The notes under the pieces were generated by a model. That model was not told where the DNA came from. It made no database searches and saw nothing but the letters and a program-made list of their open reading frames with translations. Shown here piece by piece: positions 1 to 32,240 of a stretch of 32,240 nucleotides of DNA (within the stretch, counting starts at the first letter, position 1; every line of letters begins with the position of its first letter). The position numbers were made by a program, and so were the translations under genes. This DNA comes from Candidatus Eiseniibacteriota bacterium (GTDB lineage: Bacteria; Eisenbacteria; RBG-16-71-46), in the NCBI GenBank assembly GCA_044222065.1, contig JBGAOA010000047.1:1-32240 (forward strand), in the 5' to 3' direction.

Positions 1-43
1 GCTGGATCATCGGGGGTCGGCGCCGGCGGCGCGGCGCGCGCCG

Positions 44-1579
44 TCAGCGCGCGGCCGCGCTCGCGGGTTCGCTCGAGCCGAGGCCGTACAGCGGGCCGAA
101 CTTGCCCCACAGGTAGCGCAGGTACGGTTCGATCGTCAGTCCGCTGCCGGTCGCGCGGCGCACGAGGTCGTCGGGCTCGTACTTCGCGCCGTGGCGATAG
201 ACGTTCTCGACGAGCCAGCCCCGCAGCGTGCCGAACGAACCGCGCGCGACCTCGGACGGGATCGCCGGGTGCGCCGCGACCGCGCTCTCGAAGAACTGCG
301 CCGAGAGGATGTTGCCGAGCGTGTAGCCCTGGAACGCGCCGCCGATCGGCCCTGCGTACCAGTGGACGTCCTGCAGCACGCCGTCCTTGTCGTCCGGCAC
401 CGCGATGCCGATGTCGCGCCGGAAGCGCTCGCGCCACACCTCGGGCAGGTCCTTCACCGCGATCTTGCCGTCGAGCAGGTCGAGTTCGAGGTCGAAGCGC
501 AGCATGACGTGCAGGTTGTACGTGCACTCGTCGGCGTCGGTGCGGATGAGCGAACGTTCGACGCGGTTGATCGCGCGGTAGAACGTGTCGAGCGGCACGG
601 CCTGCAGCTGCTTCGGGAAGCGGCGCTGGAGCTGCGGGTAGAAGTGCTCCCAGAAGCCGCGGCTGCGGCCGACGAGGTTCTCCCACAGGCGCGACTGGCT
701 CTCGTGCACGCCCGACGAGGCGCCGTTCGCGAGCGGCGTGCCTTCGAACACGAAGGCGATGCCCTGCTCGTACATCGCGTGACCGGACTCGTGCAGCGTC
801 GAGAACAGCGCGTCGGTGAGGTCGTTCTCGCGCACGCGCGTCGTGATGCGCACGTCGCCGAGCGAGAACTTCGTCATGAACGGGTGATGCGTCTTGTCCT
901 GGCGGCCGCGCTCGAAGTCGTAGCCGTAGGCGCGGATCACGTCGAGGCCGAACGCCCACTGGTCGGCCTCGGGCGCGAACTGCCGCAGGCACGCGTCGTC
1001 GGCGGCGGGCCGCGCGGTGATCTCCTTCACGAGCGGCACGAGGCGCTCGCGCAGCGCGGCGAACAGCGTGCGGATCTCGGACGACTTCATGCCGGGGTCC
1101 GAGTAGTCGATCAGCGCGTCCATCGGATGCTCGCGCCCGGGGAAGAACCCGGCCCAGCGGCGCGAGAGCTCGAGCGTCTTCTCGAGCATCGGGCGCATGC
1201 GGGCGAAGTCGTTCGCGCCGCGCGCCTCGGTCCAGGACTGGTACGTCGCCGAGAAGTGCGCCTCGGACTCGGCGACGAACGAGGCCGGCACGCGCAGCGC
1301 GCGCTCGTACTCGCGGCGTGTGACGCGCACGATCGCCGCGTCGTCGGAGCCGGCCGGCAGCGAAGCGGCCCACGGCTCGAGCGTGTCGATCAGCCGTCCG
1401 ATCGAGGCGTCGGTGAAGCGCTCGTGCGCGAGCCGGCCGAGCAGCGCGAGCTGCCGGCCGCGCGCTTCGGCGCCGCCCGGGGGCATGTACGTGGTCTGGT
1501 CCCAGCGCAGCAGCGAGGCGGCCATGTTGAGGTCGTAGACCTCGGCCAGTGCGGTGCGCAGCTCGGCGAACTCTTTCAT
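44..1579 (-). CDS. Carboxypeptidase, M32 (Taq carboxypeptidase) family
   Basis: C-terminal part of the 44..2428 ORF, starting MKEFAELR. M32 motifs: LLRWDQ, HPF, RITTR, HESGH (HEXXH zinc site), [25 protein letters not shown]. The start may lie slightly upstream, inside the poly-G-damaged region. Confidence 0.93.
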
Positions 1580-2293
1580 GTCGGGATCCGTGTGCGAGGG
1601 GTGGGGACGCGGGGGGGCGGGGGGGGGGGGGGGCCGGGCGGGGGGGGGGGCGGCCCGCGTGCCGGCGGCCTCGAGCGACTTCAGCACGTCCATGCCCTCG
1701 ACGACTTCGCCGAAGATCGTGTGCTTGCCGTCGAGCCAGGGCGTCGGGACGAACGTGAGGAAGAACTGGCTGCCGTCGGTGCCGGGGCCGGCGTTCGCCA
1801 TCGACAGCAGGCCCGGCTTGTCGTGCTTCACGCTCGGGCTGAACTCGCCGCCGAACTGGTATCCCGGGCCGCCGGTGCCGTTGCCGAGCGGATCGCCGCC
1901 CTGCGCCATGAAGCCCTTGATGACGCGGTGGAACTTGATGCCGTCGTAGAAGCCGAGCTGCGTCAGGTACATGAAGCTCGAGACGTGCATCGGGGCCACG
2001 TCGGGCAGGAAGCGGATGCGGATCGTGCCTTTGTTCGTGACCATGCGGCAGTAGTACTTCTTCGCCGCGTCGAACTTCAGCGCTTCCGGCTTCGTGAGCG
2101 ACGTGCGCCAGCCGGCGTTCTTCTTGTCCACCTTCGCGACCTGCGCGTTGAGCTGCTCCATGACGGGGTCCTTGGTCTCCTTGGGTCCTGCGACCTTCAC
2201 GGCGGGCTTGGCCTCGGTGGCCGCCGCGCCGGCGAGGGCCGGCGCGAGCGCGAGCGCGACGACGGCGCACGCGAGCGTTCGACGACGAATCAT
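1580..2293 (-). CDS. Secreted cyclophilin-type peptidyl-prolyl cis-trans isomerase (3' end obscured by poly-G tract)
   Basis: ATG at 2293 with GGAG RBS and an Ala-rich signal peptide. Motifs [45 protein letters not shown]. The native stop is not visible because the frame reads through the G-run into the M32 gene. Confidence 0.88.
1598..1653 (+). repeat. Low-complexity poly-G tract (runs of 15 and 11 G)
   Basis: Direct reading: GGGGTGGGGACGCGGGGGGGCG(15)CCGGGCG(11)CGG. Nothing similar occurs elsewhere in the window. Confidence 0.9.
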
Positions 2294-2537
2294 GAGCGGA
2301 GTCTCCGTGGTGTGGTTCGCGACGGCGCGGTCCGCGCCGGAGCGTCGGAATCGTTCGGCCGGATTCGACGAACGCGGAACCGTAGCATCGGCGCGGCCCG
2401 GGCGCGAGGGCGGGGGCGCGCCGCGCACGCCGCTCCGGACGCGGCGCCGGGCGCTCGAAAGTGGCGGGCCGAGCGGCCGCGCGGCTAGATTCCGCGCTCG
2501 CCCGTCGCACCTCCAACGCCCGCCCCGGGAGGCCGCT

Positions 2538-3353
2538 CTGCCGTTCGATCGTCATCATCATTACGAGGCCGCGGTCCAGGGGGTCGAATACGACCTCGAC
2601 TTCATCGAACGCGTCCACCGCCTGCGTCACGGCCGCCCGCCGGTCCGCATCCGCGAGGACTTCTGCGGCACCGCGGCGCTCGCGGTCGCGTGGGCGCTGC
2701 GCCGCCGCCGCAACCTCGCCTGGGGCGTGGACCTCGATCGCGAAGTGCTCGAGTGGGCGGCCGAGCACCGGCTCGCGCGCGTTCCGGATCACGTGCGCGA
2801 GCGCGTGCGGCTCGCGCGCCGCGACGTGCGGCGTCCGCGAGGGCCCCGCGTCGAGGTCGTCGTCGCGCTCAACTTCTCGTACTGGGTGTTCAAGCGGCGC
2901 GCCGACCTGCTGCGCTACTTCGAGTCGGTCCGGCGCTCGCTCGCTCCGGGCGGGCTCCTCGTGATGAACGCGTTCGGCGGCACCGAGGCGATGGGTCCGC
3001 TCGTCGAGACTTCGCGCATCCCCGCCCAGCAGACCGTCGACGGCGAGCGCCTGCAGGGCTTCACGTACGTGTGGGAGCACGAGTCGTTCAACCCCGTGAA
3101 CCACGACTTCCGCTGCGCGATCCACTTCCGGCTGAAGAACGGCCGCACGATGCGCCGGCAGTTCGTGTACGACTGGCGCTTCTGGACGCTCGCCGAACTG
3201 AACGACGTGCTGCTCGAGGCGGGCTTCCGCGGCATGGACGTCTACGTGGAGGGCTGGGACGAGCGCCGCCACCGGCCGAACGGCCGCCACACGCTGAAGC
3301 GCGAGTTCGAGACGCGCGAGGGCTGGCTCGCGTACCTCGTCGCGCGGGCGTGA
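2538..3353 (+). CDS. Class I SAM-dependent methyltransferase
   Basis: Motif I-like IREDFCGTA, motif II-like [24 protein letters not shown]. The probable start is CTG at 2538, just after GGAGG. The upstream part of the 2094 ORF overlaps the PPIase gene on the other strand. Confidence 0.8.
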
Positions 3354-3367
3354 GGGGAGGGACGACG

Positions 3368-4150
3368 GTGAACGCGAATCGACTCGGATGGCTCCTGGCG
3401 CTCGCGCTCGCCGCCCTGCCGGCCGCGGCCGGCGCGCGCGAGTTCTCGCCGCTCACGCGCTCGGACTCGATGGGCGTCGAGCGGCGCGGCGACGCGCGCG
3501 GGATGCGCGCCTACTGGCTCGGCTTCCTCGCGCGCGGACCGCGCGCGTCGGAGCCGCGGACGCCGCACGTGGACACGCTCATGTCGCAGCACCTCGCGAA
3601 CCTCGGACTGATGTGGGAGGCGGGCGCGCTCGTCGCCGCGGGGCCGTTCCTCGACGGCGAGGACGTGCGCGGCGTGTGCGTGTTCGTGTGCGACTCGGCC
3701 GAGGCGGCGGCGCGCGTGGCGTTCGACCCGGCGGTGCGCGAGGGCCGGCTGCGGCTCGAGTTGCACCCGTGGTACGGGCCCGCGGGCATCGGCGCCGAGT
3801 ACCGCGCGCGCCACGCCGCGAACCCGAAGGCGCCGGACAGCATGACGACGCTCGCGTTCGGCTTCCTCGAGCGCGGGCCCCGGTGGAACCGCACGCCGAA
3901 CGCCGAGGAGCGCGCGCTCCAGGACGCGCACCTCGCGCACCTCGGCTCGCTCGCCGCGTCCGGCAAGCTGCGCATCGCCGGGCCGCTCGCCGACGACGGA
4001 CCGCTCGCCGGCATCCTGGTGTTCGATGTTCCGCTCGAGGAGGCGCGATCGCTCGCCGCCTCGGATCCCAAGGTGAAGTACGGATGGCTCACGCTGCGCG
4101 TGCGGCCGTGGATGTGCGCCCACGGGACGCTGCCGCCGCGCGCGCCCTGA
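3368..4150 (+). CDS. Secreted protein with two tandem YciI/YCII-like domains
   Basis: GTG start after GGAGG, then a signal peptide (LLALALAALPAAAGA). Two repeats of H-L-x-x-L...AGP[F/L]...DP[A/K]V...PW. Confidence 0.75.
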   Translation: MNANRLGWLLALALAALPAAAGAREFSPLTRSDSMGVERRGDARGMRAYWLGFLARGPRASEPRTPHVDTLMSQHLANLGLMWEAGALVAAGPFLDGEDVRGVCVFVCDSAEAAARVAFDPAVREGRLRLELHPWYGPAGIGAEYRARHAANPKAPDSMTTLAFGFLERGPRWNRTPNAEERALQDAHLAHLGSLAASGKLRIAGPLADDGPLAGILVFDVPLEEARSLAASDPKVKYGWLTLRVRPWMCAHGTLPPRAP

Positions 4151-4157
4151 GGGCGCC

Positions 4158-6572
4158 ATGAAGACCCTGCTTCGTCTCGTCGCCGTGCTCGTCGCGCTCG
4201 TCGTCGTCGCCGCGCTCGCCTCCGTGTTGTGGCTGCGCGGCTCGCTGCCGCCCGCGGGTGAATCGCGCGAGGCGGACGGCCTCGCGGCCGAGGTCGCGGT
4301 CGAGTACGACGCCGCGGGCGTGCCGACGATCCGCGCCGCGCACGACGCCGACCTGTGCTTCGCGCAGGGCTGGGCGCACGCGCGCGACCGCCGCTTCCAG
4401 ATGGAGCTGCTCGTGCGCAGCGCGGGCGGCCGGCTGAGCGAGGTCGTCGGACGCGCGGCGCTGCCGAGCGACCGCACGATGCGCACGTTCGGCTTCGAGG
4501 CGGTCGCGGAGTCGGGGCTCGCGGCGATGCCGCCGGACCGGCGCGCGCTCTACGAGGCCTACGCGCGCGGCGTGCGCGCGTACGACGCGACGCATCCGTC
4601 CCCGCCCGAGTTCGGCGCGCTCGGCCTCGCGCGCGGCGCGTGGCGCGCCGAGGACTGCCTGCTCGTGCTGCTCGCGATGTACCACGACCTGCAGGACACG
4701 GGGGACTCCGAACGCGGCGTCGAGTGCATGGACGCCGCGCTGCCGAAGGCGCTCGTGGACTTCCTCACGCCGACGGCGACGACGCTCGACGTCGTGCTCG
4801 CGCCCGGCGCCGATCCCGCTCCGGCGCCGATCCCGGGCCCCGAGGTCGTGAACCTGCGCGGCGCCGGCGCGGCCGCGCCCGCGGCGACGATCGTGCCGCG
4901 CGGCCGGCGTCCCGCGGCGCTCGCGTGGATGCGCGGCGAGGGCGTGGACGGCGAGGCGCCGGACCTCGGCAGCAACAACTGGGTGCTCGCCCCGTCGCGC
5001 ACGTCCACGGGCTCCGCGATCGTCGCGAACGACCCGCACCTGGGCTTGCGCGTGCCGAACATCTGGCACCGCCAGCGCCACGCCGCGGCGGGCCTCGAGC
5101 TGACGGGCGTCACGCTGCCCGGCTACCCGGGCGTCGTGATCGGCGCGAACGGTTTCATCGCGTGGGGGCTCACGAACGCCGAGTGCGACGCGGCGGACCT
5201 CGTGCGGCTCGCCGTCGCGGACGCCGACACGAGCGCGTGGGCCGGGCCTTCGGGCCCCGAGCCGTTCCGCGTGCGCACCGAAGTCATCGGCGTGAAGGGC
5301 GCTCCGGCCGAGACGCTGCGCGTGCGCGACACGCGCTTCGGCCCCGTCGTCGGCGCGTCGCTGCGCGGCGGCCTGCTCGCGCTGCAGTGGGTCGCGCTCG
5401 ATCCGCGCTCGATGGACATCGATCCGCTCGAGTTCTCGCGCTCGCGCTCGGTCGCCGAGTTCCTCGCGCGCCAGCACGGCTTCCGCGGGCCGAACCAGAA
5501 CTTCGTGGTCGCCGACCGCGACGGGCACATCGCGTGGCGCGAGAGCGGCTGGGTGCCGCGCCGCGCCGGCTTCGATCCGCGCCGCCCGCGCGACGGCGCG
5601 GACGGCGGCGCGCGCTGGGTCGGGCTCGTGGACGCGGACTCCATGCCCGCCGTCGTGGACCCGCCGCAGGGCTTCCTCGTCACCGCGAACCAGCGCGTCG
5701 CGGGCGGAGCGGCGCGCGCGCTGCTCGGCGACGGTCAGGCGATGCCGTTCCGCGCGCGCCGCATCGCCGACGCGCTCGCCGCGCGCTCGGACTGGGACGC
5801 CGCGAAGACGGCGGCGCTCCAGAACGACATCGTGGACTCGGTGCTCTTCGGACTCACGCGCGCCGCCCTCGCGCGCGCGCTGACCGACGAGGCGTGCGCC
5901 TCCGACTCGGTGCTCGCGCGCGTGCGCGCGGTGCTCGCGCGCGACGGCGGCCGCGCCGACACCGGCTCGGTCGCGCACGCGTACCTGCGCTTCGCGCGCG
6001 TCGCGCTCAACGACTTCGCGACCGACGCGCTCGTCGCGCCGTGCCGCGCGCGCGACTCGTCGTTCGTCTACGACTGGACGCTCAAGGACGAGGTGACGCG
6101 CCGGCTCCTCGATTCGCGGCCGCTCCACCTGCTGCCCCCCGCCTACGACGACTGGGACGCGCTCGTGCGCGCCGCGGCGCGCGACGCCGCGCGCCGGCTC
6201 GAGGAGCGCGCGGGCGGGCGGCCGTTCGACACGGTGACGTGGGGTTCGATCAACCGCGCGCGCATCCACCATCCGCTCGGCGACGCCGTGCCCGCGCTCG
6301 GCCGCTGGCTCGACATGCCGGCCGCGCAGCTCGCCGGCGGCAGCGCCGTCGTGCGCGTCGCGAGCCCGCGCAGCGGCGCCTCGATGCGCTTCGTCGCCGA
6401 CCTCGGCGATCCGGCGCGCAGCCTGTTCTCGATGCCCGGCGGCCAGAGCGGCCACTTCCTCTCGAATCACTACGGCGACGGCTTCGCGGACTGGGTCGCG
6501 GGACGCACGACCGCGTTCGTGCCCGGCGCCGCCGTCTCGACCGTGCGTCTCCAACCGCGGCGCGCGCGCTGA
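4158..6572 (+). CDS. Penicillin acylase family Ntn-hydrolase (peptidase S45), N-terminal membrane anchor
   Basis: GVPTI, AQGWAHARDRRFQM, GSNNW (autoprocessing Ser nucleophile), ANDPHL, IAWGLTN, TANQ, PGGQSG. Confidence 0.92.
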   Translation: MKTLLRLVAVLVALVVVAALASVLWLRGSLPPAGESREADGLAAEVAVEYDAAGVPTIRAAHDADLCFAQGWAHARDRRFQMELLVRSAGGRLSEVVGRAALPSDRTMRTFGFEAVAESGLAAMPPDRRALYEAYARGVRAYDATHPSPPEFGALGLARGAWRAEDCLLVLLAMYHDLQDTGDSERGVECMDAALPKALVDFLTPTATTLDVVLAPGADPAPAPIPGPEVVNLRGAGAAAPAATIVPRGRRPAALAWMRGEGVDGEAPDLGSNNWVLAPSRTSTGSAIVANDPHLGLRVPNIWHRQRHAAAGLELTGVTLPGYPGVVIGANGFIAWGLTNAECDAADLVRLAVADADTSAWAGPSGPEPFRVRTEVIGVKGAPAETLRVRDTRFGPVVGASLRGGLLALQWVALDPRSMDIDPLEFSRSRSVAEFLARQHGFRGPNQNFVVADRDGHIAWRESGWVPRRAGFDPRRPRDGADGGARWVGLVDADSMPAVVDPPQGFLVTANQRVAGGAARALLGDGQAMPFRARRIADALAARSDWDAAKTAALQNDIVDSVLFGLTRAALARALTDEACASDSVLARVRAVLARDGGRADTGSVAHAYLRFARVALNDFATDALVAPCRARDSSFVYDWTLKDEVTRRLLDSRPLHLLPPAYDDWDALVRAAARDAARRLEERAGGRPFDTVTWGSINRARIHHPLGDAVPALGRWLDMPAAQLAGGSAVVRVASPRSGASMRFVADLGDPARSLFSMPGGQSGHFLSNHYGDGFADWVAGRTTAFVPGAAVSTVRLQPRRAR

Positions 6573-6592
6573 GCGCGACCGCAGGAGTTCCG

Positions 6593-8656
6593 ATGAGCGA
6601 TCCCACCGCGACGACGGCCCCGGCGCCGATCGGCGACGACACGCTGCTGCGGTTCGTGTGGCTCGGCGATCCGCGCATTTCCCCCGACGGCTCGCGCGTC
6701 GCGTTCGTGCGCGTCGCCGTGAACCGCGACGAGGACGCGTACGAGACGCAGCTGTGGATCGCCTCGACCGCGGGCGGCGATCCGCGGCCGCTCACGAGCG
6801 GCACGCGCGATTCGCAGCCGCGCTGGTCGCCCGACGGCACGCGGCTCGCGTTCGTGCGCGCCGCCGAGCCGAAGAAGCCGGGTCAGATCTGGGTGCTGCC
6901 GATGGACGGCGGCGAGGCGCGGCCCGTGACGTCGCTCGCGAAGGGCGCGTCGTCGCCCGCCTGGTCGCCGGACGGCGCGCGGCTCGCGTTCCTGTCCGAC
7001 ACGAATCCGGCGCTCGACACGCCCGAGGCCGAGGCCGCGAAACCGAAGAACGAACCCGCGCGCGTCGTCACGCGGCCCGTGTTCCGCGAGAACAACGTCG
7101 GCTTCCACGACTTCGACCGCCCGTCGCACGTGTGGGTCGTTCCGGCCGCGGGCGGGGACGCGCGCGCGCTCACGAACGGGCGCTTCAACGAAGGCGCGCC
7201 GCAGTGGTCGCGCGACGGGCGGCGCGTGCTGTTCACGTCGGACCGGCGTCTCGAGCCGTGGTTCGGGCCGGAGCACTCGGTCGTCTACGCCGTCGCCGCC
7301 GACCTCGAGTCGCCCACGGACGGCGCGGCGCTCGAGCCGGTGCTCGACGTGTCGGGGCCGGTCGCGGACTTCCGCGAGGGCCCGGACGGGAAGATCGCCG
7401 CGATCGGTTACACGGCGCGCGAGCCGATGTCCTCCTACCAGCAGTCGGACCTGCTGCTCGGCGAGGGCGCGCGTCCCGTGACGATCGTGACGCACGTGAA
7501 CCCCGGCGGCCGCTACGCGGTCGGCGAGGGCACGAACGGCGACCAGCACCCGCCGCGCGCGGGCGGCGGCGTCGCGCTCGAGTGGAGCGCGGACGGGCGT
7601 GCGGTGTTCGCCGGAGCCGCGCGCGAGGGCGCCGCGATGCTCGTGCGCTTCGAGGCCGCGAGCGGCGAGGCGCGCGAACTCACGCCCGCCGACCGCGACG
7701 TCGTCGCGGCGTCGTGCACGCCGGGCGGCGAGCGCTGGGCGCTCGTGATCGGCAGCGTCGCGACGCCGGGCGACCTCTACGTGCTCGACGCCGCGGGCGG
7801 CCTGCGCAAGTTGTGGGGTCCGAACGACGCGCTGCTCGCCGCCCACACGCTCGGCGAGGTCGAGACGATGTGGTTCGAGGGCTTCGACGGCCGCCGCGTG
7901 CAGGGCTGGATCGTCAAGCCGCCGGGCTTCGATCCGGCGCGGAAATACCCCGCGATCCTCGAGATCCACGGCGGTCCGCACACCGCGTACGGCTACGGCT
8001 TCTTCCACGAGTTCCACCACCTCGCGAGCGCGGGCTACGTCGTGCTGTACACGAACCCGCGCGGCAGCACGAGCTACGGCGAGGCGTTCGCGAACGTCAT
8101 CCAGTACGAATTCGGCGTGGACGACGGAAAGGACCTGCAGGTCGCCGTAGAGAAGCTCGTCGAACGCGGCTACGTCGACCCGAAGCGCATCGGCGTCACG
8201 GGCGGGAGCTACGGCGGCTACATGACGAACTGGCTCGTCGCGCTCGACGACCGCTTCGCGGCCGCGGTCACGCAGCGCTGCGTGTCCGACTGGCGCGGCA
8301 TGTACGACAGCTGCGACTTCTCGATGTACGTGCCGTTCTGGATGCCGCGCCCCCCGTTCGAGGACGACCGTCCGTGGATCGAGCGCTCGCCGATCTCGAA
8401 GGTGACGAACATCCGCACGCCGCTGATGATCGTGCACAGCGAGGAGGATTGGCGCACGCCGATCGCGCAGGGCGAATCGATGTTCCGCGCGCTCAAGCAC
8501 CTGAAGCGGCCGGTCGTGATGGTGCGCTTCCCGGGCGAGAACCACGAATTGTCGCGCAGCGGGACGCCGTCGAGGCGCGTGCAGGCCCAGCGCCACATCC
8601 GCGGCTGGTTCGACCGCTGGCTCAACGGCGCCGACAAGCCGGAGTACGGCGTCTAG
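6593..8656 (+). CDS. S9 family serine peptidase (acylaminoacyl/dipeptidyl peptidase-like) with PD40 beta-propeller
   Basis: ATG at 6593 after GGAG. Repeated WSPDG motifs, IHGGPH, NPRGS, GGSYGG nucleophile, Asp in EEDWR, His in ENHEL. Confidence 0.93.
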   Translation: MSDPTATTAPAPIGDDTLLRFVWLGDPRISPDGSRVAFVRVAVNRDEDAYETQLWIASTAGGDPRPLTSGTRDSQPRWSPDGTRLAFVRAAEPKKPGQIWVLPMDGGEARPVTSLAKGASSPAWSPDGARLAFLSDTNPALDTPEAEAAKPKNEPARVVTRPVFRENNVGFHDFDRPSHVWVVPAAGGDARALTNGRFNEGAPQWSRDGRRVLFTSDRRLEPWFGPEHSVVYAVAADLESPTDGAALEPVLDVSGPVADFREGPDGKIAAIGYTAREPMSSYQQSDLLLGEGARPVTIVTHVNPGGRYAVGEGTNGDQHPPRAGGGVALEWSADGRAVFAGAAREGAAMLVRFEAASGEARELTPADRDVVAASCTPGGERWALVIGSVATPGDLYVLDAAGGLRKLWGPNDALLAAHTLGEVETMWFEGFDGRRVQGWIVKPPGFDPARKYPAILEIHGGPHTAYGYGFFHEFHHLASAGYVVLYTNPRGSTSYGEAFANVIQYEFGVDDGKDLQVAVEKLVERGYVDPKRIGVTGGSYGGYMTNWLVALDDRFAAAVTQRCVSDWRGMYDSCDFSMYVPFWMPRPPFEDDRPWIERSPISKVTNIRTPLMIVHSEEDWRTPIAQGESMFRALKHLKRPVVMVRFPGENHELSRSGTPSRRVQAQRHIRGWFDRWLNGADKPEYGV

Positions 8657-8679
8657 TCCCCGGCGGTTCGGCGAGGTCG

Positions 8680-8709
8680 AACGCGGCGCGCGCGAACGCG
8701 CGCCGCGTT
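8680..8709. terminator. Perfect 13-bp hairpin after the S9 gene (possible terminator or stability element)
   Basis: AACGCGGCGCGCG-CGAA-CGCGCGCCGCGTT, with no long U-tract. Confidence 0.45.
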
Positions 8710-8827
8710 GGCGCGCCGGGCGTGACATTCGCCGCGCGATGCCGGAGACTCCGCGCCCTTCGTCGCTCCGTCGCGTGCTCGAAGGTCGCGCGACCCCTCC
8801 ACGCAACCGGTGGGCCGCGAGGACCCC

Positions 8828-9886
8828 ATGGCGCAGCCGCTGTCCCGTTACGCGGGCGGTCGAGACAACAACTTCAACCTGATCCGCTTCATCGCGGCGG
8901 CGCTCGTGCTCGTGAGTCACTCGTTCCCGCTCACGGGCGATCCGAACGAACCGCTCGAGCGCTTCGCCGGCTTCTCGCTCGGCCACCTCGGCGTGGACGT
9001 GTTCTTCGCGATCAGCGGTTACCTCGTGACGGGGAGCCTGCTCTCGAAGCGCGACCTGCGCGGCTTCCTGCGCGCGCGCTCGCGGCGGATCTTCCCGGCG
9101 CTCGCGGCGAACGCGCTGCTCGTCGCGACCGTCGTGGGCGCGCTGCACACGACGCTGCGGCCCGCCGAGTACTTCACGCGCCTCGGGACGTGGCGCTACG
9201 CGCTCCTGAACGCGACGACCTGGCCGTGGGGCGTCGAGTACGCGCTGCCCGGCGTGTTCGAGAACGTGCCCGTGCGCGGCGTCGTGAACGGCTCGCTGTG
9301 GTCGCTGCCGTGGGAGCTGTCGCTCTACGCGATGCTCGCCGTGTTCGGCGCGCTCGCGCTGCGCGCGCGGCCGTGGGTCGATCGCGCGCGGCTGCCCGCC
9401 GTGTTCCTCGCGATCGCGATCGCGGCGACCCTCGCGCACGCGGCGAACCAGGCGCTCGAGCTGACCACGAGCTTCGCGGTGAGCCAGGGCGTGCGGCTGC
9501 TCGCGCTGTTCGCGAGCGGCGCCGCGTACTTCGAGTACCGCGACCGGGTGCCGCTCTCGGCCCGGTGGTTCGTCGCGTCGCTGCTGCTGTTCTTCGCCTC
9601 GCTCGCGCTCGGGGGCTGGGCGCAGGCGTTCTACGTGCTGTCGCTGCCGTACGCGATCTTGTGGCTCGCGTACCGACCCGCCGGGCCGGTGCGCGCGTGG
9701 AACCGTCTCGGCGACTATTCCTACGGGCTCTACCTGTGGGCGTTCCCGATCCAGCAGTGCGTCGCCGCGCGCGTGCCCGGCGTCTCGCAGTCCGCGATGG
9801 TCGGCATCGCGCTGCCCGCGGCGCTCGCGTTCGCGGTCGCCTCGTGGCACTGGCTCGAGTCGCCGTTCCTCGGACGCAAGGGCTAG
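8828..9886 (+). CDS. Acyltransferase family 3 (OafA-like membrane O-acyltransferase)
   Basis: RDNNFNLIRFIAAALVLVSH, GVDVFFAISGYL, RSRRIFP, VNGSLWSLPWE, GDYSYGLYL, SWHWLE, and many TM segments. Confidence 0.9.
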   Translation: MAQPLSRYAGGRDNNFNLIRFIAAALVLVSHSFPLTGDPNEPLERFAGFSLGHLGVDVFFAISGYLVTGSLLSKRDLRGFLRARSRRIFPALAANALLVATVVGALHTTLRPAEYFTRLGTWRYALLNATTWPWGVEYALPGVFENVPVRGVVNGSLWSLPWELSLYAMLAVFGALALRARPWVDRARLPAVFLAIAIAATLAHAANQALELTTSFAVSQGVRLLALFASGAAYFEYRDRVPLSARWFVASLLLFFASLALGGWAQAFYVLSLPYAILWLAYRPAGPVRAWNRLGDYSYGLYLWAFPIQQCVAARVPGVSQSAMVGIALPAALAFAVASWHWLESPFLGRKG

Positions 9887-9949
9887 ACGCCGTTCGAAGT
9901 CCCGAGGACCGGACCCGCCTCCGGCGGGCGCCCGCACTTCGCGCGGCGC

Positions 9950-10168
9950 TCAGCCGCGCGGCGATTCGCCGGAACGGCGCGCGGGCGGCTCGATCGTGAC
10001 GAGCGGCGTCGCGCGCGGCGCGGGCCGCGCGCCCGCGATCGGTGAGCCGACGGGGCAGTCCGGACACGCGCCGCCGCGCTTCGCGCGCAGGCGACGCCGC
10101 ACGAGCCAGCCGAGCGCGGCGAGCGCCGCCGCGAGCGCGAGCCCGTCCTGGAGGTCGAACGCGCTCAC
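9950..10168 (-). CDS. Small FeoB-associated Cys-rich membrane protein (72 aa)
   Basis: GTG start overlaps the feoB stop (GTGA). One TM helix, a basic stretch, then GGACPDCP. Confidence 0.65.
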   Translation of the reverse strand: MSAFDLQDGLALAAALAALGWLVRRRLRAKRGGACPDCPVGSPIAGARPAPRATPLVTIEPPARRSGESPRG

Positions 10169-12405
10169 GTCCCGAACCCCAGCAGGCGCCCGCCCTGGTA
10201 GACCGCGAACGACGCGAGCCACGCGAGCGCGTTCATCATGACGAGCATGAAGATCGGCCAGCGCCACGAGTTCGTCTCGCGGCGCACGACGGCGACCGTG
10301 GACATGCACTGGCACGCGAGCACGAAGAACACCATCAGGCTCACGCCCACGAGCGGCGAGTAGGCCTTGCGCCCGGTGCGCGGATCCTGCGCGGAGCGCA
10401 GCCGCTCGCGCAGCGTGAGCGCGTCGGCGTCGGCGTCGCCGAGGTGGAAGACGGTCGCCATCGTGGACACCATGACCTCGCGGGCGGCGAGCGAGGTGAT
10501 GAGCCCGATGCCGATGCGCCAGTCGAAGCCGAGCGGCGCGATCGCGGGCTCGAGGAAGCGCCCCGCGCGGCCCGCGAACGAGTTCTCGAGCCGCGTGCCG
10601 GCGAGATCGCGCTCGAGCGCGCGCGCGCCGTCGGCGTCGCCCGCGGCCTCGGCGGCGGCGAGCCGCGCTTCGAGCGGCGCCGTCGCCTCCGTGTGGCGCG
10701 GGTAGGACGCGAGGAACCACAGCACGACCGAGACCGCGAGGATCACGGTGCCCGCCTTGCGCACGAACAGCAGCGAGCGCTCGCGCACCGTGAGCAGCAC
10801 CGACTTCCACGACGGCGCGCGGTACGGCGGCAGCTCCATCACGTAGAGCGGCTTGCCGCCGCGCAGCGCCGTGCGCTTGAGCACCCACGCGACCGACACG
10901 GCGGCGAGCACGCCGAGCAGGTACATCGAGAACAGCGTGATGCCCGGCAGCGTGACGAAGCCGACCCAGCGGTTCGGGACGAACGCGCCGATCAGCAGCG
11001 CGTAGACGGGGAGCCGCGCGCTGCACGACATGAACGGCGCGATCATCATGGTCGTGAGCCGGTCGCGCCGGTTGTCGATCGTGCGCGTCGCCATGATGCC
11101 GGGGATCGCGCACGCGAACGACGACAGCAGCGGGATGAACGCGCGGCCCGACAGGCCGACGCGCGCCATGAGGCGGTCCATGATGAACGCCGCGCGCGCC
11201 ATGTAGCCCGTGTCCTCGAGCACGCTCAGGAAGAAGAACAGGATCGCGATCTGCGGCACGAACGTGAGCGTCGTGCCGACGCCCGCGATGACGCCGTCCA
11301 CGACGAGCGAGCGCAGCGGGCCCGCGGGCAGCGCGGCGCCGACGAATCCCGAGAACCGCCCGACGAGCCCGTCGATGAGGTCCATCGCCGGCTGCGCCCA
11401 CGCGAACACGGACTGGAACACCGCGCCCATGAGCAGCACGAACAGCACGGGGCCGAGCACGCGGTGGGTGAGCACGCGGTCGATGCGGTCGCGCGTCTCG
11501 TCGCGCCGCTGCCCGGGTTCGCGCACCGCGTGGTGCACGATCTGGTGGATCGTCTCGTAACGCCCCTGCACGTCCTCGCCGCGCCAGCCCGGCGAGTGGC
11601 GGTCGAGCCGGCGCGCGAGGATGCGGGCGTCGTCGAGCACGTCCGGCGGCGCGTGCCGGGCGAGCGCGTCGTCCTCGCCGTCATCGAGCAGCAGCGCGAG
11701 CGCGAAGTCGTGGCGCGCCCGCTCGGGCAGCGCCTCCTGGCGCGGGAGCCGCGCTTCGAGGCGCTGCAGAACGCGCTCGAGGTGCGGGGGCCAGGTGCGG
11801 AAGTGGCGCGTCGAGGGTTCGATCTCGCGCTCGAGCAGACGCCGCAGGTTGCCGAGGTTCTCGCCCTTGCTCGCCGAGATCCCGATCACCGGGACGCCGA
11901 GTTCGCGCTCGAGCGTGCGCTCGTCGATCGCGATGCCGTGCGCGCGCGCCGCGTCCATCATGTTGAGCGCGAGCACGAGCGGCCGGCCGAGTTCGAGCAC
12001 CTGCAGCGCGAGGTACAGGTGGCGCTCGAGGTTCGTCGCGTCCACGACGAACACGATCAGGTCGGGCGGCGGCGTGTCGTCCTGAAGCCCGAGCAGCACG
12101 TCGCGCACGATCGTCTCGTCGGGCGAGTTCGGCTGCAGGCTGTAGCTGCCCGGCAGGTCGAGCACGTCGACGCGCGCTCCCGAGGGCAGCTCGGCGACGC
12201 CGATCTTCTTCTCGACCGTCACGCCGGGGTAGTTGCCGACCTTCTGGCGCAGCCCGGTGAGCTGGTTGAAGAGCGTGGACTTCCCGGCGTTCGGATTGCC
12301 GAGGATCGCGACGCGGCGCGTGCGCGCCGGCGCGCGCCGTTCGGACGGCGTCTCGGCGAGCGCGAGCGGCGGCCGCTCGGCGCCGGGCTCAGGGGATCGC
12401 GACAT
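10165..12405 (-). CDS. feoB: Ferrous iron transporter FeoB
   Basis: G1 GNPNAGKST, G2 NYPGVTVE, G3 DLPG, G4 NMMD. Also LEDTGYMARAAF, PFMSCSARLPVY, MELPPYR and AAREV in the membrane domain. Confidence 0.97.
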   Translation of the reverse strand: MSRSPEPGAERPPLALAETPSERRAPARTRRVAILGNPNAGKSTLFNQLTGLRQKVGNYPGVTVEKKIGVAELPSGARVDVLDLPGSYSLQPNSPDETIVRDVLLGLQDDTPPPDLIVFVVDATNLERHLYLALQVLELGRPLVLALNMMDAARAHGIAIDERTLERELGVPVIGISASKGENLGNLRRLLEREIEPSTRHFRTWPPHLERVLQRLEARLPRQEALPERARHDFALALLLDDGEDDALARHAPPDVLDDARILARRLDRHSPGWRGEDVQGRYETIHQIVHHAVREPGQRRDETRDRIDRVLTHRVLGPVLFVLLMGAVFQSVFAWAQPAMDLIDGLVGRFSGFVGAALPAGPLRSLVVDGVIAGVGTTLTFVPQIAILFFFLSVLEDTGYMARAAFIMDRLMARVGLSGRAFIPLLSSFACAIPGIMATRTIDNRRDRLTTMMIAPFMSCSARLPVYALLIGAFVPNRWVGFVTLPGITLFSMYLLGVLAAVSVAWVLKRTALRGGKPLYVMELPPYRAPSWKSVLLTVRERSLLFVRKAGTVILAVSVVLWFLASYPRHTEATAPLEARLAAAEAAGDADGARALERDLAGTRLENSFAGRAGRFLEPAIAPLGFDWRIGIGLITSLAAREVMVSTMATVFHLGDADADALTLRERLRSAQDPRTGRKAYSPLVGVSLMVFFVLACQCMSTVAVVRRETNSWRWPIFMLVMMNALAWLASFAVYQGGRLLGFGT

Positions 12406-12643
12406 GGATCAGGCCCGCTTCCGTGCGCCGCAGCGACAGGTGGATGCCGCGAACCGCGAGCTCGATCGGATCGCCGAGCGGCGCGCGCCGCACGATCTCG
12501 ACGGTCGTGCCGGGGACGAGGCCGAGTTCCATCAGGCGCCGCGTGATGGCCGGGTCGCCCTCGAGCCGCGCGATCGTTCCGCCTTCGCCCGGCTCCAGCC
12601 GGTCGAGCGTGAGGCCGTCGCGCTCCGCGTCGGCTCCGCTCAC
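12389..12643 (-). CDS. feoA: Ferrous iron transport protein FeoA
   Basis: RRLMELGLVPGTTVEIVRRAPLGDPIEL...LSLRRTEA. GTG start overlaps the regulator stop, and the end overlaps the feoB start. Confidence 0.93.
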   Translation of the reverse strand: MSGADAERDGLTLDRLEPGEGGTIARLEGDPAITRRLMELGLVPGTTVEIVRRAPLGDPIELAVRGIHLSLRRTEAGLIHVAIP

Positions 12644-13197
12644 GCGCCCGCCGTGCGGCCAGGCTCGGCGATCTCGCGCACGAGCGACTCGCGCAGGCAG
12701 TTCGTCTGGCAGACGGCGCACGCGTCGGGCGCGTGGTCGGCGCACGAGTGCGGGCTCGTGCGGTAGGCGCCGAGGAACGCCTGCGACGCGGGGTGCGCCG
12801 AGCGCAGGAACGAGGTGAGGCGGAGCAGTTCGACCGACACCTCGGGCGACACGAGGTGCTCGATCATGCACGCGTCCTCGCTCGCGACGGACTCGGGCAC
12901 GCCGAGGATCTCGGTGAGAAACAGCGTGATCACGCGCCGGCTCGACTCGGTGCGCTCGGCGAGCCGCTGTCCGCTCGGCGTCAGCTCGACGCAGCCGTAG
13001 CGCTCGTGCGAGATGAGCCCGCGCGTCTGGAGCGAACGCAGCATCGACGTGACGCCGCTCTTCGAGACGCCGAGGTGGGACGCGATGTCGCCGACGCGGG
13101 CGTGCCCCTTCTCGTTCTTGAGGCTCGCGACTGCCTGGAGGTAGTGCGCCATCGAATGCGACACTTCCTTCTCGCCGAAACGCTTCCACAGATCCAT
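12640..13197 (-). CDS. DtxR/MntR-family metal-dependent transcriptional regulator with C-terminal four-Cys tail
   Basis: wHTH (YLQAV...ARVGDIASHLGVSKSGVTSMLRSL...YGCVELTPSG), dimerisation helix EDACMIEH, tail CADHAPDACAVCQTNC. First gene of the feo operon. Confidence 0.88.
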   Translation of the reverse strand: MDLWKRFGEKEVSHSMAHYLQAVASLKNEKGHARVGDIASHLGVSKSGVTSMLRSLQTRGLISHERYGCVELTPSGQRLAERTESSRRVITLFLTEILGVPESVASEDACMIEHLVSPEVSVELLRLTSFLRSAHPASQAFLGAYRTSPHSCADHAPDACAVCQTNCLRESLVREIAEPGRTAGA

Positions 13198-13241
13198 ACC
13201 CGCTCCCGCCGTGAGCACGGCTTCAACCGCGAACAATGCAT

Positions 13242-13266
13242 CTCAAGAGTGTTGAGGCAGCTTAAC
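13242..13266. promoter_or_regulatory. Candidate DtxR-family operator (overlapping imperfect inverted repeats)
   Basis: GTTGAG-GCAG-CTTAAC (13251-13266) and CTCAA-N5-TTGAG (13242-13256), in an AT-richer patch about 50 bp upstream of the regulator. The first resembles TTAGG-N-CCTAA-type boxes. Confidence 0.5.
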
Positions 13267-13430
13267 TGGGTATCGGCGGGCGCGGCAAATTCCAGAGTGG
13301 CGACGCTCGCGAGATCCGGGCGCGAGCCGGTTGGACCGCGCCCCGCGGCTTGAGTAGGTTGCGACCGCCTCGGCCGCGAGACCCAACACCTCCGGAGCGC
13401 GAGCACGCGCTCCACCCACGCGAGGATGAC

Positions 13431-14093
13431 TTGCCACGAATCGTCGGGGCCGCCCGGACGCGCGATCGCGCGCGGCGGCTCGCCTGCCGGAGCGCGCTCG
13501 TGCTCGCGCTCGCGCTCTCCGGCTGCGCCGGCGGTGGAGCGCGCGACGCGCTGAAGGGCCGCGCGCCGGCGGGGGCCGCCTACGTCGGGCACCTCTCCAT
13601 GACCGAGCCGTTCCCGGACCGCGCGCCGAACGCGTTCCGCTTCCGCGCGCCGGCCGGCCACGTGATGCTCGTCTACTTCGGCTTCGTGAGCTGTCCCGAC
13701 ATCTGCCCGACCACGCTCTCCGACGTGCGGAAGGCGCTGCGCGCGCTCGGCGACGACTCGTCGCGCGTGGATCTCGCGTTCGTCACGGTGGACCCGCAGC
13801 GCGACACGCCCGAGGTGATCGGGCCCTACGTGCGCTCGTTCGTTCCCGCCGGGCACGCGCTGCGGCCGGTCACGCAGAGCGAACTCGGCCGCGTTCAGGC
13901 CGCCTTCGGCGCCACGTCGAGCGTGACGAAGAAGGCCGACGGCGAGATCAACGTCAGCCACACCGCCGTCACGTACGTCGTGGACGCGAACGGCAAGGTG
14001 CTCGTCGAGTGGCCGTTCGGAACGCCGAGCGCCGACATGATCCACGATCTTCGAATCCTGCTGCCGTCCCGGAAAGGAGCCCCCGCCTCATGA
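13431..14093 (+). CDS. SCO1/SenC family copper chaperone, lipoprotein
   Basis: TTG start after GAGG, lipobox LSGC, YFGFVSCPDICP (CxxxC), VTVDPQRDT, conserved His in SHT. Confidence 0.9.
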   Translation: MPRIVGAARTRDRARRLACRSALVLALALSGCAGGGARDALKGRAPAGAAYVGHLSMTEPFPDRAPNAFRFRAPAGHVMLVYFGFVSCPDICPTTLSDVRKALRALGDDSSRVDLAFVTVDPQRDTPEVIGPYVRSFVPAGHALRPVTQSELGRVQAAFGATSSVTKKADGEINVSHTAVTYVVDANGKVLVEWPFGTPSADMIHDLRILLPSRKGAPAS

Positions 14094-14569
14094 TGCGCCG
14101 CCGCGCCGCCGTGCTCGCCCTTCTCGTCCTCGCCGGCTGCTCGAAGCCCGCCGGGCAGACCGACTCGCACGCGGCCGACTCGACCGCGATCCCCGCCGCG
14201 ACCTCGACGGTCGAGATCACGGGCGGATGGGCGCGCGCGACGCCCGCGGGCGCGACCGCTGGCGCCGCGTACGCGACGCTCGCGAGCGCGACGGGCGACC
14301 GGCTGCTCGCCGTTCGCGTCGGCGCCGACGTCGCGGCGACCGCCGAGCTGCACGAAGTCGTCGCGGCCGAGAACGGGCAGATGACGATGCAGAAGGTCGA
14401 CGGCGTCGACCTCGCGCCGGGCGTGCCGCTGAAGCTCGAGCCGGGGTCGAACCACCTCATGCTGATCGGGCTCGTGAAGCCGCTCGTCAACGGTGACTCG
14501 CTCGCGCTCACGCTGACGTTCCAGAACGCGGGCGACGTCGAGCTGCGGATTCCCGTCCGCGACGAGTGA
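14090..14569 (+). CDS. Periplasmic copper chaperone PCu(A)C, lipoprotein
   Basis: Lipobox LAGC, WARAT, ELHE...M..M...HLML copper motif. ATGA overlap with SCO. Confidence 0.9.
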   Translation: MMRRRAAVLALLVLAGCSKPAGQTDSHAADSTAIPAATSTVEITGGWARATPAGATAGAAYATLASATGDRLLAVRVGADVAATAELHEVVAAENGQMTMQKVDGVDLAPGVPLKLEPGSNHLMLIGLVKPLVNGDSLALTLTFQNAGDVELRIPVRDE

Positions 14570-14707
14570 GCCGATCGCGAATGTGGCCGGGCGCGCGAGG
14601 CCGGCTCCGCACTTGACCGTGCGCGCGCGCCCCGGCAGGGTGCGGCGGCCCACGCGCGCACCGTCGTCCGCGGTCGCGCCCCCGCACCCGGCACCGGAGG
14701 TCCGACC

Positions 14708-15796
14708 GTGACGAACGAAGACCGCTGGCCGCGCGTCTCGGTCGTCATGCCCGTGCGCAACGAGCAGGGCTTCATCGAGCGCAACCTCGACGCGGTGCTG
14801 GCGCAGGACTACCCGACCGAGCGCATCGAGGTGCTCGTCGCCGACGGCCGCTCGGACGACCGGACGCGCGACATCGTGAACGCGGTCATCGCGCGCACGG
14901 GCGGACCGGCGGGAGCGGGCGAGCGGCCCGGCGAACGCGGCCGTTCGCCGATCGTGCTCGTGGACAATCCCGACCGCGTCATGCCCGCCGGGACGAACGC
15001 CGCGATCCGGCGCGCGTGTGGGGACTTCGTCCTGCTGCTCGGCGGGCACGCGGAGCTGCCGCGCGACTACGTGCGGCGCTGCGTCGAGTGCCTGCGTGCG
15101 ACCGGCGCGGCCGGCGCGAGCGGCTCGATCGTCTCGATCGGCGACGGCGCCGTGGGGCGTGCGATCGCCGCGGCGATGAGTTCGCCGTTCGGCATCGGAA
15201 ACTCCGGGTTCCGCACCTCGACGAGCGGCGAGCCCGTCGCCGTGGACACGATCCCATTCCCGCTCTTCCGTCGCGACGTGTACGAGAAGGTCGGGCTCTA
15301 CAACCCGGCGATGGTTCGCCACCAGGACTACGAGTTCAACTACCGCGTGCGGCAGAGCGGCGCGGCGCTGATGCTCATCCCGGGGCTGCAGGCGAGCTAT
15401 CACGTGCGGCCGAGCCTCACGCGGCTGTGGCGCCAGTACTGGCAGTACGGCGTGTGGAAGGGACGCTTCCTCAGGCGCTTCCCGCAGTCGCTCAAGGTGC
15501 GCCACCTCGTGCCGCCGGCGTTCGTGCTCGCGCTCGCGGCCAGCGCCGTGCTCGCGCTCGCCGTGCGCGGCGCGTGGTGGCCGTTCGCCTTCCTCGGCGG
15601 CGCCTACCTCGCGTTCGTGCTGCTCGGCATCGCGACGTTCGCCGCGCGCGGCCGCTTCGACGTCGCGCCGTGGCTCCCGATCGTGATGCCGTGCCTGCAG
15701 TGGAGCTACGGCCTCGGCGTGTGGATCGGCCTCGCGCTCCCGCGCGTGCCCGACGCGCCGCGCTTCGACCCCGCGGAATCCCGCGGCGCGGCGTGA
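14708..15796 (+). CDS. Glycosyltransferase family 2 (ExoA-like) with C-terminal TM helices
   Basis: GTG start after GGAGG. VSVVMPVRNE, QDYP, DGRSDDRT, QDYEFNYR, QYWQYG, hydrophobic C-terminus. Confidence 0.88.
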   Translation: MTNEDRWPRVSVVMPVRNEQGFIERNLDAVLAQDYPTERIEVLVADGRSDDRTRDIVNAVIARTGGPAGAGERPGERGRSPIVLVDNPDRVMPAGTNAAIRRACGDFVLLLGGHAELPRDYVRRCVECLRATGAAGASGSIVSIGDGAVGRAIAAAMSSPFGIGNSGFRTSTSGEPVAVDTIPFPLFRRDVYEKVGLYNPAMVRHQDYEFNYRVRQSGAALMLIPGLQASYHVRPSLTRLWRQYWQYGVWKGRFLRRFPQSLKVRHLVPPAFVLALAASAVLALAVRGAWWPFAFLGGAYLAFVLLGIATFAARGRFDVAPWLPIVMPCLQWSYGLGVWIGLALPRVPDAPRFDPAESRGAA

Positions 15797-15803
15797 GGCG
15801 CGG

Positions 15804-16773
15804 GTGAAGCGCGTCGCGATCACGGGCGCGGGCGGCTTCGTCGGCGGAGCGGCCGTGCGGGCGTTCGCCGCGCGCGGCGACGAGGTCGTCGCACTCGTGC
15901 GCCCGGGCGCCCGCGCGCCGCAGCGCGCGCGCGTCGTCGAGGGCGACCTCGCGGATGCGGCCGCGCTCGACCGCCTCGTGGACGGCGCCGGCGTCGTCGT
16001 GCACGCGGCCGCGTGGGTGCACCGCGCGACGCCGACGCCGCACGAGCGCGCGGCGTGCTTCGACGTGAACGTGGGCGGCACGCGCGCGCTGCTGGAGGCG
16101 GTCGCGCGCGCCGGACGGTCGCCGTCGTTCGTGTTCGTGAGCACGACGTCCGTGTACGGACTCGCGATGGCGGACGCGCGCGAGGACGCGCCGAAGCGTC
16201 CTGAGAACGCCTACGGCGAGAGCAAGCTCGAGGCGGAGGGGCTCGTGCTCGAGGCGGCGCGCGCGGGCGTCGTGCACGGCTCGATCGCGCGGCCGTGCGC
16301 CGTGTCCGGGCCCGACGCGCGCGGCAACACGCGACGCCTCGTCGCGATCGTGCGGCGCGGCCTCGTGCCGCTCGTGCGCGGCGGCGCGAACGCGAAGAGC
16401 TTCGTGCACGTGGACGACCTCGCCGCCGCGATCGCGGCGCTCGCGGACGCGGGGGCGCGCGCGAGCGGCCGCGTCTACAACGTCGCTGGCGAGCCGATCA
16501 CCGTGCGCGCGCTGTGCGGCGTACGCGCGCGCGCTCGGGGCGCGCGTGACCTACGCCGCTGCCGTGGCCGCTCGTCGCGTTCGCGGGCGGGCTCGCGGGT
16601 GCGCTGCGCGCGCGCCGAGCGGCGGGCGCCTTCGGACCTGGGCCCGGCTCGTCGAGGTGTTCGCGGGCGAGGCGACCGTGGACGCGAGCGCGATCGTGCG
16701 CGACTTTGGCGTGACGTTCCGCCCGCCCGCCGCCGGCCTCGAAGCCTCGCTGCGGGCGCACGCGGCGCCCTGA
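15804..16773 (+). pseudogene. NAD-dependent epimerase/dehydratase, frameshifted near 16520-16615 (assembly error or recent pseudogene)
   Basis: TGAGGFVG, VHAAA, NVGGT, VSTTSVYG, YGESK, FVHVDD, YNV. The C-terminus (LRTWARLVEVF...DASAIVRDFG) lies in another frame ending at 16773. Confidence 0.75.
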
Positions 16774-16774
16774 A

Positions 16775-18316
16775 TCACTCGCCGGGCCGTCCCTGCACGC
16801 GGCGCGAGTGCCCCGCGTGGCAGCCGGCGCACCGCACGATCGCGCCCGCGGGCGCGACGTTGAGTCCCGCGACGCGCGCGGCGCCGTGCGCGGTGCGCAG
16901 CACGCGCCCGTCCGCGCCGACGAGTTCCTCGAACATCGGCGCCCACGCGGGAAGGCCCGTCTCGTCCACGCGGCCGTCGCGTCCGACCGCGACCTCGCGC
17001 ACGAGCGTCGCGTGCGCCGCGGAGCCCGCGGCCGGGTCGAGCGCGTAGAAGCGCAGGCGCGCGCCGGCGGTGCGCGGCGGAGCGCCCGCGCCCTCGAACA
17101 CGTCGCGGTCGGCGTAGCGGAACGTGTCGCGCGGCCCGGGCGCGCGCACTCCGGCGCGTGCGAAGCGCGCCGCTTCGGCGCGCGCCCGCGCGATCCACGC
17201 GGGCTTCCACGCCGCGGCGACCGCGGGCTCGCACTCGATCGTGTCGGGCGCGTCCACGAGCGGCGCGCGCCGCCGCCCGTCCGCGCCGGCGGTCCAGAGG
17301 CCGAAGTCGCCGCGACCGCCCGCGTCGTAGGCGAAGACGAGCGCGCCGTCCGGAAGCGGCGCGGGGTTCGCGGCCGACGGCGCGGCGAGCCCGCGCGCCG
17401 AGCCGTACGACGTGGACTCGGCCGGTTCGGGCGCGAAGCCCGCGATCCGCGTCGCCCGGCCCGAGCCGCGCGCGGCGAGGCGCTGGATGCCACAGGCGCC
17501 GAACGGCGCGACGAGGCCCGGCGCGGCCGAGACGGTGCCGACGACGTCGCCGCCCGGAAGCGCGACCGGTTCGTAACCCATCGCGCCGAGGCGCTCGGCG
17601 GGATCGCCCGCCGCGACGTGCGCGCGTCCGCCCGCGGGCGGCAGCTCCATCGCGTGCCACAGGCTCACCGTGTCGCGCCCGTCGACCGCGGCGAGCGGGT
17701 TGAACCACCAGCGCGCGAACAGCACCCGTCCGCGCGCGGCATCGAAGCTCGGCGCGTCGGCGCCGAGGCGTTCGAACGTGAGCCGCGCGCACGTGCCGCG
17801 CTCGAGGTCGCAGCGCCACAGGTCGAACACCGGACCGGGCCGGTAGAGGCCCGCGCGCTCGCTCCCGCCGTGCGCGACGACGATCGCGTCGGGCCCGATC
17901 CACGCGGGCGAGCGCAGCGGGCCCTCGGGAAGGGCGAGCGGTCGCTCGCACAGTCCGCCGCCGTCGAGCGCGATCGTCCACAGCGACGTGCGCGGCGTGT
18001 CCGCGAGCGTCGCGACGAAGGCGATCGTGCGGCCGTCGGGCGCGACGGCGGGGTCGGCGACGTCGGCGAAGCGTTCGCTCGCCGCGAGCTCGCGCACCGC
18101 GCCCGACGGCTCGCGCACCCACAGCCGTCCGCGCGCGCCGGCCGCGGGACCGAGCGGCGGACGCGCGGCTTCGGCGCTCCCGGCCGCCGCGGGCAGGCGA
18201 CGGACGAACACGATCGGCGGCAGCGCGCGGCCGTCGTCGCGCGCCGCGGGCGAGGCGGGAGCGAGGAGCGCGGCGAGCACGAGCGCGCGCGCGAGCGGAG
18301 TGGGCGGAAGTCGCAT
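16775..18316 (-). CDS. Secreted TolB/PD40-type beta-propeller protein with a hydrazine-synthase-alpha-like C-terminal region and a single CxxCH
   Basis: Signal peptide after ATG 18316. Propeller-like repeats (DVADPAVAPDGRTIAF, SPAW, PSF...GRVLFARW, NPAPLPDGALVFAY). C-terminus GLPAWAPMFEELVGADG...CAGCHAGH. Confidence 0.65.
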   Translation of the reverse strand: MRLPPTPLARALVLAALLAPASPAARDDGRALPPIVFVRRLPAAAGSAEAARPPLGPAAGARGRLWVREPSGAVRELAASERFADVADPAVAPDGRTIAFVATLADTPRTSLWTIALDGGGLCERPLALPEGPLRSPAWIGPDAIVVAHGGSERAGLYRPGPVFDLWRCDLERGTCARLTFERLGADAPSFDAARGRVLFARWWFNPLAAVDGRDTVSLWHAMELPPAGGRAHVAAGDPAERLGAMGYEPVALPGGDVVGTVSAAPGLVAPFGACGIQRLAARGSGRATRIAGFAPEPAESTSYGSARGLAAPSAANPAPLPDGALVFAYDAGGRGDFGLWTAGADGRRRAPLVDAPDTIECEPAVAAAWKPAWIARARAEAARFARAGVRAPGPRDTFRYADRDVFEGAGAPPRTAGARLRFYALDPAAGSAAHATLVREVAVGRDGRVDETGLPAWAPMFEELVGADGRVLRTAHGAARVAGLNVAPAGAIVRCAGCHAGHSRRVQGRPGE

Positions 18317-18499
18317 GAGGCTGCCGCGCACGTTGCGGTCGCGACGCTCGCGCGTCAACGGCGCGTTCGCGCCGCCGTCCGCGCGCGTGTCGCGGCGCTG
18401 GCGGCCGCGAATCGCGCCCGCCTATACTGCGCGCCCTTCGCGCGGCCGCTGTCGCGTTCGCCGAGCCCCCCGCGCCCACCCGAACCCTCCGATCCGCGC

Positions 18500-18832
18500 A
18501 TGACCGACGCCCTGATGGTGTTCAGCACGTTTCCCGACGAAGCGACCGGCGCCGCGATCGTGCGCACGCTCGTCGAGGAGCGGCTCGCGGCCTGCGGCAC
18601 GCTGCTGCCCGGCGCGCGCTCGATCTACCGCTGGGAAGGCGCGCTCGAGGACGCGCGCGAGGTCGTCGCGATCCTCAAGACGCGCAAGCAGGACTGGCCC
18701 GCGCTCCAGTCGCGGCTGCACGAGCTGCATCCCTACCGCACGCCCGAGTGCGTCGCGGTGCGGATCGCGTCCGGCGCGCCGCGCTACATGGAGTGGCTCG
18801 AGGCCTCGCTCGCCCCGGAGGGCGGAGCGTGA
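18500..18832 (+). CDS. cutA: Divalent-cation tolerance protein CutA
   Basis: STFPD...LVEERLAAC...SIYRWEG...E...ILKT...LHPYRTPE...Y..WL. Confidence 0.93.
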   Translation: MTDALMVFSTFPDEATGAAIVRTLVEERLAACGTLLPGARSIYRWEGALEDAREVVAILKTRKQDWPALQSRLHELHPYRTPECVAVRIASGAPRYMEWLEASLAPEGGA

Positions 18833-19887
18833 GCGGCGCGCGCCGCGTCGGGCCCGGGGACGCGCGCCTCGTCCTCGGCATCGAGACCTCGTGCGACGAC
18901 AGTTCGGTCGCGGTGCTCGAGGACGGCCGCACGCTGCGCGCGCACCTCATCGCCGCGCAGGACGTGCACAAGCTCTACGGCGGCGTGGTTCCGGAACTCG
19001 CCTCGCGCGCGCACCTCGCGCTGCTGCCGCCGCTCGTGCGGCAGGCGCTCGAGGACGCCGGGATCGAGGCGCGCGAACTCACCGCGATTGCCGTCACGCG
19101 CGCGCCGGGACTCGTCGGCTCGCTCGTCGTGGGCGTCGCGTTCGCGCGCGCTCTCGGCCTCGCGCTCGGCATTCCCGTCGCGGGCGTCAATCACATCGAG
19201 GGCCACCTGCACGCGGGCACGCTCGAACACGGCCCGAGCCCCGAGCCCGCGGTCGCGCTCGTCGTGAGCGGCGGGCACACCGAGATCGTCGAAGTGCGCG
19301 GGTTCGGCCGCTACCGCTGGCTCGGCAGCACGCGCGACGACGCGGCGGGCGAGGCGTTCGACAAGGTCGCGAAGCTGCTCGGCCTCGGTTTCCCGGGCGG
19401 GCCCGTGATCGACCGGCTCGCGCGCGAGGGACGGCGCGATGCGTTCGACTTCCCGCGCCCGATGCTCGACCAGCCGGGGTACGACCTGTCGTTCTCGGGA
19501 CTCAAGACCGCCGTGCTGCAGGCGCTCGCGGCGCGCGGCGGCGTGCCGGACGATCCCGCGCTCGTGCGCGATCTCGCGGCCTCGTTCCAGGCGGCGGTCG
19601 TGGACGTGCTCGTCGCGAAGAGCCTGCGCGCCGTCGAGGACACGGGCGCTCGTGCGCTCAACCTGGGCGGCGGCGTGGCGTGCAACCGCGAGCTGCGCGA
19701 GCGGCTCGCCGCCGAGTGCGCCGCGCGCGGCGTCGCGCTGCGCGTCCCGGCGCCGCGGCTGTGCGCCGACAACGCCGGCATGATCGCGCAGGTCGGCGCC
19801 TGGATGATCCAGCGCGGCGACCTGGGCCCGCCCGACGTCGAGATCGTCTCCTCGCTCGAGGAATCGGGGTTGCCGCTCGGCGCCTGA
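18829..19887 (+). CDS. tsaD: tRNA N6-adenosine threonylcarbamoyltransferase TsaD
   Basis: LGIETSCDDS, YGGVVPELASRAH, PGLVGSL, NHIEGH, VSGGHT, TRDDAAGEAFDK, SFSGLKT, GGVACN, DNAGMI. GTGA overlap with cutA. Confidence 0.96.
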   Translation: MSGARRVGPGDARLVLGIETSCDDSSVAVLEDGRTLRAHLIAAQDVHKLYGGVVPELASRAHLALLPPLVRQALEDAGIEARELTAIAVTRAPGLVGSLVVGVAFARALGLALGIPVAGVNHIEGHLHAGTLEHGPSPEPAVALVVSGGHTEIVEVRGFGRYRWLGSTRDDAAGEAFDKVAKLLGLGFPGGPVIDRLAREGRRDAFDFPRPMLDQPGYDLSFSGLKTAVLQALAARGGVPDDPALVRDLAASFQAAVVDVLVAKSLRAVEDTGARALNLGGGVACNRELRERLAAECAARGVALRVPAPRLCADNAGMIAQVGAWMIQRGDLGPPDVEIVSSLEESGLPLGA

Positions 19888-19953
19888 GCGGCGTTCGCGC
19901 CCGCCCGGGGCGCGTTTCGGGCGCTCGTCCGGGGCATCGGACCCGATTCGCGC

Positions 19954-19981
19954 TCAAGTCGTTGCCGGACTTTGCCGATCC
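19954..19981 (+). promoter_or_regulatory. Sigma28 (FliA/SigD/WhiG)-type promoter
   Basis: TCAAG-N15-GCCGATCC upstream of the REC-GGDEF gene. The same architecture recurs at 23456. Confidence 0.7.
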
Positions 19982-20076
19982 CCATTCGCGAAGGCATGCA
20001 CGGAGAGATCCTCGCCGCGGCGTCGCGACGCCCGGTGGGGCTCGGTCTCGATCGATCGACGTCCGGAGTTCCGCTC

Positions 20077-21045
20077 GTGACGAAGCCGACCATTCTGGTG
20101 GTCGAAGACGAACTGCACCTGCGCGAAGTCCTCCGCTTCCAGCTCGAGGCGGCCGGCTTCCAGGTGCTGCTCGCCGAGAACGGTCAGGAAGGCTTCGAGA
20201 AGGCCGGCCGCGAGCTGCCCGACCTCGTGCTCATGGACGTGATGATGCCGGTGTGCGACGGCTACGAGGCGCTGCGGAAGATGCGCAGCTCGTTCGGGAC
20301 GAAGAACATCCCGATCATCCTGCTCACCGCGAAGGCCGAGTCGAACGACAAGGTCTCGGGCCTCGAGGGCGGCGCGAACGACTACGTCACGAAGCCGTGG
20401 GACCACAAGGAGCTGATGCTGCGGATCCGCAACGTGCTCGAGTGGAGCCGCCAGCAGCGCTCCGCGAGCCCGCTCACGGGTCTGCCGGGTAACCTGTCCA
20501 TCAACGATGCGATCCATCGCCGCATCGAGGCGAAGCAGCCGTTCGCGCTGCTCCAGATCGACATCGACTACTTCAAGGCCTTCAACGACTACTACGGCTA
20601 CGCGCGCGGGGACGACGCGATCCGCCACGTCGCCGAGATCCTCGTGGACTGCAGCCACCATCACGGCGGCGCGGACAATTTCATCGGTCACATCGGCGGC
20701 GACGACTTCGTCATCCTGACGAGTCCGCAGCACGCGCAGGGACTGGGCGAGGAGATCCTGCAGCGCTTCGACGAGGTCGCGCGCGGCCTCTACGACTCCG
20801 AGGACCTGGTGCGCGGCTACGTCGAGGTGCGCAACCGCCGCCACGTCGTCGAGCGCTTCCCGGTGATGAGCCTCACGATCGCGCTCGTGAGCACCGATCG
20901 CTATCCGGTCGACCACCTCGCGCAGCTCATCGACGTCGCGCAGGAACTGAAGGCCCACGGCAAGGGCATGACCGGCAGCGTGCTCGTGAACGAGCGTCGG
21001 CGCGCGGCCGAGTCGGACGCGGCGCCCGGCCGGAACGTCGCCTGA
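20077..21045 (+). CDS. Response regulator with REC and GGDEF (GGDDF variant) domains
   Basis: GTG after GGAG. REC: VVEDE, MDVMMP, TAK, TKP. GGDEF: PLTGLPGN, DIDYFKAFND, GD, IGGDDF. Confidence 0.9.
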   Translation: MTKPTILVVEDELHLREVLRFQLEAAGFQVLLAENGQEGFEKAGRELPDLVLMDVMMPVCDGYEALRKMRSSFGTKNIPIILLTAKAESNDKVSGLEGGANDYVTKPWDHKELMLRIRNVLEWSRQQRSASPLTGLPGNLSINDAIHRRIEAKQPFALLQIDIDYFKAFNDYYGYARGDDAIRHVAEILVDCSHHHGGADNFIGHIGGDDFVILTSPQHAQGLGEEILQRFDEVARGLYDSEDLVRGYVEVRNRRHVVERFPVMSLTIALVSTDRYPVDHLAQLIDVAQELKAHGKGMTGSVLVNERRRAAESDAAPGRNVA

Positions 21046-21064
21046 CCCTCGAGGGGACACCACC

Positions 21065-23374
21065 ATGAACCCGTTGACGAGCTCGATTCCTTCCACCCGC
21101 GATCCCGCGGGAATGCTGCCGATGCTCGCCCAGGCGCTGCTCGCGCTGCGCAGCACGCGCGACCTCGGCGCCGCCGGCGCGATCGTCGGCTCCTGCATCG
21201 TGAACGCCCTCGAGGCGACCGACTACCGGCTGCTGCGCGTGGACGCGCGCAGCGGCGCGCTGCGCTGCCTCGACGGCTGCGGCGTCGAGACGCCGTACCT
21301 CGCCGAGCCCGACGGCGCCGTGCACCGCGTGCTGCAGGGCGTCGAGCCGCTCTACCTCGGGCCGGACGACCTCGAGAAGGTCTCGCCCGAGCCCGGCCTG
21401 TGGATCGGACCGCCGGCCTCGCTCATCGTGCTGCCGCTCCAGTCGGGCAGCCGCGTGCTCGGGCTGCTGCTCGTGGGCTTCGACCTGCCGACCGACGTGG
21501 ACGCGGTCGGACGCCAGTTCCTGCAGACGCTGTCCGACGGGCTCGCGCTCGCCTTCGAGCGCGCGGAACTGCGCCAGCGCGGCGCCGAGGACCACCGCCG
21601 CGTGCTCGAGCTCGAACACCGGCGCGCCGAGGGCGAGGAGATCTCCTCGAACCTGATGGCCATCGTCGCGGACGAGATCCGCACGCCGCTCACCGCGATC
21701 AAGGCCTACACCGAGGCGATGATCGAGCACCTCTCGAACCCGCACGCGCCGCGCGAGCGGTTCCTCGGCATCATCAGCGACGAATGCGACCGGCTGCAGC
21801 GGCTCGTCGGCGACGTGCTCGACCTGTCGAAGCTCGAGGCCGGCCAGCGCCCGCTCCGGCTCGCGCGGACGAGCCTCGAGTCGCTCGTGCGCGAGGTCGC
21901 CGACCAGCACTCGGCCGAGGCGCGCGGGCGCCACGTCGGGATCGAGACGAAGGCCGACGACGGGCTCGTCGTCGAGTGCGACCCCGACCTCGTGCGCCGG
22001 ATGCTCTCGAACCTCGTCGCGCACGCGATCAAGTTCTCGCCCACCGGCTCGACCGTGCGCATCGCGGCGAGCGCGCGCGGCGACGACTGGATCGCGACCG
22101 TCGAGGACGACGGCACGCCGCTGCCGCCCGAGGAGCTGCCGTACGCGTTCGAGCGCTTCTACCGCGGCCGGCCCGGCGTCGAGCAGGGCAAGGAAGGTTC
22201 GGGCCTCGGGCTCGCGATCGCGCGCGGCGTCGCCGAACTGCACGGCGGGCGCGTGTGGGCGCAGTCGCGCGGCGCGCGCGGCGTGCGCTCGTGCGTGCAG
22301 CTGCCGGTGCGCCAGGTCGCCTCGCCGCGGGCGCGCCGCATCGCGCGCCAGACCTGGAGCCGCTCCGACCTGCGCGAGCTGTTCCATCGCACCGTGGATC
22401 TCGTCGCCGCGTCCATGAGCGCCGAGATCGTGTCGTTCATGCTCGTGGACGCCGAGAAGGGCGACCTGTTCATCGCCGCCTCGCGCGGCCTCGAGGGCCA
22501 GAACCTGCTCGGCCGCCGCACGACGCTGCGTTCCGGCGTCGCGGGCGCGGTCGCGGCGCTCGGCCGGCCGCTGCTCGTCTCGAACATCGAGACCGACCGG
22601 CGCTTCAGCCGGCTCAACCATCCGCAGTACCGCACGAAGTCGCTGCTGTGCGTGCCCGTGCGCGTGGACGGCGAGGTGCTCGGCGTGCTCAACGTGAACA
22701 ACAAGAGCACCGGCGAGTGCTTCGACGAGGACGATCTCGCCGTGCTGTCGGCGCTCGTCGAGCGCATCGGCAGCGCGGTCGAGCGCGCGCTCGCGCATCC
22801 CGACAGCGAGCGCGTCGTCGCCGAGGCGATCGCGGCGGTCGAGAACGTGACGCGCCTCCAGCGCGAGCACCTGCTCGAGATCCGCGACGCCGTGCACCTC
22901 GCGCGCGCGACCGCGCGCGAGCTGAACATGCTCGAGCCCGACGTGGACCTGATCGGCTACGTCGCGAGCATCCACGACCTCGGCATGACGTCGCTCAAGT
23001 CGCGCGTCGCGCGGCCCGAGCCGCTCGACGAGGAAGGCCAGCGAGAGGTGCGGCAGCACCCGCAGGTGAGCGTCGAGATCCTGCGGCCGCTGGAATACCT
23101 GAGCAGCGTGCGCGACATCACGCTCGCCCACCACGAGCGCTGGGACGGCACCGGCTACCCGCACGGCGCCGCGGGGGCGGACATCCCGATCGGGGGGCGG
23201 ATCCTCGCGGTCGTGGACGCGTTCCTGAGCATGACGAGCGGCCGTCCGTACCGGAGCGCCCGCTCGCGCGAGGAGGCGGTCGGCGAGCTGCGCCACGAGG
23301 CGGGCCGCCAGTTCGACCCCGAGGTCGTCGAGGCGTTCCTGAGGGCCCTGGAGCGCGAGGCCGAGGCGGCCTGA
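21065..23374 (+). CDS. GAF - degenerate HisKA/HATPase - GAF - HD-GYP hybrid signalling protein
   Basis: H-box reads ADEIRTPL, N-box NLVAHAIKFS, G1 EDDGTP, F-box FERFYR, G2 GSGLGL. GAF2 has SLLCVPV...LGVLNVNNK...FDEDD. HD-GYP has IHDLG, QHP, HHERWDGTGYP, RPYR, QFDPEVV. Confidence 0.88.
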   Translation: MNPLTSSIPSTRDPAGMLPMLAQALLALRSTRDLGAAGAIVGSCIVNALEATDYRLLRVDARSGALRCLDGCGVETPYLAEPDGAVHRVLQGVEPLYLGPDDLEKVSPEPGLWIGPPASLIVLPLQSGSRVLGLLLVGFDLPTDVDAVGRQFLQTLSDGLALAFERAELRQRGAEDHRRVLELEHRRAEGEEISSNLMAIVADEIRTPLTAIKAYTEAMIEHLSNPHAPRERFLGIISDECDRLQRLVGDVLDLSKLEAGQRPLRLARTSLESLVREVADQHSAEARGRHVGIETKADDGLVVECDPDLVRRMLSNLVAHAIKFSPTGSTVRIAASARGDDWIATVEDDGTPLPPEELPYAFERFYRGRPGVEQGKEGSGLGLAIARGVAELHGGRVWAQSRGARGVRSCVQLPVRQVASPRARRIARQTWSRSDLRELFHRTVDLVAASMSAEIVSFMLVDAEKGDLFIAASRGLEGQNLLGRRTTLRSGVAGAVAALGRPLLVSNIETDRRFSRLNHPQYRTKSLLCVPVRVDGEVLGVLNVNNKSTGECFDEDDLAVLSALVERIGSAVERALAHPDSERVVAEAIAAVENVTRLQREHLLEIRDAVHLARATARELNMLEPDVDLIGYVASIHDLGMTSLKSRVARPEPLDEEGQREVRQHPQVSVEILRPLEYLSSVRDITLAHHERWDGTGYPHGAAGADIPIGGRILAVVDAFLSMTSGRPYRSARSREEAVGELRHEAGRQFDPEVVEAFLRALEREAEAA

Positions 23375-23455
23375 GGGCCGCCGGCGGCCGCCCCGGCGGC
23401 CGCCGCCCCCGTCCGGCGCCGGTCGGGGCTTCCGCCCCCCGGGGGCAGTTCGCTC

Positions 23456-23483
23456 TCAAGGTGCAAAGTGCGGACGCCGATAC
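23456..23483 (+). promoter_or_regulatory. Sigma28-type promoter
   Basis: TCAAG-N15-GCCGATAC. It shares the upstream TTCGC(G/T)CTCAAG with the 19954 site. Confidence 0.75.
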
Positions 23484-23489
23484 CGTGAT

Positions 23490-23785
23490 CGAAGCGGGTC
23501 GCAATCCGGCTCCGGCCGGTGCACGCGGATCGGGATCGTGACCGGCTTCGTTCGCTCCGAACGCGGCGCGAAAGCGCGTCGCGCGAAGCAGCCAAGGAAC
23601 CGGATGCGCCGCAGCGGGCGGCACACGAAGGCCAGACAGCGGAAGCGCTCCCGACGGGAAGCCGGCGCGGAGCGGGACCGGAACGACGCGACGACGGCGG
23701 AAGCGCCGGAACTCGCGAGGATTCGCACCGAGGGAGCGGCGCCGAAGCGGCGATCCGCGAACACGCGCGGGAGGTGACGGCAGCG
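23490..23785 (+). promoter_or_regulatory. Long GGA-rich 5' leader or possible CsrB/RsmZ-like RNA
   Basis: 14 GGA triplets counted on the + strand versus 5 TCC. Several lie in short hairpins, and the last overlaps the GGAGG RBS. Confidence 0.4.
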
Positions 23786-24181
23786 ATGGCGAAGGGAAGG
23801 ATCCTGGTGGTGGACGACGAGATCTACATCGTCCACATCCTCGACTTCAGCCTCGGCATGGAAGGCTACGAAGTGCTGACCGCGCTCGATGGCGAGCAGG
23901 CGCTGGAGAAAGCCCGCGCCGAGCGGCCGGACCTCGTCGTGCTGGACATCATGATGCCGAAGCTCGACGGCTACGAGACGTGCAAGATGCTGAAGAGCGA
24001 CGAGCGCACGAAGCACATCCCGGTGATCCTGCTGTCCGCGAAGGGACGGAACGTGGATCAGAAGATCGGGTTCGAGGTCGGCGCCGACGACTACATCACG
24101 AAGCCGTTCAGTCCGCGCAAGCTGGTCGAGCGCATCAACGCGATCCTCGGCCAGACGAATCCGCAACGCATGCAGGCCTGA
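23786..24181 (+). CDS. Single-domain response regulator (CheY/DivK-like receiver)
   Basis: ATG after GGAGGTG. ILVVDDE, LDIMMP, LSAK, DYITKP. The gene ends right after the receiver domain. Confidence 0.93.
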   Translation: MAKGRILVVDDEIYIVHILDFSLGMEGYEVLTALDGEQALEKARAERPDLVVLDIMMPKLDGYETCKMLKSDERTKHIPVILLSAKGRNVDQKIGFEVGADDYITKPFSPRKLVERINAILGQTNPQRMQA

Positions 24182-24206
24182 CGGTCCCCGCGGCCGTCCC
24201 CGCTCG

Positions 24207-24239
24207 AACGCCCGGCGAAGCGCCGGGCGTTTCTGCTTT
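24207..24239 (+). terminator. Rho-independent terminator
   Basis: AACGCCCGGCG-AAG-CGCCGGGCGTT followed by TCTGCTTT, just after the REC stop. Confidence 0.75.
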
Positions 24240-24339
24240 GGGGCGCGGCCCGGCTTGCGAAGGCGCGCGCGAGGCCGGAAGCTGCCGCCTCGCCGCGACG
24301 CGGCCGCCTCCGCACGCCACGAACCCCGCTCGAGTCGCC

Positions 24340-26340
24340 ATGTCCTTCGCGCACGTCGCGCTCCCGATTCCGCTCCGCCAGACCTTCGTCTATCGCGTTC
24401 CCGGCGACCTCGCGGCGCGCGCCCGTCCCGGTGCGCACGTCGCGGTGAAGTTCCGCGGCCGGATCGAGCGCGGATGGATCGTCGAGCTCGCGCGCGAGAG
24501 CGAGCGCGCGGACGCGCTCGCGATCGAGCGCGTGCTCGAGTCGCCGCCCGTCACGCCGCACCTGCTCGCGCTCGCCCGCTGGGTCGCCGAGTACTACGTC
24601 GCGCCGGTCGGCATGGCGCTCGCGGCGACGCTGCCGGGCGGCGTCGAGGGCTTCGAGCGCAGCCGGGCGCGCAAGCGCGCGGCCGAGGATCCGGTGCTCG
24701 CGATGGCGCTGCCCGAGCGGCGCGCGCTCACGGCCGACCAGCGAGCGGCGCTCGAGGCGATCCTGCCGGCGGTGAAGAGCGGCGGCTTCCAGCCGTTCCT
24801 CCTGCACGGGGTCACCGCGAGCGGCAAGACCGAGGTGTACCTGCGCGCCGTCGCGGCGGCGCGCGACGCCGGCGGCCAGGCGCTCGTGCTCGTCCCCGAG
24901 GTCGCGCTCGGCAGCCAGATCGTGCGGCTCTTCGAGCAGCGCTTCCGCGGCCGCGTCGGTGTGCTGCACTCGTACCTCGGCGTGGGCGAGCGGCGCCGCA
25001 ACTGGGAACTCGCGAGCCGCGGCGCGCTCGACGTCGTCGTCGGCGCGCGCTCGGCCGTGTTCGCGCCGCTGCCGAACCTGCGGCTCGTCGTCGTGGACGA
25101 GGAGCACGAGCCCGCTTACAAGCAGAGCGAACAGCTGCGCTACCACGGCCGCGACGTCGCGGTGCGGCGCGCCCAGATGCTCGGACTCCCGATCGTGCTC
25201 GGCTCGGCGACGCCGAGCCTGGAGTCGCTCGCGAACGCGGCGCGCGGCCGATACCGCCGCCTGTCGATGCCGAAGCGCGTGGACGGCCGGCCGCTGCCGC
25301 GCGTCCACGTCGTGGACCTGCGGCGCGAGCGCGCCGGCGACTCGCTCGTCTCGCCGGCGCTCGGCGCGGCGCTCGGCGAACGGCTCGCGCGCGGCGAGCA
25401 GGCGATGCTGTTCCTCAACCGCCGCGGCCACTCGCACTACAGCCAGTGCCGCGCGTGCGGCTGGGTCGCGGAGTGCGAGCACTGCGACATCGCGCTCACG
25501 CTCCACCTCGAGCCGCTCGAGTGGCGGTGCCACTACTGCGACACGCGCACGCCCGCGCGGCGCGAGTGCCCGAAGTGCCGGGCCGCGCTGCTGCGCTTCT
25601 CGGGCTCGGGGACGCAGCGCGCCGAACGCGAGCTCGCCGCGTCGTTCCCGAAGGCGCGCGTTCTGCGGCTCGATACCGACGTCGCCCGCCGGCGGACGAG
25701 CCCGGGCGAGATCGTCGCCGCGTTCGCGCGTGGCGATGCCGACGTGCTCGTCGGCACGCAGATGATCGCGAAGGGGCTCGACTTCCCGCGCGTGACGCTC
25801 GTCGGCGTGCTCGACGCCGACGTCGCGCTCCACCTGCCCGACTTCCGCGCGTCGGAGCGCACGCTGCAGCTGCTGCAGCAGGTGTCGGGACGCGCCGGGC
25901 GAGGCGCCGTCGCGGGCGAGGTGTTGGTCCAGACGTGCACGCCCGACCATCCCGCGATCGCCGCGTTCGTCACGGGCGAGACGCGCGCGTTCCTCGAGCG
26001 CGAGCTCGAGCTGCGGCGCGAGGCCGGCTACCCGCCGTTCCGCCGCATCGCGACGCTGCTGTTCTCGGGGCCCGACGCGAGCGAGGTGGACGCGCTCGCG
26101 GGCGCGACGGCCGATGCGTTGCGCGCGTCGCCCGCAGGCGCGTCCGTGGACGTGCTCGGCCCGGCGCCGCAGGCGCTCGCGCGCCTGCGCGGGCAGCACC
26201 GGCGTCACGTGCTCGGGAAGGGCGCGCACGCGGGGCCGCTGCGCGCGGCGCTCGAGGCCGCGCTCGCGGCGGCGGAGTCGGGCGGACGGCGGGCGAAGGC
26301 GCGAGTCGCCGTGGACGTGGATCCCGTGGACGTGCTGTGA
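24340..26340 (+). CDS. priA: Primosomal replication-restart helicase PriA
   Basis: LHGVTASGKTEVY, LVPE, GARSAVFAP, DEEHE, GSATPSLES, NRRG, four CxxC pairs, GTQMIAKGLDFP, QVSGRAGR, YPPF. Confidence 0.96.
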   Translation: MSFAHVALPIPLRQTFVYRVPGDLAARARPGAHVAVKFRGRIERGWIVELARESERADALAIERVLESPPVTPHLLALARWVAEYYVAPVGMALAATLPGGVEGFERSRARKRAAEDPVLAMALPERRALTADQRAALEAILPAVKSGGFQPFLLHGVTASGKTEVYLRAVAAARDAGGQALVLVPEVALGSQIVRLFEQRFRGRVGVLHSYLGVGERRRNWELASRGALDVVVGARSAVFAPLPNLRLVVVDEEHEPAYKQSEQLRYHGRDVAVRRAQMLGLPIVLGSATPSLESLANAARGRYRRLSMPKRVDGRPLPRVHVVDLRRERAGDSLVSPALGAALGERLARGEQAMLFLNRRGHSHYSQCRACGWVAECEHCDIALTLHLEPLEWRCHYCDTRTPARRECPKCRAALLRFSGSGTQRAERELAASFPKARVLRLDTDVARRRTSPGEIVAAFARGDADVLVGTQMIAKGLDFPRVTLVGVLDADVALHLPDFRASERTLQLLQQVSGRAGRGAVAGEVLVQTCTPDHPAIAAFVTGETRAFLERELELRREAGYPPFRRIATLLFSGPDASEVDALAGATADALRASPAGASVDVLGPAPQALARLRGQHRRHVLGKGAHAGPLRAALEAALAAAESGGRRAKARVAVDVDPVDVL

Positions 26341-26435
26341 GGGCGGTGTGCGCGCGCGCCACACCGTCGCGCGCGCGACACGCATCGCGACCGCGTCCAG
26401 CGCGCGTCAACCGCGCGTGGAATGCGCCGTGGTTC

Positions 26436-26465
26436 TTGACGTATCGCGAGTTGCGGACCTAGTCT
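26436..26465 (+). promoter_or_regulatory. Sigma70-type promoter
   Basis: TTGACG-N18-TAGTCT upstream of the HD gene. Confidence 0.55.
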
Positions 26466-26535
26466 GCGGCCTCTCTTTCGCGCCCTCTTAAGCCCGGGCC
26501 CGCTGGCATCGTTCCCGCACATGGAAGGCTCGCGA

Positions 26536-27261
26536 ATGACCCGTTCGAACCCGGTATCCCACAGCCCCGAAGGCGCCGCCGCGCCCGCCGTGGACGGCCA
26601 CCACCTCCTGTTCGCGCAGCTGCGCGAGATGCCGAAGGTGCGCCAGTACGTCCGCATGGCCGACGCCGCGCTCGAGCAGATCGGGTACACCGAACACGGC
26701 GAGCGGCACGTGAGCCTCGTCGCGAAGATCGCGTTCAACGTGCTCAAGCGGCTCGGCCACGAGGAGCGCTCGTGCGAGCTCGCCTCGATCGCCGGCTTCC
26801 TGCACGACATCGGGAACGCGGTGAACCGCGAGCACCACGCGCAGACGGGCGCCGTGATGGCGATGCAGCTGCTCACGGAGCTCGGCATGCCCGAGAACGA
26901 GATCCTCACCGTGATCGCGGCGATCGGGAACCACCACGAGAACGACGGCGACCCGGTGAATCCGGTCGCCGCCGCGGTGATCCTCGCGGACAAGAGCGAC
27001 GTGCACCGCACGCGCGTCCGCAACCCGGACATGATCAAGTTCGACATCCACGACCGCGTGAACTACGCGGTCGAGAAGAGCTTCCTCAACGTGGACGAGG
27101 CTCACAAGCTCATCACGCTGGAGCTCACGATCGACACGTCGATCTCGCAGGTCATGGAGTACTTCGAGATCTTCATGACCCGCATGCTGGCGTCCCGGAA
27201 GGCGGCGAAGTACCTCGGCTGCCAGTTCGGGCTGATGGTCAACGGCAATCGCCTCACGTGA
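26536..27261 (+). CDS. HD-superfamily metal-dependent phosphohydrolase
   Basis: GYTEHGERH, LHDIGN, HH, GNHHE, ILADKSD, DIHDRVNYAV. Start is 26536 (RBS GGAAGG) or 26521. Confidence 0.85.
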   Translation: MTRSNPVSHSPEGAAAPAVDGHHLLFAQLREMPKVRQYVRMADAALEQIGYTEHGERHVSLVAKIAFNVLKRLGHEERSCELASIAGFLHDIGNAVNREHHAQTGAVMAMQLLTELGMPENEILTVIAAIGNHHENDGDPVNPVAAAVILADKSDVHRTRVRNPDMIKFDIHDRVNYAVEKSFLNVDEAHKLITLELTIDTSISQVMEYFEIFMTRMLASRKAAKYLGCQFGLMVNGNRLT

Positions 27262-27284
27262 ACGAGGCGAGAAGGAGGACGGCC

Positions 27285-28718
27285 TTGAAGTTCCGTGTCG
27301 GGATCTTCGTCGCGGTCGCGGTCGCGATGGTCGCGCTCGCGGGGGTGGCGCTGGCGCGCAATCCGCATTGCGCCGGCGGGATTCAGTACGTGGTGGGGGG
27401 CTTGCGCGACAAGGAAAAGGGACTCACGGACGATTACCTGCGCCAGATGAACAAGGCCGTGCAGCAGCTCGAGCAGTGCGCCGGTGAAGACGGCGAGGAC
27501 TTCGAGGCGATCGGCTACCTGGGCTGGGCGTACGCCGAGCTCGACAGCGCCGGGCCCGCGGGCGCGGCGTTCCAGAAGGCGATCGACGGCCTGACCGCGA
27601 AGGGCGACAAGAAGAAGGTCGACGTCGCGACTCAGAACCGCGAGTCGTACTGGAGCCGCTACTTCAACGACGGCATCGCCAAGATCGGCGAGGCGCAGTC
27701 GCTGTACCCGGACTTCGCGCAGTCGCCGAAGGACGACGGCGAGAAGGTGCAGAAGGAAGAGGCCCAGAAGCGCTACGAGGCCGCGATGGTCGCGTTCACG
27801 CGCGCCTCGCTGCTCAAGCCGAACGATTCGCGCACGATGCGCAGCCTCGGCACGGTGTACTACCTCACCGGCGACTACGCCTCGGCGATGAAGACGTTCC
27901 AGGCCGGTCTCTCGGCGGCGCCGGGCGACACCGCGCTCCAGGAATCCATGAAGAGCACGGTGCAGCAGTACGCGAACAGCCTGCTCGAGGCGAAGAAGTA
28001 CGACGAGGCGATCGAGACGCTGCAGGACCTCATCAAGTCGGACGCGAACAACGCGGACCTCTACCTCGGCCTCGGCAGCGCGTACTTCAGCCGCGCGCAG
28101 GGCAAGGAAGGCGACGCGCGCAAGCCGGACTTCGTGCTCGCGGGCGACACCTACGCGAAGGCGGGCGCGCTGCGTCCCTCCGACGCGGACCTCACGTTCA
28201 ACGCGGCGCTCGCGTACCAGAAGGGCGGCGCGCACGACAAGTCGGTCGGGCAGTGGCTCGAGACGCTGAAGCGCCGTCCCGACGACGCCGACGCGACGGC
28301 GGCGCTCGCCGAGTCCTACTCCGAACTCAAGCAGTGGGACGAGGCGGTGAAGGTGCTGCACACGGCGGTGCTCAAGACCCCGCAGGCGAGCCAGCTCCAC
28401 CGCCAGCTCGGCTCGGTGTACAGCAAGGCCGGAAACACGGCGAAGGCCACCGAAGAGCTGCTCATGTTCCTCTCGATGCGCGGCACGCCGGCACCGGATC
28501 CGGCGGCGACGGCGAAGGGCGCGAAGGCCGGTTCGGCCGCCGCGCAGACGCTCGCGAGCCAGGGCGCGCCCGACGCGGTGTACGCGTGGGAGGGAGACGG
28601 GCAGAAGTACCAGAGCTGGATGTACTGGTCGAAGAAGGTCGCCTTCCACTTCAACACCGAAGGCGCTCAGGCCGCGAAGACCGACTGGTCCACGACGGCC
28701 GCGGCCGCGAAGAAGTGA
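27285..28718 (+). CDS. Secreted tetratricopeptide-repeat protein
   Basis: TTG start after AAGGAGG, then a signal peptide. Multiple TPR-like repeats (LGWAYAEL, LGTVYYLTGDY, LGSAYF, LAESYSELKQWDEA, LGSVYSKAG). Confidence 0.8.
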   Translation: MKFRVGIFVAVAVAMVALAGVALARNPHCAGGIQYVVGGLRDKEKGLTDDYLRQMNKAVQQLEQCAGEDGEDFEAIGYLGWAYAELDSAGPAGAAFQKAIDGLTAKGDKKKVDVATQNRESYWSRYFNDGIAKIGEAQSLYPDFAQSPKDDGEKVQKEEAQKRYEAAMVAFTRASLLKPNDSRTMRSLGTVYYLTGDYASAMKTFQAGLSAAPGDTALQESMKSTVQQYANSLLEAKKYDEAIETLQDLIKSDANNADLYLGLGSAYFSRAQGKEGDARKPDFVLAGDTYAKAGALRPSDADLTFNAALAYQKGGAHDKSVGQWLETLKRRPDDADATAALAESYSELKQWDEAVKVLHTAVLKTPQASQLHRQLGSVYSKAGNTAKATEELLMFLSMRGTPAPDPAATAKGAKAGSAAAQTLASQGAPDAVYAWEGDGQKYQSWMYWSKKVAFHFNTEGAQAAKTDWSTTAAAAKK

Positions 28719-28788
28719 CGATGCGCGCGTGCGCCGCGCGGCCCGGCCGGGTCGCGCGGCGCCGCGCATTCGAGCGGAACGTCCGCGC

Positions 28789-29736
28789 GTGAATGCGATC
28801 CGCGAGGTCGCGGTCCTCGGGTTCGGACACCAGGGCGAGGCGCAGGCGCTGAACCTGCGCGACGCCGGCGTGCGCGTGGTGGTCGGCGCGCGACCCGGTC
28901 GCGCCGCCGAGGCGCGCGCCCGCGAGGCGGGCTTCGAGACGCGGTCTCCCGACGCGGCGGTGCGCGACGCGGACGTCGTCGCGATGCTGCTGCCCGACGA
29001 GGCGATGGCCGAGGCGTGGCCCGCGCTCGCAGCGGCCGCCGGGCGGACGCCGTCGCTCGTGTTCGCGCACGGCTTCGCGCTCCTCTATGCGGATCTCGCG
29101 CTCGAGCGTTTCGGAGACGTCGTCGTGGTGTCGCCCACCGCGCCCGGGCGCGTGCTCCGCGCGACCCGCGCCGCCGGCGGCACGTTGCCCGGCTACCTGG
29201 CGGTGCACCGTGATCGCAGCGGCGATGCGAGCGCGCTCGGCCGCGAGTACGCGGCGGCGATCGGGATCGCGCCGCTCGTGACGACGAGCGTGCGCGAGGA
29301 AACGGAAGTGGACCTCTTCGGCGAGCAGGTCGTGCTGTGCGGCGGCCTCCAGTCGCTCGTCGCCGCGGCGTTCGAGACGCTCGTCGCGCGCGGCTTCACG
29401 CCCGAGGTCGCCTATCTCGAGTGCGTCCACCAGCTCAAGTACCTCGCGGACCTGCTCCACGAGAAAGGGCCGGCCGAGTTTCGCGGCGGGATCAGCGGCA
29501 CCGCGCTCTACGGGGACCTCACTCGCGGACCGCGAGTGATCGGCGCCGAGTCGCGGGCGGAGATGGCCCGGATCCTCGACGAGATCCGGAGCGGACGATT
29601 CGCCGCGGAGTGGCGCGACGAGGTCCGGAAGGGGAAGCCGGTCACGCGCGCCGCGCTCGCGGCGGCGGAAGCGCACCCGATCGAGCGGGCCCGGCGCCGG
29701 GCTCTCGGAATTCCGGATGCCGATCCGGCGCGCTGA
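28789..29736 (+). CDS. ilvC: Ketol-acid reductoisomerase-like protein (short class I), atypical active site
   Basis: GFGHQGEAQALNLRDAG, LLPDE, FAHGF, ETEVDLFGEQVVLCGG, FETLV, AYLEC, TALYGD. The start is uncertain (GTG 28789 or 28729). Confidence 0.82.
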   Translation: MNAIREVAVLGFGHQGEAQALNLRDAGVRVVVGARPGRAAEARAREAGFETRSPDAAVRDADVVAMLLPDEAMAEAWPALAAAAGRTPSLVFAHGFALLYADLALERFGDVVVVSPTAPGRVLRATRAAGGTLPGYLAVHRDRSGDASALGREYAAAIGIAPLVTTSVREETEVDLFGEQVVLCGGLQSLVAAAFETLVARGFTPEVAYLECVHQLKYLADLLHEKGPAEFRGGISGTALYGDLTRGPRVIGAESRAEMARILDEIRSGRFAAEWRDEVRKGKPVTRAALAAAEAHPIERARRRALGIPDADPAR

Positions 29737-29813
29737 CCCGGCCGGATCGGGAGAGTGGACTCGCCCGGGTCCGAGCCGAGCCGGGTCGCGCCGAGCCCGC
29801 AGGCCGTTGTCCA

Positions 29814-29851
29814 AAAACGGATTGACACGTTTTCGCGGGCGCTGATAGCTT
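29814..29851 (+). promoter_or_regulatory. Sigma70-type promoter of the HU gene with overlapping inverted repeat
   Basis: TTGACA (29822)-N18-TAGCTT with TGn extension. AAAACG-N8-CGTTTT brackets the -35. Confidence 0.65.
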
Positions 29852-29923
29852 GGCCGCGCATCCAGCCGTTGCCTCCGGAAACTACCGAAGCCAGCCCGCT
29901 GGAGTGGCGTTGGGGAGAGTGCG

Positions 29924-30202
29924 ATGACCAAGGCAGATATCGTCGATCAGATCGCCGAACGTACGGGGCTCACGAAGAAGGACGTCGCCGAAACGGTGGA
30001 CTCCTTCCTCACGGCCGTGGCTCGCGCGCTCGCCAACGGGCACCACATCGAGATCCGCGGATTCGGAACGTTCCGCGTGAAGGATCGCAAGTCGCGGATC
30101 GCGCGCAACCCCCGCACGGGAGAGGCCGTTCCGGTGCCCCCGCGCAAGGTGCCGGTCTTCAAGGTCTCGAAGGAGCTCAAGGACATGGTCTCGCAGGGCT
30201 AG
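29924..30202 (+). CDS. HU/IHF family nucleoid DNA-binding protein
   Basis: MTKADIV...IEIRGFGTF...RIARNPRTGE...PVFKVSKELK. The IEIRGFG and RNPRTG motifs lean towards IHF-beta-like. Confidence 0.95.
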   Translation: MTKADIVDQIAERTGLTKKDVAETVDSFLTAVARALANGHHIEIRGFGTFRVKDRKSRIARNPRTGEAVPVPPRKVPVFKVSKELKDMVSQG

Positions 30203-30229
30203 CGCGCCCTCGATCGTCGTCCCGAAACG

Positions 30230-30268
30230 GAACCGGGGTGGGATTCGATCCCACCCCGGTTCGCTTTT
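30230..30268. terminator. Strong intrinsic terminator between convergent genes (probably bidirectional)
   Basis: Perfect 15-bp stem GAACCGGGGTGGGAT-TCG-ATCCCACCCCGGTTC, followed by GCTTTT. Confidence 0.8.
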
Positions 30269-30302
30269 CCGGTTTCGCTGGGGCCCGGCGGCCGCCGCGG
30301 AG

Positions 30303-30998
30303 TCAGTCGCGGCTGTTGCGCAGCACGATGAGTCGCAGCAGCTGGAGCGCCGCCATCGCCGCCGCCGCCACGTACGTGAGCGCCGCGGCATCGAGCACCT
30401 TCTTCGCGCCCGCGACCTCTTCGGGCGCGATCGCGCCGTGCGTCGTGAGCTGCGCGAGCGCGCGCTTCGAAGCGTCGAACTCGACCGGCAGCGTGATCAC
30501 GTGGAACAGCACCGCCGCCGAGAAGAACAGGATCCCGAGGTCCATCAGGATCGGCGAGAGCCCCGTGTGGAAGATGAAGCCGATGAAGAAGAGCGGCCAC
30601 GCCGCCATGCTCGCGAATCCGGCCACGGGGGCGATCGCCGAGCGCATCGCGAGCGGCACGTAGCCCTGGTGGTGCTGGAGCACGTGCCCGACCTCGTGCG
30701 CCGCCACGGCGATCGACGAGATCGAGTTGCCCGCCCCGATCGGCTCCGACAGCCGGACGGCCTTGGAGCGCGGGTCGTAGTGATCGCTCAGCACCCCTCC
30801 GACGCCCTCGATCTTCACGTCCGAGACGCCGTTGCGCTGCATGATCGCCGCCGCCATCTGCGCTCCGGTGAGCCCGCAGGCGGCGCGCACCTTCGACATC
30901 TGGCTGTAGGTGTGCTGGACCTTCCACTGCGCCCAGAAGGCGAAGATCATCGCCGGAATGAGGAAGATGATCGTGGGGTCGAAACCGAAGAAGGGCAT
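30303..30998 (-). CDS. YugP-like neutral zinc metallopeptidase, membrane-associated
   Basis: [18 protein letters not shown] (HEXXH), [21 protein letters not shown]. Confidence 0.92.
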
Positions 30999-31223
30999 GG
31001 GGAGTTGGCTCCGTGGTGTCGCCGGGCTTCCCGGCGCGGGCGCCGTCTGTCGCGCCCGCCGTTACGATGGCATTGCTGCGATTTCGTGTGTTCGGAAGTC
31101 GTCAGACTAAGCGGCCGGACGATCCGGCGCACGCTCCGGCGGGCGTCGCTCGGCGGCGGGGCCGCGGCTCCCCTAGTATCGGCGCCCGACCCGCAGAACT
31201 TCGAGAGCCGGAGGCCCGTCGTC

Positions 31224-32240
31224 ATGAACGCACCCGTGGTGGACCTGCGCAGCGATACCGTCACCCGACCCACGCCCGCGATGCGGCGCGCGATCGCCGA
31301 AGCGGTCGTCGGCGACGACGTCTGGGGCGACGATCCGACGGTGAACGAACTCGAGCGGCGCGCCGCGTCGCTCACCGGACACGAAGCCGCGGTCTACGTG
31401 CCGAGCGGCACGATGGGCAACCAGATCGCCGTGAACGTCCACGTGCGGCCCGGCGAAGAGGTGCTGCTCGACCTCGACTCGCACCTCTTCCGCTACGAAC
31501 AGGGCGCCATGTCCGCGAACTCCGGGGCGCTCGCCCACACGATCGCGGCCGATCGCGGCGTGTTCCCGCTCGATGCGCTCGAAGGCGCGATCCGCGGCGA
31601 CGACGACCACGTCGCGCGCGTGCGTCTGCTGTGTCTCGAGAACACGCACAACCGCGGCGGCGGCGCGATCGTGCCGCTCGAGCGCTTCGACGCCCTGTGC
31701 GACTGGGCCCACGCGAAAGGCCTTCGCGTCCACCTCGACGGCGCGCGCCTCTGGAACGCGAGCGTTGCCTCGGGCGTGCCGATCGCGCGCTGGGCGTCGC
31801 GCGTGGACAGCCTGATGATGTGCTTCTCGAAGGGGCTCGGCGCGCCGGTCGGCTCGGTGCTCACGGGCGGCGCCGCGTTCGTGCGCGAAGCGCGCCGCAC
31901 GCGCAAGCGCTTCGGCGGCGGCATGCGCCAGGCGGGCGTGCTCGCCGCCGCGTGCCTGCACGCGCTCGACCACCACGTCGAGCGGCTCGCGGACGACCAC
32001 GCGCGCGCCCGTTCTCTGGGCGAAGCGCTCGCCGGGCTCCCGGGCGTGCGCGTCGTCCCGCCCGACACGAACATCCTCATCTTCCACACCGAGGCCCCGC
32101 TACCGGACGCCGCCGCCGTCGTCGCGAGCGCGCGCGATCGCGGCGTCTGGCTCGCGGAATTCGGCCCCCGCACCGTGCGCGCCGTCACGCACCTCGACGT
32201 GGACGATGCCGGGATTCGCCGCGCCGCCGAGGTCCTGCGC
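31224..32240 (+). CDS. ltaE: Low-specificity L-threonine aldolase (PLP), runs off the window end
   Basis: Translated by hand because it is absent from the ORF track: [74 protein letters not shown]. Confidence 0.92.

Follow-up and report, generated by a model that had tools for sequence, protein, structure and literature searches.

A kinase-like protein with an Asp-substituted H-box and a degenerate HD-GYP domain at a two-receiver locus of an uncultured Eisenbacteria bacterium

Organization of the tsaD–priA locus

The window analyzed here is a 32,240-nucleotide stretch of DNA from an uncultured sludge bacterium (Eisenbacteria). Between the housekeeping genes tsaD and priA, and in one orientation, lie three signalling genes (Table 1), as the initial annotation had recognized: those for a REC-GGDDF protein, a kinase/HD-GYP hybrid (paralogue A) and a single-domain receiver. 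The true start of tsaD is probably located further 3′ inside the same ORF. In relatives, the usual order is tsaD-[REC-GGDDF]-HK A-HK B-[REC]-priA, where A and B are paralogous kinase/HD-GYP hybrids, and synteny is well preserved, with both REC-GGDDF and REC present in 92 of 99 fetched loci. The portrayal of the module as self-contained does not survive this comparison: the unit contains no intact kinase, and REC-GGDDF and REC also occur in families that have no kinase gene at this site. In most of 20 loci from other families, REC-GGDDF adjoins REC with no hybrid between them.

Table 1 Features of the tsaD–priA region, numbered by position in the window
Feature	Position	Strand	Basis or remark
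tsaD	18748..19887	+	Pfam TsaD, E 1.6e-92; flanking housekeeping gene; adjoins the module in 85/99 relatives' loci
P1, sigma28/WhiG2-type motif CTCAAG-N15-GCCGAT	19953..19979	+	Window count, genome count, orthologue PWM
REC-GGDDF protein	20077..21045	+	Pfam; one match in 149/151 genomes
Paralogue A	21065..23374	+	GAF-like (about 14-168), DHp (195-260), CA (306-416), GAF (434-573), degenerate HD-GYP (598-754)
Asp codon replacing phosphoacceptor His203	21671..21673	+	His in 118/119 nearest homologues; identical letters in contigs of 4 studies
Met641 replacing HD-GYP catalytic Lys (PmGH K225)	22985..22987	+	Met in 238/238 homologues
Relic of deleted B coding sequence	23434..23505	+	Strand before CA N-box helix
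P2, second sigma28/WhiG2-type motif	23455..23481	+	Originally internal to gene B
Single-domain receiver	23786..24181	+	Pfam; about 80-94% identity in hybrid-carrying families
Possible intrinsic terminator	24206..24239	+	12-bp hairpin 24206-24232, short U tail
priA	24340..26340	+	Pfam PriA domains; flanking housekeeping gene

Both receiver domains are intact, as originally described, with the acidic pair, Asp54, Thr/Ser84 and Lys106 in place. Among orthologues of the single REC, Asp54 is present in 93 of 94 and Lys106 in all 94. In those of REC-GGDDF, Asp54, DxDxFK, Asn170, Asp179, GGDDF and Lys292 are found in 95/95 and Asp164 in 94; the cyclase signature motifs are all kept save that GGDDF stands for GG(D/E)EF (95/95). 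The Ser signature of Hypr GGDEF domains (cGAMP synthases) is absent, as Asp179 occupies, in 95/95, what we take from PleD numbering to be the Hypr diagnostic position. Against the NCBIfam model of the PleD family, the protein scores 139.8 bits (cut-off 474), and it has one REC and no RxxD. The protein is probably a diguanylate cyclase that phosphorylation activates and that has no RxxD I-site. Activity has been demonstrated for one GGDDF domain (PMC8835794), and PA3258, a GGDDF/EAL protein, has been reported as inactive.

The terminator that had been proposed to close the unit is plausible, with weak support: its hairpin has a z of −3.4, and one of 200 shuffles folds equally well. On the other side, the hairpin was not called in a terminator scan, and of 48 family loci, only 22 passed a loose hairpin-plus-TTT test. 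No Rfam family, c-di-GMP riboswitches included, matched within 18500-26500, and a promoter scan found no sigma70-type promoter. Near-identical contigs from RNA runs overlap each of the three genes in part, one spanning 23543-24167 and others crossing P1; such contigs give neither transcript starts nor levels and hence were not counted as evidence.

The kinase core of A and the loss of its paralogue

Pfam assigns HisKA, HATPase_c, one GAF (434-573) and HD_5 to A. An N-terminal GAF is suggested by the secondary structure of the model and, weakly, by profile similarity to the second GAF (E 2.7e-4, probability 41%), and no clear transmembrane segment is seen. As first noted, the phosphoacceptor His is missing: the H-box reads DEIRTP, with Asp in place of His203 (H203D). 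The same letters recur in error-free contigs from 4/4 DNA runs of 4 studies. In view of these contigs and of the pattern at conserved columns, a sequencing error or a pseudogene was rejected as the source of Asp203. Additional lesions had been overlooked, namely N320H and, in the G1 box, P351T/G352P/I353L. The G2 box is intact, whereas the N-box Asn and the G1-box DxGxG required for Mg-ATP are lost. At columns that are at least 90% conserved, A departs at 2/43 positions in the DHp, 6/54 in the CA, 3/78 in the second GAF (GAF2) and 2/56 in the HD-GYP domain. Since the departures sit mainly on catalytic sites, there is no general decay, and, judged by its residues, window A resembles a pseudokinase that selection maintains. 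The H+1 Glu and the H+4 Thr are kept, and the DHp is 76% identical to that of intact A, the intact copies being 83% identical among themselves. A is thus DivL-like in that its His is replaced and its DHp docking surface retained, and not DivL-like in that orthologues do not conserve the non-His state. A DHp profile matches 14 other kinases in the same genome, and metagenome contigs, scanned for close relatives, yielded distant kinases only (25-37% identity).

Gene B is absent from this genome. Of the A copies that accompany B, 41 of 42 have every kinase hallmark (His, N-box Asn, two Gly), as do 16 of 17 B-only copies and none of the 21 A-only copies; put the other way, A has lost kinase residues in 21/21 A-only genomes and in 1/42 of those keeping B. 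In B copies that lie alongside A, the hallmarks are intact in 41/42, the exception being a frameshift-split row, and all 119 B-type database homologues have them. Since 118 of the 119 nearest homologues of A have a canonical His, the pseudokinase is a derived form particular to its lineage rather than, as had been suggested, the design of the circuit. Kinase residues were probably lost from A-only copies in two separate lineages. The tree places window A inside a clade of intact A (starred), and an AU test rejected a single origin of all A-only copies (p 0.0165) on trees made by a quick method that omitted 11 of 64 A rows and were then thinned to 33 rows for the test. A tree of neighbouring genes, built without 6 of the 10 g3 loci, did not reject the hypothesis that the A-only state arose once (p-AU 0.2). 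Because kin are not independent, the 21/21 amounts to about two events. Loss of B may or may not have preceded the decay of A: one genome (G141) has a decayed A although B is present, and in the nearest database relative (P0015), whose genome was not found among 89 genomes searched across the family, the CA is decayed and the His kept.

Every domain in the A-only genera g3 and g4 still has a dN much lower than its dS. Conservation in A-only genera is strongest in GAF2, with dN at 0.08-0.10, the DHp and CA values being 0.16-0.25. In the A-only lineage other than that of the window, H+4 is Ser in 20/20 copies and the DHp dN is about 3-5 times higher. In family f3, a B-derived, His-less GAF-DHp-CA protein has dispensed with the HD-GYP domain; the converse truncation, to GAF2-HD-GYP only, was absent from the fetched loci. 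A 1628-aa protein (P0135) that resembled an A–B fusion is a frameshift read-through, in which A aligns to residue 568 and an unrelated stretch is followed by B. In the window itself, a profile of B from family f1 matches the frame of the relic at B positions 378-401 (E 3.5e-4, 3 frames), and the relic codons are identical to those of the B-internal motif.

The HD-GYP domain and the promoter motifs

The HD-GYP domain was compared, in PmGH numbering, with 238 homologues (119 A-type and 119 B-type from databases) and with PmGH of Persephonella marina (PDB 4MCW/4MDZ). The C-terminal half of A aligns with PmGH from end to end (PDB chain residues 25-356, E 2.3e-41), and the "degradation-type" label therefore stands for the fold: the HD, HHExxDGxGYP and RxY(K/R) motifs are all present. 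Like PmGH, A has H221, D222, H250, H276, H277, D305, Y285 and R314; of these, R314, H250, H276, H277 and D305 are invariant in 238/238, as is K317 in the form of Arg, and Y285 is kept in 237/238. The label fails for the catalytic residues. The metal ligand H189 and the catalytic residues K225 and D183 are missing in A: K225 is Met, D183 is not Asp, and none of the 119 A-type homologues has His in the H189 column, the register of H189 and D183 being that of an ungapped alignment in a low-confidence model region. D308 is mostly Glu in the homologues and Leu in window A. In PmGH, H189A, K225A, D183A and D308A are each inactive, and its c-di-GMP complex was captured with G-site iron only (PMC4159591). 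DvhD provides a precedent for a catalytically dead HD-GYP domain that serves as a c-di-GMP receptor (PMC13090378), and A shows the sequence pattern expected of such a receptor, with the guanine and phosphate contacts R314, K/R317 and Y285 kept and catalytic residues lost. With K225 and H189 absent and the guanine-binding residues kept, the domain is more likely, on the strength of these residues, to be a c-di-GMP sensor than a phosphodiesterase. The five or six invariant metal ligands are compatible with a non-canonical enzyme too, and the HD motif itself is gone in f2 and some B copies, so that the role of the domain is not uniform.

The twin promoter motifs reported earlier are both real and of the sigma28/WhiG type. 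The window has exactly two copies of TCAAG-N15-GCCGAT, versus 0.03 expected from shuffles, and CTCAAG-N15-GCCGAT has 12 matches genome-wide, versus 0-5 at other spacers in the range 5 to 30. It fits the WhiG2 consensus T(A/C)AA-N16-GCCGATAA (PMC12871210); when compared with T(A/C)AA-N16-GCCGAT(AA), the motif matches, is enriched and is positionally conserved, and a FliA/WhiG sigma is encoded in the genome. Upstream of the orthologous gene, P1 has a PWM score of at least 10 in 38/50 same-family loci and in 11/13 of f7 (antisense controls, 0 and 1); by the same measure it is found in 0/5 of f9 and only 1/5 of f2. P2 is a relic of the intragenic promoter of the deleted B. In family f1 the P2 motif lies within B, where GAT encodes the Asp in 32/32 (background 0.24), and P2 is retained between A and REC in 19/19 other A-only genomes that have the junction. 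No short B isoform is proposed: SD-like letters follow the B-internal promoter in at most 7/19 genera, and no conserved internal start with a Shine-Dalgarno sequence was found.

The same motif precedes pilMNOPQ, a gene for a PilB/MshEN ATPase, and mglA, and its upstream position is conserved at pilM (21/28), mglA (24/28) and pilB/MshEN (24/27). At mglA it reaches at least 15 bits in 21/28, compared with 1 coding control. Profile matches to FliA/WhiG are found in 143 of 151 genomes and to FlhA in 51 of 151; the motif is present in genomes that have no FlhA match, and the flagellar contig (C103) contains no match to the motif. A tie to a flagellar or developmental sigma had been proposed; the sigma28/WhiG type is upheld, and the conserved motif-bearing genes tested are those for type IV pili and MglA. 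The occurrence of the motif at pilus genes and mglA, and its retention in the absence of flhA, point to a pilus/polarity regulon and not a flagellar one. The module probably tunes pilus-based surface movement. A small ORF (C121:9293) appears FlgM-like by eye only and has no Pfam or NCBIfam match.

Interpretation of the reduced locus

The reading that we favor, at about even confidence, is of a conserved Eisenbacteria locus in reduced form, in which B has been deleted and A likely serves as a non-catalytic, c-di-GMP-gated docking protein for both receivers, whose phosphorylation would come from kinases outside the locus. Before the deletion, when the locus held four genes, A and B would have controlled how far REC-GGDDF and the single REC were phosphorylated, perhaps by forming a heterodimer; the residues that contact the receivers (H+7/+11/+12) are the same in both. 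Phosphorylated REC-GGDDF would make c-di-GMP, and binding of this nucleotide to the dead HD-GYP domain would feed back through the GAF and stalk to the DHp, a direction of signalling opposite to that in the initial annotation. Deletion of B left its internal promoter as P2, and A, having lost the phosphoacceptor His and ATP-site residues, would have turned to docking. Through REC~P and through c-di-GMP sensed by the MshEN ATPase, the circuit may tune type IV pilus/MglA surface motility in a programme under a non-flagellar FliA/WhiG sigma, although a promoter motif shared with pilus genes does not make the module a pilus controller.

With the same gene content, A could instead be an enzyme that has lost kinase activity and kept phosphatase activity, removing phosphate from REC~P and REC-GGDDF~P and switched by c-di-GMP binding; we consider such a dedicated phosphatase unlikely. 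Many HisKA phosphatases require nucleotide in the CA domain, and A lacks the N-box Asn and G1 Gly; the Ser at H+4 and the faster DHp divergence of the other A-only lineage also speak against this role. In its favor, window A retains the H+1 Glu and the H+4 Thr in a DHp close to that of intact A, and in CrdS phosphatase activity requires the H+4 residue and mostly survives a His-to-Ala mutation (PMC3510030). Quite improbable is the model proposed at the outset, in which a pseudokinase of the DivL kind senses REC~P and gates its fused, active HD-GYP phosphodiesterase, which balances the neighbouring cyclase. It would fit the retained HD, HH, D305 and GYP residues, the alignment with the whole of active PmGH, the kept docking face and the precedent of DivL, which binds DivK~P and has neither kinase nor phosphatase activity (10.1101/812529). 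However, K225 is Met in every homologue and H189 is absent, each change being one that abolishes PmGH activity; the same genome encodes canonical HD-GYP proteins that have these residues (C106 and C32); and the nearly universal His means that pseudokinase gating is not a conserved design. We give similarly little credence to a vestigial, drifting kinase half in a gene kept for GAF2-HD-GYP as a nucleotide receptor or scaffold, with no communication with the RECs. The strong conservation of GAF2 in A-only genera and the loci in which REC-GGDDF and REC occur without a hybrid would suit such a gene, whereas the window keeps 41/43 conserved DHp and 48/54 conserved CA columns, no GAF2-HD-GYP-only truncation is seen, and f3 has kept the opposite half.

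The locus is a variant of known c-di-GMP two-component logic, and its architecture itself was not found described in the literature. In Caulobacter, the DivJ/PleC-DivK/PleD network comprises a REC-GGDEF protein and a single-domain REC with common HisKA kinases. The locus is similar in that the two receiver proteins are encoded together and probably have common HisKA kinases. It differs in that A and B lack clear transmembrane segments and have a C-terminal GAF-HD-GYP, in the single REC, GGDDF and missing RxxD I-site of its cyclase relative to PleD, and in its sigma28-type motif. SgmT is a histidine kinase controlled by c-di-GMP, with a degenerate GGDEF as the binding site. Like DivL (10.1101/812529), A is a kinase homologue that has no His yet keeps its docking face intact; unlike DivL, it is a sporadic case among homologues that keep the His. 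DvhD of Desulfovibrio, which matches A at an E of about 1e-16, is also a degenerate HD-GYP protein; it acts as a sensor whose signal runs in reverse along a helical stalk, and its output is control of a periplasmic protease (PMC13090378). The HD and HH metal ligands are gone from DvhD, whereas they are largely kept here and the partner is a kinase core, behind which, unlike in PmGH, the GAF-HD-GYP is fused. As in CckA, ShkA and RavS, c-di-GMP would set kinase/phosphatase output through a kinase-borne site; the sites described in the accessible portion of PMC8534201 are in CA/PAS domains or a pseudo-receiver, and an HD-GYP-type site is not among them. The motif and the retention of the sigma without flagella and in connection with c-di-GMP recall WhiG1/WhiG2 of Actinomycetota (PMC12871210), although the targets tested here are pilMNOPQ, PilB/MshEN and mglA. 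In Anabaena CdgK-CdgS, a kinase gene likewise adjoins that of a phosphorylation-activated REC-GGDEF cyclase; CdgK is a membrane hybrid phosphorelay kinase that has no HD-GYP, and the available sections of PMC9927289 describe neither a single-domain REC nor a paralogue pair.

A broader scenario is offered tentatively, as a possibility well short of even. An Eisenbacteria branch may employ paired, probably heterodimeric paralogous kinases with a dead HD-GYP input that complete a c-di-GMP feedback with the phylum-wide REC-GGDDF/single-REC pair, converging on DivJ/PleC-DivK/PleD and serving MglA/type IV pilus polarity under a flagella-orphaned sigma28; partner loss would then have repeatedly given rise to DivL-like pseudokinases (this genome, the g3/g4/g24 clade and, derived from B, f3). 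If the sensor reading is true, these proteins would represent a new c-di-GMP control of a histidine kinase, with a dead HD-GYP as the input domain. The hybrids span five families, and literature searches yielded no such system from the phylum. The co-occurrence of intact, half-decayed and His-less copies with paralogue loss makes the origin of a bacterial pseudokinase testable with natural variants, and the promoter inside B, under selection at synonymous sites and still present after its gene has gone, is a clean example of regulatory carry-over. Finally, the regulon suggests that MglA/pilus surface motility is under a flagellum-free sigma28 in these uncultured sludge and soil bacteria.

Organization and distribution of the locus

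The window (contig C91 of genome G000; 72% GC, 94% complete) carries all three signalling genes that the initial annotation placed between tsaD and priA, and the terminator that it proposed 3′ of the single REC gene is plausible but weakly supported. The hybrid contains HisKA, HATPase_c, GAF and HD_5 domains and a probable N-terminal GAF, with no clear membrane span in the protein. Downstream of priA, an HD-domain gene, a TPR gene and ilvC form a block that is conserved in many relatives. The stretch is present in DNA runs from activated-sludge, bioreactor or wastewater metagenomes, and its close relatives with names are for the most part Ca. Eisenbacteria.

Coordinates of the locus genes and of features discussed in the text
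Feature	Position	Remark
tsaD	window	housekeeping flank, 5′ of REC-GGDEF gene
REC-GGDEF protein (REC-GGDDF in the text)	20077-21045
Hybrid (paralogue A)	21065-23374	769 aa
Signature of second GAF	22700-22738	residues 546-557
Single REC	23786-24181
priA	window	housekeeping flank, 3′ of single REC
Block after priA	26521-29736	HD-domain gene, TPR gene, ilvC
Family f3 pseudokinase	L199:8601-10022; L200:5332-6750	fetched loci
Second signalling island	G000:C121:3516-18421	L031, L326, L336
Flagellar cluster	G000:C103:11700-26800	L032
DUF6982 and DUF6812 genes	G000:C32:25322-25777; C66:28589-29107
HEAT-repeat and HD-GYP-like genes	G000:C60:12833-16142; C3:91539-96864

The REC-GGDDF gene has one match each in 149 of the 151 genomes of the group searched, and the hybrid is matched in 102, only in families f1, f2, f7, f9 and f11. 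In loci fetched from 99 relatives, two tandem hybrids are observed in 42, A (the window type) followed by B, a paralogue with a different N-terminus. A occurs without B in 20 loci (a contig end falls inside A in one), B without A in 17, and neither hybrid in 20, all from other families. Of the 99 loci, 92 have both REC-GGDDF and REC, and 61 have the full set of four marker genes (many contigs stop short), in agreement with the synteny anticipated initially. Based on this distribution, the REC-GGDDF/REC pair is an ancient core to which the kinases were added in a single branch, and the window keeps three genes of what was a four-gene locus. In family f3 (two genomes), the slot between REC-GGDDF and REC is filled by a His-less protein of 474 residues, a B-derived and fully degenerate kinase homologue (B-profile match, E about 1e-23) with a hydrophobic N-terminus and without the GAF2-HD-GYP half. 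This pseudokinase, which arose independently, has no Pfam match and is detected by the family profile alone. In the Atlas, a 987-aa cluster that shares the domains of the hybrid occurs most often in Ca. Krumholzibacteriota, and Gemmatimonadota have shorter GAF-kinase clusters, so the hybrid architecture may reach past the group searched.

In its proposed function the locus resembles the Caulobacter PleD/DivK pair with its shared kinases, the c-di-GMP-sensing kinases CckA, ShkA and RavS (PMC8534201) and DvhD, and by the membership tests applied it belongs to none of these systems. The passages on histidine kinases in an HD-GYP architecture survey (10.1101/2021.11.05.467447), and a further stretch of its text, mention no kinase-HD-GYP fusion; its tables and supplements could list such proteins. 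Among the papers listed by full-text literature searches, with subscription papers outside their scope, none concerns Eisenbacteria and c-di-GMP (0 matches) and none describes a GAF-kinase-GAF-HD-GYP hybrid.

Catalytic residues of the hybrid and the cyclase

In the H-box of the window hybrid, His203 is replaced by Asp. The missing phosphoacceptor, recognized in the initial annotation, is confirmed by near-identical contigs in 4 of 4 runs from independent studies; N320H is present in all 3 runs whose listed contigs span the site, and the direct A-to-REC junction is bridged by a single near-identical contig in 2 runs, likewise from independent studies. Of the 119 closest database homologues, 118 retain His203, 118 retain Asn320 and 115 retain Gly352; this is the canonical orthologous kinase that the initial annotation had named as contrary to its proposal. 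The pseudokinase state is a derived one. The nearest database relative (P0015) keeps the His and has a decayed CA domain.

Of the 42 A copies beside B, 41 have the full set of four hallmark residues; of the 21 A-only copies, none does. The second G1-box Gly is missing from every A-only copy, and 10 of the 21 carry Thr, Gly, Asn or Asp instead of the His. In window A the loss is targeted: departures from conserved columns are mostly catalytic (H203D, N320H and P351T/G352P/I353L), and 41 of 43 conserved DHp columns are retained, among them H+7, +11 and +12, which we take from EnvZ to be the usual receiver-contact positions. Exceptions are G141, where A is decayed though B adjoins, and G120, with a B-only copy in which His is changed to Arg. 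Most B copies in f1 and f2 (e.g. L119, L120) have His or Gln for the first Asn of the N-box and retain the second. In trees, window A groups with intact A copies, apart from the clade of genera g3, g4 and g24. A single origin of the A-only state is rejected by the A tree (p-AU 0.0165) but not by the neighbouring-gene tree (p-AU 0.2), in which the window pairs with an A+B genome, G010, at 98; two events are therefore likely, not proven.

The C-terminal half of the hybrid aligns end to end with PmGH, the Persephonella marina GAF-HD-GYP phosphodiesterase (E 2.3e-41). The degradation-type assignment of the initial annotation stands for the HD-GYP fold and fails for the catalytic residues. Alanine mutants of H189, K225, D183 and D308 of PmGH are inactive (PMC4159591). 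Met occupies the K225 column in all 119 A-type and all 119 B-type homologues; the H189 column has Gly, Ala, Ser or Asn across the 119 A-type sequences and Glu in the window, and most homologues have Glu in the D308 column. This degeneracy is class-wide: the genome set has the same pattern, and decay goes further in f2 and in some of the B copies. G000 also encodes, outside this locus, two canonical HD-GYP proteins that retain the His and Lys. The binding residues are kept, with R314, Arg at 317, H250, H276, H277 and D305 invariant in both types and Y285 nearly so. The c-di-GMP complex of PmGH was captured with G-site iron only (PMC4159591), and in DvhD a dead HD-GYP can act as a c-di-GMP receptor that signals via its stalk (PMC13090378). 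The domain is probably not an enzyme and would bind c-di-GMP without cleaving it, with two caveats: the metal ligands are invariant, and the structure model has low confidence around the active-site loops. The NK...F..(D/E)D signature of the second GAF, which we liken to the NKFDE motif, is nearly invariant; this GAF gives weak matches to PDE2/PDE5/PDE10/adenylate cyclase GAFs and may bind a cyclic mononucleotide. Elsewhere in G000, HEAT-repeat and degenerate HD-GYP-like genes are found on contigs C60 and C3; the C60 pair is downstream of a strong promoter motif copy, and the C3 one adjoins a kinase whose DHp contact residues are similar.

The cyclase orthologues (95 of 95) retain GGDDF, the REC Asp and the residues that bind metal and guanine, and RxxD is absent. 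One GGDDF domain is active and another is reported inactive (PMC8835794). The invariance across the group argues for an active cyclase.

For window A, a role as a phosphatase only is in line with the Thr retained at H+4 and with the phosphatase activity of His-less CrdS (PMC3510030), and we consider it unlikely. A phosphodiesterase gated by a REC~P-reading pseudokinase, as first suggested, would have to work with the substituted K225 and H189 columns and appears improbable; we would be surprised, too, if window A were a vestige. The reading that we favour, with about even confidence, is a c-di-GMP-gated docking protein.

Promoter motifs and the candidate regulon

The twin sigma28-type motifs reported initially are borne out: two are present in the window versus 0.03 expected, and at spacer 15 the genome contains 12 matches versus 0-5 at other spacers. 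The window motif is identical to the WhiG2 consensus T(A/C)AA-N16-GCCGATAA (PMC12871210), with a spacer one base longer than that of the P. aeruginosa fliC promoter (PMC12784957). The copy 5′ of REC-GGDDF (P1) is conserved in 38 of 50 f1, 11 of 13 f7, 0 of 5 f9 and 1 of 5 f2 genomes. The second copy (P2) is embedded in a recognisable B remnant in the window (E 3.5e-4), and the other A-only genomes that include the A-to-REC junction all retain P2 between these two genes (19 of 19). In family f1, P2 lies within the B coding sequence, about 1.5 kb 5′ of REC. All 32 copies there, from 19 of 19 genera, use GAT for the Asp codon of P2; the GAT share is 0.24 overall and does not exceed 0.61 at any of 14 other conserved Asp columns. 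This bias indicates that P2 is under selection on the DNA.

Of the two FliA/WhiG genes of G000, one belongs to a separate flagellar cluster on C103 and the other is on C121, next to mglA and a MinD/FlhG-like gene. The flagellar tie proposed initially is not supported, as the motif has no match on C103 and P2 is found in one-sigma genomes without an FlhA match (e.g. G001, G010, G044, G083). FliA/WhiG is present in 143 of 151 genomes versus FlhA in 51. In several flagellated families the sole FliA is a few kb from flhA, and the C121 sigma may therefore be a flagellar-operon fliA that remained after flagellar loss. FlhA has a scattered distribution within the family (17 of 59), which suggests secondary gain or repeated flagellar loss. 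The C121 region is a second signalling island with three motif copies nearby. Besides the MinD/FlhG-like gene and the non-flagellar sigma, it contains mglA, whose C-terminal tail is long, a small ORF that is FlgM-like by eye, a kinase paired with an NtrC-type gene, a REC-GAF kinase, a GAF-GGDEF and a REC.

Other G000 genes with the motif upstream are pilMNOPQ, mglA, two hybrid kinase genes, a REC-Hpt gene and the gene for a PilB-type ATPase that carries MshEN, a c-di-GMP-binding domain. The position of the motif is conserved upstream of pilM in 21 of 28 and of pilB in 24 of 27 relatives. Before mglA, 24 of 28 relatives have a match at a cut of at least 10; because the coding control passed this cut in 18, the fair cut is at least 15 (21 versus 1). 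The DUF6982 and DUF6812 genes, with the motif upstream, are candidate uncharacterised members of a pilus/polarity regulon.

Under every reading of A, phosphoryl input to the receivers must come from kinases outside the locus, so the module is not self-contained as first described. In the proposed circuit, A and B would set the phosphorylation of both receivers, REC-GGDDF~P would produce c-di-GMP, and c-di-GMP would bind the HD-GYP domain and feed back onto the kinase core. The output would arrive at the pili and MglA.
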